The notes below the pieces were generated by a model. That model saw nothing but the letters and a program-made list of their open reading frames with translations, was not told where the DNA came from and ran no database searches. Shown here piece after piece: positions 1-64,000 of a stretch of 64,000 bases of DNA. Position 1 is the stretch's first letter. Every line of letters begins with the position of its first letter. Source of the stretch: a virus. Made by a program: the position numbers and the translations under genes. Location of the stretch: positions 73,472-137,471 of IMG/VR virus record IMGVR_UViG_3300050343_000117, one strand, 5' to 3'.

Positions 1-684
1 TGGACCCGTTTCAGGTTGTGTGATTGCCCAGTTCAGGGCGTTGTAATAATTCCACCTCAAGTCGTCATCAAAGATACCAACTTTGAGGTCCTTATATTTC
101 TCTTCTTTCTCGACTAACCACCAGAGAGAAAATTGGTCCCAAGATTTGAGACTATCTACATACCCTTCCGGCCACCAAGAATCATTCATCTGTCTGAATG
201 TTAAGTCCCACCAGTCATCCATAAATTCACGAACAATTGGTTTAGACATATCATATAAACAAACACCACCGCATAGTGTGAACTTAGATTTACCTTCTGG
301 CGTATCAAAGTCTCTTTCTGCGTAAATATAATCACGATCATCTGTCAATGCTGAGAAGACCAAATCATGGTCTTTCATTTCATCCCAAACCTTGACGATG
401 TCTTCGTGCTCACATTCCATATCAGCATCAATGTACATTGTCAAGTCATACGGAGATTTTGCCATCCCCCATAACTTAGCGCGATAGTGGTCGTCACAAA
501 ACATAATATCATCTGCAACATCTCTACCACGATCATCAAGAAATCTTTCTTCTGTTACCAAACAAATCTTACATTCCTCTTCAGGTTCATAATAATCCCG
601 AATAGACTCTGCAAGATTGATTGCGTACAAATAAAAGTTGCGTTTCTTGGACGCAACAATTATGAATCCTTTAGTCTTTTCCAT
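1..684 (-). CDS. GT-A fold glycosyltransferase, runs off the window edge
   Basis: Not in ORF track; translated by hand from ATG at 684: MEKTKGFIIVASKK...AKLWGMAKSPYDLTMYIDADMEC...CGGVCLY...WDQFSLW; DxD and DQ motifs. Confidence 0.75.
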   Translation of the reverse strand, partial: MEKTKGFIIVASKKRNFYLYAINLAESIRDYYEPEEECKICLVTEERFLDDRGRDVADDIMFCDDHYRAKLWGMAKSPYDLTMYIDADMECEHEDIVKVWDEMKDHDLVFSALTDDRDYIYAERDFDTPEGKSKFTLCGGVCLYDMSKPIVREFMDDWWDLTFRQMNDSWWPEGYVDSLKSWDQFSLWWLVEKEEKYKDLKVGIFDDDLRWNYYNALNWAITQPETGP

Positions 685-1132
685 TAGTCTCGGCCTCTAG
701 TTGGTCTTGTAAAATCATAATTGAGTACATATCGACTTCAATCTTAGACTTTGCACGACGCAATTTTGCCTTCAACTTACGGTTCTTAGAGTTCTTAATC
801 TCTTCGACTTCGAACGCTTCCATCTTATAATTGAAGAGTTTTTCTAGTTTACGTGCCTTGTTATGTTCTTCGTCACGCATCTTCTCTTCTTCTGCTTCTG
901 CCTTCTTTCGTTCAACACGGTCAACAGTTTCCTTGTCAATCGAATCTTCACCTAGGGCATCAACAACTTCATTAAACAGTTCGTTCTCACTACCATCCTT
1001 ATCATGACGGTGTAAAAACATTTGTTGTCGTGTGACACGACCCATATCATCTTCAAGTTCTAGAATACAGTTTAGTTCTTTCTTTTCTTCCGTTTCCCAG
1101 AACGCATTATCCATCCATTGTTTACGACTCAT
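671..1132 (-). CDS. hypothetical charged helical protein
   Basis: 153-aa ORF with GGAG RBS, overlaps start of the next gene. Confidence 0.7.
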   Translation of the reverse strand: MSRKQWMDNAFWETEEKKELNCILELEDDMGRVTRQQMFLHRHDKDGSENELFNEVVDALGEDSIDKETVDRVERKKAEAEEEKMRDEEHNKARKLEKLFNYKMEAFEVEEIKNSKNRKLKAKLRRAKSKIEVDMYSIMILQDQLEAETNGKD

Positions 1133-1184
1133 TAAATATCTCCAGAGAGTTCAATTCAAATTATAATGTATATAGTGTTGAGAT

Positions 1185-1210
1185 AAAGCGGGTCAAATGA
1201 ATGACCCGCC
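1185..1210 (-). terminator. hairpin, probable terminator after the giant fibre gene
   Basis: GCGGGTCA-6 nt-TGACCCGC followed by a short T run on the minus strand. Confidence 0.5.
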
Positions 1211-1241
1211 TTGTTCTCATATTATACCATACTTAGGTTGA

Positions 1242-4200
1242 TTATGCAACCCTACAGTATAGAGTATAAGTTTCTGGTGTATGTACTAGAGTGTCGCTAA
1301 TCGTTGCACCAACATAGTTACCTAGGAAGGAACGTGAGTAGTTGCCACCGAAGTTACGTGAGTAATCACCTGTAAACGTACGTGAGTAGTTACCAGTGAA
1401 GTCACCTACGTATGTAGATACACGATCACGTGAGTAAGTACCTGAGTATGCAGAACTACGGATTCTTGCGTAAGCAGAAACCCTTACACGTGAGTAGTTA
1501 CCTACGAAGTCGCGTGAGTAGTTACCTACGAAGTCACCAACAAAATCACGGGCATATGTACCAGTGTATTCACCAGCATATGCTCTTGAGTAGTTACCAG
1601 TGAAGTCACCAGCAAAGTCACGAGTGTACTGACCGGAGAAATCACGTGAGTAGTTACCTGTGAATGTGTTAGAGTAAGTACCAGTGTACTCACCAACGAA
1701 TCCACGAGCGTAGTTTCCTACGTAGTTTCCACCGAAGTTACGTGAGTAAGTTCCGGAGTAAGCGCCAGTGTACTCACCAACGAATCCACGTGAGTAAGTT
1801 CCAGCATATTCACCAGTGAAAGTACGTGCATAGTTTCCTACGTAGTTTCCACCAAACTGTCGAGTGTAATTACCAACATAGTTACCAGTAAAGTCACCAA
1901 CATAATCCCCAACAAAGTTACCCGCATAGTTACGAGAGTATTGTCCGGAGAATGTGCGTGAGTAGTTACCTGTAAAGTCACCAGCAAAGTTAGTTACACG
2001 ATCACGAGTGTATGCAGATGAACGGTTACGTGTGTAAACCGAAACACGAGTCCTTACATATGCAGAGTAACGAGTACGCGTTGAAGTACGAGTGTACTCA
2101 CCAGTATAGTTACCAGCGTAATCGCCAGCGTATCCACGAGCGTAGTTGCCTACGAAGTCACCAGCATACCCACGTGCGTAGTTACCCACGAAGTTACCAG
2201 CGAAGTTAGTTACGCGATCTCTTGTGAAGTCACCAATATAGTTAGTCACACGTGTACGAGCGTAAGCAGAACCACGGTTACGAGTCGAAGTACGTGTTGA
2301 AGTACGAGTAAAGTCGCCAACATAGTTAGTGATACGAGTACGAGCATATGCAGAGTAACGAACGCGAGTAGAAGTTCGAGTTGAAGTTCTTGCGTAGTTA
2401 CCTACGAAGTTACCAGCAAAGTTAGTTACACGGTTACGAGTAAAGTCGCCAACATAGTTAGTGATACGAGTACGAGCGTAAGCAGAGTAACGAGTACGTG
2501 TTGAAGTACGAGTACTAGTTCTTGCGTAGTTACCAACATAATCACCGGCATAACCTAGAGTACGTGTGTAGTCACCTACGTAATCACCAGCATAGTAACC
2601 AGTACGAGTGTAGTAACCAGTCTCAGTACGAGTACGAGTACTAGTTCTTGCGTAGTTACCAGTATAGTGACCAGTGCGTGTACGACCATAGTTACCAGTG
2701 TAAGCACCAGTACGTGTACGAGAGTAATCTCCGGCATATGAGAACGCACGGTTACGTGAGTAATCTCCAGCAAAGTTACCTGTAAAGTTAGTTACACGAT
2801 CACGTGAGTAGTTACCCGCATAAGATGCGTTACGTGTACGAGAGTAGTTTCCTACGAAATCACCGGCATAAGATGCAGCACGGTTACGTGAGTAATCTCC
2901 AGCATAAGATGCATTACGTGTACGTCCGTAGTTACCTACAAAGTTTCCGGTATAGTTAGTAGCACGAGTACGACCATAGTTACCAGTATATGTTACGCCA
3001 CGAGTGTAGTTACCAGTATAGTAGAATGTTGAATTACGAGTACGTGTGTAGTTACCCGCGAAACTGGTTGTTCTGGAATATGTCAAGTTACCTACGAAGT
3101 TACCAGCGAAGTTACCAGCATAAGATGAACCACCCGATTGGTAAGTAACACCATAATGTGATACGAATCCATTCGTGTTTCTCCAAACAGCACGATAATA
3201 TGTTACACCGCCAGCAGTCAGAGATGTTCCGTTTCCTGTCATGCTTCCAACTATAGATCCATTAACATAAACGGTAACAAAATTGATTCCACCTTCATTA
3301 TCCGAACGCCAACCTGTAGTTAACGACCAGTTATTTCCGGAATATGCGTTGGTTACGGTACCACCAGCACCAGTAGAAGTACGTGTGGAAGTACGCGTTG
3401 ATGTTACTGTACGAGTATAGTTTGAAGTTGCTACACTGTTACGAGTATAGTTACCAACATATCCCGTTCCGTTAACAGAGGTTCTAGTATAGTCAAGTGT
3501 TGCAGCACGTCCTCTAGAGTAATCACCAACAAAGTTACCTGTGAAGTTGGTTGCACGAGTACGTGAGTAGTTACCCGCATAAGATGCGGCACGAGTACGT
3601 CCATAGTTACCAGTATATGTTGCATTACGTGTACGTGTTGATGTACGAGCATAGTTACCGACATAAGATGCGGCACGAGTACGTCCATAGTTACCTACGA
3701 AGTTGCCTGCGTAGTTAGTAGCACGAGTACGACCATAGTTACCAGTATAGTGACCAGTACGTGTACGTCCGTAGTTACCGACATATGAGAATGCACGGTT
3801 ACGAGAGTAATCACCAGCGTATGAGAACGCACGGTTACGAGAGTAGTCACCTACGTAGTTTCCAGCATAGTACAATGTACGAGTATATGCTAGTGTACGT
3901 GTTGATGTACGTGTTGAAGTACGTGTATAGTTGTATGTTTGGTAGCGAGTACGTGTTGAAGTTCTTGCGTAATTTCCCACATAATCGCCAGCATAGTTAC
4001 CAGCATATCCACGAGCATAGTTACCAACAAAATCACCTGTGAACGTTGTTGCATAGTTACCAACAAAATCACCAGCAAAGTTAGTTACACGATCACGTGA
4101 ATAGTTACCTACGTAATCACCAGCATAGTTACCAGCGTATCCACGTGCGTAGTTACCAACAAAGTCGCCAGTAAATGTGGTTGCATAGTTACCTACGTAA

Positions 4201-5984
4201 TCACCGGCATAGTTACCAGCAAAGTTACGTGCATAGTTTCCTACGAAGTTACCAACGAAGTCACGAGCATAGTTTCCTACGAAGTTACCGGCAAAGTTAG
4301 TGACACGGTCACGTGTATATGCAGAGTAGCGAGTACGAGTTGACGTACGAGCATATGCTGAATAACGTGTACGAGTAGATGTACGAGTAGAAACGCGAGC
4401 GTAGTTACCAACATAATCACCTGCATAACCACGGGAATAGTTACCTACGAATCCACGTGAGTAGTTACCCACGAATCCACGAGCATAGTTTCCTACGAAG
4501 TTACCGGCAAAGTTAGTGACTCGATTGCGTGTGTAAGTAGAAACACGTGCACGAGAGTAAACGCCTGCAAAGTTAGTTACACGGTCACGTGTATAATTGG
4601 TAATACGAGTACGGGTGTAATCAGCAGAGTATGCTGAAGTACGAGTACGAGTATAAGTCCCTGCGTAAGCAGATACACGGTTGCGTGAATAGGTACCGGC
4701 ATATGCAGATACACGGTTACGAGAATAAGTTCCAGCGTAAGTTCCAGTGTATGTTGATACGCGTGTACGAGTGTAGTCTGCTGAGTAAGAAGAACTACGT
4801 GTACGTGAGTAAGTACCTGAGTAAGTTGAAACACGACCACGAGTATATGCAGATGTGCGAGTACGTGAGAATGTTCCGGTAAATGGTGTGACGCGGTTTC
4901 GAACATATGTAGAAACACGTGAACGGTTGTAAGTACCGGCAAAGTATCCAGTAAATGCAGTTAGTCTATTACGTGTATATGAAGATACGCGTGTTCTTGC
5001 ATAATTACCTACGTAATCACGTGAATAATTACCTACGAAGTCACGGGAATATGCACCAGTGTAGTTACCAACAAACGTACGTGCAAATGTGTCCACACTG
5101 TTACGTGTGTAAGTAGAAACACGGTCACGTGAGTATGCAGAAACCCTAGTACGAGTGTAAGCTGAGTTACGTGTACGAGAGTATGCAACGTCGACAATAG
5201 TACGACGGGTGTTAGAGGCAGAACCTCGTGGTACCCATGTACCTGCCAAAGATGGTGCGCCTTGTGCAGATGAACGCAACTGGTATGAACCAATCGCACC
5301 TGCTGTAGATCGAAGTGATTTAGCACGTTGACCAAGTGTGTACTTGATTTCCGCGTCGGTCATAGACTTCAGACCATTGAATGATGTACCATCATAATCT
5401 GTTGCGACTGGACGTGTAGTAACTACACCAGCTGGTGGAGTTGCAAGTGCAGTTCGTTTCCAGATATGATATTGAGTTGTTGTACCATCACCATGTGTAT
5501 CGGCAAACACATTCTCGATGTGCTTAGTCCAATCACTACCTGGCGAGGTAGTTGAAAGTTCGAATGCACCTTGAAGACCTAGAGTCTCCATGTTTTTTAG
5601 TGCACGGTTTGTCAGATTATCCAAATCCCCATCTACCATTTCGTAGAAGCCAGGATTTGCGTTATCTGCGTAATAACCGACAGGACGGGCAAAATCAGAA
5701 CCAGATTCACTCGCGGAACCAGCAACCTGTTTCAAGGTTGTAGTTACACTTGTGCCAGTGATAGCAGACATTGGGTGTGTACCCGCTGGTTCATTGTAGT
5801 ACGTATCTACAAAAGAACCGATGTTTGTACCATTGGTTAGACTGATGTCACCGACATCACCAGCGGAGGCCTCCGCTAATGCTTCACCCACTTTTACAGC
5901 AAGATACATCTCTTCTGCTGGAGTGAATTCCTGTAGGTCACCATCGGTATTTTTAATTTTTAGTGGTATACTAGATGCTGACAC
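1242..5984 (-). CDS. giant tetrapeptide-repeat virion fibre with collar-like base, mirror-paired arms and central tip domain
   Basis: 1580-aa intact ORF; aa 268-873 and 955-1560 are (Y/F)xGx, (Y/F)xRx, RxSx/RxTN and STRT units; gp10-C/collar-like motifs GTW and YHIWKRTA / YTLYCRVA; own late promoter. Confidence 0.8.
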   Translation of the reverse strand: MSASSIPLKIKNTDGDLQEFTPAEEMYLAVKVGEALAEASAGDVGDISLTNGTNIGSFVDTYYNEPAGTHPMSAITGTSVTTTLKQVAGSASESGSDFARPVGYYADNANPGFYEMVDGDLDNLTNRALKNMETLGLQGAFELSTTSPGSDWTKHIENVFADTHGDGTTTQYHIWKRTALATPPAGVVTTRPVATDYDGTSFNGLKSMTDAEIKYTLGQRAKSLRSTAGAIGSYQLRSSAQGAPSLAGTWVPRGSASNTRRTIVDVAYSRTRNSAYTRTRVSAYSRDRVSTYTRNSVDTFARTFVGNYTGAYSRDFVGNYSRDYVGNYARTRVSSYTRNRLTAFTGYFAGTYNRSRVSTYVRNRVTPFTGTFSRTRTSAYTRGRVSTYSGTYSRTRSSSYSADYTRTRVSTYTGTYAGTYSRNRVSAYAGTYSRNRVSAYAGTYTRTRTSAYSADYTRTRITNYTRDRVTNFAGVYSRARVSTYTRNRVTNFAGNFVGNYARGFVGNYSRGFVGNYSRGYAGDYVGNYARVSTRTSTRTRYSAYARTSTRTRYSAYTRDRVTNFAGNFVGNYARDFVGNFVGNYARNFAGNYAGDYVGNYATTFTGDFVGNYARGYAGNYAGDYVGNYSRDRVTNFAGDFVGNYATTFTGDFVGNYARGYAGNYAGDYVGNYARTSTRTRYQTYNYTRTSTRTSTRTLAYTRTLYYAGNYVGDYSRNRAFSYAGDYSRNRAFSYVGNYGRTRTGHYTGNYGRTRATNYAGNFVGNYGRTRAASYVGNYARTSTRTRNATYTGNYGRTRAASYAGNYSRTRATNFTGNFVGDYSRGRAATLDYTRTSVNGTGYVGNYTRNSVATSNYTRTVTSTRTSTRTSTGAGGTVTNAYSGNNWSLTTGWRSDNEGGINFVTVYVNGSIVGSMTGNGTSLTAGGVTYYRAVWRNTNGFVSHYGVTYQSGGSSYAGNFAGNFVGNLTYSRTTSFAGNYTRTRNSTFYYTGNYTRGVTYTGNYGRTRATNYTGNFVGNYGRTRNASYAGDYSRNRAASYAGDFVGNYSRTRNASYAGNYSRDRVTNFTGNFAGDYSRNRAFSYAGDYSRTRTGAYTGNYGRTRTGHYTGNYARTSTRTRTETGYYTRTGYYAGDYVGDYTRTLGYAGDYVGNYARTSTRTSTRTRYSAYARTRITNYVGDFTRNRVTNFAGNFVGNYARTSTRTSTRVRYSAYARTRITNYVGDFTRTSTRTSTRNRGSAYARTRVTNYIGDFTRDRVTNFAGNFVGNYARGYAGDFVGNYARGYAGDYAGNYTGEYTRTSTRTRYSAYVRTRVSVYTRNRSSAYTRDRVTNFAGDFTGNYSRTFSGQYSRNYAGNFVGDYVGDFTGNYVGNYTRQFGGNYVGNYARTFTGEYAGTYSRGFVGEYTGAYSGTYSRNFGGNYVGNYARGFVGEYTGTYSNTFTGNYSRDFSGQYTRDFAGDFTGNYSRAYAGEYTGTYARDFVGDFVGNYSRDFVGNYSRVRVSAYARIRSSAYSGTYSRDRVSTYVGDFTGNYSRTFTGDYSRNFGGNYSRSFLGNYVGATISDTLVHTPETYTLYCRVA
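1305..5183 (-). repeat. 12-bp-periodic coding repeat region (two arms, 1305-3122 and 3366-5183)
   Basis: Recurrent gtagttacc, acgtgagta and gtacgagta words; about 148 tetrapeptide units per arm by hand count. Confidence 0.9.
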
Positions 5985-6036
5985 GATATCGTCTCTCTTT
6001 AGCTAAAGTTAAAGTTTATTGGTTAATGACGTAGTA

Positions 6037-6044
6037 TATTTATA
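6037..6044 (-). promoter_or_regulatory. T4-type late promoter
   Basis: TATAAATA about 55 nt upstream of the 1580-aa gene. Confidence 0.75.
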
Positions 6045-6150
6045 ACAAAAAAAATGTGCATAAACGGAGTCTAGGCACATTTCTTAAAAAATATTTACTT
6101 TACTTATAAGATTCTCATTATACACTATAATTTAAAAAATGCAAGTAAAA

Positions 6151-6591
6151 TTATTGTGGAGTTTCTGGCCAGTTGACCTGATCAATATTTGACATATTCG
6201 GATCAATAAAGTCTAAGTCCCTTAATTCCTGACGATACCCCGCCCACGCATTCTTCATATCAGTAGATAGTGGAGAGTCTGAGAGCTGAGTCCAGTCAGT
6301 GCTCGCTATCATGCGATTTCTCATAAATCTGACTTCATTCATTAGATCTTCTTGATCCCAGACCCATTCTCCATCTACCCAAGAAGAATGTCTATTTGGA
6401 GAAGATTCTCTTTCTTTCCAGTTACCATCCCAGTAATGGGTCTGTATAAACTCAGCTTTATCTGAGATTACAAAATCAATATGGACAATTGTTGTTCCAT
6501 CTTCTCTTAAACCTTCAGGTTCATTAGAACCAGATGCTAACTTTAATGTTTGTATTTCATTATTTCTAATGTATGCGATATAATAAATCAT
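6151..6591 (-). CDS. tail fibre assembly chaperone (Phage_tail_APC-like)
   Basis: C-terminal VRFMRNRMIASTDWTQLSDSPL...WAGYRQELRDL...VNWPETP. Confidence 0.85.
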   Translation of the reverse strand: MIYYIAYIRNNEIQTLKLASGSNEPEGLREDGTTIVHIDFVISDKAEFIQTHYWDGNWKERESSPNRHSSWVDGEWVWDQEDLMNEVRFMRNRMIASTDWTQLSDSPLSTDMKNAWAGYRQELRDLDFIDPNMSNIDQVNWPETPQ

Positions 6592-6604
6592 TTATTTTCT
6601 CTTT

Positions 6605-7351
6605 TTAAATTAATTCTGCCGAAAGAATCATTCCTGTAATTGAATTGCCCCAGGTTTCGCTACTTGTAGTAGAACTACCCCCACCAAAGGGTCCTTCATC
6701 ACCACCACCACCAAAACCACTTCCGGCAAGACTGTAGTAATTGATTGCGTATGGAGCTCCACTAAACATCAATCCTATTAATGAGGTATCTCCGCCATCT
6801 GGTCCTCCGAAACTGCTTAAAGTTCCACTTGTCCAGTTCGATATTTCCCAATAGTCAGAGTTGCTACCTAAGCTAATACCTCCATTTGTTGTAGACCAAG
6901 CATCTACACTTCGTGGCTCATGATATTCCGTAATTTGAAAATGCTGACCTAATTTTATAGATCGACTATCAAATTGTATTGTATTATCTTCGTTATACAC
7001 AGTCAAACCATAATCATCGGTAGATGATACCTTACTGGAGTGTTTTACTACAAAATAATCTAGAGTTACTGCTGTTGCATTAGCAAAAGATGAATCTCCA
7101 CTGTTATTGAAAGTTCCAACTCTTCCGTAAAACTGGGCATTAAACCCCGCACCCATAAAAATTACTGTATTAGCAAAACTACTTGCTTGATTCGAAGGAA
7201 TTTTTACAAAAAGAAAATCATCACTGGCTACAGTAGTACTAGGACTAGTACCAGTTCCAATTTCTGTAATAATATAACTATTCATTTTGCGAGAAGAATC
7301 AAACATTAACCCGCCATTATCATTATATACTGTAAGACCGTATTCGCTCAT
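6605..7351 (-). CDS. putative fibre tip/adhesin protein
   Basis: Two YGLTVYNxxxxxxFDS repeats, Gly/Ser-rich C-terminal loops, tail context. Confidence 0.55.
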   Translation of the reverse strand: MSEYGLTVYNDNGGLMFDSSRKMNSYIITEIGTGTSPSTTVASDDFLFVKIPSNQASSFANTVIFMGAGFNAQFYGRVGTFNNSGDSSFANATAVTLDYFVVKHSSKVSSTDDYGLTVYNEDNTIQFDSRSIKLGQHFQITEYHEPRSVDAWSTTNGGISLGSNSDYWEISNWTSGTLSSFGGPDGGDTSLIGLMFSGAPYAINYYSLAGSGFGGGGDEGPFGGGSSTTSSETWGNSITGMILSAELI

Positions 7352-7641
7352 TATTGAAACCTAAATATTTTTGCAGAAAATGATTGAGATCCGCCACTTG
7401 TATTACTAATTACAATTCTATCATTAGTCGTATCTCTAGATACTGTAATGAAATTATTTGCTGACAAATGAATTCCTATAAGTGCTGGATTTCCAGCACC
7501 ACTTGTTTGGATATTATATGTGCCTCCAGCAGATAGTGCCTGATCAGTCAATTCAAAATCATACTCTTCATTGAATACATTATTAGCATTTGTAATGACG
7601 CCACCATTAACACCGTCTGAAATATATAGTCCATAACTCAT
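7351..7641 (-). CDS. small fibre-associated protein
   Basis: 96 aa, starts MSYGLYI like its neighbour, translationally coupled to both neighbours. Confidence 0.55.
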   Translation of the reverse strand: MSYGLYISDGVNGGVITNANNVFNEEYDFELTDQALSAGGTYNIQTSGAGNPALIGIHLSANNFITVSRDTTNDRIVISNTSGGSQSFSAKIFRFQ

Positions 7642-10600
7642 GATAGATTCCCTAGCTTAACTCTAACTCTAGAGACTTCAACATTATTTTCAATAACAGT
7701 ATCACTAATTGTGATAAGATCGTTAGTAATTGACATACTACCTTGTCCGGCTACACTAGATGTTATATTTAGACCAGTGTCTCCCGCTTGGTAACTATCT
7801 GGATCAGTTGTAATAGCAACTAAACTTGCATCGATTCTACCCGTGGTAATATGACCACCATCAATAGTTGTGATTAAAGCTGATTGCGGATTACCTAACT
7901 CTTGGTTCATGTTTTGGAAAGTAACCAAGCCATTGAAGTTGTAACTACGGAATGCAGCACTTACTGAGACTGTTGTAGCACCATTCTCTCCGGAGGCCTT
8001 TTCTGCAAAGTATCTAGCAGCCCATAACGTACCCGATAGATTAGTTCCCACTGTAGGATCCATTCCCCAGTTACCATTCAATCCGGTGATTGAACCGCCA
8101 TCCGAATCATCCCAAGTAAATCCTAGTGCTGCGCCGGCTGCGTTGTAAGAAGGTTGTAGTCCCGCGGCTAGAGTATCTTGTTCCGCTTCAATTTCGGTGT
8201 AGTAATATACGTACCCACGAGATTCTCTAGGTAGATTTTCTAAGTCCGGAGTTCCTGAATCACCATCGATAGAGTGGATAACTGGACTTGTCCATGTTAA
8301 ATCATCATCGATTCCTTGTAAGTCACCCTGAACTGTAGCTACCGCACGACTCATCCATAGTGCATTACCTAGTGTACGATCTTCTTGTGGAGTTTCTGAC
8401 CAATCAGAAGGTAGTCCATACATTCCATCGTTATCAAAATCATAGTAAACACTCCCGCTTGGGTCATTGTTTGTAGGTAGAGTCCCTATAATGCTTGATA
8501 CGGTCGCAGTAGAAGAATCTCTCTTAAAGATCTGTACCTGATATGTCGAGAAACCGTCCGCACCGTTATTGTGATCTAGGTAAGGAGCAGACCATGTTGC
8601 AGTGTTGTCTGTACCCTCATCACCACTGATAGAGAAGGTTGCTTCAGACGCCCATATAGTACCACCTACGCCTACGTTATATCCCGCAGCGTCCATAAGA
8701 CCCACATCGTCATACCATGTATGATCGGTTGCAGTAGGCATTACTTTAGCGATACCACCCGTGAAGTTAACACTACCACCTGTAGGAGTATTTGGGGCAC
8801 TAGCACTTGGTGTTCTGGTTACCGCAACAACGTGCGCAGTAGATCGGCCAGGTGCACCATTACCGCCCGACTGAGTTGCATTTGGGAGATCCCATTCTAT
8901 TTGAGTATCTTCTACCAGAGGAGTAGTTGCTGTTGGATAGTTGTCTGGTCGAGTTGACGCAACACCTGTAATGACGTATAATTGACTATCACCTGTTGGT
9001 ACTGTTTTAGACCAATCTGCAGGCGGTGTAAATGTTTTAGTTTCGAAGTTAAATGATCCGCCAGACACGGCAGTGGATGTAGTCCAACTACCCGCACGAC
9101 GGTATGCATTAACCTGTGTGACTTGATATCCATCGATACCATCAATCGCAACATTAAGAATTAGTTTTGGTGTAGTAAATGTTAGAGTATTATCTGCACC
9201 GATCGCACCACGAAGAGTAGCGACTGTACTGATCTCCCATAGTGGACCATTGCTTTCGTCGTTACTATCGAACAACGGCGGCATCTCTTCTGTCCAATTG
9301 ATACCTTCACGTGAAGGTAAACTTGTAAATCTGTTTAATGTAAAGTCATACACCGCACCATTTCCCGCATTGTTTGCTGGATTCGGTAGAATGTATTTAG
9401 CCTCTGTTAAGTCTTCATGTGATCGCGCATACAAAGACTTGAAGTATGTTGATACTGGAACGATCGACTGAATCGTAGGTTCTGACCAATCAAGTGGCGT
9501 ACCTGTAGATGTTCTGTCGTCTGTAGCCCAGTCTTCGCCGGTATCACCAAACTGTGTGAATAAGTGATATGACTGCCATAGAGTATCTGTACCAGATGGT
9601 GGTGTTGAGTACCATTGGTTACCCGAAGAATCTGTAATAGGGAATCCTAGATGAACCCCTGCTGGAGTGGCTGCACCGAAATCGATACCACCACCACGTG
9701 GCTCATCTGGTACAACTAAATCGTTGTTGGCGTCTGCGGTATCTGGTACGCGACGATATGCAACCGCTAGGAACGTGGACCTACCATCTTGACCGTCTGT
9801 ACCTGAAGATGTTGGTCGTGGATCTCCCCATGTGATCGAAGTATCAACTGTATTACCTTCTGCAAGATCTACATCACTTGCAATACCTGTTACAACATAC
9901 AGTTGAGGAGTTTCGTCGGTACGAGGTGGGGGTGTGCTTTCCCATCCAGCATCTACCGATGCAGTTACCTGTTCTTCATCTGGTGATAAGTAAATTCCTG
10001 TAGAGAAATCAAATGTACCACCCACTGGAGCATCAGCTGCGCCAAGTGTCGTATCGCTTGCAACTCTCTTATATGCAAATATCTGTGCATACTTAGCTCC
10101 CGCACTGTTATCTACTGGAGTTGACTGTGATCCTACAAGTGATGGATCTGACCATGTGCCTGCGTTTACGGTTACGTCTGGGTCAAGCGTAATAAAGGTT
10201 GTAGTAGACGCGCCAGACATCTTCGTTTGCTGGAGTTGAAGGAATACTTCTGTACCAGTTTGGACCCGTAGGTTCTACAAAGTTTCCGGTCGAAAATGTA
10301 TATGACCCATTGTTTGGTTTTGTAGGGGTAGTCTCTTTTGGAGAACGTGCGTATACTGTGACTGTGTAGACAGATGTACCACCACCGCCAGTGCCACCAC
10401 CGGATTCATCATCCGATATCCAAATAGACCCATTCCATTTTAATACCTGACCGATAGTTTTACCTGTGGTATTAACATCACCCATATCGTCCAAGTTGGA
10501 TGGTATAAATGGTCTATTAGTTAGACTATTATAGTCTCCATCAAAATCACTAGACCCAGAATCGCCTTTGTTCGCAAGTTCTACCCATGAATTATTGTGC

Positions 10601-10926
10601 GCAAAATATGCGGCTCCAGTATCATGAACATGGGCAAACATACCGTGATAGGTAGATGCATTTGGTAGGTCTGACACTGACTGGTACATGTTGCCAAACA
10701 AAACTTTATTGCCGGACATATCCAAGTCGGAACCTTCGATGATTGCACGGACTGCAGCGGCATCAAGACTCAAGTCTAGACTATCGATCGCAGCCTGAAT
10801 CAATGCATTGACTTCGGCCTCTGTCATCTTAGACGTATCTATCTCAGCGAAGTTTTGATTGATCTTTAAAATCGCGGCGTTGATGTTGTCTGCAAGGTTG
10901 ACTACTTGTATGTTATTGTTGCTCAT
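7638..10926 (-). CDS. tail fibre with tandem ~100-aa beta domains (two track ORFs joined across a 1-nt indel near 10213)
   Basis: N-terminal DNINAAILKINQNF motif; repeated GG(S/T)xxF...W...P...L(W/Y) units joined by DGxDG-type linkers; removing one C gives DVW-ASTTTF. Confidence 0.7.
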
Positions 10927-11152
10927 TTTTATCCTCTACTAAACGAAAAAGCAATTCTTTTATTTGTGTCATATCTTCCTTTAATCCTTTAACTTCTTTG
11001 GATAAATATTCAATATGATTTTGCTTTTCTTGATTTGATTTGCTTATCTTCCGTGCTTTATCTATCTCAGCCTTGTTGGTATTTAGTAACACTCCAGTGC
11101 GTCTATCTCGCACTAGATTATTATGTCCTTCTACTTTTATATGCGACTTCAT
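10913..11152 (-). CDS. conserved small coiled-coil protein of T4-like phages
   Basis: IKVEGHNNLVRDRRTGVLLNTN plus coiled coil, directly after the DUF4815 gene. Confidence 0.7.
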   Translation of the reverse strand: MKSHIKVEGHNNLVRDRRTGVLLNTNKAEIDKARKISKSNQEKQNHIEYLSKEVKGLKEDMTQIKELLFRLVEDKNEQQ

Positions 11153-11161
11153 GTAAAACCT

Positions 11162-14100
11162 TTAGTAATGAAAGACTAGAGCATTATCTTCTGATTGCCA
11201 AGAAGGGGTTACTGATCCACCCGCATCTCTATATTCATCTGTGTATCGAATACCGATCGGTATATCCAACCAATCAAAAGTCTCACCACTGTGAGTAGTG
11301 GATAGGTTGACACTATAGTTACCTGAAGCTTCAGAAGTAATCGTGTTCACAAACTCTGTACCATAGTTCATAGTAACAGTACCCGTAGTAGACCATTCCG
11401 GACCAAATGTGTATGTTATTGGATAGTAGTGTGTGTTATGACCTTCTGGTCTTTCGATCCCGTAAGTTATGAATCTAACATCATGTTGAGTACCATTTAC
11501 AGATGAATCCGTTTCAATATATATTGGTTGAACTGTTGCTTGACCTTCTGCTTCTGAGGTCATTTCTGGACTATATGGATAAATTGCGTGGAAGTCTCGA
11601 CCACTTTCCCAATATACGCCATCATGAGCGACAGCTACAACGATGCCTTCGTCTGTATCGACCGTCATACGGTCTCCAACAGGCAAGTCATAATTGAACG
11701 TGAGTGTTTGGATGATATCGCCAGCTGGTTCATACAAATCACCACCAAATGCCTCACTAGTAGGTGGAGACAATCTAATGTCCATCTCTACAGTACCAGT
11801 ATATGGTGTGGATTCACTAACACCCGACATATCGGATTCAACTAGAATGAACCCTGTGCTACCCATTTCGCCCCTTTCAGAGACCGATAAATTAGTTGCA
11901 AAACTGTCACCGACATGATCGTAGGTTGTTTTGTTTCGAAGTACCGACACACCGTCACTTGTGTGAGACATGAGCGGATCATTCGGATCATTATCATTAG
12001 GTATTTCATAATCGTTGATTTTTTTCAGGGTGCTTGTAATTCCAAATCTTTCTAGATAGTCAAAGAAGTTATTATCTGGACCGTCAGTAAATTGTTGAAT
12101 AGGTCTATCCAACCACTGACTAGTATGCACTAGAGTTCGTGTTCCAACATCCGTAGCGTTTACTTGACTATAGACTTTCAACGATCCATCAAGGTGGAAC
12201 TCAAGATTGAATCTGACTCCTCTAGGCTCCCAACCAGATGTACCTGACCACTCTCTACCCACATCGCGGCTACTTGCTGATATTGTTGGAACGGTCTCAG
12301 CGAAAAGCGAACTTATGTCTCTGACCTCATTGGTCTCGCTTCCGGTGTCGGTATTAGTTTCGCCACCTGTATTAGTTTCGCCGCCGGTGTCTGTATTAGT
12401 TTCTCCGCCGGTGTCTGTGCTACTAGTAGTGTCTGTACTACCACTATTGTTACTTGAACTTGATGTGGTAGTAGTACCTGTGGAACCCGAACCTCCTGTT
12501 ATCAGAGCGATTGCACGTAAGTCTTTAATTAAAGGAGACTTAGAAGAGTTCTCTGAATGCATTACAATCTTAATCTGGAATGCGGTAAACTGTTCTGACT
12601 CATGAGTATACTCATACTCTGGGAAATTAGATGGGTTGTCGCTTGTAGGAATTGCTCTGTCTATATCAACCTTTACCCATTCGTGTATGGATTCTCCTTC
12701 TACAGCAGTAGATGCTACCAAGGTGTCTTCGTCTGGTGCTGTCTTAACATAGACTTCAAAGTCAGAACCAGATGGTCGGTTACCTGAAAATATTACCTTC
12801 AGACCAAGTGAGGACTCATCAACAACAACTGGTGTTGTGATGTGTTGCGCAGCATATGCAAACGTGGTATAATCCGGTGTATCTGTATTAGGATCATATA
12901 CATCGTGATCAATTACGTTTTCTAGTGTCATAACCGCAACACGTTGAAGGTCAATTACAGGAGAAACTTTTGGATCTGCTGTGACCAATGATAGGTTCAA
13001 TTTTAACGTTTCAGTAGATACGTTTTCAGAAGAAGCAACAATCTTTGGTAGAGAGTTCAAATTATATTCATTTACAAAGACCGGAACTTCGTCCTGTAAC
13101 GTGTATACAAACTGATCTGTTGTACGACTGTCTGAAGAAGAACCATAGGATTTTGCGACAGGCGCAATCAACCCTGCATTTATTTTAGTAGTGTTAGGTA
13201 CTACTGCTTGGATCTGTGGCACGAACGTATCATAGTAGACTTGCTGTGAAGCGATAACCGCATTACCACCACCAGATGAACTAGCGCTTGCTACAGTAGG
13301 AACCTTAACATAATAACCGTCCCATGTTGGTTCATATACTTCAAGTAGACCGTTCATTTCTGAAGCGGGAACTCCACCAATATCATTGACAACGCCTGAG
13401 ATAGAAACTATATCTTCGTCACTGAATCCGTGACCTTGATGATAAATCTTTACTATTCCGTTGTTAGCAATATCATCTGTATGAGTCAGACCGGCAACAG
13501 TTTCAATAGGATTAAATTCTAATGTGACTTTAGGTAAAGGTGCATTATCTAATACTAAATTACCTGATGTTTCAAAATTAGCTCGATGTAACTTGAACAT
13601 CAAGTCTTTACTTTGATCTGGTGTCCATGTGCTAGAGTTTTGAGATAAGAATAATGAACCTAGAGTAGAAATTCTTGGAGCCTTATCTTGATTACTACCT
13701 ATGACAAACTCTTCTGATTCCGAAATATATACGTTATACTCTACGGATTCACTGAATAATATTATCGCATATTCTTTACCACCTGTCAAGTAAATCGGTT
13801 CGTCAAACTCAACAGCAGTTGCGCCAGTAGTCACTAGTGTATTCATTCCTTCGTTTTCACCTGAAATAGAATCATATGAAGTGACAGTAACATCATCGGA
13901 ATTGACAAACACAACTGAGCCTGGAACGACCTGATTGGTAGGAACTCCATTCTCTACCGTACGAATCTCAACCTGTAGTGGAGCAGTACTATCCTTAGAC
14001 TCCATGAATACGTCTAGCTGAGTTAGGAATATACCGTTAGGGTTTTCAATCTGGTCAACGAAGAATGTCTGCGCTAAAGGATCATTACGTCCTTCACTTC

Positions 14101-17100
14101 TGTAGATTCTTCTAGTAGTATCGATATTACCCTGAGCGGTATCTAAAGCACCTTGTGATGAATAGAACGCAGATGTAGATATAGTAGACTCAGCGTCATA
14201 CAGACTTACGTCTAACAACTCAAACTTTTGAGTTCCTGTTCTAAACTTCAAAGATTCTGTATTAGGTAAGAAGAATGATCCGATTAGCTCACCCTTATTA
14301 TCTGTCTGCAAGAGAGTTGGTCCACCTAAGTCTGCTGGATATCCTGATTCGTTTGCATACTCACTACCAAATTCTTGTGGATTATCCGCAAATCTTTGTG
14401 TGGTTGATTCCTGTCGAACCCAATCACTTACGTCTACACCGTCAAAGTATGCAAACATCTTAGTGTTAGGACGAAGTCCTTTGGCGACGAAGTTGATTCT
14501 ACGAGAACGCATATACGGAATGATTTGCTGTCCACCAATAGTTTCACCAAGCAAGTCTTGTGCGTGAACCATATTTTCATATTTGTATTGATATTCAGCC
14601 AAAGGCATATGTAAGTTACTATTGAATGACGTTACACTACCGTCGATCCAATTATAACTACCGCCGTACCACAAATCTTCTTGAGTGTGATAAATGCTTT
14701 GTATTACCGGAGGCAAATCTCTAGATTCTCTCCACTCATCCGATGATGGAGACAATTCTAAATTACCGATATACGATACTACAGTATGAGGATTAACATT
14801 AATAAAACTAGTAGCAAGTTCCTGTTCGGTGAATTCGACTTCAACATATGGTAGGGTAACCAAATCACCCTTCTTGCTTATTACGGTATCAACGTTATCT
14901 GCGCTATATGATAGTCGTACTGAATTTTCACGAAAAGATGCCTGTAACAATCCACTTCTATCAACGGACGCTCTATAGTTCTCGTTATTAATGTCAGAGT
15001 AGTCGAATGTGCTAAAATTATCAGCGAAGAATCCTGACTTAACTCTTGACTGCCCTTGGTTATCAGTAATGACTAGGGACTGAGTATTAGTTTCCAAGAA
15101 ACTCAATGCAGTCCTTTCATACAACTCATCCAAACGTCGTTCTAATTTTGCGATATCTTTCATAGTATATCGCTTGTTTGGAATATAAGCTGTCGAAACG
15201 TCAGATGCACTGAATGTGTAAGGGCTCAAAGTAAACGTATATAGCGACAGTGAACCTACTGGAATCTCTGGTTCCTTTGGAGTTATACTAGGAACCCCCT
15301 GTATAACCTGTAGTTCACCAAACCCAATGCTGCTGTTTACTGCGTTCGCAACTAGAACGTCAATACGAGGTAAGTAGTATTCTATATCATTGATAGTGAT
15401 GGCAGATGCATTCTGAGGTAACTCTGCGACTACGTTGAATTCTCCGGTGTAACCAAATGTTCGGGAAGGTCGGAAGTCTAATACATCTCTTAAAGAGATG
15501 GACTGACCTGTCGCACTGGTATGGTTAGGGATATTTTCATAACTATCGTCTGCATAAGATGAAGCAGAGAAGAACGTGCTTCCGCTTGGTCCAGTATGTG
15601 TATAATGTGTGTATGTAACCTTTATCTCAGATTGGCCACCTGTAGGTAAAAGATATCCTGGCTTCAAGTACACGACAGCTTCGTCATAGAAGTTATCACG
15701 TTGACCGCCATCTAGATAAAACTGGTGAGTGATGTCTTCAGCAGCAGACCAATCTGTACCAGAACTATCTCTGAATAAAACCGATTGAAGAGAGATACCA
15801 TCTACGGTATCTGTGAATACAGGACGTTTCTCCCAGTCTATCGATGGAAGAGTCTGTGTTTTTTCTGCAACCGTTATTGTTTTTGTGCGAGGTGTTGCGT
15901 TAGAGACCTCAACGTAATATGCAATATCATGATTTTTGTTTGGCCTCAGACCCGAATATACACCCGCCATACTTGGTACTGATTCTGGACCAGTTAGAAT
16001 AGAGGTTTCGGACTCTGCGATTATCCAACGATTAGTTTCAACGCCAGACAAACTAATAACACCTTGACTATCAGACTGTATTCTAGTATATCTCTGTACA
16101 GTATAGTTTGCAGTAATCGAATCATCTTTTGGACTGGTTCTAGGTAGCGGGAACAGCAGACTATTGTTAGATGACTCATGTATTGTGCTATCTACTAATT
16201 GAATTCTTGGGGCTACCAGCGCCTGGAATATTATCCTGTAATGATACTGCATCAGCAAAACTATGATATCCTGTACCACCTTGTATTGAAGACATACGAA
16301 TGTCAAAAATGTATAGTCGGTAACCAAATGAGTCGGATTGTATACCACGGACGTTACAGAAACCTATTACAGATCCGCCTGATGCTGCGTTGTAGATAGC
16401 CAAATATCCAAATACATCTAATCTACCGAAACCTTCAGATGAGGTTGGGTCGATATAAACATAGTTACCATATGCAACTGGTACTGGTTCGTTAAATGTC
16501 TGAAGAGTTTGTCTTGCTTTTGGTACGGTAATATCCGTTTGACCAAATTCTAATCGATAACCATCTACATATGCTATACCTTCAGAAACATCTAGATTTA
16601 AATTAGTGTTATCCAGAGGTTCGAATATCGCAGTAAACTTATCTACAACATAGTCACCAGACTCTTCTTTTGTTCTTCGTGCAAGCAGATCATTAACTCG
16701 ACTGTATGCATCGAATGTACTTACCTCGCGTGTGATAACACCGTTAACAACACGTGCGACAAATATAAAGTTTTGACTTATATCTACTTGATCACGAGTA
16801 GTAGGTGTTAGTTTGATCTGATATCGATGAGCGCCTGGCGCAGTGATATCTGGAACTTCGCCTTGGTTATCATATAGATTAGTATCTTCGCTCTCATCTA
16901 CGATTGATTCTTCAATCACAAAACCGATATCTGCCGTTGGTTCTGTGCTATACTTTGATAGGAAAGATTCTCCACCTTCCATGTAAACAAAGTGTCCCTG
17001 TACAAAGAACTCGCCTGGCGCAAAGTACGCTTTAGTGCCACGACCTGCTGCCGGAATTTCATCTTCACTGTCGTCGATTACAGTAAGAGTAGAATTATCT

Positions 17101-17540
17101 GGGCGAGTTAAAATGTCTCCTGATTCAACACGAGGTGCTTTCTCCGTGTCGGTTACATTTGAAGTATCTGTATATCTAACATAAAGAGTTGCTGGATCTT
17201 GATCTGGTACTGCACTATACACCTCAAGAACAATAAACTGTATAGTGCCGTTAGTTAGAGTCTCACCAACTAAACTAGGATCTATAACACTATTAGCATC
17301 AAGACGAATATATTCTATCCTATTATCAACTGTCGAACCACCTGGGCTGACTAGTGCACCTTCTGTAAATATGTTACGACCGAAACGTGCAATCTCTTCG
17401 TGTATTATTGTTTGTGATTCATTTAACTCACGTGCTTGAAGAGCCCTACCTGAATTATAGAGTACACGATAATAACCATCTTTCGGATCGTAAAAATCGC
17501 GGTAAGTTTCTCTGAACGTCTTATCTGTAAAATCTGCCAT
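11162..17540 (-). CDS. DUF4815/VrlC-like large virion structural protein (joined across a 1-nt indel near 16210)
   Basis: YRVLYNSGRALQARELNESQ, APGAHRY, LARRTKEESGDY, NKRYTMKDIAKLERR, KSGFFADNF, NDPLAQTF, WTPDQSKDLMFKL. Confidence 0.85.
12336..12421 (-). repeat. short coding tandem repeat (TDTGGETN)n in an S/T-rich linker
   Basis: Four imperfect copies: TDTGGETN TDTGGETN TGGETN TDTGSETN. Confidence 0.8.
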
Positions 17541-17548
17541 GATTTATC

Positions 17549-18940
17549 CTAAACGGTTATTACGATCTTAATATCTTCTTGTTGTTCTTCGTCGCGTCTG
17601 ATTCTTGTTCTTGTCTCAATATATAGGACTTCACCAGAGAAGCGATCTATACCATTTACTGGAGACAATCCACCCGTTGCGATAACGCCCGCAACCTGAC
17701 CTTCTTGAACTACGGCCTCATTTTCTTCAAACTCAACAAACCCCGTTGATTCATTTTGATGGTAATGAACAACGTTACCGTCGGACTGATCAACATATGC
17801 CTTGGCGGTACTAGTTCCGCCTGTTATAAGTTTTCCCGACACAAATGGTGAGGTATCTTCTAATGTTAATGTAGGTAATGCCTTTACCGAAGTTCCGGTG
17901 AACGGAGCAGATCCGTCTGGTAGTAAAGGTGATTTGATAAGACCCATTTCACGGAAAGTATTTTGTGTGATAAATGTTCCGTTGACATTACCGTCTGGTT
18001 TGATACCGGCTAGAATAGAACTTGTTTTCAAATCATCTATAGGGTTCTTACCCAAACCTTCTGAGGTAGTTACTACTGGTACTGCTGTACAGTTTTCGGT
18101 ATCACCGTCGGTTATTGTAAGCGAAGCGTAAGTATATCCAGAACCGTAGTCAGTCATTTTAATTTCAGTAACCTTACCATCAACGTCAATAACGGCAGTA
18201 GCAGTTGCGCCTGATCCATCACCGACTACTGTGACTGTAGGTTCAGTTATGTAACCAAGACCCTGTGTGATTACTTTTGCACGAGTGACTTGACCACCTA
18301 CAGCAGCAAGATGAACATCACGTTGTAGATCTTCGATTGAATCTCCACCGTGGTAATCTGGTTCCGTTTCTTGTATCGGAAAGTGATTGGATGATAAGAA
18401 TTGATAGATGCGCTCTGGAGTTATGGAATATAAGAACTTCCATGTATATCCATCTCCAGTTTCAAAAACTTTGGTATGGTCCCATGTGTTGGTAGGATCT
18501 ATTGAATCTAGAAGATCTTTATGGTAGCCGTAATTAGGCTCGACCATAGATTGCTTTGGACTACCGTCTATATTCTTACCGTAATCAATACAAACGTATA
18601 CTTCTTTAGCATCGTTCAATACGTAAAATGGCGTCCATGGCTCTACGATATCCGAAGGAGTTGCGTCATCCCATCCAGTGTATATCGATCCCGATGACCA
18701 ATTTACTCTCTTGGCAACGAATGTTGAACCCTCGATCTTCTTGATCGATTGTAGGTTATGTCGGAACTCTCTTTCATCACGTGGACAGTCTACAGGGTCT
18801 ATAGTTGTTTCCGAATTCTCTGAAACTGGAAATTCGTCTGATTTACCGATACCAATATAGTAGCTGTCAGAAGATTGCATATCTATCAGCAGATCCTTCG
18901 CTAAGCTCCTACTTAATGTCTGTCTTACAATTGCTGCCAT
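17549..18940 (-). CDS. gp8: baseplate wedge subunit
   Basis: FYVLNDAKEVYVCI, DGYTWKFLYSI, FSGEVLYIETR...QQEDIKIVI. Confidence 0.85.
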   Translation of the reverse strand: MAAIVRQTLSRSLAKDLLIDMQSSDSYYIGIGKSDEFPVSENSETTIDPVDCPRDEREFRHNLQSIKKIEGSTFVAKRVNWSSGSIYTGWDDATPSDIVEPWTPFYVLNDAKEVYVCIDYGKNIDGSPKQSMVEPNYGYHKDLLDSIDPTNTWDHTKVFETGDGYTWKFLYSITPERIYQFLSSNHFPIQETEPDYHGGDSIEDLQRDVHLAAVGGQVTRAKVITQGLGYITEPTVTVVGDGSGATATAVIDVDGKVTEIKMTDYGSGYTYASLTITDGDTENCTAVPVVTTSEGLGKNPIDDLKTSSILAGIKPDGNVNGTFITQNTFREMGLIKSPLLPDGSAPFTGTSVKALPTLTLEDTSPFVSGKLITGGTSTAKAYVDQSDGNVVHYHQNESTGFVEFEENEAVVQEGQVAGVIATGGLSPVNGIDRFSGEVLYIETRTRIRRDEEQQEDIKIVITV

Positions 18941-18976
18941 GTTCTTATCCTACGCATGTTAGAAATATTATTCTTA

Positions 18977-18984
18977 TATTTATA
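18977..18984 (-). promoter_or_regulatory. T4-type late promoter
   Basis: TATAAATA upstream of gp8. Confidence 0.75.
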
Positions 18985-18990
18985 ACGTTT

Positions 18991-19869
18991 TTATGAGTCA
19001 TTTAAAAATTTGTTTAACCATGATTCTTTTTGATGATGATTCATCAATAAGTCTTTGTATATTACCGGAAGTTCATATGCACTACTTCTCCACTGGGAGA
19101 CATGTTTAAGTGCTTCGTCCTTCAGCGGCTGTAGATATTCTTCGTAACTATGAACCTTCTGAGCACTTCCTTCAGTCGTCCTATCGATACAATATAAGTC
19201 GCTTGACATTGATAGGAAGTAACACAGATTTCCCTTCTGGTGTTCTGCTAATAACTTGTAGGTGTATGCGTGATCTTCTCCGTTACCAATATCTTCGTTC
19301 ATTTTTATTTGTGCAGACTTACGACTCTGCAACATAATGAAGTCAACCGACACTGGACGTTCATCAATAAACAAATGACTTTCTTGTGGTCCTAAGTTTT
19401 CGTGAGGAGCGCACATCGATGTTCCCCATACACTTGCAAAGTAAGTTTCATTAACTTGCCAGTAATGTCCCGAAACCAATTCCCAACTGCAAATAGAATC
19501 ACATGGTACCACACCTAACACGTCAATACAAGGATAATGCTTATAATGATTCCACAGCGACTGTAAGTACGACGGATATAAAAAATCATCTCCATCGATC
19601 TGAGATACAAAATCACAGTCACTTTCTAGAAATACATCTAGACATGCATTCTTACCGCGGCCGGGTTTGCCATTACTTTCCGTATTGACTACACGGAATG
19701 GTAGATTAAGTGCGCATACATCTTCGTAGTATCCTTCATGAATACTATTTACAACGATCACCACTTCCCATTCGATTGGTTCAATTTTGATGACTTGTTG
19801 GGCAGATTTAACTAATCGTGCTAACTTAGGAATGTCGTTGGAAGTCAACAACGTTGTCATCAATTTCAT
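18991..19869 (-). CDS. glycosyltransferase, GT2-like
   Basis: EVVIVVN, SNGKPGRGKNACL, QIDGDDFLYP, GED acid motif. Confidence 0.75.
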   Translation of the reverse strand: MKLMTTLLTSNDIPKLARLVKSAQQVIKIEPIEWEVVIVVNSIHEGYYEDVCALNLPFRVVNTESNGKPGRGKNACLDVFLESDCDFVSQIDGDDFLYPSYLQSLWNHYKHYPCIDVLGVVPCDSICSWELVSGHYWQVNETYFASVWGTSMCAPHENLGPQESHLFIDERPVSVDFIMLQSRKSAQIKMNEDIGNGEDHAYTYKLLAEHQKGNLCYFLSMSSDLYCIDRTTEGSAQKVHSYEEYLQPLKDEALKHVSQWRSSAYELPVIYKDLLMNHHQKESWLNKFLNDS

Positions 19870-20423
19870 TATTCTGCCTCAAAGAAGAATGTCTGAAATA
19901 ATCTACCGTCGTATTGGTTTGAACCAAAGCCGGGAACTACACTGCGATGATAGTACATCGCATCATATAATACCAGTCGGTTGTAAATATTTTTAGATTC
20001 TGCAACAATGTCCCAGTCACCTTCAACCAACTGGAATTCATTAAAATCTACTGGACATGAATCTTCATGTTTCATAATTCCAGTCTGTCTATGTTTATAG
20101 ATTGCAGTTCCGGAATCTAGAGGCGCGTCAGGCGTTAGATACACGACTCCCGCATAGGACATTTTATCGTGATGAATCCATGTCTTGCAGTTTTCGGTAG
20201 TGTATTGGAAGGAAGTGTTATAGTTGTCTAGTGGAAAGTATGTTATTGCTTTTCCTATGATCCCCTCTAAAGAGTTTTTCATAGAATCAACATATCCACC
20301 AGCATTGGTACATGGAGATGTTCTTAGGCCGGGATAGTTACCCGACACATTAAATTCTAGACTTAAAGCATAATCCCGAACTGAGTCGGGATCTGCATAA
20401 AAATTATCAATTACTGTAAACAT
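19869..20423 (-). CDS. 2OG-Fe(II) oxygenase (DUF6445-like)
   Basis: VIDNFYADP, NYPGLRT, WIHHD, AGVVYLTP, SGT, YNRLVLY...H, GRLFQTFFF; probable start MFTVID at 20423. Confidence 0.8.
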   Translation of the reverse strand: MFTVIDNFYADPDSVRDYALSLEFNVSGNYPGLRTSPCTNAGGYVDSMKNSLEGIIGKAITYFPLDNYNTSFQYTTENCKTWIHHDKMSYAGVVYLTPDAPLDSGTAIYKHRQTGIMKHEDSCPVDFNEFQLVEGDWDIVAESKNIYNRLVLYDAMYYHRSVVPGFGSNQYDGRLFQTFFFEAE

Positions 20424-20440
20424 AATATACCTGTATGTGG

Positions 20441-20457
20441 AACCCCCTTTCGGGGGT
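20441..20457 (-). terminator. GAAA-tetraloop hairpin between the collagen and oxygenase genes
   Basis: ACCCCC-GAAA-GGGGGT on the minus strand with a weak U tract. Confidence 0.45.
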
Positions 20458-20465
20458 GTATTCAA

Positions 20466-23400
20466 TTACGATATTTTACCAATCTTGACTCTTAGATTAT
20501 TGCTATTGTCAAAGATATCAATACTGTTACTTGTGAACTCAATACGTTCATTGGGTGCTGTCCCTGTATTTAGTAGTCCACTCATATCCACAAATCCTTG
20601 GTTATTTGTCAACTCAGTAAAAGTGGAATTCGTCGTAGTATTTATTCTGTCAACTGTTGCCCTGTAAACACGACCAGTTCCAATATGCCAATAAACATCC
20701 CCAGCATATATAGTGTTCACTGTACGGAACTGTCTAATCATAGCTGATGCAGTTGAGTTAATGTTACTAGGTAGATTTGCGCTGGTATCAAACAATACTG
20801 CATTACCAAATCCGCCGACTGGACCCTGTGCACCTATTGAACCAGAAACTCCCTGTGGTCCCTGATCTCCAATAGCACCTTGAGCACCTTGGTCACCCTG
20901 CGCTCCAGTTTCACCTTGGGCACCTTTATTACCTACAGATCCTTGAGCACCTTTATTACCTACCCCACCTTGAGGGCCTTGGTCACCTTGTGGTCCATCC
21001 TCACCTTGGGCACCTTTATTACCTACAGATCCTTGAGCACCTTTATTACCTACGGCACCTTGAGCACCTTGGTCACCTACAGATCCTTGAGCACCTTTAT
21101 TACCTACCCCACCTTGAGGGCCTTGGTCACCTTGAGGACCATCTTCACCCTGAGCACCTTTATTACCTACGGCACCCTGAGCACCTTTATTACCTACGGC
21201 ACCTTGAGCACCTTGGTCACCTACAGCACCCTGATTACCTACTAGACCTTGAGCACCTTGGTAACCAACTGCTCCCTGACCACCTTGTTCACCCTGATTA
21301 CCTACTAGACCTTGAGCACCTTGGTAGCCTACGGGACCTTGACCACCTTGTTCACCTTGTGGTCCGACTAGACCTTGAGCACCTTGGAATCCAACCGCAC
21401 CTTGGGCACCCTGCTCACCTTGTGGTCCGACTAGACCTTGAGCACCCTGATAACCAACTGCTCCCTGACCACCCTGTTCACCCTGTGGTCCGACTAGACC
21501 CTGTGCACCTTGGAAACCAACTGCACCCTGTGCACCCTGCTCACCTTGTGGTCCGACTAGACCTTGAGCACCTTGGTAACCAACTTCACCTTGGCCTCCC
21601 TGCTCACCTTGAGGACCAACTAGACCCTGTGCACCTCTGAATCCGACCGGACCTTGTTCGCCCTGTTCTCCTTGATTACCTACTAGTCCCTGTGCACCTT
21701 GGAAACCAACTGCACCCTGTGCACCCTGTTCTCCTTGTGGTCCAACTAGACCTTGAGCACCTTGGAATCCAACTTCACCCTGAGAACCTTGTTCTCCTTG
21801 TGGTCCAACTAGACCCTGTGCGCCTCTGAATCCGACCGGACCTTGACCGCCTTGTTCACCTTGATTACCAACTAGACCCTGTGCCCCTTGGAATCCAACT
21901 TCACCTTGGGAACCTTGTTCACCCTGTGGTCCGACTAGACCCTGTGCACCTTGGAAACCTACAGCACCCTGACCACCCTGTTCTCCTTGAGGACCTACTA
22001 AACCTTGAGCTCCACGCTCGCCTTGATTTCCTTTATCCCCTTGTTCTCCTTGGTTACCTACTAGACCTTGAGCACCTTGAACACCGACAGCACCTTGGGA
22101 ACCTTGCTCACCCTGTGGTCCAACTAGACCTTGAGCACCTTGGAAACCAACTGCGCCTTGAGCACCTTGCTCTCCTTGATTACCTACTAGACCCTGTGCA
22201 CCTTGGAAACCTACAGCACCTTGCGGTCCAGTGTCACCTTGAGCACCAGAATCACCTTGAGCACCCTGATCACCTACAGCACCTTGATTACCTACTAGAC
22301 CCTGTGCACCCGCATTACCCTGCGCACCAGTATCACCTTGAGCACCCTGATCACCTACAGCACCTTGATTACCTACTAGACCCTGTGCACCTTGGAAACC
22401 TACAGCACCCTGTGCACCAGCTTGACCCTGTGCACCCGCACTACCCTGAGAACCAACTGTACCTTGCGGTCCTACAATACCCTGTGCGCCAGTTTCACCT
22501 TGTGCACCAGTATCACCTTCAGCACCTTGTGGACCTGCGTCACCTGTAGCACCTTGTGGACCTATCGGGCCTGGGGTTGTACCTGCTGGTCCTTGAGGAC
22601 CCGCATCGCCAGGCAATCCTTGTGGACCTACTGGGCCTGGCGTAGTTCCTGCTGGACCTTTAGGGCCTGGATCACCAGTAAGACCTTGACCACCCTGCGC
22701 TCCAGTTTCACCAGTTGCACCTTTTTCTCCTGTGGCTCCAGTTTCACCTTGTGCACCAGTGTCTCCGACTGCACCTTGAGGACCAACTAGACCCTGTGCA
22801 CCAGTGTCTCCCTGAGCACCTTTATCACCAACGTTACCTTGAACGCCAACAGAACCTTGAAAACCTTGACTACCTTGGACACCTTTATCACCAACGTTTC
22901 CTTGTAGACCCTGCTCTCCTTGTTCTCCCTTATCGCCTTGAGAACCTTTGTCTCCGACGTTGCCCTGAATACCAGCAGATCCCTGTGGGCCCGCTTCACC
23001 CTGAGCACCTTTATCTCCTACTTCACCCTGTACGCCGGTAGAACCTTGTGGTCCATCTTCACCTTGTGCACCACGAACACCGACATTACCTTGAACACCG
23101 ACAGTACCCTGTGATCCTTGAACACCCTGTCCACCCAATGGACCGACGTTACCTTGAAGTCCAGTAGACCCTTGAGCACCAGCTTCTCCTTGTGCTCCTA
23201 TCTCACCGACATTACCTTGAACACCCTGTGGACCAACCGTACCCGGCGAACCTTGAGGACCCAATAGACCAACATTACCTTGAATACCTTGGAAGCCCTG
23301 TGGTCCCCGATCACCCTGAGCACCTAATGGACCAACATTACCTTGGACCCTGTTCACCTATAGCACCTTGTCCACCCTGTGGTCCTAAAGGTCCAACGTT

Positions 23401-24429
23401 ACCTTGGACACCTTGTTCACCTTGAGAACCCTGAATGCCCTGTGCACCCAATGGACCAACATTACCTTGGACACCTTGTTCACCTTGTGCGCCGGCCTCA
23501 CCTTGAGGACCCAATGGACCAACGTTACCTTGGACACCTTGTTCCCCTTGTGCGCCTTGCTGACCTTGTGCACCTAATGGTCCAACGTTTCCTTGAACAC
23601 CTTGTTCTCCTTGTGCTCCTTGTTCCCCTTGAGCACCCAGTTCACCGACATTACCTTGGACACCTTGCTCACCTTGAGAACCCTGAATACCCTGAGCACC
23701 CAATGGTCCAACGTTACCCTGAACACCTTGTTCTCCTTGAGCACCCCGCTCTCCTTGAGGACCTAGTTCACCGACGTTACCTTGAACGCCTTGGAAACCC
23801 TGAGCACCTCGTTCTCCTTGTGCACCCAGTTCACCAACGTTACCTTGGACACCTTGTTCTCCTTGTGCGCCCCGTTCTCCTTGTGGTCCTAGTTCACCGA
23901 CATTACCTTGGACACCTTGCTCACCTTGAGCACCCTGCTCTCCTTGGGGTCCTAGTTCACCAACGTTACCCTGAACACCTTGGAAACCCTGAGCACCAAC
24001 ATTACCTTGTGGTCCTATAGGTCCAACAGTACCCTGCCATCCTAGAGATCCTTGTGGACCTATCGGGCCTGGATCACCTTGCGGACCTTTCTCACCAATA
24101 TCAGTATTGTCAATTAGTGTGTTGATGTCAGAAATTTGTTGATCAAGTGTACTGATCAATCCTTCGTTCTGAGTTACCCGTGTGCCTAAAGCATTTACGG
24201 TAGCACTATTACCAATAGCATCACTTAGGTCTGCACTTCCGATTGCTTTGCTTACAGAGCTGTCAACGATATCACTAAGATCTCCTATAGAAATATCACC
24301 ATCACCTGACAGCGTGGTTAGATCATAAAGTTCTTGGAAGTTTGCATTAATTTTTTCACTGGCTTCACGGAGAGTATCTCCCTTTCCGTCGTTGGCAGCT
24401 CCGCCTGTGTCTAGAATTCTTCTTGTCAT
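20466..24429 (-). CDS. collagen-like tail fibre (joined across a 2-nt deletion near 23347)
   Basis: gp9/gp10-like N-terminus [23 protein letters not shown]; about 365 Gly-X-Y triplets (20810-24096); globular C-terminus; GGT(GT)CCAA restores the GEQGVQGNV repeat. Confidence 0.85.
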
Positions 24430-24443
24430 TTTGGATTCCGTTA

Positions 24444-25403
24444 TTAGTGGTCTGATGCGTCTAAAGTTTCATAATCTTGAGATAGGTCTAAACCTTCATC
24501 ATCCAATGTTGGGGATTTCACGCCTGCCCATTCTGCGACTGTGGTGAAATCATCTACCAACTGCTGTAAAGAAATGTCATCATATTTGTCTAGTGTTTCT
24601 AAAGAACTCACGACAATACCTGTAGCAGTGTCTTTCTGATCCTGAGTTCGTTTATCAATATCGTCATTCTCTTCCATAGTAAGTAGAGAATATCTTGCTT
24701 GTACATGTGAACCCATCTGTCTAGTCTGGAGTTCGATAGCATAGTTAGGTACTTCTAGAGGATCTGTAACTTCTCCCGCTTCAAGACCAACCTCAGCAGA
24801 ACTCTGAGTGACGGTCTCCACTGCAAGATAGAATCCTGCTGGATGTACCAGTTTTTTATATAATGTTTCAAAATCTAATAACGATAGACCTGTTCTCAAA
24901 AGAACTGAGAATATTTGATATCGTCTATCGTCTTGAATGTAGTGTAGTGACTGAGGTCCAATCAATGAACCGCCAGGTTTATCATTCAGAATAAAGATGT
25001 CTCTCTTAGGATAAGACACCTCAACGTCTTCATTGAAGAATGCCTTGAAAAACTGTTCGGTTGATATTTGTGTTCCTTTTGCTCGATATAAGTCCGCAAG
25101 TAATCTTGTCATTAATCGCGGATTCTTATAGAACGAAGCAGATTCTAATCCATCGCTGAGCTCAGCAATTAATAGATCCAAATATCGCAGATCTGTTGAT
25201 GCAATGTTTCTTATGTTGAACAGTCTTTGAATTTGTTCGTCAAAAGAAATAGATCCGTCTTCACCCGTATATTTATAATAAGTCTCTAGAAAAGAAACTA
25301 GTTTAGGATATTCTGTCTGATAAAACTCAGGTAGAATACTCTTTACTTGATTCTGGTGGAATTTAGGATTAATCCTATATTGATTCTCTAGAAATTCGGA
25401 CAT
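24444..25403 (-). CDS. baseplate wedge protein, gp7-like
   Basis: LPEFYQTEYPKLVSFLETYY, DLYRAKGT, IQDDRRYQIFS, LVHPAGF; directly after gp6. Confidence 0.65.
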   Translation of the reverse strand: MSEFLENQYRINPKFHQNQVKSILPEFYQTEYPKLVSFLETYYKYTGEDGSISFDEQIQRLFNIRNIASTDLRYLDLLIAELSDGLESASFYKNPRLMTRLLADLYRAKGTQISTEQFFKAFFNEDVEVSYPKRDIFILNDKPGGSLIGPQSLHYIQDDRRYQIFSVLLRTGLSLLDFETLYKKLVHPAGFYLAVETVTQSSAEVGLEAGEVTDPLEVPNYAIELQTRQMGSHVQARYSLLTMEENDDIDKRTQDQKDTATGIVVSSLETLDKYDDISLQQLVDDFTTVAEWAGVKSPTLDDEGLDLSQDYETLDASDH

Positions 25404-27256
25404 TATAATAAGACCTTAGTAGACCCTTGCTCTGTATTACCAATTACTGTAGATCCACTTGAGTCTAGTTTTATGATGTAGTTCCTCAACGGGGATATTG
25501 TACTCTGGTTTGCTGGAGTTGCAGATATCTTTAATCCGCTGCTCAAGTAACCATCCACATCAATACGAAGGGCTCTGAGATTCACTGTACCTTTCGCTGC
25601 ATCATAGAAACCCGCATTGCTTAATTTGACATCTCCGTTGACATCGAACAATTGTAATCGAGTAGACCCCAGTTCATTTCTAACGAATACGTTTTTATCA
25701 TACCACTTAAACATAGACGACTGAATAATATGATCGTCTTTATCTGGCGAAGCGATAACGACTGGGTAGTTTATTGTAAAGTCTTTTTCCAAAAAAGTCA
25801 AGTCTTCTGACTGAGGATCTAGTGCTTTTCTAGCAACATTTAAATCAGTAACTATAGAATCGATGTCCAATCGTTGTTGAACTTTGACTTCCATCTTAGA
25901 GTTTAGGATTGCGTTGGAGTGATTGTCTATCAGAGTTAATAGATTAGATCGTCTGAATGATGAATCAAATGAACTCAATGTCAAATTTGTATATTCAGTA
26001 ATAATAGATTCGACCGCAACCTCTAATTGTGAGGCAGAAATATTCTTGACTGGATCAACATTGAATCTAGTAATCAGTTCCAAATATGTAATTTCGGGAT
26101 TGACAAATTCTGTATCTATAGACATAATAGATAAGTTGGATGTCAACTGACTACGTATCAAGTTCTCTATTGTAGTTTTGGATTCTTCGTTTATACCGTC
26201 AGCGAAATTTAAACTAACAAAAACTTTACCATATTGTGGGGGTATGTTATCATTACCACCCCATGTTGAAACATCTCTTAAATAACTACCATACTTACTC
26301 ATGATCATACCAGTGTAATCGTCAGCAGTAACCAAACGGTTTTGTGCAGAGAATGCCAGAGGCGCGTTCATCTTGATCTGAGAAATAGACTCACGGGAAG
26401 AACCTCCCGCTGATGCAGATACCAAAGATATATTAGTTGAGTAGTCTTCTCCCGTATATTCATTCAGGTTGAATTCAGAACCACCATTTCCCTCTACCCC
26501 AGAGGTAGAGATATACTCGATTGAAATTATATTACCTGCTTGTGGTCGCTGACCAAGCACATTACCGTCACCGAACAAGACTTCATAAAAACCATTCATT
26601 GCTTCGCGTACGATATAAACACGAGATTGATCGGTAATCGTCGCAACTTCTTTTATATTGAAATAATTATTAGACTCGCTTGTGTTTCCGTTAGGGAATA
26701 CAGATATCGACATAGTAGAAACATCTATATTATTATCTGATATGACATATGGTACATCTATATTACTATCGGCCAAGAAAGTTTTTGTCTTGACTTTTCC
26801 TTCTACTAGTGTTACATTAGGAAATACAAACTTACCTGTGGTATCATTAATCGCTTCATATGTTTGTAGTGTAAAAAACTCATAGTTAGTTTCGTCGATC
26901 GTGACGAAGAACTTGGACCCTGCATTTAGTGGTAGAGATGCAGGTGCATTATTCAATACTGTTATTTCTACATCTACCACCGCACGAGCTGCAGTCATCG
27001 ATGTAGGGAAATACCCTAGACTCTCTGCGTGAGATACGACAGACGATCGTAACTGAGATGTGCTCAAGAACGATTCATTGATTGACATGTTTGCAATAAG
27101 ACCATTGATGTGTGTATTGTATGCCAACACATCCATAATATTAGACAGTCCACTTGCCTCAAAGTCATAATCTGCAAACTCATCACTTTGCTTGAAGTAC
27201 GTCTTTAGTTTAGACTTGATATCATAGAAATCTAAGTCGGATGAATTAATAGTCAT
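25403..27256 (-). CDS. gp6: baseplate wedge subunit
   Basis: LDFYDIKSKLK, DYDFEASGLS, LAYNTH, ESFL, FGDG, AQNRLVTADDY, PPQYGKVF. Confidence 0.92.
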   Translation of the reverse strand: MTINSSDLDFYDIKSKLKTYFKQSDEFADYDFEASGLSNIMDVLAYNTHINGLIANMSINESFLSTSQLRSSVVSHAESLGYFPTSMTAARAVVDVEITVLNNAPASLPLNAGSKFFVTIDETNYEFFTLQTYEAINDTTGKFVFPNVTLVEGKVKTKTFLADSNIDVPYVISDNNIDVSTMSISVFPNGNTSESNNYFNIKEVATITDQSRVYIVREAMNGFYEVLFGDGNVLGQRPQAGNIISIEYISTSGVEGNGGSEFNLNEYTGEDYSTNISLVSASAGGSSRESISQIKMNAPLAFSAQNRLVTADDYTGMIMSKYGSYLRDVSTWGGNDNIPPQYGKVFVSLNFADGINEESKTTIENLIRSQLTSNLSIMSIDTEFVNPEITYLELITRFNVDPVKNISASQLEVAVESIITEYTNLTLSSFDSSFRRSNLLTLIDNHSNAILNSKMEVKVQQRLDIDSIVTDLNVARKALDPQSEDLTFLEKDFTINYPVVIASPDKDDHIIQSSMFKWYDKNVFVRNELGSTRLQLFDVNGDVKLSNAGFYDAAKGTVNLRALRIDVDGYLSSGLKISATPANQSTISPLRNYIIKLDSSGSTVIGNTEQGSTKVLL

Positions 27257-27700
27257 TTATCTTGTCCTTGCAATAGTTAGTCCTAGAGTTACTCGTTTAG
27301 TAGATCCTATAACATCAAATACAATAACCACATTAGCGGTATTGTAATCTTCTTTGATGGTAACTTTCACGTCTACTAATTTTGCTCTAGGTTCATGTGC
27401 TTCAATCGTTTGTCGTACTCTGTTCTCAATATCGGATGGTTCTAGATCGGTTGATAGAGAGAATAGAAAAGTTTCCAAACCTCCACCATAATACGGACGA
27501 AAAGGTGTCTTACCTCTTTCTGTCATTAATAAGTTTTTAACTGATTGTTTGACTGCTGCAGCATCGGTGACCTTATAGATGTCACCTGTAGAAGGTTTTG
27601 CGGTAAAACTAGTATCGATATCTTTGTTGATGCGCTTAATCGATGTAGTGATCGGAGCGTTATATAGATTACCGTCTTCTATTGAAAAATTCTTTGCCAT
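27257..27700 (-). CDS. gp25: baseplate wedge subunit
   Basis: AVKQSVKNLLMTERGKTPFRPYYG, HEPRA. Confidence 0.9.
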   Translation of the reverse strand: MAKNFSIEDGNLYNAPITTSIKRINKDIDTSFTAKPSTGDIYKVTDAAAVKQSVKNLLMTERGKTPFRPYYGGGLETFLFSLSTDLEPSDIENRVRQTIEAHEPRAKLVDVKVTIKEDYNTANVVIVFDVIGSTKRVTLGLTIARTR

Positions 27701-27723
27701 TAGTCTATCAACTCTTTTTGTAC

Positions 27724-27731
27724 TATTTATA
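27724..27731 (-). promoter_or_regulatory. T4-type late promoter
   Basis: TATAAATA just upstream of gp25. Confidence 0.75.
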
Positions 27732-29124
27732 CAGAAATTGCAACATCGATTGAAGGCAATTCAGGTAAAGTTATATCGAATGAAGTTGGGACACCTATCA
27801 TACCAAGAACGTCACATAAAGTCAAGTCAATAAAATCAAATATAGCACCTAATCCTATAGCATTGAAAAACTTCTTAACAATCTTAACCCAATCGAATAG
27901 TAGTCCTTTCTTTGCGTTCTCGAACCAATCCCTAGCCGCAGTAGTCAATTGATGTATCTCATCTTCTATACAGATAGTTTTCTTATCAATATCACCCCCG
28001 AACACATCCTTTAATGCTATGTTGAATGGTGCGGGAAATGGTAGCGCAAGTTCAGTTATCTGTGATAACATGTCATCTTTGATTTTAGTGATCTCTGCAT
28101 CCATGTCAAAGTTCTCTATATCCGATTGTAGTTGTTCTGCCTGATCCTCTATGCGTTTTATTTCACGCTCTGCTTTTGCCTTTGCCGCTTCTACCTGAGC
28201 ACGTATCCATGCGGCAATATCAAAGTCTAACAACATAGGTAAAGGGGGTAGACCTAGCGCGTCCCATATCGTTTTGAACTTACCGATTAGTTTATCGAAC
28301 AGTTCAAATAATGATCCGGTAACAAACGCCATGATCTCGTTCTTGATGTATGACCATGTAAGTTTTGCCTTCCACTCACCACATTCCACACCAAACTCAC
28401 CGTTGAAGTATTGGTACTCGGCTGGAACTAAGCTATAAAAGGTATCAACGATTTGATTCTTCGTTTCCTGTAGCGTATCCATCGCAGAGTCATAGGCATC
28501 TTGTTCTAACTTACCACTTTCGAAATCATCCTTCAGTTGTTGTAGACTTGCGCGGAACCCTTCGGTGTCTCCACTAATCTGTGCCTTGAGTCTCTCTTGT
28601 TCTTCAGCGGTAGATATTTTCAAAACATCTATGGATAGTCCAAGTATAGGCACAGTAAATGTCACTGGTATGATTGCACTGATAAGTTCCATGATCTTCA
28701 TGGGAATGAATATATGGTAGTCCTGTATGAGTTCAGTGAATGCGTCTTCCGCTTCCTTTTCCCAATCTCGTACCTGACCTTTCTGCCACCACGGGGCTAG
28801 TAGATCACCAACTCCCTCTATCGTATCGGTAATCTCTTTTATCTGATCTTCTATTTCTTTCTGAATCTCCAGACCAATGTCCATTGATTCTAGTTTCTCA
28901 ATCTCTGCGTCTAGTTGCGCACGTGCGTCACCCTCAGCCTCTCTCGCTTGACGTTTGAGATCTTCTATTTGGTCTAGTGCCTCTGTCTTCTGTGCTTCCA
29001 GTTGGGACTGTGCGTCCACTAGCATACTCTCCAAGTCCGACGGGATCTTAGAGATCTGATTCATCATATTAACATAATCTGCTTTAGTGGGTAGGTTCCC
29101 ACCACCACAAGGTAAACTAGTCAT
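27727..29124 (-). CDS. hypothetical acidic coiled-coil/amphipathic protein coupled to gp5
   Basis: 465-aa ORF with ATGA overlap with the gp5 stop. Confidence 0.7.
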   Translation of the reverse strand: MTSLPCGGGNLPTKADYVNMMNQISKIPSDLESMLVDAQSQLEAQKTEALDQIEDLKRQAREAEGDARAQLDAEIEKLESMDIGLEIQKEIEDQIKEITDTIEGVGDLLAPWWQKGQVRDWEKEAEDAFTELIQDYHIFIPMKIMELISAIIPVTFTVPILGLSIDVLKISTAEEQERLKAQISGDTEGFRASLQQLKDDFESGKLEQDAYDSAMDTLQETKNQIVDTFYSLVPAEYQYFNGEFGVECGEWKAKLTWSYIKNEIMAFVTGSLFELFDKLIGKFKTIWDALGLPPLPMLLDFDIAAWIRAQVEAAKAKAEREIKRIEDQAEQLQSDIENFDMDAEITKIKDDMLSQITELALPFPAPFNIALKDVFGGDIDKKTICIEDEIHQLTTAARDWFENAKKGLLFDWVKIVKKFFNAIGLGAIFDFIDLTLCDVLGMIGVPTSFDITLPELPSIDVAISV

Positions 29125-29780
29125 GAGTTTATTTTAACAACAGTTCCGGATAAGGATATTTTATCGGACGCCCGTACTGTTACATTCTTTGCAGAAATCT
29201 TCGCGTCACCTGTGACAATTATATTACAATCACCTTTAATAGTTATATTAGCGTCCTTATCTCCTCTGATCTCTATATCACCCTTGACCCGTAGAACGTC
29301 ATTCTCCTGTATGGTGGTATCACGACTACCGTCGTCTTGCATCTCATAGTATGTACCTGACCTATGTTCTTCACGGATACGCCCATTTGAAGAATCGTCA
29401 TATTCTTTAAAGTGGCCTGTCTCAGTCTCATAGACTTTATTGTACGGATATGCATTCAACGCCTTCTCGTTTGTGTCATCTTCTTTCGGAATCGACCCCA
29501 CAACCAACGGCAACTGAGAGTTCTGACCATCCAAGAAGATACCAAAAACCTGAGTACCCACTAACATACCAAGATTCTGTCCTTTACCTTCATGTATTGC
29601 TGTTGTAACCGGAATGATCACTTGTGCCCAAGGTAAATCTTTATCCTTGATCTCATCGTATACACCGTGCACTTTGACCTTAACACGTCCTAGTTTCAGT
29701 GGATCAAAGATATCGACCACGGTACCTAGGAACCATCGTGTATGGTCGCCATAATACTCAACAAAACTTTTAGGTATCAT
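29121..29780 (-). CDS. gp5: baseplate hub/spike protein, short form without lysozyme
   Basis: WFLGTVVDIFDPLKLGRVKVKVHG, LPWA, VFGIFLDG, YPYNKVYETETGHFKEYDD, HRSGTYYE. Confidence 0.88.
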   Translation of the reverse strand: MIPKSFVEYYGDHTRWFLGTVVDIFDPLKLGRVKVKVHGVYDEIKDKDLPWAQVIIPVTTAIHEGKGQNLGMLVGTQVFGIFLDGQNSQLPLVVGSIPKEDDTNEKALNAYPYNKVYETETGHFKEYDDSSNGRIREEHRSGTYYEMQDDGSRDTTIQENDVLRVKGDIEIRGDKDANITIKGDCNIIVTGDAKISAKNVTVRASDKISLSGTVVKINS

Positions 29781-31099
29781 AACAATTCTCCATTAGATAG
29801 TTTCATAGCAGATAGAGTTAGTGTATATGTTCTTGGGGATATTGTATGTTTACATGCGAAGATTAAAAAATCACCCGACTTCTTTCTATCATATATTCTG
29901 TCTTTTTGCTCAGTGTTGGTATTACGTAAAAACCGTATATCGATCTTGTTACCGATAGTCTTGTTCGCGTTTCCGTCTAGGAATTCAACACCGTCAACGA
30001 TTATGTCTATCTTATTATTAGTCAACATATACGCCATTGATCGATTGACGATATTAAGTTTATACTGTCCACTGGTTTCACTTTCCATGTAAGACTTTTG
30101 TGTATCGTATGCGTTTGTACCGCCTATCTGTGTGATCTTTCTGCTAGTAATATCACCCTTCGTATCATCTAGCCTAGAACTATCAAATATAGGAGTACCC
30201 TTATCAACAATTTTATCTTGTCTTAATAACTTAACGACTTCATTATCGATATTAAAATCGAAGTCTACAACCTTATTCTTAGTTACATCTACATAAGAAT
30301 ACTTGGACCCTACCATACCTTCGCGAATCAATCCAAATATATTGTTGGTGTTCTTAGATTGATGTCTCATTATTGTTCTATTGCGAGCGACTGTAGGTTG
30401 TTCATCATTACCAGATGCGCTTTCTGAAAAGGTGAAAGGCATATCTGGATTTATTTTTATTCCTGTCATCATGCTTCGGAGATCATTGAAGTTTAATTCT
30501 TTATCTACTAAGGTCGAGTACAAATAAAATGGATACCCGTCACTGGTCGATGCTCGGTTCTTAATCCAGCACATAGCCTCTATCGGAGTTAAGTTAGGTA
30601 CAATGACCTTCATTGATTGAAAGTCAGTAGATGAACTCTTAATATCTTTTGAAAAGAACTCGTTAGATATAGTCGAGATAATAGCACTAGGCTTGCCACT
30701 CATGGATCTATTCAAATTGTGTAGGTTAGATAGGTATCCGATATCTTCGATCAGATGAAAGACGAACATCTCTACATTATCCGATGTCTTATCAGCACTG
30801 ACTATCTTATCAATAAAGAATGTTTTGGAAACAACTCGTGTTGAACTGTTCTGCATACTCTTCAGATCTATAGTAATTTTCTCACCACCTGAAATATCTA
30901 ATGATCCAATTATATCTTCTTGATCAACGTATGCCAGAGCGGCGGTTAGGTACGGTTTATCGAGATGTTCAAAAATGTCTATCCCACTAGTTGTACTGGA
31001 TATCTCAATAGTTGGTTTAGAAGCAGAAGTTTCAAGTAATACACGTTGTATTGAAAGATTATCAGAAAAGTCCTGTTCTGCTGGGGCTTTATCACTCAT
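29777..31099 (-). CDS. baseplate hub protein, gp27-like
   Basis: Lies between gp53 and gp5; IDIFEHLDKPYLT, SGGEKITI, DRKKSGDFLIFACKH. Confidence 0.55.
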   Translation of the reverse strand: MSDKAPAEQDFSDNLSIQRVLLETSASKPTIEISSTTSGIDIFEHLDKPYLTAALAYVDQEDIIGSLDISGGEKITIDLKSMQNSSTRVVSKTFFIDKIVSADKTSDNVEMFVFHLIEDIGYLSNLHNLNRSMSGKPSAIISTISNEFFSKDIKSSSTDFQSMKVIVPNLTPIEAMCWIKNRASTSDGYPFYLYSTLVDKELNFNDLRSMMTGIKINPDMPFTFSESASGNDEQPTVARNRTIMRHQSKNTNNIFGLIREGMVGSKYSYVDVTKNKVVDFDFNIDNEVVKLLRQDKIVDKGTPIFDSSRLDDTKGDITSRKITQIGGTNAYDTQKSYMESETSGQYKLNIVNRSMAYMLTNNKIDIIVDGVEFLDGNANKTIGNKIDIRFLRNTNTEQKDRIYDRKKSGDFLIFACKHTISPRTYTLTLSAMKLSNGELL

Positions 31100-31815
31100 T
31101 ACGATCTCAATGCTTCATTAAATAGTGCTTGTACAGTGTTGATAGACGATGGTTTAATAACGCGTATCTGTTTCAACTTATCATTTTCCTCAACATAGAA
31201 ATCTAGGTTGGTTTTTGGAACTGCACCTAAAGGCACACTCATATTACTTAGATCAAGGTCGACTCTTTCATTATTAAGTACGTAATGGTTCGCTGCAAGA
31301 TACTCTTTGGACGCCCCAGTTACAGTAACTATATCACCCTCACATATGGCAACCTCAGCCACATGGAACTCTAAAGCACTTGATAACTTAACTACGATTT
31401 GACCTAGGTTCAAGTTCTTATGTACAATAGTACCCGTCGCGTTACTATCACCCCCAGTTATGGTAGATCCTATATTAAATGCATCGTGTATAGGTCCGGT
31501 GGTTGTTATAGTAAAGTTCGAGTAATCCGATTTTGCCTTTTCTACAACACCTCTATATTCTAGAGGCCAACCCTGTTCACGTATCTTATCATTCATTAAA
31601 TAGAATGTCCAGTGCATATGAGGATTTCTATATAAAGTAAACGCGGTCTGATCTGGCCTTTCTCCACCTTGAACATAATAGTCCTGATAGAACGCTGAAT
31701 TAACTTTAATGTCATCTAGTATATCGACATAGGTTGCGATGTTCTGGACAACAGCCGATTCTTCGCTGTCGCCAAAGGAATAAAAACTTAATGGGAAATT
31801 CTTAAAATATGACAT
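31099..31815 (-). CDS. gp53: baseplate wedge subunit
   Basis: MSYFKNFP, GGERPDQTAFTLY, HWTFYLMN, WPL, EENDKLKQIRVIKP. Confidence 0.88.
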   Translation of the reverse strand: MSYFKNFPLSFYSFGDSEESAVVQNIATYVDILDDIKVNSAFYQDYYVQGGERPDQTAFTLYRNPHMHWTFYLMNDKIREQGWPLEYRGVVEKAKSDYSNFTITTTGPIHDAFNIGSTITGGDSNATGTIVHKNLNLGQIVVKLSSALEFHVAEVAICEGDIVTVTGASKEYLAANHYVLNNERVDLDLSNMSVPLGAVPKTNLDFYVEENDKLKQIRVIKPSSINTVQALFNEALRS

Positions 31816-32947
31816 TAGTATCCATCATCCTCCATAATATCTGCGCGGGTCAGTGTTCTCTCTTCGACGAAGTTTAATGATAGGTCGATTTCTACAGGTT
31901 GACCGTCGGGGTGAAATGCCATACTACTGGCATTGTAGTTAGTAGCGATTGACTTTAGGTAGCACTTTTTCATTCGATTACCAACACGGACCGGAGATCC
32001 TTCTTTCGGTTGATACATAATATCTAATTCAAACATGTGTGGAAATTTATAACCCGCACTAACACCACCAACATCAATTGATTCCGGATAGGCATACATA
32101 CGAAATCTTCGAATAATTTTCTTGACCGCCTTTGCTTCTTCAGCACTCTTTGCGATAAATTTGAATGCGAATGAAAACTCTCTTATGTTCACACCCTTGA
32201 ATAATGCACGTACGTTAGGGTTCACGGTTACACCACCCACTAGAGATGATGCCATATTCGCCTCTGCGCTAACTCCGCCAGCCTTACCTATTCTCGTTGC
32301 CATCTTGTTCATCGCAAGTGCTGCCTGAGCACCAGATAGGTTACCCATAGCAAAATCCATGACTCCCGTCATTCCTTTTGATGCGGTATCTGCGTAGACG
32401 CTCCTAGGATACCTTTACCTCCACTGAATTGTTGGGCAAGTCCAGCACCTATAGCACCCAGTTCAGGTGTTGCATAATTAAGACCGTCAGTTTGTTGCAG
32501 CGATACAGGTAGATATAACTTTACAGATTCATCGGTGTCTCTCATTTCACTACTAGTAAAGGATAACTCACCCCCTTTCTCAACGAATCTGTTATCAATA
32601 GCCTTCTTGTTTTCTTTAGACTTCCTTTCGTACTGAGCGTCGGTTAGTTTCCCATCCTTTCTCTTAGTCCTTAATTCGTCTTCTTCATTTAATAACTTTC
32701 TGTATTCTTCATCTCCCTGTAGAGTAGAAGCAACATCTGCAGCGCTAGAAGTAAGACCCGGCGGGACTATCTCAAATATTTTAAAGGATATGCTTGCGCC
32801 ATACCTGTCTTGAGAATGGACAGGAAATATTAATTTAGATGGAGCTTTATCAGCAACATTCTGTGGTTGTTCTTCTTTCTTTTCTGCTTCGGTTTTTTCT
32901 TCGGGTGATAGATCGAATATTTCCGACAAAAATTCTAGTATAGCCAT
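31815..32947 (-). CDS. gp48: baseplate tail-tube cap (joined across an indel near 32395)
   Basis: VKLYLPVSL in the 5' part; NPNVRALFKGVNIREFSFAFKF, CYLKSIATNY, GQPVEIDLSLNFVE in the 3' part. Confidence 0.8.
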
Positions 32948-32964
32948 GAGGGTGAACCTATGTT

Positions 32965-32989
32965 TATAAATACTGTTTGACTATTTATA
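32965..32989. promoter_or_regulatory. pair of opposed T4 late promoters at the strand switch
   Basis: TATAAATA on plus at 32965-32972 and on minus at 32982-32989. Confidence 0.8.
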
Positions 32990-32999
32990 CATAAAAACA

Positions 33000-33612
33000 A
33001 TGAACTTAGTAAACGATACCAAATTCCTTACCGATGGATGGCCGCCTTATGAAGAAGGTCATGTTATACCAAACGACATGACCTGCCGAATGGTATATGT
33101 AATATTGAAGATGACTCGTTCTAAAAACATCTTGGAGATAGGATTCAACTACGGACACAGCGCATCACGTTTTTCTAAACACCGATACCTCGCGTTAAAT
33201 ATCATTCGATTGACATAGGCCAATACGACCATACAGCTTTGGTCAACGCTAATAAACTCATTGATATGTACCCCGATAGGTTCGAGTTCACTCACATGAG
33301 TTCACACGATATCGACCCATCTAAGGTACCCTCGACTATGATATGATATTCGTTGATGGCGACCACAGCATCGATGGTATGTCACGGGACCTGAACCTAT
33401 GTCAACAATCACGCCCTAAGTACATTCTATTCGACGACTACGTCGGCCGACTGTCGATGGATGAGAAGATAGATTCACCTAACCCAAAGAGATTGATACA
33501 ACATTTTCTATCCAAACCAGACTTTCCATACAAGAAAATAGCACGTGAGTTCGTGTACCCTGCTACCGATCGTATGAACCACATGGTGTTATTAAAACGT
33601 GAAGACATATAA
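33000..33612 (+). CDS. class I SAM-dependent methyltransferase (Methyltransf_24-like), frameshifted
   Basis: ILEIGFNYGHSA in the first piece; YDMIFVDGDHS and ILFDDY in the last piece. Confidence 0.7.
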
Positions 33613-34144
33613 AGGTAGATACAAACCAAAGAACCCAGAGAAGTATGCTGGGGACGTGGACAATGTCGTCTACCGTTCGGGGTGGGAACGACACGTTATG
33701 AAATGGTGTGATGACAGTCTGGACGTGGTACAATGGATGTCCGAAGAGTTGGTCATCCCCTACATCTGTGAGACTGATAAGAAGCCGCATCGATACTTCA
33801 TGGACTTCGTTATCAAGTACAAGTCTGGACGTGTTGTACTGGTCGAGGTCAAACCCCACAAGCAGACCCTACGTCCTGAACGCAAGCAGGGAAAGTCCCG
33901 TCACACTCTATTGAACGAGGGTATGACGTACGTCAAGAACCAATCCAAGTGGAAGGCAGCATCCGAATACGCAAAGGATAGAGGGTACCACTTTGAGATA
34001 TGGACAGAGAACGAACTCACCGCTATGGGTATCATGCCCAAGTCTACCCAACGTATGCGTACCAAGAAACCACTAAAGAAACTACCGCCGTTCAGAAAGA
34101 AAGAAAAAATCGGTATAAATAGAAGTACGAATTTTTTACGGTAG
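33599..34144 (+). CDS. gp4: head completion nuclease
   Basis: YKGRYKPKNPEKYAGD, YRSGWE, WMSEE, HRYFMDF, LVEVKP, KNQSKWKAA. Confidence 0.92.
   Translation: MKTYKGRYKPKNPEKYAGDVDNVVYRSGWERHVMKWCDDSLDVVQWMSEELVIPYICETDKKPHRYFMDFVIKYKSGRVVLVEVKPHKQTLRPERKQGKSRHTLLNEGMTYVKNQSKWKAASEYAKDRGYHFEIWTENELTAMGIMPKSTQRMRTKKPLKKLPPFRKKEKIGINRSTNFLR
34114..34121 (+). promoter_or_regulatory. T4-type late promoter
   Basis: TATAAATA about 30 nt upstream of gp2. Confidence 0.75.
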
Positions 34145-34148
34145 CGAC

Positions 34149-34741
34149 ATGTCTAACATATTTCAACGATTAGAACTACAAGCGTTCCGTGCGGGTATTA
34201 CACCTCGCACCAAAGAATCGCGAGATTGGTTTCGTAAGAAGATCAAGAACATGCGCAGTATCAAACGCTGAGGCCTTGATGAAAGAAGACCCGTTGAAAG
34301 CAAACGGGTCAAGAAATCGTCGGTAGTATGTACATGTTCTTCTACGATCCTAAACATAAAGATACATTACCGTACTATGACACATTTCCATTGGTCGTCG
34401 TAGTAGGTCCGGCAGAAGGTGGGTTCTATGGGTTGAACCTACACTACCTTCCACCTATCCTACGTGCGAAGATGTTGGATGCGTTGATGGATATCACACG
34501 AATACTAAGTTCAACAGACTCTACACGATTCAAGATGTCGTATGAGTTGTTGGTCAAGACAAGTAAGTTGAAGTACTTTAAACCGTGTTTCAAACACTAT
34601 CTGAATGAACACGTACAGAGTAAGTTCGCAATGGTACCTGCACCAGAGTGGGAGATTGCTACATTCCTACCGACCGCAGACTTCCGTAAGGCAAACTCTA
34701 AGAAGGTCTACTACGACTCTAAACAGATGATAGGCGAATAG
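34149..34741 (+). CDS. gp2: DNA end protector protein (5' part frameshifted)
   Basis: MYMFFYDPKHKDTLPYYDTFPLV, GLNLHYLPP, KPCFKHYL; upstream AGITPRTKESRDWF reads in another frame from ATG 34149. Confidence 0.85.
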
Positions 34742-34743
34742 AA

Positions 34744-35364
34744 ATGGCAGGAATAGAAGAGTTAAAAAGTAAACTGATAGCAAAGAATGGTATCGCAATG
34801 GCGAACCAGTTCGCGGTCAATCTACCTACCTTGGATAAGAATACCTCATCGGACACACTTAATGTCTTATGTAAAGAGGTAAGTCTGCCTGGCCGTCAAA
34901 TGATGAGCCTGGATAGGACAGTCGGTATATTTCAAGAGAAGGTGGTGAATGGATTTGGTGTAGAGGATGTCACGATGACTTTCTATGTGCTGAATGACTA
35001 TGGTGTCCGTAGATACTTTGATGAATGGACCAAGTTAATATACACCGACATAAAAAGAGGTGAGGTTAACTATAAGAACAACTACACCTTTGATGTCAAC
35101 ATTCGCCAACTACAAAAACCTTTAGCAAGATTTGGATTCGATATAGGTCCATTTGATATAAATCTAGATGTGGGAAATAAGTCTATATACAGTGTAAAAC
35201 TAATAGAGGCGTTTCCAACATCTATTGCAGCAATCCCACTGTCTAATGACGGTCAATTGGTCGAGTGTACTGTACAACTTTCATATACCGACTATGAAGT
35301 AATCAAGGATGAAAGAGAGTTGTTTGATCCTAGTATCAATATAAATCTAGGTGGATTAATTTAA
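34744..35364 (+). CDS. gp54: baseplate tail-tube initiator / tube-like protein
   Basis: LCKEVSLPGR, TMTFY, RRYFDEW, VKLIEAFPTSI, TVQLSY. Confidence 0.7.
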   Translation: MAGIEELKSKLIAKNGIAMANQFAVNLPTLDKNTSSDTLNVLCKEVSLPGRQMMSLDRTVGIFQEKVVNGFGVEDVTMTFYVLNDYGVRRYFDEWTKLIYTDIKRGEVNYKNNYTFDVNIRQLQKPLARFGFDIGPFDINLDVGNKSIYSVKLIEAFPTSIAAIPLSNDGQLVECTVQLSYTDYEVIKDERELFDPSININLGGLI

Positions 35365-35384
35365 TATACATTATAGGATAAATC

Positions 35385-36092
35385 ATGGCATTACCAAAAC
35401 TGAATGAAAACCCAAGTTATAGCATTGAAGTACCGTCTACAGGACAGAAGACTACATTTAGACCTTTCCTAGTAAAGGAACAGAAAAACCTCCTGATTGC
35501 ATATGAAACACAAGAGCGCAAAGATATGGTACGTGCGATATTGCGAACTATCGACGCTTGTGTTGAAGAACCTTTGGAAGGTACATTGACTACATTCGAT
35601 GTAGACTATCTATTTACAAAAATTCGTGCCAAGTCGGTAGGCGAATCCGCAGATATTCAGGTATCCTGTAGTGAATGCGGTGAAGCAAATAAGGTTTCGG
35701 TTGAGCTTGATGACATTAAGATGAGTGGGGAGACAACAAATAATCTGATCGAAATTACTGATAGTGTTTCTATACAGATGCGTTATCCATCATATGAAGA
35801 GTTCTTGAACAATGATTCATTATTGTCTACCGAAACAACGACAGAGGGTCTATGGGAGTTATTAGTCGTTTGTATGGAAGCAGTGTTGACAGACGAAGAA
35901 CGAATCTCTATGAATGATCAGTCAAAAGAAGACGTGTCAGAATTCATTGACTCTATGACTTCAGATCAGTTTGCGAAAGTATCTGAATTTATCAATTCGG
36001 TTCCTAGCGTAACACAAGATGTTAAATTTGAATGTACGTCTTGTGGCCATGCGAATGAAAGAACACTAAAGGGGATGGATGATTTTTTTTAG
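35385..36092 (+). CDS. gp26: baseplate hub assembly chaperone
   Basis: MALPKL, FRPFLVKEQK, FDVDYLFTKIRAKSVGE, two CxxC motifs, ends GMDDFF. Confidence 0.85.
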   Translation: MALPKLNENPSYSIEVPSTGQKTTFRPFLVKEQKNLLIAYETQERKDMVRAILRTIDACVEEPLEGTLTTFDVDYLFTKIRAKSVGESADIQVSCSECGEANKVSVELDDIKMSGETTNNLIEITDSVSIQMRYPSYEEFLNNDSLLSTETTTEGLWELLVVCMEAVLTDEERISMNDQSKEDVSEFIDSMTSDQFAKVSEFINSVPSVTQDVKFECTSCGHANERTLKGMDDFF

Positions 36093-36271
36093 TAAATCTC
36101 TCTCATGATAACTTGACAAATTACTATCAAGTTAACTTCCAGCTTCTTAACAACTTTAATTACTCACTGGAAGAGGTCGAAACAATGATTCCGTGGGAGA
36201 GAGAGATCTACTTAATGATGTTGATAGAAGACATCAAAGAGAAAAACGAAAGGGCAAAACAACAAGGATAA
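36083..36271 (+). CDS. gp51-like hub assembly piece in the -1 frame of gp26
   Basis: Hand translation: FFLVNLSHDNLTNYYQVNFQLLNNFNYSLEEVETMIPWEREIYLMMLIEDIKEKNERAKQQG; no upstream ATG. Confidence 0.7.
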   Translation, partial: FFLVNLSHDNLTNYYQVNFQLLNNFNYSLEEVETMIPWEREIYLMMLIEDIKEKNERAKQQG

Positions 36272-36274
36272 TAA

Positions 36275-37887
36275 ATGTCTACTCTCAAAGAAGTGTCCGA
36301 CAACTTAAAATCAGTTGACCAAAAAATGGCATCTGTTAGATCGGGACAATACGACCAGAACAGATTGAATATTGATAATTCTGACAGATTGATAGCTGTT
36401 ATGGAAGACGTTGTCATGCGTACTGGTCGTAGCGAAAATATCCTTAGCCAAATGTTTGGTCATCTCGGTTACATTAGACGCAAACTGCAAAAGGGGCGTT
36501 TCTGTTGAAAAAGACTCTTCAGTCGTTGAAAGAGATCCGTCATTCGTAGGTCCGATTCGACCAGACCCTGTCGCCACAGGAGATTCTTTAGAAGAACGGA
36601 GAGAGCAACAACAATGGCAGAATGATTTGTTAGATGCCATCCGTAATCTTTCAGATAATCCACCTAAAGAAGATAAAGACCCAAAAAAAGAATCCTCTGG
36701 TCTATTACGACTAGGTAAGCTAGCATCTGCGGCGGCCATAACTATAGGTGCACTGACTGGTTCGATAGCTAGTCTTTTTAAACCATTAGCATGGCTTACA
36801 AGTAAGTTGACACCTAAAACGTTAAAATCCTTCATGGGTAAGATAGGGTATACGATTAAAGCAGTCTTCGTTGAAGGAGGCCGAGCAATAAAAAACGCAG
36901 TCGGCAACTTTGCTAGCAAATTAAAAACCCTATTCACGGAGAACAAAATAGCTAAGCTCCTAGTGTCAATCTCCGAAAAATTTAAATCATTTACAAAACC
37001 CCTTGATACATTAAAAGATACCCTTTCCTTTACTAAGGGTGGTAAAGGCGGAAGCATATTTAAAAGAATAGGTGCTGCGTTTACAAAAATATTTTCACTG
37101 TTTGGTAGCTTTGGCAGAACAATTGCTACTGTTTTCAAAATAGCATCTAGGGTATTTGGCTCCCCTTGTAGCTGCATTTATTGCGGGAAAAAATATTCTT
37201 AATGACATAAAGACCGGAGACTTAGGTTTTGGTACAATTGCGCGTATAATCGATGACTTAATCAAATTCTTTGTTATTGATATGTTGGATATGGTTAAGG
37301 GCGCATTTGGATGGATTTCTGGAAAACTTGGGTTCGAAGGAATTCAAGAATTTCTCTCATCTTTTAGTTTTGGTGATTTATACTTGCTATTAAAAGAAAA
37401 GCTATTTGGTGTAATTGAAAGTATAGGTACCTATGCAAGTGATATATTTGGAGATCTCATCGGTGGATTTAAAAAATTAATATCTGGAGATTTCATCGAG
37501 GGAATTGTAGGTATCTTTACTGCTATTAATAAACCATTTAAAGATCTGAAGAAATGGTTGGGAAATATAGTATTAAGAGTTTTAGAGACACTTACTCCTA
37601 AAAATTTAGCATTACTTGCAGCTGGGTCGGAAAACGCCAAGGGATTTGATTATATACTGAAGGGAGAAGCGGCCGCACAGGTGGATGCGGTGAAACCTAT
37701 GACTGGATCAGAATTGGATAAAGCAGTAAAAGAGAATAATAAAACAAGCGACAATCCAATAATTATACAGGATAACAGTAACAATTCAACCAACACTTCA
37801 GGTGGAGGCGGGGGTGAAACTCATGTACATACCGGAGTCACTTCAACTGACGGTGCAGATCCAAACATTTTAGCATTTGGTAGATAA
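36275..37887 (+). CDS. tape-measure-like protein (gp29 position), three pieces joined across indels
   Basis: Follows hub chaperones; long amphipathic helical F/I/L/K/G-rich segments; N-rich low-complexity C-terminus. Confidence 0.6.
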
Positions 37888-37910
37888 AAAAAGGGAGTCC
37901 GAAGACTCCC
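37886..37910 (-). terminator. Rho-independent terminator with UUCG loop
   Basis: GGGAGTC-TTCG-GACTCCC-T7 on minus, at a convergent junction. Confidence 0.85.
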
Positions 37911-37930
37911 AAAGACTACCAAACAATCAA

Positions 37931-38194
37931 TTAGTTTGGATTGGACATATTAATAATCGCTTGTACGATCCTTGCCTTGTTGGCAGATTTAGGTACAGAC
38001 ACTCCAAGATCACTAGCCCTTTCAACCAATTGAGCCTTTGTTAAGGACATCAACTCAGACTGATCTGGTTGAGTCGGAGTGGTAGGGGAAGTACCCCCAC
38101 CCGTTGTCTTTTCCGGTTTGCTTGATACTGATCGGTAGATCAGACCAAATGCAACTAATCCCGCTAGGATTAGAATAATCATATTTGTATCCAT
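37931..38194 (-). CDS. membrane-anchored protein with Rho-N/HeH-like domain
   Basis: N-terminal TM helix, T/P linker, LMSLTKAQLVERASDLGV...NKARIVQAI. Confidence 0.6.
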   Translation of the reverse strand: MDTNMIILILAGLVAFGLIYRSVSSKPEKTTGGGTSPTTPTQPDQSELMSLTKAQLVERASDLGVSVPKSANKARIVQAIINMSNPN

Positions 38195-38196
38195 TT

Positions 38197-39147
38197 TTAG
38201 TCCTCCGCAGCCATCTGCGCAAAGTAAGACAGTGTATCGTCCGCTTCCGCCGCAACCAAAGGTGCAGCCTCAACAGCAGGAGCAGATACCACAGTCGGTT
38301 CTGACGACTCACGCATAGGTGCCGCTTCAGCAGTCTGCGCAAGTGCCTCGTTCTTGATAGTTGCACCAGCACCAGTTGCGAGACCCAGTACGGTCTCCAA
38401 CTTGTTCTTCAACTCATCATAAGTCTTGAACCACTTGGCGTCGTGTGCATTCGGATAGTCTGGTACTACAAACTCGTTTAAGTCATATAGTGTGTTATAC
38501 ACCGTTTCAAGTTTAGTCTCATCTGAACCTAGGTATGCAGAAGGAGACTTGAAGTCTGACTTATCATAGTTACGATATCCCGCAACATTACGGATCTTCA
38601 GTTCGAAGTCAGCGCCAGCCCAAAAGTCGAATGGGTTTACTGGTTCTTCGCCAGGAAATTCTGGTTGCATCTGATCCATAATCTTATCAAAGATCTTCTT
38701 ACCAAACTCATAGATGAAAGTCTTGCCGTTGTTGGCAGGGTTAGAAGGATCATTAATAACTTGGATGTTAGTAACGTAGTGTAGACGACGCTTCTGTCGA
38801 CGTGCAGTTTCCTTATCCTCTTCGATACCTGAGTTCCACAGACGCGAGTTCAACTCACCTAGTGGATCGTTCTGACCTAGGGTCGTTAGTGAACGCTCGA
38901 TGTACCATTGTCCGGTTGGACCCTTGAATGCGTGGTCCCAATAACGGACCCACGGTAGGTCTTGACCTTCGGTAGCGGGAAGGAAACGAATCACGGCATA
39001 ACCATTACCCTGTTCATCAACAGTTGGTTTCCACTTGCGATCGTCTTGGTATTTGTTGGTGTTAGTTGTCTGACCTGACGCTTCGGTAGCGGCAGTGACA
39101 AGTTTGGAGATGTCCATAGACTTGGACTTTAGATTTGCAAAAGACAT
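38197..39147 (-). CDS. gp32: single-stranded DNA binding protein
   Basis: DDRKWKP, GNGYAVIRFLPA, HAFKGPTGQWYIE, FGKKIFDKI, NYDKSDF, acidic tail. Confidence 0.95.
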   Translation of the reverse strand: MSFANLKSKSMDISKLVTAATEASGQTTNTNKYQDDRKWKPTVDEQGNGYAVIRFLPATEGQDLPWVRYWDHAFKGPTGQWYIERSLTTLGQNDPLGELNSRLWNSGIEEDKETARRQKRRLHYVTNIQVINDPSNPANNGKTFIYEFGKKIFDKIMDQMQPEFPGEEPVNPFDFWAGADFELKIRNVAGYRNYDKSDFKSPSAYLGSDETKLETVYNTLYDLNEFVVPDYPNAHDAKWFKTYDELKNKLETVLGLATGAGATIKNEALAQTAEAAPMRESSEPTVVSAPAVEAAPLVAAEADDTLSYFAQMAAED

Positions 39148-39149
39148 AA

Positions 39150-39217
39150 TATTTCCTTAAATATAAACTTAAATATAAACAATGTATGAGATTGCCTCTA
39201 GGGCATTACTATTTATA
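39150..39217 (-). promoter_or_regulatory. gp32 leader: late promoter plus AT-rich repeated putative translational operator
   Basis: TATAAATA at 39210-39217; GTTTATATTTAAG twice, running into the AAGGA RBS. Confidence 0.6.
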
Positions 39218-39449
39218 CGTCTAGTGTATTCTGCTTCGGCAGAAAATTCAACTGACGTGCTTCACTCTCTAGATGTTCTACGATAGTGGGAGACAGATAC
39301 TTCTTGATGTCTTCCAGCTCTAATCCGTTCTTCTCACAGAGATGTACAATGGAATCCATGTACGACATTCTGTTTTGAAAAACGAAACTCTCAATCATCG
39401 CAGAGAATGATTTCTTGGTTAGGAATTTCTCTTCAGTAGTCTCATCCAT
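39213..39449 (-). CDS. gp33: late promoter transcription co-activator
   Basis: FSAMIE, SYMDSIVHLCEKNGLE, LESEARQLNFL; next to gp32. Confidence 0.88.
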   Translation of the reverse strand: MDETTEEKFLTKKSFSAMIESFVFQNRMSYMDSIVHLCEKNGLELEDIKKYLSPTIVEHLESEARQLNFLPKQNTLDV

Positions 39450-39702
39450 TGATTACCTCAATCGCACGGACATTATCAACGCGGAAAGACCGCCATGATT
39501 GCTTGTCGATTGCGAATGCGCGGATCACAGACTTATTTACAGAAAAGTCATCCACTTGACTGACCTTAGACTCCGACAGTTCAGGCATATAGTCTGTCTG
39601 GAGAGTACATGGCATAATGCGTTCCTCACCGTTGACCTTACTAAATGTGACCTGAAGTACGTTTGATCGAAGTTGATCAACTATATTATCATAACTAAAC
39701 AT
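39442..39702 (-). CDS. SH3-like beta-barrel protein (WYL_2/DUF2693-like)
   Basis: VTFSKVNGEERIMPCTL...WRSFRVD; GGAG RBS before ATG 39702. Confidence 0.7.
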   Translation of the reverse strand: MFSYDNIVDQLRSNVLQVTFSKVNGEERIMPCTLQTDYMPELSESKVSQVDDFSVNKSVIRAFAIDKQSWRSFRVDNVRAIEVING

Positions 39703-39712
39703 CGACTCCTCC

Positions 39713-40000
39713 TTAGAATCGTTCAAACTCTTCTTCCTCAGCAGCCTCTTCTTCTGACGCATGGATTGCTTCAAGAAAAGCTTCACTACCATCCAATACC
39801 GCAATCGTGTGCTCAAATGCATCTAGTGTAAGAAGAATGTTCTTACGCTCTTCATCTGCTTCATCACGTTCGTGGTAATCCTTAATGTAAGAATCAAGGG
39901 TATCTAAGTATGCACAACGCATGAACTCGCGTGTGATAAGTTCCACGTCATTACGTGGGTATTGACCTAAGTCAATTAGGTTTTCTGGCGTACTGGCCAT
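39713..40000 (-). CDS. hypothetical acidic protein
   Basis: ORF with GAGG RBS, coupled to neighbours. Confidence 0.6.
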   Translation of the reverse strand: MASTPENLIDLGQYPRNDVELITREFMRCAYLDTLDSYIKDYHERDEADEERKNILLTLDAFEHTIAVLDGSEAFLEAIHASEEEAAEEEEFERF

Positions 40001-40224
40001 TAGTTCCATTCCTCATTTTGGTTTGCTTCATATACATCGGAGAAGTGAGTATTGACGAATCGGTCCTCATCTCCCCAGCGTACATCTGACTTATAGTCTT
40101 GACGATCAAGACTTACTACTTCATCGGCAAGTTTTTTGTTAGACTTACTGATCTTACTATGCTTCTGAATCTTGAGTGCTGCTGCACGAATCATTGCATA
40201 ACGTACTTCTTTACTTACTGCCAT
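40000..40224 (-). CDS. hypothetical protein
   Basis: Directly downstream of a TTGACA...TATAAT promoter at about 40226-40254. Confidence 0.55.
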   Translation of the reverse strand: MAVSKEVRYAMIRAAALKIQKHSKISKSNKKLADEVVSLDRQDYKSDVRWGDEDRFVNTHFSDVYEANQNEEWN

Positions 40225-40322
40225 AATTATACCTTATATGTAGGGGGTTGTCAAGTGGCTAGAATCCATTATTTGGATACAGTTCATCTTTGGTCAATTG
40301 ACCTCGTTTCTTCGACTCCTTC

Positions 40323-40814
40323 TTACGGTCGACGTGGGTAGAAGCGCGATTGAATTTCCGCGCATACTTCGCGACCGGATTCGATCGCTTGATAGATTTC
40401 TTCTTCATTATCATATGCCTCGTTTTCCCATGGCTGATCAGAGTACTTCATGTTCTCATACTCTTGCCCATCGAATATCCACTTATAGGACATCACACCT
40501 TCATTCAGAGTTAGTCCAGTATGAATCAATCGACCGCTTAGTATCTGCACTGCATGAATCATCTCATGGGCAATGTTGATTTTCATTTGTTTCTCATCGA
40601 CCCGTTTGCCTTCGAAGTACTCAGCGATAGAGATATCAACTTGATCCTCATCGCCGTCAACTAGTCCAGCGAACGTACCTAGGTCATCGACGAATTCTAA
40701 CTCGACGTGACCCGGCATGGTAGAGATTCCTAGAAACTGTGCAACCTTATGAACATAGGTGGACATCTCGTAACTAGGGGATTCCGCAACATCAACATTC
40801 TCAGCGTACTTCAT
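40323..40814 (-). CDS. HExxH metallopeptidase-like protein
   Basis: IAHEMIHAVQ...YSDQPWENEAY. Confidence 0.7.
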   Translation of the reverse strand: MKYAENVDVAESPSYEMSTYVHKVAQFLGISTMPGHVELEFVDDLGTFAGLVDGDEDQVDISIAEYFEGKRVDEKQMKINIAHEMIHAVQILSGRLIHTGLTLNEGVMSYKWIFDGQEYENMKYSDQPWENEAYDNEEEIYQAIESGREVCAEIQSRFYPRRP

Positions 40815-41131
40815 TATTCTACCCGATCGTGGAAAGGAACCGCACCAGAGAAATCCCCTCCGGTGATCTCACGGACCTTTCGGTGGAATCGACTATCAGA
40901 AGTGGAGACGAATGTACCACCCATCATCGGACGTTCCGCGCCTAGGTACGTAGGACGAACAAAACAAGTTCCGTCAACATAACCCTTGACCAACTCAACC
41001 GCAGGGCGACCTACAGTTGGTTCGAACGGACCTTCGACGTTTACGATGGTCACCGAAGTGAACCGTGAACTCATACCACCACCCGAACTGTCGGATTGGT
41101 CGGTACGATAAATATTTGCAATAAGACCCAT
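40814..41131 (-). CDS. hypothetical protein
   Basis: AGGAG RBS before MGLIANIYR; ends GAVPFHDRVE. Confidence 0.65.
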   Translation of the reverse strand: MGLIANIYRTDQSDSSGGGMSSRFTSVTIVNVEGPFEPTVGRPAVELVKGYVDGTCFVRPTYLGAERPMMGGTFVSTSDSRFHRKVREITGGDFSGAVPFHDRVE

Positions 41132-41141
41132 AACTAACTCC

Positions 41142-41333
41142 TTAGTGAAAAGTTGCTTGTTGAACTTCAAGTTCTTGATTGATAAGGCGCATCATCTCAT
41201 CGTTATTCAGACCCATCGAAGATAATGTCGCTATTGCAGTAGTAGAGTCGATGACATCATCAAGGAAAGAATCCATGACATCACGAACCGCTTCACCTAT
41301 CTCGCCAGTGGCGAACCATTCAGTAGTCATCAC
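41142..41333 (-). CDS. hypothetical protein
   Basis: Small ORF in an early operon. Confidence 0.5.
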   Translation of the reverse strand: MMTTEWFATGEIGEAVRDVMDSFLDDVIDSTTAIATLSSMGLNNDEMMRLINQELEVQQATFH

Positions 41334-41563
41334 TTAACCTCAACAACTTTATTGTTCTTGAATTCGGTACCTTCTGGACCGACCAACTTACCGAGCAACC
41401 AGAAGTCTTCTGCCTGCAACTTAGAAACGTCGTTAGAATATCCTTCTTTAACGAAGTCTGGACCTAACTCATTGTAGTTGTTAAGGAACTGAACAGCATC
41501 GGTAACAGTATCGAAAGTCTGTGCATCGTGGTGGTTTGACATTTTGGGTTTTGCGTAGAACAT
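41330..41563 (-). CDS. hypothetical protein
   Basis: First gene after a repeated early promoter. Confidence 0.6.
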   Translation of the reverse strand: MFYAKPKMSNHHDAQTFDTVTDAVQFLNNYNELGPDFVKEGYSNDVSKLQAEDFWLLGKLVGPEGTEFKNNKVVEVK

Positions 41564-41587
41564 AATTTAAATCTCTCTCTTCATTAG

Positions 41588-41631
41588 TTTATGTAGCTAT
41601 TGTACCTGTTTTAAAAACAATTGTCAAGGGC
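41588..41631 (-). promoter_or_regulatory. repeated early promoter, copy 1
   Basis: GCCC-TTGACA-17 nt-TACAAT-AGCTACATAAA. Confidence 0.8.
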
Positions 41632-41797
41632 TTTGCTTAACTTTTTTAGCAATTGCATGTAAATATTCACGTTTCAGAAACCACTTATACTTCGCAAAGT
41701 AATCCTTTGCCTTGTAGTCTGGACGTTTACCTGTGTAGAGTTCAACCTCATCACAGTGCTCGAACCACATTAGATCACACCAACGTCTAAAAGTCAT
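41624..41797 (-). CDS. small hypothetical protein
   Basis: Hand translation MTFRRWCDLMWFEHCDEVE...YFAKYKWFLKREY. Confidence 0.6.
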   Translation of the reverse strand: MTFRRWCDLMWFEHCDEVELYTGKRPDYKAKDYFAKYKWFLKREYLHAIAKKVKQSP

Positions 41798-41798
41798 A

Positions 41799-42182
41799 TC
41801 ACGCCACCAACTGGTAAGGTTTGTTGAACTGTCCGACGTTGATGTCGATGTAGTGACTTCGGTGGAAGTAGTCAGTCATGCTGTCATCTTCACAGAAGAA
41901 GTCGGGTCCTTCCATCGCAGCCTTCAATTCAGTCAAGAACGCAACAACCTTTTCGTCGTCGTAGTTTTCAGCAATCCAGTAAGGATTGACCTGAATGTAG
42001 TCACGAGGACCGTACTCACCGACAGGTAACGCTCCGATGATATCGAGAGCACCACTCTTGATGTTACACACTAAACTGCTGTGATGACGAATGGCAAGAG
42101 TACCTTTCATGTTGTACTTCTTGAGGACTGCTTTGATCGCAGGGGTTAACTTTTTCTTATCTTCTTGACTTACATATGCCAT
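41799..42182 (-). CDS. hypothetical protein
   Basis: 127 aa with DDSMTDYFH motif; follows a repeated promoter. Confidence 0.65.
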   Translation of the reverse strand: MAYVSQEDKKKLTPAIKAVLKKYNMKGTLAIRHHSSLVCNIKSGALDIIGALPVGEYGPRDYIQVNPYWIAENYDDEKVVAFLTELKAAMEGPDFFCEDDSMTDYFHRSHYIDINVGQFNKPYQLVA

Positions 42183-42205
42183 AACAATTTTCTCTCTCTC
42201 ATCAA

Positions 42206-42244
42206 TTTATGTAGCTATTATACCAAATTCTGAACAATAGTCAA
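42206..42244 (-). promoter_or_regulatory. repeated early promoter, copy 2
   Basis: TTGACT-16 nt-TATAAT-AGCTACATAAA. Confidence 0.75.
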
Positions 42245-42255
42245 CACTTTTTTAG

Positions 42256-42450
42256 CTATTTCTTAGACCGATTTGATATAAGGATATTCCAAAAAGTTCT
42301 TAACCAACCGCCCTCTTCCCACATCAACGGGATGTGCTCTCCCAGTGTTTTCTCTTCTTCCATGTGTAGGTTGACGTATAACAGCAAAGCGAGGAACCCA
42401 AACAAACCAAAACCAATTATGTCGTAAACCTGTTCCATCACTCCACCCAT
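42256..42450 (-). CDS. small membrane protein
   Basis: One TM segment. Confidence 0.5.
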   Translation of the reverse strand: MGGVMEQVYDIIGFGLFGFLALLLYVNLHMEEEKTLGEHIPLMWEEGGWLRTFWNILISNRSKK

Positions 42451-42674
42451 ATATGGTTATAGCGCTCAGGTAGATTCTGACAGGTATACTTGTCATCCTC
42501 TCTGTAGTTGAAAACGTCAACACACTCATTAGTGCTATTACTCACAAGCACATCGGGTAGGTCGATAACATTTTGCATTAGATTCACCCACAATGCGAAC
42601 ATAAGTCCGAAGGTTAATCCAAATACGATAGACTTAAACTTTTCCATATTAGATAACATAATTATTCCTCTCAA
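42438..42674 (-). CDS. small membrane protein
   Basis: TM segment then LPDVLVSNSTNECV...C..LPERYNHIWV. Confidence 0.6.
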   Translation of the reverse strand: MRGIIMLSNMEKFKSIVFGLTFGLMFALWVNLMQNVIDLPDVLVSNSTNECVDVFNYREDDKYTCQNLPERYNHIWVE

Positions 42675-43297
42675 GCGACAATTTTTATAGGGGCACGGTC
42701 AACTGCTTTCAACCATGCTTCAGGCGATTTAATGATAGGTCTGGAAACTCGTAACTTTTTTTCACGGAAACATTTCTTCAACGCCTTAGCTTCCTCGCGG
42801 CCTAGAAATCTTGAGACCAATCGAATCAGGCACTCACGGAATCGGTAGTCATGTTTACCAAATCCAGCAGCATGTGCGAGTTCATGTAAGACAACGTACT
42901 TGTTCATGCCACTCTCACTCAATCGAATTAGTTCCCTATAGCAGACTCCGGATAAAGAGTTCGATCTCATCTGTTCTATCCGGACAGTCTTACATGCAGA
43001 TCTCAGTCCAATCGCTGGATCATTTTTATGATTGAAATTCTCCCACAATTTAGATTTTAGTACACGTTTTGCAAACGTCCGACACTCTTTTAATGTGAGT
43101 TCTTTTGTTACGTGAGGATAGTTGGCTTCGAATTTCCATTCTGCATCATAAGTCTTGCTCCTCTCAGAATCTTTCCATCCATGAGAATTCTTTCGAACTG
43201 CATACTGATAATACTTGTATGCGATTTCTTCATCCATCACTTTGATAGCATCAGTGTAGTAGTGACGATACTTTTCATTCCAAATTCGGTAACCCAT
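42671..43297 (-). CDS. HExxH metallohydrolase-like protein
   Basis: YVVLHELAHAAGFGKHDYRF. Confidence 0.7.
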   Translation of the reverse strand: MGYRIWNEKYRHYYTDAIKVMDEEIAYKYYQYAVRKNSHGWKDSERSKTYDAEWKFEANYPHVTKELTLKECRTFAKRVLKSKLWENFNHKNDPAIGLRSACKTVRIEQMRSNSLSGVCYRELIRLSESGMNKYVVLHELAHAAGFGKHDYRFRECLIRLVSRFLGREEAKALKKCFREKKLRVSRPIIKSPEAWLKAVDRAPIKIVA

Positions 43298-43320
43298 AAT
43301 ATTCTCTTTCCTTCTTTGAC

Positions 43321-43363
43321 TTTATGTAGCTATTATACCACAGTGAGTATTAGAGTCAAGGGC
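43321..43363 (-). promoter_or_regulatory. repeated early promoter, copy 3
   Basis: GCCC-TTGACT-16 nt-TATAAT-AGCTACATAAA. Confidence 0.75.
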
Positions 43364-43714
43364 CTATGTGACCTTTTTTCTCTTAGAAGGCGCCTTTTTC
43401 TTGACCGGAGTTTTCTTTTTGGTCACGGCAGGTTTTTTGGCTGCGACAGTTTTACGCGGCTTCCTTTTGGGTTTGACCGCAGTTTTCTTCGGCATCACAA
43501 ATTCTTTTCGAAGGAACTCATTCACAGAAAGACCGCAGTTTCTCAACTCCTTTTGGAAACGAGTGATATCTTCCATCCACCACCCGTGTGGAGTTTCTAA
43601 GAACTGACCGTAGTGGTCCATGATTTCATTAGCGAGTCGGTTGCACTCTTCGGTGTCCTTGTCGTAAAGGTACCGGACCTTTCGGTCATAATTCAGTTTG
43701 ACGATCTTAGGCAT
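43364..43714 (-). CDS. protein with Lys/Pro/Ala-rich histone-H1-like tail
   Basis: PKKTAVKPKRKPRKTVAAKKPAVTKKKTPVKKKAPSKRKK. Confidence 0.65.
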   Translation of the reverse strand: MPKIVKLNYDRKVRYLYDKDTEECNRLANEIMDHYGQFLETPHGWWMEDITRFQKELRNCGLSVNEFLRKEFVMPKKTAVKPKRKPRKTVAAKKPAVTKKKTPVKKKAPSKRKKVT

Positions 43715-43723
43715 TGTCTCTCC

Positions 43724-43945
43724 CTAGATTAGTTTGTAGACTTTCTTCATGGTGTACTCACGAGCAGACGCAAACGGTGCCTCGAACCAATCTGAGGAAC
43801 CCATCACTTGAGGAGCAATACCATACTTCAAATATGCATTGACCAACTCAGCAACGTTGTTCGATTCGCACACGGGACGCATCTCATGTTCATCGTAAAG
43901 ACGAATCTCAGAACCGTCTTCGGTACAAGAAATATAATCAATCAT
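43724..43945 (-). CDS. hypothetical protein
   Basis: Coupled small ORF with GGAG RBS. Confidence 0.55.
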   Translation of the reverse strand: MIDYISCTEDGSEIRLYDEHEMRPVCESNNVAELVNAYLKYGIAPQVMGSSDWFEAPFASAREYTMKKVYKLI

Positions 43946-44412
43946 GCGACTTCTCCAAAAAAGATTCCAATAGGTGAACCGTTAGGACTACGGTAACCAC
44001 ACTCTCGAATTTCATCAACTAGGACTTCTTGACGTTGCCCGTCGTCCCATTTAATCTCGACAGTGTCGCGACCAATTAGACGGTCGATTAGACCGTGTGA
44101 GATAGGATACATGGCACCCCACATACCTTCAACTTTTTGACCAATCAAATTCATGCGGCTTTCTCCGATAAATGCATAGCGAGGGTTCTTACAAAACATT
44201 CCGACTTCGTCGAAACCCATCAAGCAAAAACCGTCTAACGGATCGGTACCTGCTTCGTATTCGACTAAGTCGAAACCAGCGCGGAATGTTCTAACGTCTT
44301 TGATGTCTACTGGGATAACTGTCATGGCGACATCGTACTCTTCCTGTGTTAGGAAGGTAGCGTCTTCGTTGGTTTCTGTGTTGTCTGTCCAGTTCTCATT
44401 AGTCATAATCAA
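43942..44412 (-). CDS. hypothetical protein (possibly two small genes)
   Basis: Follows a repeated promoter; internal GGAG plus ATG near 44154. Confidence 0.5.
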   Translation of the reverse strand: MIMTNENWTDNTETNEDATFLTQEEYDVAMTVIPVDIKDVRTFRAGFDLVEYEAGTDPLDGFCLMGFDEVGMFCKNPRYAFIGESRMNLIGQKVEGMWGAMYPISHGLIDRLIGRDTVEIKWDDGQRQEVLVDEIRECGYRSPNGSPIGIFFGEVA

Positions 44413-44429
44413 ATCTCTCTCTTCATTAA

Positions 44430-44473
44430 TTTATGTAGCTATTATAGCATATTGAGAGATAAAACGCAAGGGC
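44430..44473 (-). promoter_or_regulatory. repeated early promoter, copy 4
   Basis: GCCC-TTGCGT-17 nt-TATAAT-AGCTACATAAA. Confidence 0.75.
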
Positions 44474-44614
44474 GTTAGCCAAAATAAATGGCTTATTTTT
44501 AGAACTTTTTGGCATAAGGATATAACTTTTTCGTATAAGGGACGAAAAAAATAGGGGAGTCGTCCACGTACCTATCAGTCGGAATCTTCGAAAGACCAAC
44601 TCCCCTCCAAACTA

Positions 44615-45076
44615 TTAACTGGCGAATCCAGTACCGTCACACATGTAACAGTCTTCATCACCATAGTCATCGTACCCATAACCTGAACACTCTTGGCATG
44701 TCTCATCGAGATCGTCTTCAGAGTAGTCGAACATATCCTCAATGTTCTCCATTACCATCAACTGAGGATTGAAGGTCACCATCTTAGTGGTCATCTCCAC
44801 GATGCGATCGATGGCAACATGGAACAGGTCGTTCTCATACTTACCTTCATAGAGTCGACCCGTCGTGTAGGGTAGGACGTACTCAAACAACTCCTTATCG
44901 ATCGCGCTTTTCTCGCGTAGGAACTTTAGGGCACCGGACGTATTGTTACCCATACCGTTGTTATAGAAGTCGTATTGCAGACGACCAGCCGCGCGGATCA
45001 TCTCACCAGCGACAGTGTCACACTTGCCTTCGTTAGGTACCAACTCTGCAAAGATTCGTTTAAACGTAGCGCTCAT
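44615..45076 (-). CDS. hypothetical protein with C-terminal DnaJ-type zinc finger
   Basis: LVPNEGKCDTVAGEMIRA...YDFYNNG; CQECSGYG...CYMCDGTG. Confidence 0.7.
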   Translation of the reverse strand: MSATFKRIFAELVPNEGKCDTVAGEMIRAAGRLQYDFYNNGMGNNTSGALKFLREKSAIDKELFEYVLPYTTGRLYEGKYENDLFHVAIDRIVEMTTKMVTFNPQLMVMENIEDMFDYSEDDLDETCQECSGYGYDDYGDEDCYMCDGTGFAS

Positions 45077-45193
45077 AATATACTCCTCAAAAAATGTAAG
45101 GTTGGACAGGGTGGCCAGAAGACAAGACGTAACCAGAGTATAAGAATCCCCAAATCACAACTTGACCAAAAACAAACTCAGCTAACTGACTCA

Positions 45194-45382
45194 TTACGCA
45201 TACTCCTCTTGATACTCATCGTAAGTTAAATATATGTCGGTAGTAGGATTAAGGTAAGCACCTTCTCGAACATCATAATACAGAACACGCTGACCATCAT
45301 AGAAGAATGGACCTTCAAGTCCAACCCGCTCTTGATACTGCTCTCGAAACTCTGGAGTGATGTTTAAAACGCGATAACCCAT
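45194..45382 (-). CDS. small hypothetical protein
   Basis: GLEGPFF...VLYYDVREGAYL; GAGGA RBS. Confidence 0.65.
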   Translation of the reverse strand: MGYRVLNITPEFREQYQERVGLEGPFFYDGQRVLYYDVREGAYLNPTTDIYLTYDEYQEEYA

Positions 45383-45401
45383 GAAACTTCCTCAACTCGA
45401 C

Positions 45402-45445
45402 TTTATGTAGCTATTGTACCTGTTTTTGAAAGAAGTGTCAAGGGC
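45402..45445 (-). promoter_or_regulatory. repeated early promoter, copy 5
   Basis: GCCC-TTGACA-17 nt-TACAAT-AGCTACATAAA. Confidence 0.8.
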
Positions 45446-45488
45446 ATATGCTAAAATAATGCCAAATTAATTTTGGTAATATTTACAA

Positions 45489-46007
45489 TCATTCGATCAT
45501 ATCGACGAACTCATCAATATGCATATATCTCAAGGTGACGCCTTTCCTTGCACATCTCTCGATCCACTTATCGGCATCAACTTGTATATTTGTTAACTTA
45601 CGACGACCTTTAATACCTAGCGATAATAGATTATGATGATCGATTAAGATAATGACATGGTCTCCATAACAACCTGCTTCAGCGTTACAGAAATGATGGT
45701 CTAACTTGTCGGTGTGGGAACCGAAATCACTTAACTGCTTGAGTTCAAGCCAGTAAGGAGTATCGTCTAATGCGACTCTGAAGTCACCCTTTCTATTAGA
45801 GGTACCTTTATAGTCGGTGTATCGAGGTTGCTTTTCATAAGGGATGAGATGAGATTTTAACACGTCTTCGAAACGATCTTCAAATTCCCTACCTGCTTTA
45901 GATCCTCGTCCACCAGCAGTTAGTGAAGCGGCACTTGATCTCGCCACCACCCACTGCATGGTTTCTAGATTTAATACGGGTGTTTCTTGCTGTGTTGATA
46001 CTTTCAT
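45489..46007 (-). CDS. PD-(D/E)xK endonuclease-like protein
   Basis: GREFE...KGDF...WLELKQ...GSHTDKL. Confidence 0.7.
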   Translation of the reverse strand: MKVSTQQETPVLNLETMQWVVARSSAASLTAGGRGSKAGREFEDRFEDVLKSHLIPYEKQPRYTDYKGTSNRKGDFRVALDDTPYWLELKQLSDFGSHTDKLDHHFCNAEAGCYGDHVIILIDHHNLLSLGIKGRRKLTNIQVDADKWIERCARKGVTLRYMHIDEFVDMIE

Positions 46008-46094
46008 ATTATATTACCTTTGGTTATGGGTTATGAGAACACTGGCATATCGCACGGGCCCTCATTTAGAAAATAGTTAAATTGTTTTGTCGTA

Positions 46095-46817
46095 TTATTT
46101 TATAGCGATGGCGCCCACAAAGAGATGGTTCTGCCAGAAGGGTTGAATCTTGGTAGCACAGAATCCAGCAGTCATACAGAGTGAATGTAGGTCATTCCAA
46201 GTTGAACACTTCATCATAGAGCGGAGTTCACGTTCCTTAGATAACAAATCATCTGCAGCGAAGTTCTTAGACTTGTGGTCGTAGAACTGGAAGGTCATAA
46301 TTTCTTGAAGGCGAGCATCCCTTGCCATAGTCTTCTCTGCAAAGATGAATGCGCCACCTGTGTTCAGACCGTGATAGATCTTCTTTACCAAGTCACGTCG
46401 TGAACGTGGTGGCATGAACTGTAGAGTGAACAGAGAAGTAATAAGAGAGCAATTAGCGAATGATGCATTACGAACGTCCATATTATGAAAGTCTACATCA
46501 CCAAGATTCTCTATATCAATCTGCTTGTGACGAGCATTCATATCATCAACAAATCCGGATGCGTACTCAATACCAGAGTAATGTGCTAGAGGTGCGAATC
46601 GATTGTTCTGTTTCATCATTTCGTAGATAGTCTTACCCGTCGAACAACCGATGTCGACAACGTCAGTTAGATCCTCGACAAAGTATTCAGACAATTTAAT
46701 AACATCTGAATGTAGATTATTGTAACCACGAATCGAGTTTTCGATGTGATTATCGAATCCTTCCTCACGGTGGGCGAAACTAAAATCTGGTTTGTGGTAA
46801 CTCTCTCTATCTTTCAT
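46095..46817 (-). CDS. cmoA: carboxy-SAM synthase-like protein
   Basis: FDNHIENSIRGY, DIGCSTG, LFTLQF, KIYHGLNTGGAFIFAEK, AGF...FWQ..F..AIAIK. Confidence 0.75.
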   Translation of the reverse strand: MKDRESYHKPDFSFAHREEGFDNHIENSIRGYNNLHSDVIKLSEYFVEDLTDVVDIGCSTGKTIYEMMKQNNRFAPLAHYSGIEYASGFVDDMNARHKQIDIENLGDVDFHNMDVRNASFANCSLITSLFTLQFMPPRSRRDLVKKIYHGLNTGGAFIFAEKTMARDARLQEIMTFQFYDHKSKNFAADDLLSKERELRSMMKCSTWNDLHSLCMTAGFCATKIQPFWQNHLFVGAIAIK

Positions 46818-47955
46818 TGTACACCTTCAATACGTTCTCATAGACTGACTCAGCAATCTGTTTCATCATCAATGGTGGAACCATACGACCGATACGCTCT
46901 GCCTTCTGATTCCATTTACCCGTCAGTTTAAAGTCATCGGGAAGTGACATTATACGCTTTAATTCCCCTAGTGTCAACTTGCGAGACTCAGACCAGTGAA
47001 ATGCACCAGCGGTTGTATCCCCGTTACCCATTGCAGTCAATGTAGGTGCAGGCACCTCCAGAGACACACGCTTGAGATTGAAGTGATGACCCTTCGGATG
47101 ATAATCTCCACCAGTCAAAACCTTTTCGGGAAACCTTGGCATTAGAGATCCGGTTTGTTTCCAGTACGCGGTCCTCTCAAACTTCTCCGTCAGATACTTA
47201 ACTTCTTCTTCGTCATACTCCAGACCGACCAAAGCATCTTTGAGTGGTATGGCAGTTCTTGCTGGTTCTGGAAACAAGTGATTCATGGTCAAGAAGTTTA
47301 GACCAACTTCATCCGCAACGTCCTGACGTACTGCAATAAAGATCACACGAGTACGTGTCTGTGATACACCATAGTAGCGAGAGTCCATGACTTCAGATAC
47401 CACTTCATATCCAATGTTCTCGAATTCATTGAGGATACGATTGTAATACTCTTTTGCCTCACCGATTGTGAGACCCTTTACGTTCTCTGCAACGATAACT
47501 TTGGGTTGAATATCGTTCGCCACACGTAGGAACTCAAAGAATAGGTCTTCGATGTTTTCCACAATCTTACCATCGCTGTAGGACTTAGTTTGACCCCAAC
47601 CGTCAGAGTGTTTGCCGTCAGATGAATGAGACAGTTTACCCGCGACAGAGAATGCAGAGCATGGAGGCGAACCGTCGAGGATATCCAACTCGCCCTTCTC
47701 CAGACCAACGAGGTCCAGAAAGTCTTGACCCGTGAGTTCTTTGATATCATTAGGGACGATAGGGGTGTCTGGATAGTTTTCTTTGTACGTGACTCGTGCC
47801 TCTTCGACAAACTCATTGATGGCGAGAATGTCCGCACCCGCAAGGCGGTAACCTGTAGAAGATCCACCGCCTCCCGCGAACGTAGAAACGACTTTGAACT
47901 TTTTCTGGGATGCCGCGTCATAGACATCTTGTAAATTGTATGGTTTATAACTCAT
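46807..47955 (-). CDS. C5 DNA cytosine methyltransferase family; putative carboxymethyltransferase
   Basis: FAGGGG (motif I), GSPPC (IV), ENVKG (VI), QTRTRV (VIII); motif X reads IGRMVPP rather than GN(A/S)V. Confidence 0.85.
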   Translation of the reverse strand: MSYKPYNLQDVYDAASQKKFKVVSTFAGGGGSSTGYRLAGADILAINEFVEEARVTYKENYPDTPIVPNDIKELTGQDFLDLVGLEKGELDILDGSPPCSAFSVAGKLSHSSDGKHSDGWGQTKSYSDGKIVENIEDLFFEFLRVANDIQPKVIVAENVKGLTIGEAKEYYNRILNEFENIGYEVVSEVMDSRYYGVSQTRTRVIFIAVRQDVADEVGLNFLTMNHLFPEPARTAIPLKDALVGLEYDEEEVKYLTEKFERTAYWKQTGSLMPRFPEKVLTGGDYHPKGHHFNLKRVSLEVPAPTLTAMGNGDTTAGAFHWSESRKLTLGELKRIMSLPDDFKLTGKWNQKAERIGRMVPPLMMKQIAESVYENVLKVYNER

Positions 47956-47980
47956 AATATACCTTCACTTATTAATAGAC

Positions 47981-48009
47981 ATTATACATTATATAGCATT
48001 GTCTGTCAA
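47981..48009 (-). promoter_or_regulatory. sigma70-type promoter of the MTase-cmoA pair
   Basis: TTGACA-17 nt-TATAAT. Confidence 0.75.
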
Positions 48010-48872
48010 GTGATAAAATCAGATAGGTCAGACACAAAGGTTTGTTCATAGTGATCACGACATAGGTCCATGACCCTGTTTCGTCGTTTCCAATTGATGT
48101 CATTGTCAAGCAACAAAGTCTCAAACAGTTTGTCTATTTGAGAACCCAATTGTAAATTGATATGGGGTTTGACTTTACCAAACAGATTCTCGATATCGTA
48201 TTCGGTACGGATGATATTCTTTTGTTGAGGCGTATTCAGTTCTTGCCATGAGAACTGCATAAGATAGTCACGGACTCGCTGATCACCCCACGGAGCAACA
48301 TGGACCTTACCGTACATATCCGCAACTTTGTTGTGGGTCGCAATACCAGCACAGTGTCCATTGAGATATGCTTCACGAAACTCATTCCAGTTGACGCGTT
48401 TGTCTCCACTCTCTTTACACCACTTCACATAGTTACGCTTCTTTTTAAAAGAAGAGTACCGTTGAGTTGCTTTACGAGACGCACCAAAGTATGCATCTGC
48501 GACCCATCCAGTGAGCGAATACTTTTCGACCATGGCGTCATAGACATAAAGAAAAGGATATGCGGCCGCCTCGAACTCAGACTTTTTACGACAACCTAGT
48601 TCGACCAGTCGTTGGAAGTCTTGTTTAATGTTGGCGGTTGGTATAATGACCGGAGTGAATTCCCACCCCATAGTATCTGCTACGTCACGTGCCTTGACAA
48701 AGTCATAGGACTCATGACTGTCCAGAGTGAAACTGTATGCGTGGACCTTGCGTCCAGCATCCTGAGCACTGATACCTACAGATATAGAATCGACACCGCC
48801 GGACAGTAGTAGTCCGACAGTGCCGTGGTTGACATGAGTGTCAATGTGATCAGTAATAAAGTCTCGTATCAT
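48006..48872 (-). CDS. asparagine-synthetase-like ATP pyrophosphatase / amide ligase, no glutaminase domain
   Basis: PP-loop LLLSGGVDS, LTGWVADAYFG, APW.D..V, QKNIIR. Confidence 0.75.
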   Translation of the reverse strand: MIRDFITDHIDTHVNHGTVGLLLSGGVDSISVGISAQDAGRKVHAYSFTLDSHESYDFVKARDVADTMGWEFTPVIIPTANIKQDFQRLVELGCRKKSEFEAAAYPFLYVYDAMVEKYSLTGWVADAYFGASRKATQRYSSFKKKRNYVKWCKESGDKRVNWNEFREAYLNGHCAGIATHNKVADMYGKVHVAPWGDQRVRDYLMQFSWQELNTPQQKNIIRTEYDIENLFGKVKPHINLQLGSQIDKLFETLLLDNDINWKRRNRVMDLCRDHYEQTFVSDLSDFIT

Positions 48873-50256
48873 GCAGCATTATTTAGGAGCGATGCCTTGT
48901 ACTCATTCAAGTCCATAGAACCCATCTCCTTATTATATTCAGCACGAACCATTGCAAGGTTACTGTATACAGTAAGACCGCCGTTAGTGTGTGCGACTAT
49001 GTGTGCAGCATGTGCGTCTTGCATATTTAACTTTCGACCATCAATAGCACACTTGAAGTTTTGCTCAGACAACTTTGCTTCACGATCTACAATAGAGAAG
49101 TTTCGACGAGGGTCCCTGATAGTAATCAAGGACTCTAGGTCAGGCATCTCTCGTATTAGATATGTGATTGCCCTTGTCACCTTCTTAGTATCCCAAGGTG
49201 CAGCAATGTACTTTGTATACATCGTAGGAACGTTGTAACCAGAATTGCCGGGGTACTAGTTCTTTCTTAAACGGACCTTCTTGGTTTTTCAGTGCTTGGT
49301 TTGCTCGATTATATGCAAGGAAAAAATCTTCATAGTTATCAATACGGAAATTGTCGTAAGTGTCTTGAAGGTAGAAGTACAAGTAAGACAAAACCTTAGC
49401 ATCATGCTGACTCAAACCCTTTCCGTTAAAGCGAGGCTTTCTATATACAGCAATCTTGCGTAAGAACTCGCAGTGGTCGTAGACATTATCAGCAATCTTA
49501 GAGATCGCTTTATTGTCAATATTACTATCCTCGTACATATCCTTTAACTCTTTATCGTGAGAACCACCCAGCAGTCCAGTTGGGTGTACAAGGTAACGAT
49601 GTACGAGACGTGCCAAGAAGTGATCTTGCATCAAACGGTTGTTATCAAAGCTGAGGTAGGAATAGTTTGCTTTCTTTTCATCAGCGCTCAGATTAAACTT
49701 GAATAGGTCGTGAAATTCATTCTCGATTCCTGAGACGCTTTCTCACAGTCTCGCGGACAAAGTTAGCGATAGGAGTATCACCATAGGAGTTCAGCATCTC
49801 GATAAAGTTAACGTCTGTAGTCTTGTTTAGAGTACGGAAGATGTGTCCTTTAGTCTCAGAGTCCAACTCATTATATATCGCAAATGATAGTTCGATATCC
49901 AGAAAAGTATTCTGCTCTTCGATAGGTAGGTCAGAGAAAAAAGAACCTTTCACCTTGAATTTATTGTTTAGGTAGTCCCACAAATTTCGCTTGCGGTGAC
50001 CTCCATCGATGGACTCAAAATCGTGCTTTACGGTACTTGCGATAGCACGTCGAGCTTTTCGATTAAGCTTCATAACGGTTATCTTACCGATATCATAGCC
50101 ATCGATAAGGGTTTCGATGATACCAATACCCTTCTCATTATTCTTAGAAAAGACTGGAAGTCGTTGACCGACTGGTTGACAGTCGATAGACCAGTACATA
50201 GTGTCTTTGAACTTGCGGATTGTTACGGATGTGTTTTTATATAAAGATGTAGCCAT
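48869..50256 (-). CDS. DUF262 + HNH protein (GmrSD-like), three pieces joined across indels
   Basis: PVGQR, SIDGGHR, IFRTLN (QR, DGxxR, FxxxN motifs of DUF262); C-terminal CAIDG...AHAAHIVAHTNGGLTVYSNL...YN. Confidence 0.7.
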
Positions 50257-50323
50257 TGTATTGCCCTCCTAGGGACTTAGTTGATGGGCACGGACAAAAG
50301 CGTACTGACCCAATTCATTATGA

Positions 50324-50353
50324 ATGATATCACTATTTGATATCACCTGTCAA
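50324..50353 (-). promoter_or_regulatory. sigma70-type promoter overlapped by two TGATATCA palindromes
   Basis: TTGACAG-GTGATATCA-AATA-GTGATATCA-T. Confidence 0.55.
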
Positions 50354-50598
50354 GTGTTTTGCTCAATTATTTCCTTAATTTGTTTCTTGTTTAACTTCTT
50401 AAACTTACGTCCTTTAGTAGACCAAGATTTCTTAGGCGTATTAAAGAGTTGGAAAACTCCAGTACGACGTGGTACGTAACCGACAAGATCTGTACCTTTA
50501 CTCACGTAGATGTGGTTGGTGATATTTTCCTCACCCCAATCGGTTATCTCTTCGCGCCACAGGAAGTGACACGCTTCTTCAAGACTTATGATATTCAT
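50350..50598 (-). CDS. hypothetical protein
   Basis: EITDW...NHIY...WSTKGRKF. Confidence 0.6.
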   Translation of the reverse strand: MNIISLEEACHFLWREEITDWGEENITNHIYVSKGTDLVGYVPRRTGVFQLFNTPKKSWSTKGRKFKKLNKKQIKEIIEQNT

Positions 50599-50599
50599 A

Positions 50600-50981
50600 T
50601 TAAAACTCCATCGCGAGTTGTTGACCAGCAGAAAGATTGACGACCTTCATCATCTTCATCATGTTGCTGTTCAGATAGTGACGGTCCATTGGGTTAGGAC
50701 CAGTTGCAATGCTGTAGTAGTCAGCGTTACGTAGTGGATCACCCGTAGGCAAGTCACGGTGAACAAACATCACCTCACCTTCTTGAACACCTTTACCATT
50801 TGTAAACTGGATAATCTCACCTACTTCAGCGTAGTCAGAACGACTAGTGAACTCACGCGCACTAGAAACATACAGCGCAGCCGGGTTTGGATAAGACTCC
50901 ATATGATCATATGCGTCTTGGCGAGTCTCGAACGGACCTGCCGCTCTCATGTTTTTGTAGTTTTTCATAACGTAGTACATA
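50600..50981 (-). CDS. hypothetical protein
   Basis: GAGAGAG RBS before MYYVMK; follows a TTGACA...TATAAT promoter. Confidence 0.6.
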
Positions 50982-51083
50982 ATCAACTCTCTCTTTATCA
51001 ATTCAATGTAAACATTATACTTCTTTTAGAAACGTTTGTCAACACTTATTTTGAAAAAAAGATGACTATTTTATGTGAATTAG

Positions 51084-51518
51084 TCACATTGTCACTAGGG
51101 TGTCTACTAGGTTCATTAGTACTGCTGTACCTGATATAGAACTCCCTATCATGATTGCTTTGTCGTTCCAACAATGACCAACATAAACCCATGCAGTAGC
51201 AGCAGACGCATAGCATATCTGTCCCGCGATACTGAACCCTGCACTCATGGTGAACACTCCAACCACACCAAGTACAGTAGCACCCCACTTGACATAACTA
51301 TCGATGGTACCCGTCGGTGTTGCTGGTTTCAGATCTTCGACTTCTAGTTGCAGTTCTTCCATCTCTTGTTTGAGACGTTTACGCTCGACATTAAGTTCCA
51401 TAGCAAGTCTTCCTGCTTTGGACATCGTACTACCGGCAAACTCCTGTTTGACTTCCGGACTGATTTGACTTTCAACCTTTGCTACGCGTTGGTCTTCTTC
51501 AATAGAACTTTTACTCAT
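51084..51518 (-). CDS. coiled-coil plus membrane protein
   Basis: N-terminal coiled coil then about three hydrophobic helices. Confidence 0.6.
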   Translation of the reverse strand: MSKSSIEEDQRVAKVESQISPEVKQEFAGSTMSKAGRLAMELNVERKRLKQEMEELQLEVEDLKPATPTGTIDSYVKWGATVLGVVGVFTMSAGFSIAGQICYASAATAWVYVGHCWNDKAIMIGSSISGTAVLMNLVDTLVTM

Positions 51519-51826
51519 TATCTTCGCATACTCGCAAGGTCTTTCATCTGTTGTTCATCAATCACGGGGATTGCATTGGACTTGTGCATAGTGCCGATAC
51601 CCTTGACTAGGGTTCCGGTGTAGTTCATTATTTCTTTCTTTTCGGTACTGAAAGTACCCGAATCGTGAGATTTATAAACTGGAGTCTCCCTTCGATAAGG
51701 TTCACTCTTTACTTCCATAGGCTGGAATGTGGGGGTAGGTTTCTTCTTGGTAGACCAAGCGTTGTACGTCTTCTTTCTACCAGTAGTAGTATGTCGCATT
51801 GAACCGTGTATCATAATAACTCTCAA
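51518..51826 (-). CDS. conserved hypothetical protein
   Basis: YTGTLVKGIGTMHKSNAIPV...SMRR. Confidence 0.65.
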   Translation of the reverse strand: MRVIMIHGSMRHTTTGRKKTYNAWSTKKKPTPTFQPMEVKSEPYRRETPVYKSHDSGTFSTEKKEIMNYTGTLVKGIGTMHKSNAIPVIDEQQMKDLASMRR

Positions 51827-52004
51827 GTTGTTTCATAAAGTATACAATGTATATTATACAATACATTCTAGGGTGCTGTCAAGTGTACAATCCTTTTACA
51901 TTCATTGAAACGTCGGATACTAGTGAGTACTCCGAACAAGTCATCGTCAGCCTTCTGAGAGAAACTCAACCAGATGATTAACATGACTCGTAGTGTCCAG
52001 AGAC

Positions 52005-52553
52005 CTACCTCTCTAAGAACCATTGTGGAACCTCGCGGTTAGTCCACTTGGCAAAATACTTTTTCTCTTCACGATAATACTTACGGTACCCTTCGGTAAC
52101 GACAGCCTCCTTACAGTGGTCTGGCATACATTGTGGCATGACCGTCTCTGGTCCTACCTGATTGATATTACGTGGAGAGAACCACAGAAGTCCAGACAAC
52201 TTCTCATAGGTAGCATGGACTCGGCCATATCGGTGAGTGTACTCTTTTGCACATGCGACAAAGTGATCGTACAACCATCGGTAATTCTTGTTGTTCTCAC
52301 GACACCATATAGCAGATGGGTGGTTTTTGTGTGCAACTTTGTATAGCATATTCTCACGTGCTTCGCCATCGACTATATAATGGTCTACCATACGTTTTCC
52401 GGACTTGGAAGGTCGACGTTCGACAGACCCGTCAAGAACCCGATGCGCAGTCGAGAGTAGCTGACCGTACTCGGTAACCATCTTGACTACATGCTTGTCA
52501 CACATCATCTGTGCAGATATCACTGGATCATCATCTAATCTAAAAATATTCAT
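52005..52553 (-). CDS. pyrimidine-dimer DNA glycosylase family protein
   Basis: MNIFRLD...CDKHVVKM..E..QLLSTAH, HKNHPSAIW, EYTHRYGRVH, PQCMPD, YRKYY. Confidence 0.8.
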   Translation of the reverse strand: MNIFRLDDDPVISAQMMCDKHVVKMVTEYGQLLSTAHRVLDGSVERRPSKSGKRMVDHYIVDGEARENMLYKVAHKNHPSAIWCRENNKNYRWLYDHFVACAKEYTHRYGRVHATYEKLSGLLWFSPRNINQVGPETVMPQCMPDHCKEAVVTEGYRKYYREEKKYFAKWTNREVPQWFLER

Positions 52554-52595
52554 GTACTATATCCCCCATTTGGTTAGGATATTGTACAGTATAAA

Positions 52596-53033
52596 TTAGG
52601 TTCTGTCAACCCCCCTTGAAGATTTTTTTAACGTAGATGCAAACATTTTTAAAATAACAAGAATAGGGTCATACATCCACAGATACTTTTTGTGGCCACA
52701 CCTAGACTCCATCTCTTCCCATGTCACGAACTCTTGCGTCCAGTTATCTGCATATAGGTTGCCGACACGAAGTACCACATGACCTTGACCTTTCTTGGTG
52801 ATGACTCTACGCAACTGTGCCTGCATAGTGAATACATTGATCCAAAAGTTGACCATTGATTTGTCACTCATCAACCACAGTAGTGTCAGCGCATAGTCTT
52901 CGCAGTCACCTTCGTATGGTGGTTCTTTTATGATGTGCCACGTGTCAGATCCGTACTGATCATCATCGTATAGATACTTCCATGTTTCATTCAAGTGCGC
53001 GACGTGTTCGTCCATGTGTACTAAATCTAGCAT
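52596..53033 (-). CDS. transglutaminase-like cysteine protease (BTLCP-like)
   Basis: GDCEDYA...GHVVL...ADN, giving a Cys-His-Asp triad. Confidence 0.75.
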   Translation of the reverse strand: MLDLVHMDEHVAHLNETWKYLYDDDQYGSDTWHIIKEPPYEGDCEDYALTLLWLMSDKSMVNFWINVFTMQAQLRRVITKKGQGHVVLRVGNLYADNWTQEFVTWEEMESRCGHKKYLWMYDPILVILKMFASTLKKSSRGVDRT

Positions 53034-53070
53034 ATTTACACTCCTTTTGCCTATATGCGAACTTATTTAG

Positions 53071-53078
53071 TATAAATA
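53071..53078 (+). promoter_or_regulatory. T4-type late promoter
   Basis: TATAAATA immediately before ATG 53084. Confidence 0.7.
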
Positions 53079-53083
53079 AATGT

Positions 53084-53335
53084 ATGAAAGAATTATTTGA
53101 CTTTGGTTTCACCGCAGTAGATGAGTCAGAGCTCGAAGCGTTTCAGGCGTTAGAGACTGTATCTGATGCTGTCGATGAAACCCAAACCCGTCTCGATAAT
53201 CTATACAATGCGATTCAACCGCTCTTGACTAACCTCAAGGCGAATCCTGAAAAGGAATACATCCTATGGCCGAATCGTTTAGATAAGATCGAGGAATTCG
53301 AAACACACATCCAAAACATCTATAAGGGACCCTAA
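53084..53335 (+). CDS. conserved hypothetical protein
   Basis: FDFGFTAVDESEL...NLKANPEKEYILWPNR. Confidence 0.7.
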   Translation: MKELFDFGFTAVDESELEAFQALETVSDAVDETQTRLDNLYNAIQPLLTNLKANPEKEYILWPNRLDKIEEFETHIQNIYKGP

Positions 53336-53338
53336 CCA

Positions 53339-54184
53339 ATGTTTTTTAGCACAAAAGGCGAATCCATCTTGACCGATGGATCAAAACAGAAACAAGTCAA
53401 AGGAACATGGAAAGAAGGCGTTGCTGGTGCAATGAATTCTCACCTAAAATCAATCACTACTGAAAAGGGCAAGTACTTACGCCACGCATCAACAGAAGTT
53501 AATATGTCTGAAGAGATGTTGTCTCGCGGAGCAATGTTCGCGAACGCATTGACATCTCAAGGATATAAGAACATTTTGTTTGTTGGTCATTTTAATGACG
53601 GACAGACTCACTGGATGTTAGATAAGTTTGCTGGACGAATGGTTGATTTGATTCCACCAGAACGTGAGCACATGCACACATTCCCAGATATGAACATCAT
53701 CGCCCAAGCAATACCTCTAGTAATGAGAGTCTACGGATACGAAGTAGATTTTACTGTTGCACGACCACCAGAAGCAAAGTATAAAGGTGCAATGCACTCA
53801 TTATATGATATGTCTGGTGTAACAAATAAAGCACTAGAATGTTCACAACAATACAAGCACGGACAATCGTCTTGGACTCTAGACGGTGATCATGAGAAAT
53901 TCGACGCAGTTGTTTTCCTAGGTGTACCTATGGAAGATCAGTCAGTCGGTTTTGAAGAAGATCAAGTACGTGAGATATTTGCACCTATGTGCACCCCAGA
54001 ATTTGATATGGTTGACATTTATTACGGAGCACCGTCTCCAGTTAAATGGTTCAATGGTGAAGAGAAAGACAGCAAGACAATGGTCGACACTGCGTTTGCT
54101 CTACGTTCAATGTGGGATAACCAAATGTCATCAGGCCGCCCGGAAGAATGCGATATTATGCACAGCATGGTTAAAGTATTCTAA
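53339..54184 (+). CDS. hypothetical protein
   Basis: 281-aa ORF followed by a terminator. Confidence 0.7.
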   Translation: MFFSTKGESILTDGSKQKQVKGTWKEGVAGAMNSHLKSITTEKGKYLRHASTEVNMSEEMLSRGAMFANALTSQGYKNILFVGHFNDGQTHWMLDKFAGRMVDLIPPEREHMHTFPDMNIIAQAIPLVMRVYGYEVDFTVARPPEAKYKGAMHSLYDMSGVTNKALECSQQYKHGQSSWTLDGDHEKFDAVVFLGVPMEDQSVGFEEDQVREIFAPMCTPEFDMVDIYYGAPSPVKWFNGEEKDSKTMVDTAFALRSMWDNQMSSGRPEECDIMHSMVKVF

Positions 54185-54213
54185 GGAACTTACCCGACAG
54201 TAAGAAAACGAAG

Positions 54214-54238
54214 AAGGGACCGAAAGGTCCCTTTTTTT
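54214..54238 (+). terminator. Rho-independent terminator
   Basis: GGGACC-GAAA-GGTCCC-T7. Confidence 0.85.
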
Positions 54239-54330
54239 ACATCCAGAAAAGTATCAATCCGAAGATTGCGCACCAGATAAGAACATTAGGTCGGTAATCC
54301 CAGACTATTGCGAAGTCTATCGCAGTGTGC

Positions 54331-55005
54331 TTAACGAATTCTTTTGTGGAGCTCCACGCCTGTTTGAACGGTGGGTTCATTATTAACCTCTACTTTAGCA
54401 TTCGTAGGTAAACTCAGTTTTATATCTGCGTGAACATGATGAATGACAAATTGAACATCACTGAATTCCCTAAAGAATCCAGACCAAATAGGACGCCAGT
54501 TACTCGCCATGCGGTGTACATTCAGTGCACTTCTATTGGCGTCTAAAAAGGTATCGGTGAAACTATCCAAATTCATATCGAACATTGCGTCGAATCCGTA
54601 CAGGTGGACTTCTTTAGATCGCATAACACGACATGCATAGTCTACTGCCATATGACCGCATGAATAGTTTGTCGCTGCTTCAGATAACTTATGTCCAGGC
54701 AACTGCGCATATGGGGGTATGTGGGTATGGAACCCTTTAATGTTTGGTGAGTACTTCAAGTAGAAGGTTGGATTAACTTCCATCCATCGACGTGGTCGAG
54801 TACCTAGAATCCAATCATACTCATCTAGTTTTACTTTACCCTTGTCTAACGCTTCCATCATTTTAAAGTCAACCATACACGATGCGTGAACTTCTCGCTT
54901 AGTGAGAGATAAAGGCGGCATGTTGCATACTAACAACTCTCCTTCGGTACCCCTTTGGAACAGACTAGAGCTATCGCCATTTCCTAATATATTAACTCTT
55001 TTCAT
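54331..55005 (-). CDS. sialyltransferase/Maf-like Rossmann glycosyltransferase
   Basis: VNILGNGDS, VCN, SCGHMAVDYA, KEVHLYGFD. Confidence 0.55.
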   Translation of the reverse strand: MKRVNILGNGDSSSLFQRGTEGELLVCNMPPLSLTKREVHASCMVDFKMMEALDKGKVKLDEYDWILGTRPRRWMEVNPTFYLKYSPNIKGFHTHIPPYAQLPGHKLSEAATNYSCGHMAVDYACRVMRSKEVHLYGFDAMFDMNLDSFTDTFLDANRSALNVHRMASNWRPIWSGFFREFSDVQFVIHHVHADIKLSLPTNAKVEVNNEPTVQTGVELHKRIR

Positions 55006-55364
55006 TTTGGTTCTCTGTGATATGTTCCATATACACAGTGTGCTAGTTCATGACCCCATGTCATGGTATGGTTGTCATCGACACCATTTGGAACCACGAC
55101 ATGAATCTCACAACGAGACATCTGGTTTGTTTTTTTAGTTAGAAACCATAAGGACAGACCTTCTACAGGTTGACCATGACCACTTTTGTCTTTTACGGCC
55201 TTGTTCAATTCTGTACTAGTTTCATATGTATAAACAGTAATAGGAAACTGTACATTACTGTAGTCTTGTGTCCCTTCTATTTTTTTAGATGGAGACGGTT
55301 CGCACGATACAATGAGTAGTATCGCAACACCAATTATAATTTTACTTAGGATACCTCGTAGCAT
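55002..55364 (-). CDS. lipoprotein with HExxH motif
   Basis: Signal peptide with IVSC lipobox; TWGHELAHCVYG; TATAAATA at 55386-55393 upstream. Confidence 0.6.
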   Translation of the reverse strand: MLRGILSKIIIGVAILLIVSCEPSPSKKIEGTQDYSNVQFPITVYTYETSTELNKAVKDKSGHGQPVEGLSLWFLTKKTNQMSRCEIHVVVPNGVDDNHTMTWGHELAHCVYGTYHREPK

Positions 55365-55692
55365 GACCTTCCTCCGTTAGTAAAGTATTTATACATTTCC
55401 ACTCATTGTAACCAGTTTCAATGAATACTTCTGCGAGGATACGACCATACTTACCTTCTTTGTGGGTAATGACAGTTACCTTGGTACCTACCGGAGCCAT
55501 CTTATTGACATAATCTGTTGCTGCAAGACCCTTTTTCTTTTCATCAAGATCTCTAGTGCGTGACTCATAAGCATCAATACCAAAAAGGCGCAGGCGCTGG
55601 TTAGCGTAAATGAGACCAAAACCAAGGTCAATATCAACGTCGACGGTATCGCCGTCCACCCATCTACGTATTGTTGCTTCATAGTTATACAT
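55342..55692 (-). CDS. thermonuclease (SNase-like)
   Basis: VDGDTVDVDIDLGF, RLFGIDAYE, GKYGRILA. Confidence 0.85.
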   Translation of the reverse strand: MYNYEATIRRWVDGDTVDVDIDLGFGLIYANQRLRLFGIDAYESRTRDLDEKKKGLAATDYVNKMAPVGTKVTVITHKEGKYGRILAEVFIETGYNEWKCINTLLTEEGHATRYPK

Positions 55693-55702
55693 CACCCACC
55701 TT

Positions 55703-55909
55703 CTATCTAGGAATATTCTGCGCGACATCAAGAATGTCCTGATATTCCGCAATCTCTTTCATTTCAGAAACAAGCGACTCCATGACATCGGGGTGTTCTC
55801 CGATACCAGATGGATTGGTTAAATAAATCTCAACATTCGCTTTATGGTAAGCAATCTTACCCTGCACGTGTGCGATGGTCGCATCAATCATTCTTTCTCG
55901 TAAATTCAT
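55703..55909 (-). CDS. conserved hypothetical protein
   Basis: ANVEIYLTNPSGIGEHPD. Confidence 0.65.
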   Translation of the reverse strand: MNLRERMIDATIAHVQGKIAYHKANVEIYLTNPSGIGEHPDVMESLVSEMKEIAEYQDILDVAQNIPR

Positions 55910-56382
55910 CCTTTAGTTCCTACTCTTGCCTTTTCTACTGCACGAGAACCAAACCAGAATGCCATTATGGCTGCAAAGATTGCTTTGGTATCATCGTCCC
56001 ACAATGTATTTAATGCCTCTGATAGAGGTGTACCATTACTTAGTGCATCCTGTAATAGAGAAAACTCTATCATCGCAAACAGGAAAAAGAAGCAATAGGT
56101 AATCACGGGCCTCACAGACTTTTGTAGTCCGGATATGAACCCTGTCCCTTGTGCTATTGTTGTAGAGATGTCATGTTCCAGTAGTGCCTTCTGTTCTTCA
56201 TGAAGACCCATTTCCTGAAACCGTTTTATTTCATGGTCATAACCCGCCGAAGTGAGTTCTGCCATCTTTTCCATTTTCTTTAGTTCGAATTCTTGATTAC
56301 GTTTGGACTGAAAGTGATCAGTGATTGCCGGTACAACCGAACTACCAAACCCTAGAAGCGAACCTAATATCCCACTCAACAT
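55906..56382 (-). CDS. holin-like membrane protein (3TM family)
   Basis: SVRPVITY, TM segments, FWFGSR. Confidence 0.6.
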   Translation of the reverse strand: MLSGILGSLLGFGSSVVPAITDHFQSKRNQEFELKKMEKMAELTSAGYDHEIKRFQEMGLHEEQKALLEHDISTTIAQGTGFISGLQKSVRPVITYCFFFLFAMIEFSLLQDALSNGTPLSEALNTLWDDDTKAIFAAIMAFWFGSRAVEKARVGTKG

Positions 56383-56394
56383 ATCTCATCCTCC

Positions 56395-56428
56395 AAAAAA
56401 AAGACGGGAAAGTTTCCTGTCCCGTCTT
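56395..56428 (-). terminator. probable terminator
   Basis: AAGACGGGA...TCCCGTCTT followed by a T run on minus. Confidence 0.6.
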
Positions 56429-56453
56429 TATATATCATTAAACTAAGTGTGTA

Positions 56454-57167
56454 TTACAAGCTTGCGATAAACTCGTTAACTTCGTCGATCTGTTCAGATG
56501 TCAAGAAGTCTTTGTATACACCGACACTGTCTAGTAGACCTTCAGATACGCCTTCACGTAGTGAGCGTACTTGAGACTCTTCTACGACCTGATCAATACA
56601 ATCTAGATCAATGTGTCTTTTTGCTTCTCCGAAAGAACCAAGTTCTGGATTATCTTGGCGAGGCAATAGGTGATCTACTACAGCAGTTAAACCACGATGT
56701 GGTGACTTAACTAGTTCTTCATATGATATTTCCATATCGTATGTGAACTTAGATGCGTCTGCTTCAAAAGCAGTGATTAGTTCGAAGCCTAATGGACCAT
56801 CACGGAACTCTTCCCAAGATGATTCTGATTCCCAAGTCTTCCACACAGATACTAGAACGTCTCTATAGTCACGAGTGATTTTCAACAACTGATTAGTTGC
56901 GACTCCACCTGACTCTTGACCTTCCATGATTGTTTCTGTAGTTGATGTATCTCCGATGACTTGATGTCCTAGAGAAGTTGCAACTAAAGGCTTGTAGATT
57001 TTTTCGAACGCGAAGTTCGAGATGTAAAGATTTGATTCGCTGGTCTTCATCTTCTGTTCGAAACGAATGTACATACCGTACATGTTCTGAACGAAGTCGT
57101 GACCAGATGCAGCACTACCAACCATGAAGTGGTCGTTTAGTGTTACAATGCTGTGAGTTGTAGGCAT
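56454..57167 (-). CDS. sulfotransferase-fold protein, divergent
   Basis: ITRDYRDVLVS, ISYEELVKSP, VGVYKDFLTSEQ; degenerate 5' PAPS loop. Confidence 0.6.
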   Translation of the reverse strand: MPTTHSIVTLNDHFMVGSAASGHDFVQNMYGMYIRFEQKMKTSESNLYISNFAFEKIYKPLVATSLGHQVIGDTSTTETIMEGQESGGVATNQLLKITRDYRDVLVSVWKTWESESSWEEFRDGPLGFELITAFEADASKFTYDMEISYEELVKSPHRGLTAVVDHLLPRQDNPELGSFGEAKRHIDLDCIDQVVEESQVRSLREGVSEGLLDSVGVYKDFLTSEQIDEVNEFIASL

Positions 57168-57263
57168 TTTTAGTTCCTCATTGGATTCTTTTAAGTAATC
57201 TTATGCCGCACGTGCGAAATGGAACTCGCTGGACTGGCCAGTCAATTACGGAATAAGTCTTAT

Positions 57264-57271
57264 TATTTATA
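57264..57271 (-). promoter_or_regulatory. T4-type late promoter
   Basis: TATAAATA about 100 nt upstream of the sulfotransferase-like gene. Confidence 0.65.
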
Positions 57272-57304
57272 AAAACAGACTCTCCAAAAACAGTTTTATT
57301 TGGA

Positions 57305-57508
57305 TTATTTCTGCTGTTGCCACATTGTCCATAGACCGTACAGAACACCGGCGTATGCACCTAGCGTAATGATTGAATCAAACAAGATGTAACTTGCACA
57401 AAGTGCGATGATTACAACACCGTCATATGTAGTGCGTTCACCAAGGCGAGCTTCGACCCAAGTCTTTAACAGCATTGCATAAAAAGATAGTTTTGAAAAA
57501 TTGAACAT
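57305..57508 (-). CDS. small membrane protein
   Basis: RLGERTTYDG followed by two TM segments. Confidence 0.6.
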   Translation of the reverse strand: MFNFSKLSFYAMLLKTWVEARLGERTTYDGVVIIALCASYILFDSIITLGAYAGVLYGLWTMWQQQK

Positions 57509-57510
57509 AG

Positions 57511-58500
57511 TTAGTCCCTATAATCGTTGAGAGTGAAGTTAGTTCCGTGCATCTTCATGAGATCACGTTCGTGGTTTGTGTATACTAATACTTCTGGGTC
57601 ATCAACTAAGAAGTCACATGACTTACAGAAATCTGGGTATTCTTCGGTACGGTGTTGCTCACGTAAAGTCTCATACTCTTCACCAAAGAAGATATCTAAG
57701 ATGTTGTCTTCTGAGGCATGACCTAGTACTGCTTCTTCGTCACGTCCCAATACTTGACAACATGGGTGCACTGCACCAGTCTTCTTGTCTAGACCACCAG
57801 CACGTATCACTACGTCTGGAGAGAACGGTCGTCCACAAGTTTTCTTCTTACCTTCACGTACACCAGATGCGGTGATGTCTTGAACACCGGACCAGTTGTG
57901 CATTTTCCATATTTCAGTCTTGACACCTAACTCATCAACCAATGTCTTGTACTTATCTAGTTCTTGGTCGATGTTGTCGTTATCGGTAATCAAGTGATAG
58001 GTTGATACCACACACTCAGAACCCGACTCCTTTACATACGCAACCATCTCTTCGATGTTACGTCTAATCTGTGCGTAGTGTCCACCCACAGCATTGTACA
58101 TCCATTTGGTATAGTCTTGTTCGTCCGAACCAATGAATGAGAATCGATAGAAGTCCAGTCCCGCATCGACACAGTCGCGCATGTACTGACCTTCCATCTT
58201 GAATCCGTTAGAGAAGATGAAGCACTTCGCCCCATACTTCTTCACTACCTTGATGTATTCAGGTAGATTTTTTGCCATCGTCGCCTCACCAGAACCGTCT
58301 AGGTTGACAACATTTAATCCATACTGCGCACAGTCTGCAACGTATCCTTCGAACTCATCGAGTTTCATGATGCGTCGAAACCCTTTGTGTCGACCACCCT
58401 CACGTAAGTCCTGTGGACACATGGAACACGAGTAGTTACATCCCCCCGCTACCTCAATTACAGCACGGTCGATTTGAAATGTTTCTCTAGTCATTTCCAT
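57511..58500 (-). CDS. radical SAM protein with SPASM/twitch domain
   Basis: CNYSCSMC, GSGEA, FSNG; C-terminal C...GAVHPCC...FCKSC. Confidence 0.9.
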   Translation of the reverse strand: MEMTRETFQIDRAVIEVAGGCNYSCSMCPQDLREGGRHKGFRRIMKLDEFEGYVADCAQYGLNVVNLDGSGEATMAKNLPEYIKVVKKYGAKCFIFSNGFKMEGQYMRDCVDAGLDFYRFSFIGSDEQDYTKWMYNAVGGHYAQIRRNIEEMVAYVKESGSECVVSTYHLITDNDNIDQELDKYKTLVDELGVKTEIWKMHNWSGVQDITASGVREGKKKTCGRPFSPDVVIRAGGLDKKTGAVHPCCQVLGRDEEAVLGHASEDNILDIFFGEEYETLREQHRTEEYPDFCKSCDFLVDDPEVLVYTNHERDLMKMHGTNFTLNDYRD

Positions 58501-59374
58501 AATAAGTCTTCATCCTCTCTTCATAGTCTACTGATTTTCGTTTAGTGTGGTGTAACAATTCTTCTATGTTTTCTATCCACCACCAGACTCCCATATCTTC
58601 TTTTGATAATTCTGGATTGAGCCTTAACGCATTAGGTGTATGGTATTTAGTCACGCCTTCACCACTGATTACAGCGAGAGGTCGTGCAAAGTTCTTGGCA
58701 ACATAATGCCAGATACCATCGTAACATATTACCATACGCGAGGTAGATATAAGTTGCATCGCTTCGGATGCAGGCGTACGGTAAGAGAGTTCATGCATGT
58801 TGAACCCTAGTGCTTTGAAGTGGTTGATTAGGTGATCCCAATCGGAGTTATCAAAGATACGTTTCCATGTACGAGGTTTCTCTGCGTTCCATGTAGGACG
58901 CCAGAACACGATTCGGTCTGGGTCATAGTCTTGAAATGCATCTTGTCGGAATATCCAATCATTACATGGAGCATTCGCACCAACACCATCATTATAGTAT
59001 CCTGACTCAAACCAAAACCTTGCTTTCTGTCCATGTGCATTTATTGCAGCAATTCTTTTCTCACCGTTTGATTCTAAAACAACATCATCATTAAATTTCC
59101 AGTTCTTGTATCGACCTTGAGCATTGAAGATGTGATGTATCTCCACTCGCTCTTGTTGGTGATAGAAGTTATGGATGTAGTCGCATCGTTCGATTATCGT
59201 TTCTGGATCTTCGAAGTGATGAAGATAGTCTGGTCCGTGCTCCCAGTGAATCTCCAGATTTATTTTACTGATATCGTGGTCGGCTGCATATCTGTGACAC
59301 GAATTAAGTGCCCACATAAAATCACCGACGCCTGGGGTACCGCGCCAGGTCACGAGTTCAGAGGGTTTCATCAA
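58487..59374 (-). CDS. putative GT-B (GT9-like) glycosyltransferase
   Basis: GTPGVGDF at N-terminus; LISTSRMVICYDGIWHYVA. Confidence 0.45.
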   Translation of the reverse strand: MMKPSELVTWRGTPGVGDFMWALNSCHRYAADHDISKINLEIHWEHGPDYLHHFEDPETIIERCDYIHNFYHQQERVEIHHIFNAQGRYKNWKFNDDVVLESNGEKRIAAINAHGQKARFWFESGYYNDGVGANAPCNDWIFRQDAFQDYDPDRIVFWRPTWNAEKPRTWKRIFDNSDWDHLINHFKALGFNMHELSYRTPASEAMQLISTSRMVICYDGIWHYVAKNFARPLAVISGEGVTKYHTPNALRLNPELSKEDMGVWWWIENIEELLHHTKRKSVDYEERMKTYYGND

Positions 59375-59724
59375 CTAGTCTTAATACTTTTTACTTTACG
59401 TGCAGAACCCGTAGATGTGTACAGACCGAACCATGCAGCACCCGCACCGACTACGACGGAGATCAGACCCGCCTGTGATGCATTTGGTTCAGGTATCGTC
59501 ATGAACCACTGAGTGACTTCGATGAGTAGGTACAGATAGGTACCAATGAATGCTCGCGGGAAAAGTCGATATGCATCGATTACATCCGCGAACTGTAACA
59601 ACCCTTCAAACTTACTTGCCTTGACTTCTTTGTTCGACGTATCGAATTCTACTTCAAGCTCAATCTTCTGTTTGAATGGTTTTGCTTCTGGGGTTGGTGT
59701 CACTTCTGGTTGTTCTGAAAACAT
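59371..59724 (-). CDS. membrane protein
   Basis: DAYRLFPRAF, two TM segments, AAWFGLY. Confidence 0.65.
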   Translation of the reverse strand: MFSEQPEVTPTPEAKPFKQKIELEVEFDTSNKEVKASKFEGLLQFADVIDAYRLFPRAFIGTYLYLLIEVTQWFMTIPEPNASQAGLISVVVGAGAAWFGLYTSTGSARKVKSIKTS

Positions 59725-59729
59725 GTTAA

Positions 59730-60044
59730 TTACCTAAATCTTTTTTGTAACCATTTAAATATCGCATATATGGTCAATCCATAAAATGCTAATACGCTCA
59801 TTGGTAATGCTATGTATGCAAGTTCCCACGGTGATAGGAATAGAACTTGCCATGTAAATTCGGCAATTGCCTCTGCGTCACCTTGACGTTCTACCGTATT
59901 ATTTACAGAGTCCCATGCCAGCTGGTTTTCTTCTAACAGTAAATCCCATTCTTCTCTAGGAATACACATAAGGTCTGGTGGGCAAACATCTTCTCTGTAG
60001 GTCGTTCCAACAGGGTTGCCAAATGCATCTAGGTCTGCCATCAT
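59730..60044 (-). CDS. membrane protein
   Basis: C-terminal TM segment. Confidence 0.55.
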   Translation of the reverse strand: MMADLDAFGNPVGTTYREDVCPPDLMCIPREEWDLLLEENQLAWDSVNNTVERQGDAEAIAEFTWQVLFLSPWELAYIALPMSVLAFYGLTIYAIFKWLQKRFR

Positions 60045-60202
60045 TTCACCTTGAAATCTTTTGGGTCACCGTTTATTATTTCTTTTGCCTTGTGTTCCCA
60101 AATGTTAGGAAATAGGCCATGAACTATGCAAACGAACGCAAGTGACCACGCCCTGTACAGATGTTCAAAATAATTCAGACCTATCTCCCGTAGATGTCCC
60201 AT
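60041..60202 (-). CDS. small hypothetical protein
   Basis: Hand translation MGHLREIGLNYFEHLYRAW...IVHGLFPNIWEH. Confidence 0.55.
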   Translation of the reverse strand: MGHLREIGLNYFEHLYRAWSLAFVCIVHGLFPNIWEHKAKEIINGDPKDFKVK

Positions 60203-60203
60203 A

Positions 60204-61710
60204 TCAGAACACTTTCACTTCGTACTTTTGCTCCCATAATTGGGCGTCTAGTTCGTCATTAACCATTGGCCGCCCTCTTATGTTGAGACTGGTATTTAGT
60301 AACATCGGAACACCAGTTCTATCATGGTATTCTTCAATTACCTTTCGAAAGATTGATTCGCAATCCTTCTTCACGATTTGAACACGTGCAGTTCCGTCTA
60401 CGTGTGTTACTGGGGCATAGTCATGCTTTGCCCATGAGGTGAACTGCATATGTTCATTCATTGGTCCGTCGAAGTACTCTTCCGCATATTCCTCTAGTAT
60501 AGCAGGGGCGAACGGACGATACTTCTGTCGTCTTTTAATTGTGTTAACAGTGTCTTGTACGTCGTATCTTACATCAGCAATAAGGGAGCGGTTGCCAAGA
60601 GCACGAGGACCGAACTCAGCCCGTCCACTAGCAATTCCACAATAGCGATGTTCAAGTAAATGATCGACGATACTGCTAGGATTAACATCCCTTTCGATAT
60701 TATGCCCCGCATAAGGACTCCATATTAATTTATCTTTTCCGGTTGCTTTTGCCCATGATCGGGCAGCTGTCCCCAAACCAGACCCCGCGTCGGTCGGAGA
60801 TACTGCAATATGTACCTCATCAAACAGTTCAAACAATCTGGAGTTGATTACAACGTTCTGTGCACACCCACCAGAATAACATAACTTCTTACCATATTTA
60901 GACGCTTCGCGCATTATACCCATGATCGCATAGTCTGCGAAGTCTTGGACAGCACGTGCTGCAACTTTGTCTTCTACAGAAAGAATGCGTCGTTTCGAAT
61001 TTTTCCCTGAACTTTAGACGGTCCTGTTCTCTCTTAGATTTAGAACCACCTACCGCAATACCTAGAGAAACTTCTGGTGCGATATCCGACAGTTCTTCGT
61101 ACCAACGAATCAACCAGTCAGTGATTGCTTTAGACTTAGGACATGTTTCGTGGTATGCGGAGAGACCCATGACCACATATTCATCTTCGAGTGGACGTAG
61201 ACCTAGGAATTTGGTTACTAACGTGTAGACTAGACCTACCGACTTAGGGTAGTGCCACTCTTTGATTAGATTGAACTTGTGGTCCATGATGCAGGCAGTC
61301 TGCAATTCACCGACCCCATCGATAGAGACTAGGACAGTATCTTCAGATGAATCCCACGGACGCGTATAGAACGCAGAGGCACAGTGTGACTCGTGGTGTA
61401 GGTGATGTGCGTCGTATACTGACGCTTCTGGATAGGGGAACTGTTCGAACCGTTCGGAAGACTGGATCATCTCTGTCGTTCTACCCGTTGCTTCAACACC
61501 CCCTCGCATATCAAACTTGATACCATGATCTTCATAGAACGATACATGGTCATCATCATTTATCATATCCCATAATACATCGGGTATGTTAGCGTCGTTT
61601 TTCTTCTTGGAGTAACGTTCGCCATGGGTCGCGAACTCTACCGTACCATCTTCATTGATGATAGCAAATCCTGAGTCATGATAAAATTCGCTGTAACCTA
61701 CGTATCTCAT
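60204..61710 (-). CDS. carbamoyltransferase (NodU/CmcH family), joined across an indel near 60990
   Basis: HDS, ERYSKKKND, HHESHCASAF, IDGVGE, EYVVMGLSAY; SGGCAQN, DAGSGLG, EFGPRALGNRS, RPFAP, HVDGTARVQ, LLNTSLN. Confidence 0.9.
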
Positions 61711-61743
61711 TTTTCACCTTTGTTTGTGTATACCAATTAGATT

Positions 61744-61778
61744 TATTTATATAAAAAAAAGGGGGACCGAAGTCCCCC
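61744..61778 (-). terminator. UUCG terminator followed by a late promoter
   Basis: GGGGGAC-TTCG-GTCCCCC-T8, then TATAAATA at 61744-61751. Confidence 0.8.
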
Positions 61779-61800
61779 GACATGCTACCTTGAGCGGGAA

Positions 61801-62376
61801 TTATTGACCTAAAATGTAGTTGTATATATCTTTCCAGTTACGCATCAATGGGAACTCACTATCCTGATTGTAACCATGTGACATCACTACAGACTCTAGA
61901 CCTACCTTCGCACCAGCGATGGCATTCTCTACCTTGTCCTCTACCCATAGACATCCTGTGTCACGGTAGAACTCCAACTCTTCGTCCTTGTCTGCTCCTG
62001 TGTCGAGATACACATACTTCTCGAATACTGTTGGACCGAACAACTCTTGGAGATTCTTAGTGCGCAAGTGTTGCGCGTATTCGTCGTTACTCAAAGAGGT
62101 GATTGCGTGGAACACGTAACCATGCTCTTCGTGCAACTTACGAACATACTTGATTGCGTCACGGAGCGGCGGAACCTTTCGGATCGTCGCACTCTCGTTG
62201 AACATGCGACATAGTCGTCGCTTCTCGTTGCGTTCCAGACCGTACATGACACCTACGTCATACACATCTGGATTCTTGATCACGTAGTTGTGGCGCTTCA
62301 TCCACTGTTGGAATGCGTACATCCAATCAAGAAGTACTCCGTCACAATCCACTAATATAACTTTATCTCTCATCAT
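61801..62376 (-). CDS. HAD-family phosphatase / 5'-nucleotidase (T4 30.2-like)
   Basis: ILVDCDGVLLDW, AITS, K, WVED. Confidence 0.85.
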   Translation of the reverse strand: MMRDKVILVDCDGVLLDWMYAFQQWMKRHNYVIKNPDVYDVGVMYGLERNEKRRLCRMFNESATIRKVPPLRDAIKYVRKLHEEHGYVFHAITSLSNDEYAQHLRTKNLQELFGPTVFEKYVYLDTGADKDEELEFYRDTGCLWVEDKVENAIAGAKVGLESVVMSHGYNQDSEFPLMRNWKDIYNYILGQ

Positions 62377-62567
62377 CCCTCCGTTAGGAACTGAACAACT
62401 CCAGTTCCACCTTGTCGCACATCATTTAGAATCTCGTAGACTTGACTTGGGGTGTACCCATAGTCTTGCAGGGCAAGTTGGATACCGCCCCAGTCTGGAT
62501 TACCCGAAGGTGGTTGATGAATGTAGTGAAAAACCAAATCTTCAACTAACTGTTCACTTGCTCTCAT
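62373..62567 (-). CDS. hypothetical protein
   Basis: GAGG RBS; follows a TTGACA...TATAAT promoter. Confidence 0.55.
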   Translation of the reverse strand: MRASEQLVEDLVFHYIHQPPSGNPDWGGIQLALQDYGYTPSQVYEILNDVRQGGTGVVQFLTEG

Positions 62568-62639
62568 AGAAACCTCTCACTTTTGAAACACAATTATATC
62601 AACTTATGGGGGGTTTGTCAACACTTATTTTGAAAATAT

Positions 62640-63485
62640 TTACGGAAATAATGCTCTTGTGAATTTGGAAGTCTTGTAACGATTGTCGTTCCAATGCTTT
62701 ACCATATCGACCTTCCACTCACCACCAGTGTAGTGACAAAACTTTGCATTATCAAAGAACTCTTGTTCGGTCGCATAGTGTGGACTGTCGTTCCAAGTGG
62801 TATCGATAGTCTCTACATCGAATTCATGCTTCATCAACTGCGCAGAGATGTACGGTTGATCATTCATGATAGACATGTGGAAGTCACCAGTGTAGCACCA
62901 GTCTTCCCAGTTCATGAACAGTTCACGTGCACGTAGACGTGCCTCCTTGGACCACAGAACCACACCTGTATTCATAATGGTTAGTTTAGATGGTCGGTTA
63001 GGTGGCATTACAGGGACGATAGGACAGTCATGCAATTCGAACTTACGACAGAAGTCGCGGTAGTTGGATTCCTTCGAGTCCCATGAATTGTATCCACCCC
63101 CATCGGCAGTAACGAAGTCTGACTCTAGGACGCCGTAGACCTCGGCACCAGACTCCATCTGATCAAAGATATTCTCTTTGGTATTGACTACGATGTCCGT
63201 ATCAACGAATAGTAGGTTGTCGTATTGGTCGAACATAGGGTCCAACCAGACACGAGCGCATTCGTGCAGTAGTGAGGTAGAACAACCGTGACCTTTGGTG
63301 GCAACTCGTTCATCTGAGTAGACGTGTTCTGCACCGATCTTCTTTGCGTATTGTTCGAATGATGTACGGGATATATCCGCAACTTCTTTATAGAGGGAAG
63401 AACGCGAACCGTCCCAGCCCGGAATATCACCGCGAGCATCTACTGCGTCACTCACGATCATATATTGAAAAATTACATTAGACAT
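62640..63485 (-). CDS. GT-A glycosyltransferase (GT8/GT34-like)
   Basis: LFVDTDIVV, MNTGVVLW, NDQPYI, WN, FCHY. Confidence 0.75.
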   Translation of the reverse strand: MSNVIFQYMIVSDAVDARGDIPGWDGSRSSLYKEVADISRTSFEQYAKKIGAEHVYSDERVATKGHGCSTSLLHECARVWLDPMFDQYDNLLFVDTDIVVNTKENIFDQMESGAEVYGVLESDFVTADGGGYNSWDSKESNYRDFCRKFELHDCPIVPVMPPNRPSKLTIMNTGVVLWSKEARLRARELFMNWEDWCYTGDFHMSIMNDQPYISAQLMKHEFDVETIDTTWNDSPHYATEQEFFDNAKFCHYTGGEWKVDMVKHWNDNRYKTSKFTRALFP

Positions 63486-63500
63486 TCTCTAGCCTTGTCA

Positions 63501-63974
63501 TCAAGCGTTCTGCGGTCGATTCGTCACTTGTCGATACCATTTCGAATCACGACCTTCAACTGCCGCGTTCACCCAATCCTCATTTTGTAAATGAAAATAC
63601 ATGTTCTTGAACTTACTTAGTCTTGGTCTACCTAGGTTGAACATCATGTTGACCAAGATTTGTTGTACCTCATCTGGCCAACTGTGGAACCCGTCTCCGT
63701 ATAGTACAGCACATTCGTAGATTGCGACGTTGAGGTCGTGGTCGAATGCCTCGCTAACTCTTTCGGGGGAAACTTTCGTTCCGACTGGAGCGCCGTACTC
63801 TCCGTCACTTTCCTTGATGAGATGCCCAACACCGAACGTGGGATAGTTGAGATGGTCGAGGTAAATCTCATAGACGACTCCTTCGTCAATCTTTAGTTGT
63901 TCGAATACTGATTCTCTGTTCATGATCTGATTCACTTTAGATTTGCACCATAATTTACGAATTAGTTCTATCAT
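63501..63974 (-). CDS. T4-type lysozyme (GH24)
   Basis: LKIDEG...YLDHLNYPTFGVGH (E-D-T triad), LVNMMFNLG, DSKWYRQV. Confidence 0.88.
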   Translation of the reverse strand: MIELIRKLWCKSKVNQIMNRESVFEQLKIDEGVVYEIYLDHLNYPTFGVGHLIKESDGEYGAPVGTKVSPERVSEAFDHDLNVAIYECAVLYGDGFHSWPDEVQQILVNMMFNLGRPRLSKFKNMYFHLQNEDWVNAAVEGRDSKWYRQVTNRPQNA

Positions 63975-64000
63975 AACTTGATGGCAAGAACCACCAAGAT

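Follow-up and report, generated by a model that had tools for sequence, protein, structure and literature searches.

Two equal arms held in one mirror-complementary register in a probable tail fibre protein of a T4-like marine cyanophage

Phage shafts of the triple β-helix or β-solenoid type (T4 gp5C/gp12-type) are built from local turn-to-turn contacts with a fixed super-period, and, to our knowledge, the tail fibres known so far are parallel trimers. The nearest counterpart to the protein described here is the needle of T4 gp37 (D10-D11). According to the available part of its description (PMC6957217), the base domain is assembled from residues 811-881 and 1010-1026, the stem from 882-931 and 960-1009, and the tip from 932-959. 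In that stem, Gly921 packs on Phe970 between subunits, at positions for which 921 + 970 = 882 + 1009, and His-x-His motifs coordinate seven iron atoms (PMC6957217, same portion); the receptor-binding needle is also described in the accessible text of PMC9659904.

The gene studied here lies in a 64,000-nt stretch of viral DNA (the window) whose source is a T4-like marine cyanophage, Kyanoviridae-like. Its product carries two arms of 606 aa each around a mid-chain apex of 81 aa (Table 1), in which the units of one arm complement those of the other in mirror order.

A probable fibre gene in a baseplate and fibre module

The fibre gene is located in a baseplate and fibre module, with a tail-fibre chaperone, a fibre/connector protein and baseplate wedge subunits as neighbours. 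The upstream gene is a putative chaperone judged by its family matches. The same arrangement, including the chaperone-like gene, occurs in Phage C48C1 (OQ984149.1, Kyanoviridae), where the gene following the fibre homologue encodes a protein 84% identical to the 153-aa downstream product, for which neither Pfam nor PHROG returned a family match.

The fibre protein itself matched no Pfam or PHROG family. Searched whole against all PDB chains with phmmer, it gave 0 matches at E<=1, and a protein atlas search recovered unnamed viral clusters only (scores 0.85-0.88). A search of published full text for a mirror-complementary tetrapeptide fibre found no description; the tentaclins, as presented in the available portion of PMC10743442, are unrelated. 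A collagen-like fibre would be expected to show a Gly-X-Y period of three, whereas the arm period is 4. A true collagen-like fibre gene is present elsewhere in the window. From its sequence and setting, the protein is a probable receptor-binding fibre, with presence in the virion and receptor binding predicted.

Table 1. Features of the fibre gene, its product and its immediate neighbours (window coordinates)
Feature	Coordinates	Strand	Description
Downstream neighbour, highly charged protein	671..1132	(-)	153 aa; adjoins fibre gene also in C48C1
Fibre gene (probable fold-back fibre), whole	1242..5984	(-)	1580 aa, GTG start
C-terminal tail and stop	1242..1304	(-)	aa 1561-1580; conserved ...ETYTLY.R.A ending; predicted to return to head domain
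Returning (C) arm	1305..3122	(-)	aa 955-1560; complementary to N arm in mirror order
Non-repetitive apex	3123..3365	(-)	aa 874-954, 81 aa, Gly-rich ends; at symmetry centre
Outgoing (N) arm	3366..5183	(-)	aa 268-873; 148 tetrads + 7 dipeptide inserts
N-terminal head domain	5184..5984	(-)	aa 1-267; family-defining; presumed attachment base
Tail-fibre assembly chaperone-like gene, upstream neighbour	6151..6591	(-)	146 aa; PF16778 E 1.3e-14; PHROG 4912 E 2.5e-13

Mirror complementarity of the two arms

Throughout both arms, aromatic residues recur with a strict period of 4. The arms contain no Lys, few acidic residues and 1 His each, and their net charge amounts to +114 per chain. Parsing by dynamic programming, tuned to recover dipeptide inserts, divided each arm into 155 elements (148 tetrads and 7 dipeptides), exactly the composition, arm length and apex that the first-pass annotation had read from the sequence. 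The dipeptides fall at identical mirrored indices in both arms (104, 108, 110, 142, 145, 149 and 151), and the seven mirrored pairs came out as first listed: YN:LG, LA:GY, LY:GY, LD:VT, TG:FY, SN:TS and VT:LT.

The pairing rule that had been proposed from inspection, in which every unit starting with R or S faces an aromatic-x-Gly-x unit, is obeyed by all 78 such units (45 N-arm and 33 C-arm), each opposite [YF]xGx, with 0 violations. When the C-arm units were shuffled 10,000 times, the mean was 30.7 matches (s.d. 4.1, maximum 46) versus the 78 observed; 24 shifted registers gave 14-43 matches each with 26-52 violations, and a parallel alignment of the units gave 24 matches and 45 violations. 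YxRx units mostly face one another, again as first described (37 face YxRx and 16 face [YF]xGx). The suggested large-over-small rule is likewise borne out: R:G, F:S/T and Y:R pairs are over-represented and R:R, G:G and R:S do not occur, with observed versus expected counts of 104 versus 46.7 for R:Y, 57 versus 26.5 for G:R, 20 versus 3.9 for F:T and 0 versus 19.4 for R:R.

The same register emerges at the level of single residues, independently of the unit parse. At i+j=1827 (1-based), R:R and G:G are both 0, R:G is 57 and aromatic:R is 111, while same-phase shifted registers contain 13-37 R:R pairs. Of ~600 antiparallel and ~600 parallel registers, the mirror register alone is prominent, with a statistic of 0.266 versus a mean of 0.038 (s.d. 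0.038) and a best parallel value of 0.144. These controls support a mutual constraint between the two arms in a single antiparallel register.

Co-variation of the arms among relatives

At the level of sequence comparison, the decisive evidence for a mirror constraint comes from the relatives. The head domain matches 357 clusters (50% identity) at E<=0.001. Of 38 distinct complete close relatives from IMG/VR (796-2282 aa), 33 have as their best register the base-anchored one, that is, anchored at the end of the head and the start of the tail; since this holds across relatives of very different length, the arm lengths change together. For 28 of the 38, with total lengths of 850-2282 aa, the register is ungapped over >=80% of the arms, which span 236 to 960 aa each. 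Segmentation based on patterns, by comparison, fixes the length of an arm to no better than about +/-58 aa. Arm length varies freely among relatives, in steps of single units. The tail ending is retained by 126 complete family members and by every one of the 37 complete IMG/VR relatives. Unequal arms or unmirrored indels in homologues had been named beforehand as findings that would count against the pairing; arms are equal in those 28 relatives, but indels without a match in the other arm do occur (L048, 24 aa; P0142, 8 aa).

The residue preferences follow the same register. Across 15 homologues (872-1580 aa) anchored at head and tail, R:R totals 5 and R:G plus G:R totals 180, versus 26-142 R:R pairs in 20 shifted registers. 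Close relatives can also exchange polarity: facing units that read RVSA (N arm) and FVGN (C arm) in P0004 read FAGD and RVSS in P0008. Coevolution along the anti-diagonal, proposed as a check in the first-pass annotation, is seen as peaks of mutual information at the predicted offsets (0.397/0.390 versus about 0.36), but the position-by-position signal is weak: the double-change fraction among close relatives is 0.438 in the true register, 0.452 at a shift of -4 and 0.36-0.38 at other shifts, and strict R:G to G:R swaps were found at 1 of 210 aligned sites. In the wider family, the single best register is exactly base-anchored in 28 of 126 complete members, including all 12 with z>=5.9. In the other 98, the base register is not the one favoured by the Arg/Gly score; these use other repeat alphabets, so that the pairing rule is not demonstrated in those members.

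Among the GenBank phage records searched, the head domain matched one, that of C48C1. Its 3347-aa 'hypothetical protein' (WJE88074.1) is a true homologue, unannotated as such, with 67% identity over the head and the same neighbourhood, tail ending and unit code; its apex is related too (score 111). It differs in having arms of about 1030 aa, five globular inserts of about 120-245 aa in the returning arm only, and one 75-aa tandem duplication. Periodicity misled residue-level dynamic-programming alignment of its arms, and every C-arm repeat segment was instead slid past the N arm. The best partner was N859-1297 for C1369-1807 (score 132, next 78) and N574-845 for C2136-2407 (score 88, next 74); three short base-proximal segments have no unique placement. 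Together the C-arm repeat segments come to 1023 aa versus about 1031 aa for the N arm. Globular domains present in one arm only are skipped, and the register is kept.

The apex behaves differently from the head and tail. It aligns (score >=85) in only 4 of 36 IMG/VR relatives (L042, L022, L053 and L037) and in C48C1, and a region search with aa 862-966, covering proteins of 869-2765 aa, returned no homologue. Such hypervariability would suit a distal tip, and we presume that the apex is the receptor-binding end of the fibre.

A proposed fold-back model and its relation to known fibres

AlphaFold2 models were obtained for two relatives, P0006 (62-row alignment) and P0142 (61-row alignment). In both, the head domain is modelled with pLDDT >90, a long strand leaves the head (E264-303 in P0006, E260-287 in P0142), and this strand is adjoined by a confident C-terminal strand (E833-874 and E405-434, respectively; pLDDT 77-98). 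Strands are confident only nearest the head and tail, and pLDDT is <50 over residues 291-847 in P0006 and 297-405 in P0142. Prediction of a trimer of aa 774-1054 scored 0.00, leaving its fold uncertain. Foldseek searches of PDB and BFVD had no hit at E<=0.001. With the P0006 model, VIA-align wide gave only weak β-prism-like matches (Z 5-6; alignment spanning residues 44..876), with no collar, gp37 or other fibre fold among the matches listed. The antiparallel hairpin fibre of the first-pass annotation thus stands as regards its single antiparallel register and the C-terminal strand beside the head, but the models lend no confident structure to the arms.

Taken together, we consider it probable that the protein forms an out-and-back shaft whose hypervariable tip lies midway along the chain, a counterpart of the T4 gp37 needle on a giant scale, lacking its iron sites. 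The base would consist of the head domain and the returning C-terminal strand. From it, the chain would run outward for 606 residues of four-residue units, turn at the variable knob of 81 residues and come back for another 606, each returning unit lying against the outgoing unit of equal height. The paired units may belong to one chain or, like the Gly-Phe contact of the gp37 stem, to different subunits of a trimer. Contact would be made on one face by size complementarity (Arg/Gly, Phe/Ser-Thr and Tyr/Arg), with Arg never opposite Arg. Because the register would be set unit by unit, shaft length could change only through matched changes in both arms, and relatives, with arms of 236 to 960 residues, do show such matched lengthening or shortening. 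By analogy with the gp37 stem, the arms would be extended β-strands in a thin shaft, most likely six of them in a trimer; fully extended, the shaft would measure roughly 150-200 nm, a purely arithmetic figure. The head would dock on the baseplate or on another fibre. We count against this model the low pLDDT of the arms, the weak position-by-position covariation, the unmatched indels, the 98 wider family members that the Arg/Gly score does not place in the base register, and the net charge of the arms, which needs explaining if the bundle is compact.

One alternative is that the arms pair but the ribbon folds or coils further, into a super-helix, stacked sheets or a solenoid, giving a shorter, thicker rod or a globular domain. 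The lack of computed structure for the arms in either AlphaFold2 model, and local 12-residue and 72-residue regularities in stretches of them, would be consistent with it. Yet there is no constant super-period, aromatic autocorrelation being flat at lags 4-24, and no parallel lag from 2 to 64 within an arm shows an exclusion of Arg by Arg like that of the mirror register (minimum R:R 8, at lag 4). These observations likewise give no support to a β-solenoid or triple β-helix shaft, or to the parallel solenoid with local i to i+n contacts that had been put forward as the structure that would overturn the hairpin. The single-unit steps in arm length among relatives are also hard to fit with a fixed turn size, and we regard further coiling as unlikely.

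Still less likely, in our judgement, is a rod without a turn, in which two antiparallel chains would lie side by side, each N arm against the partner's C arm. Such a rod would have double the length, a head/tail junction at either end and two apex domains in its middle. A constant i+j, equal arms and a head beside the tail are satisfied equally by intermolecular pairing, and the mirror contact Gly921-Phe970 of gp37 is itself made between subunits, according to the available part of PMC6957217. However, in the monomer AlphaFold models the C-terminal strand joins the head of its own chain with pLDDT >90, and the Gly-flanked central knob shows the hypervariability between relatives that an exposed tip would have. 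A fibre, moreover, needs one attachment end and one distal end, and, as a matter of general knowledge, the tail fibres described are parallel trimers.

That the mirror order is a trace of inverted duplication or a by-product of repeat grammar, in arms that make no contact, is already contradicted by the data: both arms do share a small unit vocabulary and direct DNA repeats, but a DNA palindrome is rejected as the cause (0 inverted-repeat pairs and no peak of DNA complementarity at the mirror register), the relation is one of complementarity rather than identity, shuffled and shifted registers all fail, and a register kept through such length changes and one-sided globular inserts implies continuing selection on both arms together.

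The fold-back reading, if true, would make this the longest known self-paired protein element. It would supply a simple, readable rule for antiparallel strand registration, of use in protein design (length-programmable nanofibres), and would offer insight into how two distant segments of a repeat protein stay in step as it evolves. A further-reaching version, which we offer tentatively, is a true two-stranded (per trimer six-stranded) β-ribbon of hundreds of nm whose register is digital, set by the four-residue code (R-unit/G-unit, YxRx/YxRx), as a protein analogue of a nucleic-acid stem; matched unit insertions would tune its length between about 80 and 300 nm, with globular domains hung on the returning strand at will and the receptor-binding knob in mid-polypeptide. 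The clusters sharing the head domain define a large family of unannotated, probable receptor-binding fibres of marine T4-like cyanophages, and a presumed host-recognition tip in mid-chain on a shaft of variable length matters for host-range prediction from metagenomes.

Like triple β-helix and β-solenoid shafts, the arms are short-period repeats with Gly and aromatics that would build a thin phage fibre, but they have no super-period, and their only strong constraint is long-range and antiparallel. Resemblance to the gp37 needle, as far as the available portions of PMC6957217 and PMC9659904 describe it, is closer. At the level of sequence and models for the protein studied here, both have a nested out-and-back topology with equal stem segments and a tip at the mid-point, both chain ends lie in the base, and a Gly of the outgoing strand must face an aromatic of the returning strand at the mirror position (G921/F970 in gp37); both are also tail-fibre genes of T4-like phages with a chaperone gene nearby. 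The initial statement that no described fibre has this architecture was accordingly too strong: the collar-stem-tip nest of gp37 shares this topology, though about one twelfth as long, as the first-pass annotation itself partly allowed. The two nevertheless differ in several respects: there is no sequence similarity here to any PDB chain, the head has only weak β-prism-like fold matches, and His-x-His iron sites are absent, versus seven irons in the described part of gp37. The present arms follow a strict four-residue code (Arg/Gly, Phe/Ser-Thr, Tyr/Arg) and are 606 aa long (236-960 in relatives) versus about 50 in gp37. The fold-back would take up nearly the whole protein here and takes up the last fifth in gp37.

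Layout and composition of the probable fold-back fibre protein

The probable fold-back fibre protein and its gene neighbours are set out in the table below. Both arms are limited to roughly ten amino acids (T, R, Y, G, A, S, N, V, F and D), lack Lys, Cys, Met and Trp, and contain one His each. Their aromatic residues keep a strict period of 4, with an autocorrelation that is flat over lags 4–24; a ribbon folded further upon itself is unlikely, the arms being without any super-period. Net charges of +68 and +46 for the two arms amount to +114 per chain (Tyr–Arg stacking, counter-ions or modification are conceivable, putative means of stabilising such a cationic shaft). Each arm has a region that resembles itself in tandem at a 72-aa lag (40–46 of 72 identical), and as the two regions are approximate mirror partners, their sequence suggests matched block duplications, one in each arm.

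Coordinates of the probable fold-back fibre protein, its parts and neighbouring ORFs
Feature	Position	Strand	Description
Fold-back fibre protein gene	1242-5984	-	1580 aa, five parts
Head	aa 1-267		non-repetitive
First repeat arm (N, outgoing)	aa 268-873
Apex	aa 874-954		non-repetitive, 81 aa
Second repeat arm (C, returning)	aa 955-1560
Tail			20 aa, C-terminal to second arm
72-aa-lag region, first arm	aa 460-700 (nt ~3885-4605)
72-aa-lag region, second arm	aa 1120-1312 (nt ~2049-2625)
Partial ORF	1-684	-	no Pfam or PHROG match
Charged protein	671-1132	-	153 aa, Glu/Lys-rich; directly after fibre gene; no Pfam or PHROG match
Separate fibre set, protein	6605-7351	-	248 aa, 'YGLTVYN' repeat twice
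Separate fibre set, fibre	7638-10220	-	860 aa, repeated ~130-aa modules, W..P... motif in each
Collagen-like fibre ORF	20466-23357	-	963 aa, Gly-X-Y
Collagen-like fibre ORF	23338-24429	-	363 aa, Gly-X-Y

The window is the final 64 kb of the 137-kb virus record, and its baseplate region has 75% DNA identity to Phage C48C1 (Kyanoviridae). Baseplate wedge subunits, the two collagen-like ORFs and the separate fibre set are encoded upstream of the fibre gene on its own strand, and a tail-fibre assembly chaperone-like gene comes directly before it; the 153-aa protein encoded downstream of the fibre gene is 84% identical to the product of the gene next after the C48C1 fibre homologue. The collagen-like ORFs adjoin or overlap and may be a single gene split by frameshift or start choice; this fibre has a non-collagen C-terminal domain, and regional G+C is raised (0.48–0.54).

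Mirror complementarity of the two arms

The first-pass annotation had described two arms matched in mirror order without a slip, an observation now confirmed in every particular. When residue pairs were counted, without any parse, along each antiparallel register i+j=K, 1-based i+j=1827 was the sole register with R:R = 0 and G:G = 0 (R:G = 57, aromatic:Arg = 111); moving it by multiples of four gave R:R of 13–37. With the N arm compared to the C arm in ~600 antiparallel and ~600 parallel registers, the mirror register stands clearly highest (0.266 versus a mean of 0.038, s.d. 0.038), the best parallel register reaching 0.144, and no comparable exclusion was found at parallel lags of 2–64 inside an arm. 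Each arm parses into 148 tetrapeptide units and seven dipeptides, as had been claimed, with the dipeptides at identical mirrored indices and in exactly the pairs named. Units starting with R or S, said always to face aromatic-x-Gly-x units ([YF]xGx), do so in 78 of 78 cases, versus 30.7 ± 4.1 (maximum 46) in 10,000 shuffles; shifted unit registers gave 14–43 matches and 26–52 violations, and a parallel unit alignment 24 and 45. Pairs in excess at the mirror register are R:Y (104 versus 46.7), G:R (57 versus 26.5) and F:T (20 versus 3.9), with F:S and G:S also enriched, and the missing pairs are R:R, R:S, Y:Y and G:G. An antiparallel dimer without a turn would agree with the same sequence constraints; it is a poor fit to a fibre and is improbable.

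A search of the fibre gene for inverted repeats in its DNA returned 0 pairs, and no excess DNA complementarity was found at the mirror position; the symmetry therefore belongs to the protein, not to the nucleic acid.

Pairing and arm length among relatives

Searches of the fibre protein against Pfam, PHROG and PDB sequences gave no match. With the head domain as query, 357 clusters (50% identity) were found at E ≤ 0.001, of which 277 reached E ≤ 1e-10; complete members, with head landmark and conserved C-terminal ending, number 126 (381–2503 aa). C48C1 was the sole GenBank phage record matched, through a 3347-aa product annotated 'hypothetical protein'. In a close metagenomic relative, P0002 (1798 aa, C-terminally cut, 57% identity), FG-GAP-like repeats together with a LamG-like domain (PF14312 and PF13385) are inserted into the head domain, ahead of the arms.

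In 15 homologues (872–1580 aa) with a head/tail-anchored best register, out of 57 with both landmarks, that register gives R:R = 5 and R:G+G:R = 180, versus R:R of 26–142 in twenty shifted registers. Polarity can be swapped in closely related proteins: in P0004 the N arm opens with R-units (Arg first) and the C arm closes with G-units ([YF]xGx), and P0008 is the opposite. When hundreds to thousands of registers are ranked, the base-anchored one, fixed at the head/tail junction, comes first in 28 of the 126 complete members, among them all 12 with z ≥ 5.9; the remaining 98 give a signal under the Arg/Gly score that is too weak to establish the rule in them. Several of the 98 are visibly mirror-ordered in other alphabets (acidic FExx units, 8-residue GNPxIxYx units, GVRDVNFx opposite GPQPQNFx). 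In P0200, P0195, P0185 and P0011 the arms use different alphabets and the order is still mirrored; patterns among these four include GVRDVNFx repeats then GPQPQNFx repeats, acidic units replacing Arg-rich ones, and GNPxIxYx octads either side of a short turn, with FxGT/FExx tetrads flanking.

The strongest test of the pairing used 38 proteins, comprising those of the window and C48C1 and 37 distinct complete ORFs from 66 IMG/VR loci, less L024, in which the head landmark failed. The top register is base-anchored in 33 of the 38, and in 28 it continues without a gap for 80% or more of the arm, with per-arm lengths of 236 (L018), 284, 420, 464, 548, 576, 584, 592, 600 (window), 608, 620, 640, 660 and up to 960 aa (L039, 2282 aa). 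These registers show that arm length has been altered many times, equally in both arms each time. A purely historical mirror, and no more, is hardly credible, given the absent DNA palindrome and the co-varying arm lengths.

One-sided changes are globular inserts or rare small bulges only, the latter represented by a register shift of 8 aa in P0142 and a 24-aa deletion in L048. Loci L055 and L056 have a ~230-aa insert in the returning arm, and the C48C1 homologue (L002, 2012–12055; OQ984149.1) has five globular inserts, in the returning arm only, spaced ~70–85 repeat residues. In the latter, C1369–1807 lies opposite N859–1297 (score 132 versus 78 for the next register) and C2136–2407 opposite N574–845 (88 versus 74), and repeat segments sum to 1023 aa in the C arm versus ~1031 aa in the N arm. 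A tandem duplication of ~75 aa, which extends across one insert's end, may be genuine or may stem from the assembly. L048 (1651 aa) is shorter than its 1675-aa relatives L044, L047 and L050 by six units of the returning arm, missing ~204 aa from the base, with no match in the other arm and a register shift of +24 past the deletion; this reflects either a bulged evolutionary intermediate or repeats collapsed during assembly.

Anti-diagonal coevolution, a check proposed in the first-pass annotation, gave weak or contrary results: between N-arm columns and the reversed columns of the C arm, mutual information has a modest peak at the predicted offsets (0.397 and 0.390 versus ~0.36), and the fraction of double changes among close relatives is 0.438 at the true register, slightly above most shifts (0.36–0.38) and no higher than at shift -4 (0.452). 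Strict R:G to G:R exchanges at aligned sites numbered 1 of 210. Evolutionary change seems to swap entire units or blocks rather than individual residues.

Proposed fibre model and comparison with T4 gp37

AlphaFold2 models of family members P0006 (876 aa) and P0142 (436 aa) have pLDDT >90 in the head and 77–98 over the final 20–30 residues, with long strands out of the head (264–303 and 260–287, respectively) and into the C-terminus (833–874 and 405–434); neither gave a fold for the arms (pLDDT <50). Since the best fold alignments cover residues 44 to 876, the C-terminal strand is modelled as part of the head domain; the matches are MABP/MACPF-P2 beta-prism-like, at Z-scores (5.2–6.2) too weak for naming a fold.

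Unit positions 1 and 3 hold Tyr/Phe/Arg/Ser and Arg/Gly/Ser/Thr, respectively; positions 2 and 4 are filled by Val/Ala/Thr/Ser and Asn/Asp/Thr/Ala. In a beta-strand, positions 1 and 3 would share one face and 2 and 4 the opposite one; under mirror pairing, each position 1 would lie against a position 3 of the opposing arm, producing a checkerboard in which Tyr alternates with Arg, or bulky residues (Arg, Phe) cover small ones (Gly, Ser/Thr). An outgoing strand might contact the returning strand of the same chain or of an adjacent one, the sequence fitting either. The head would be where the fibre attaches to the virion and the apex, which is hypervariable, the putative receptor-binding tip, and the shaft would be ~180–200 nm long at 0.3–0.33 nm per residue, less with strand coiling—a matter of arithmetic, not measurement.

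In the stem of the T4 long tail fibre protein gp37, the account of Gly921 in PMC6957217 has this residue irreplaceable because it is packed on Phe970 of a neighbouring subunit, and 921+970 gives the mirror sum, 882+1009, of the two stem segments (882–931 and 960–1009). As the packing principle is the same as in the arms here, the best reading by analogy is a gp37-like collar–stem–tip nest, most probably a parallel trimer of six strands, with the stem enlarged from ~50 to 606 residues per arm. Full-text literature searches found no description of a mirror-complementary tetrapeptide fibre of this kind; its pairing rule can be stated explicitly, lends itself to testing and spans an unusually long range. 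The topology is the known gp37 design; scale, four-residue code, absence of iron sites and sequence all set these proteins apart as a distinct, unannotated family.
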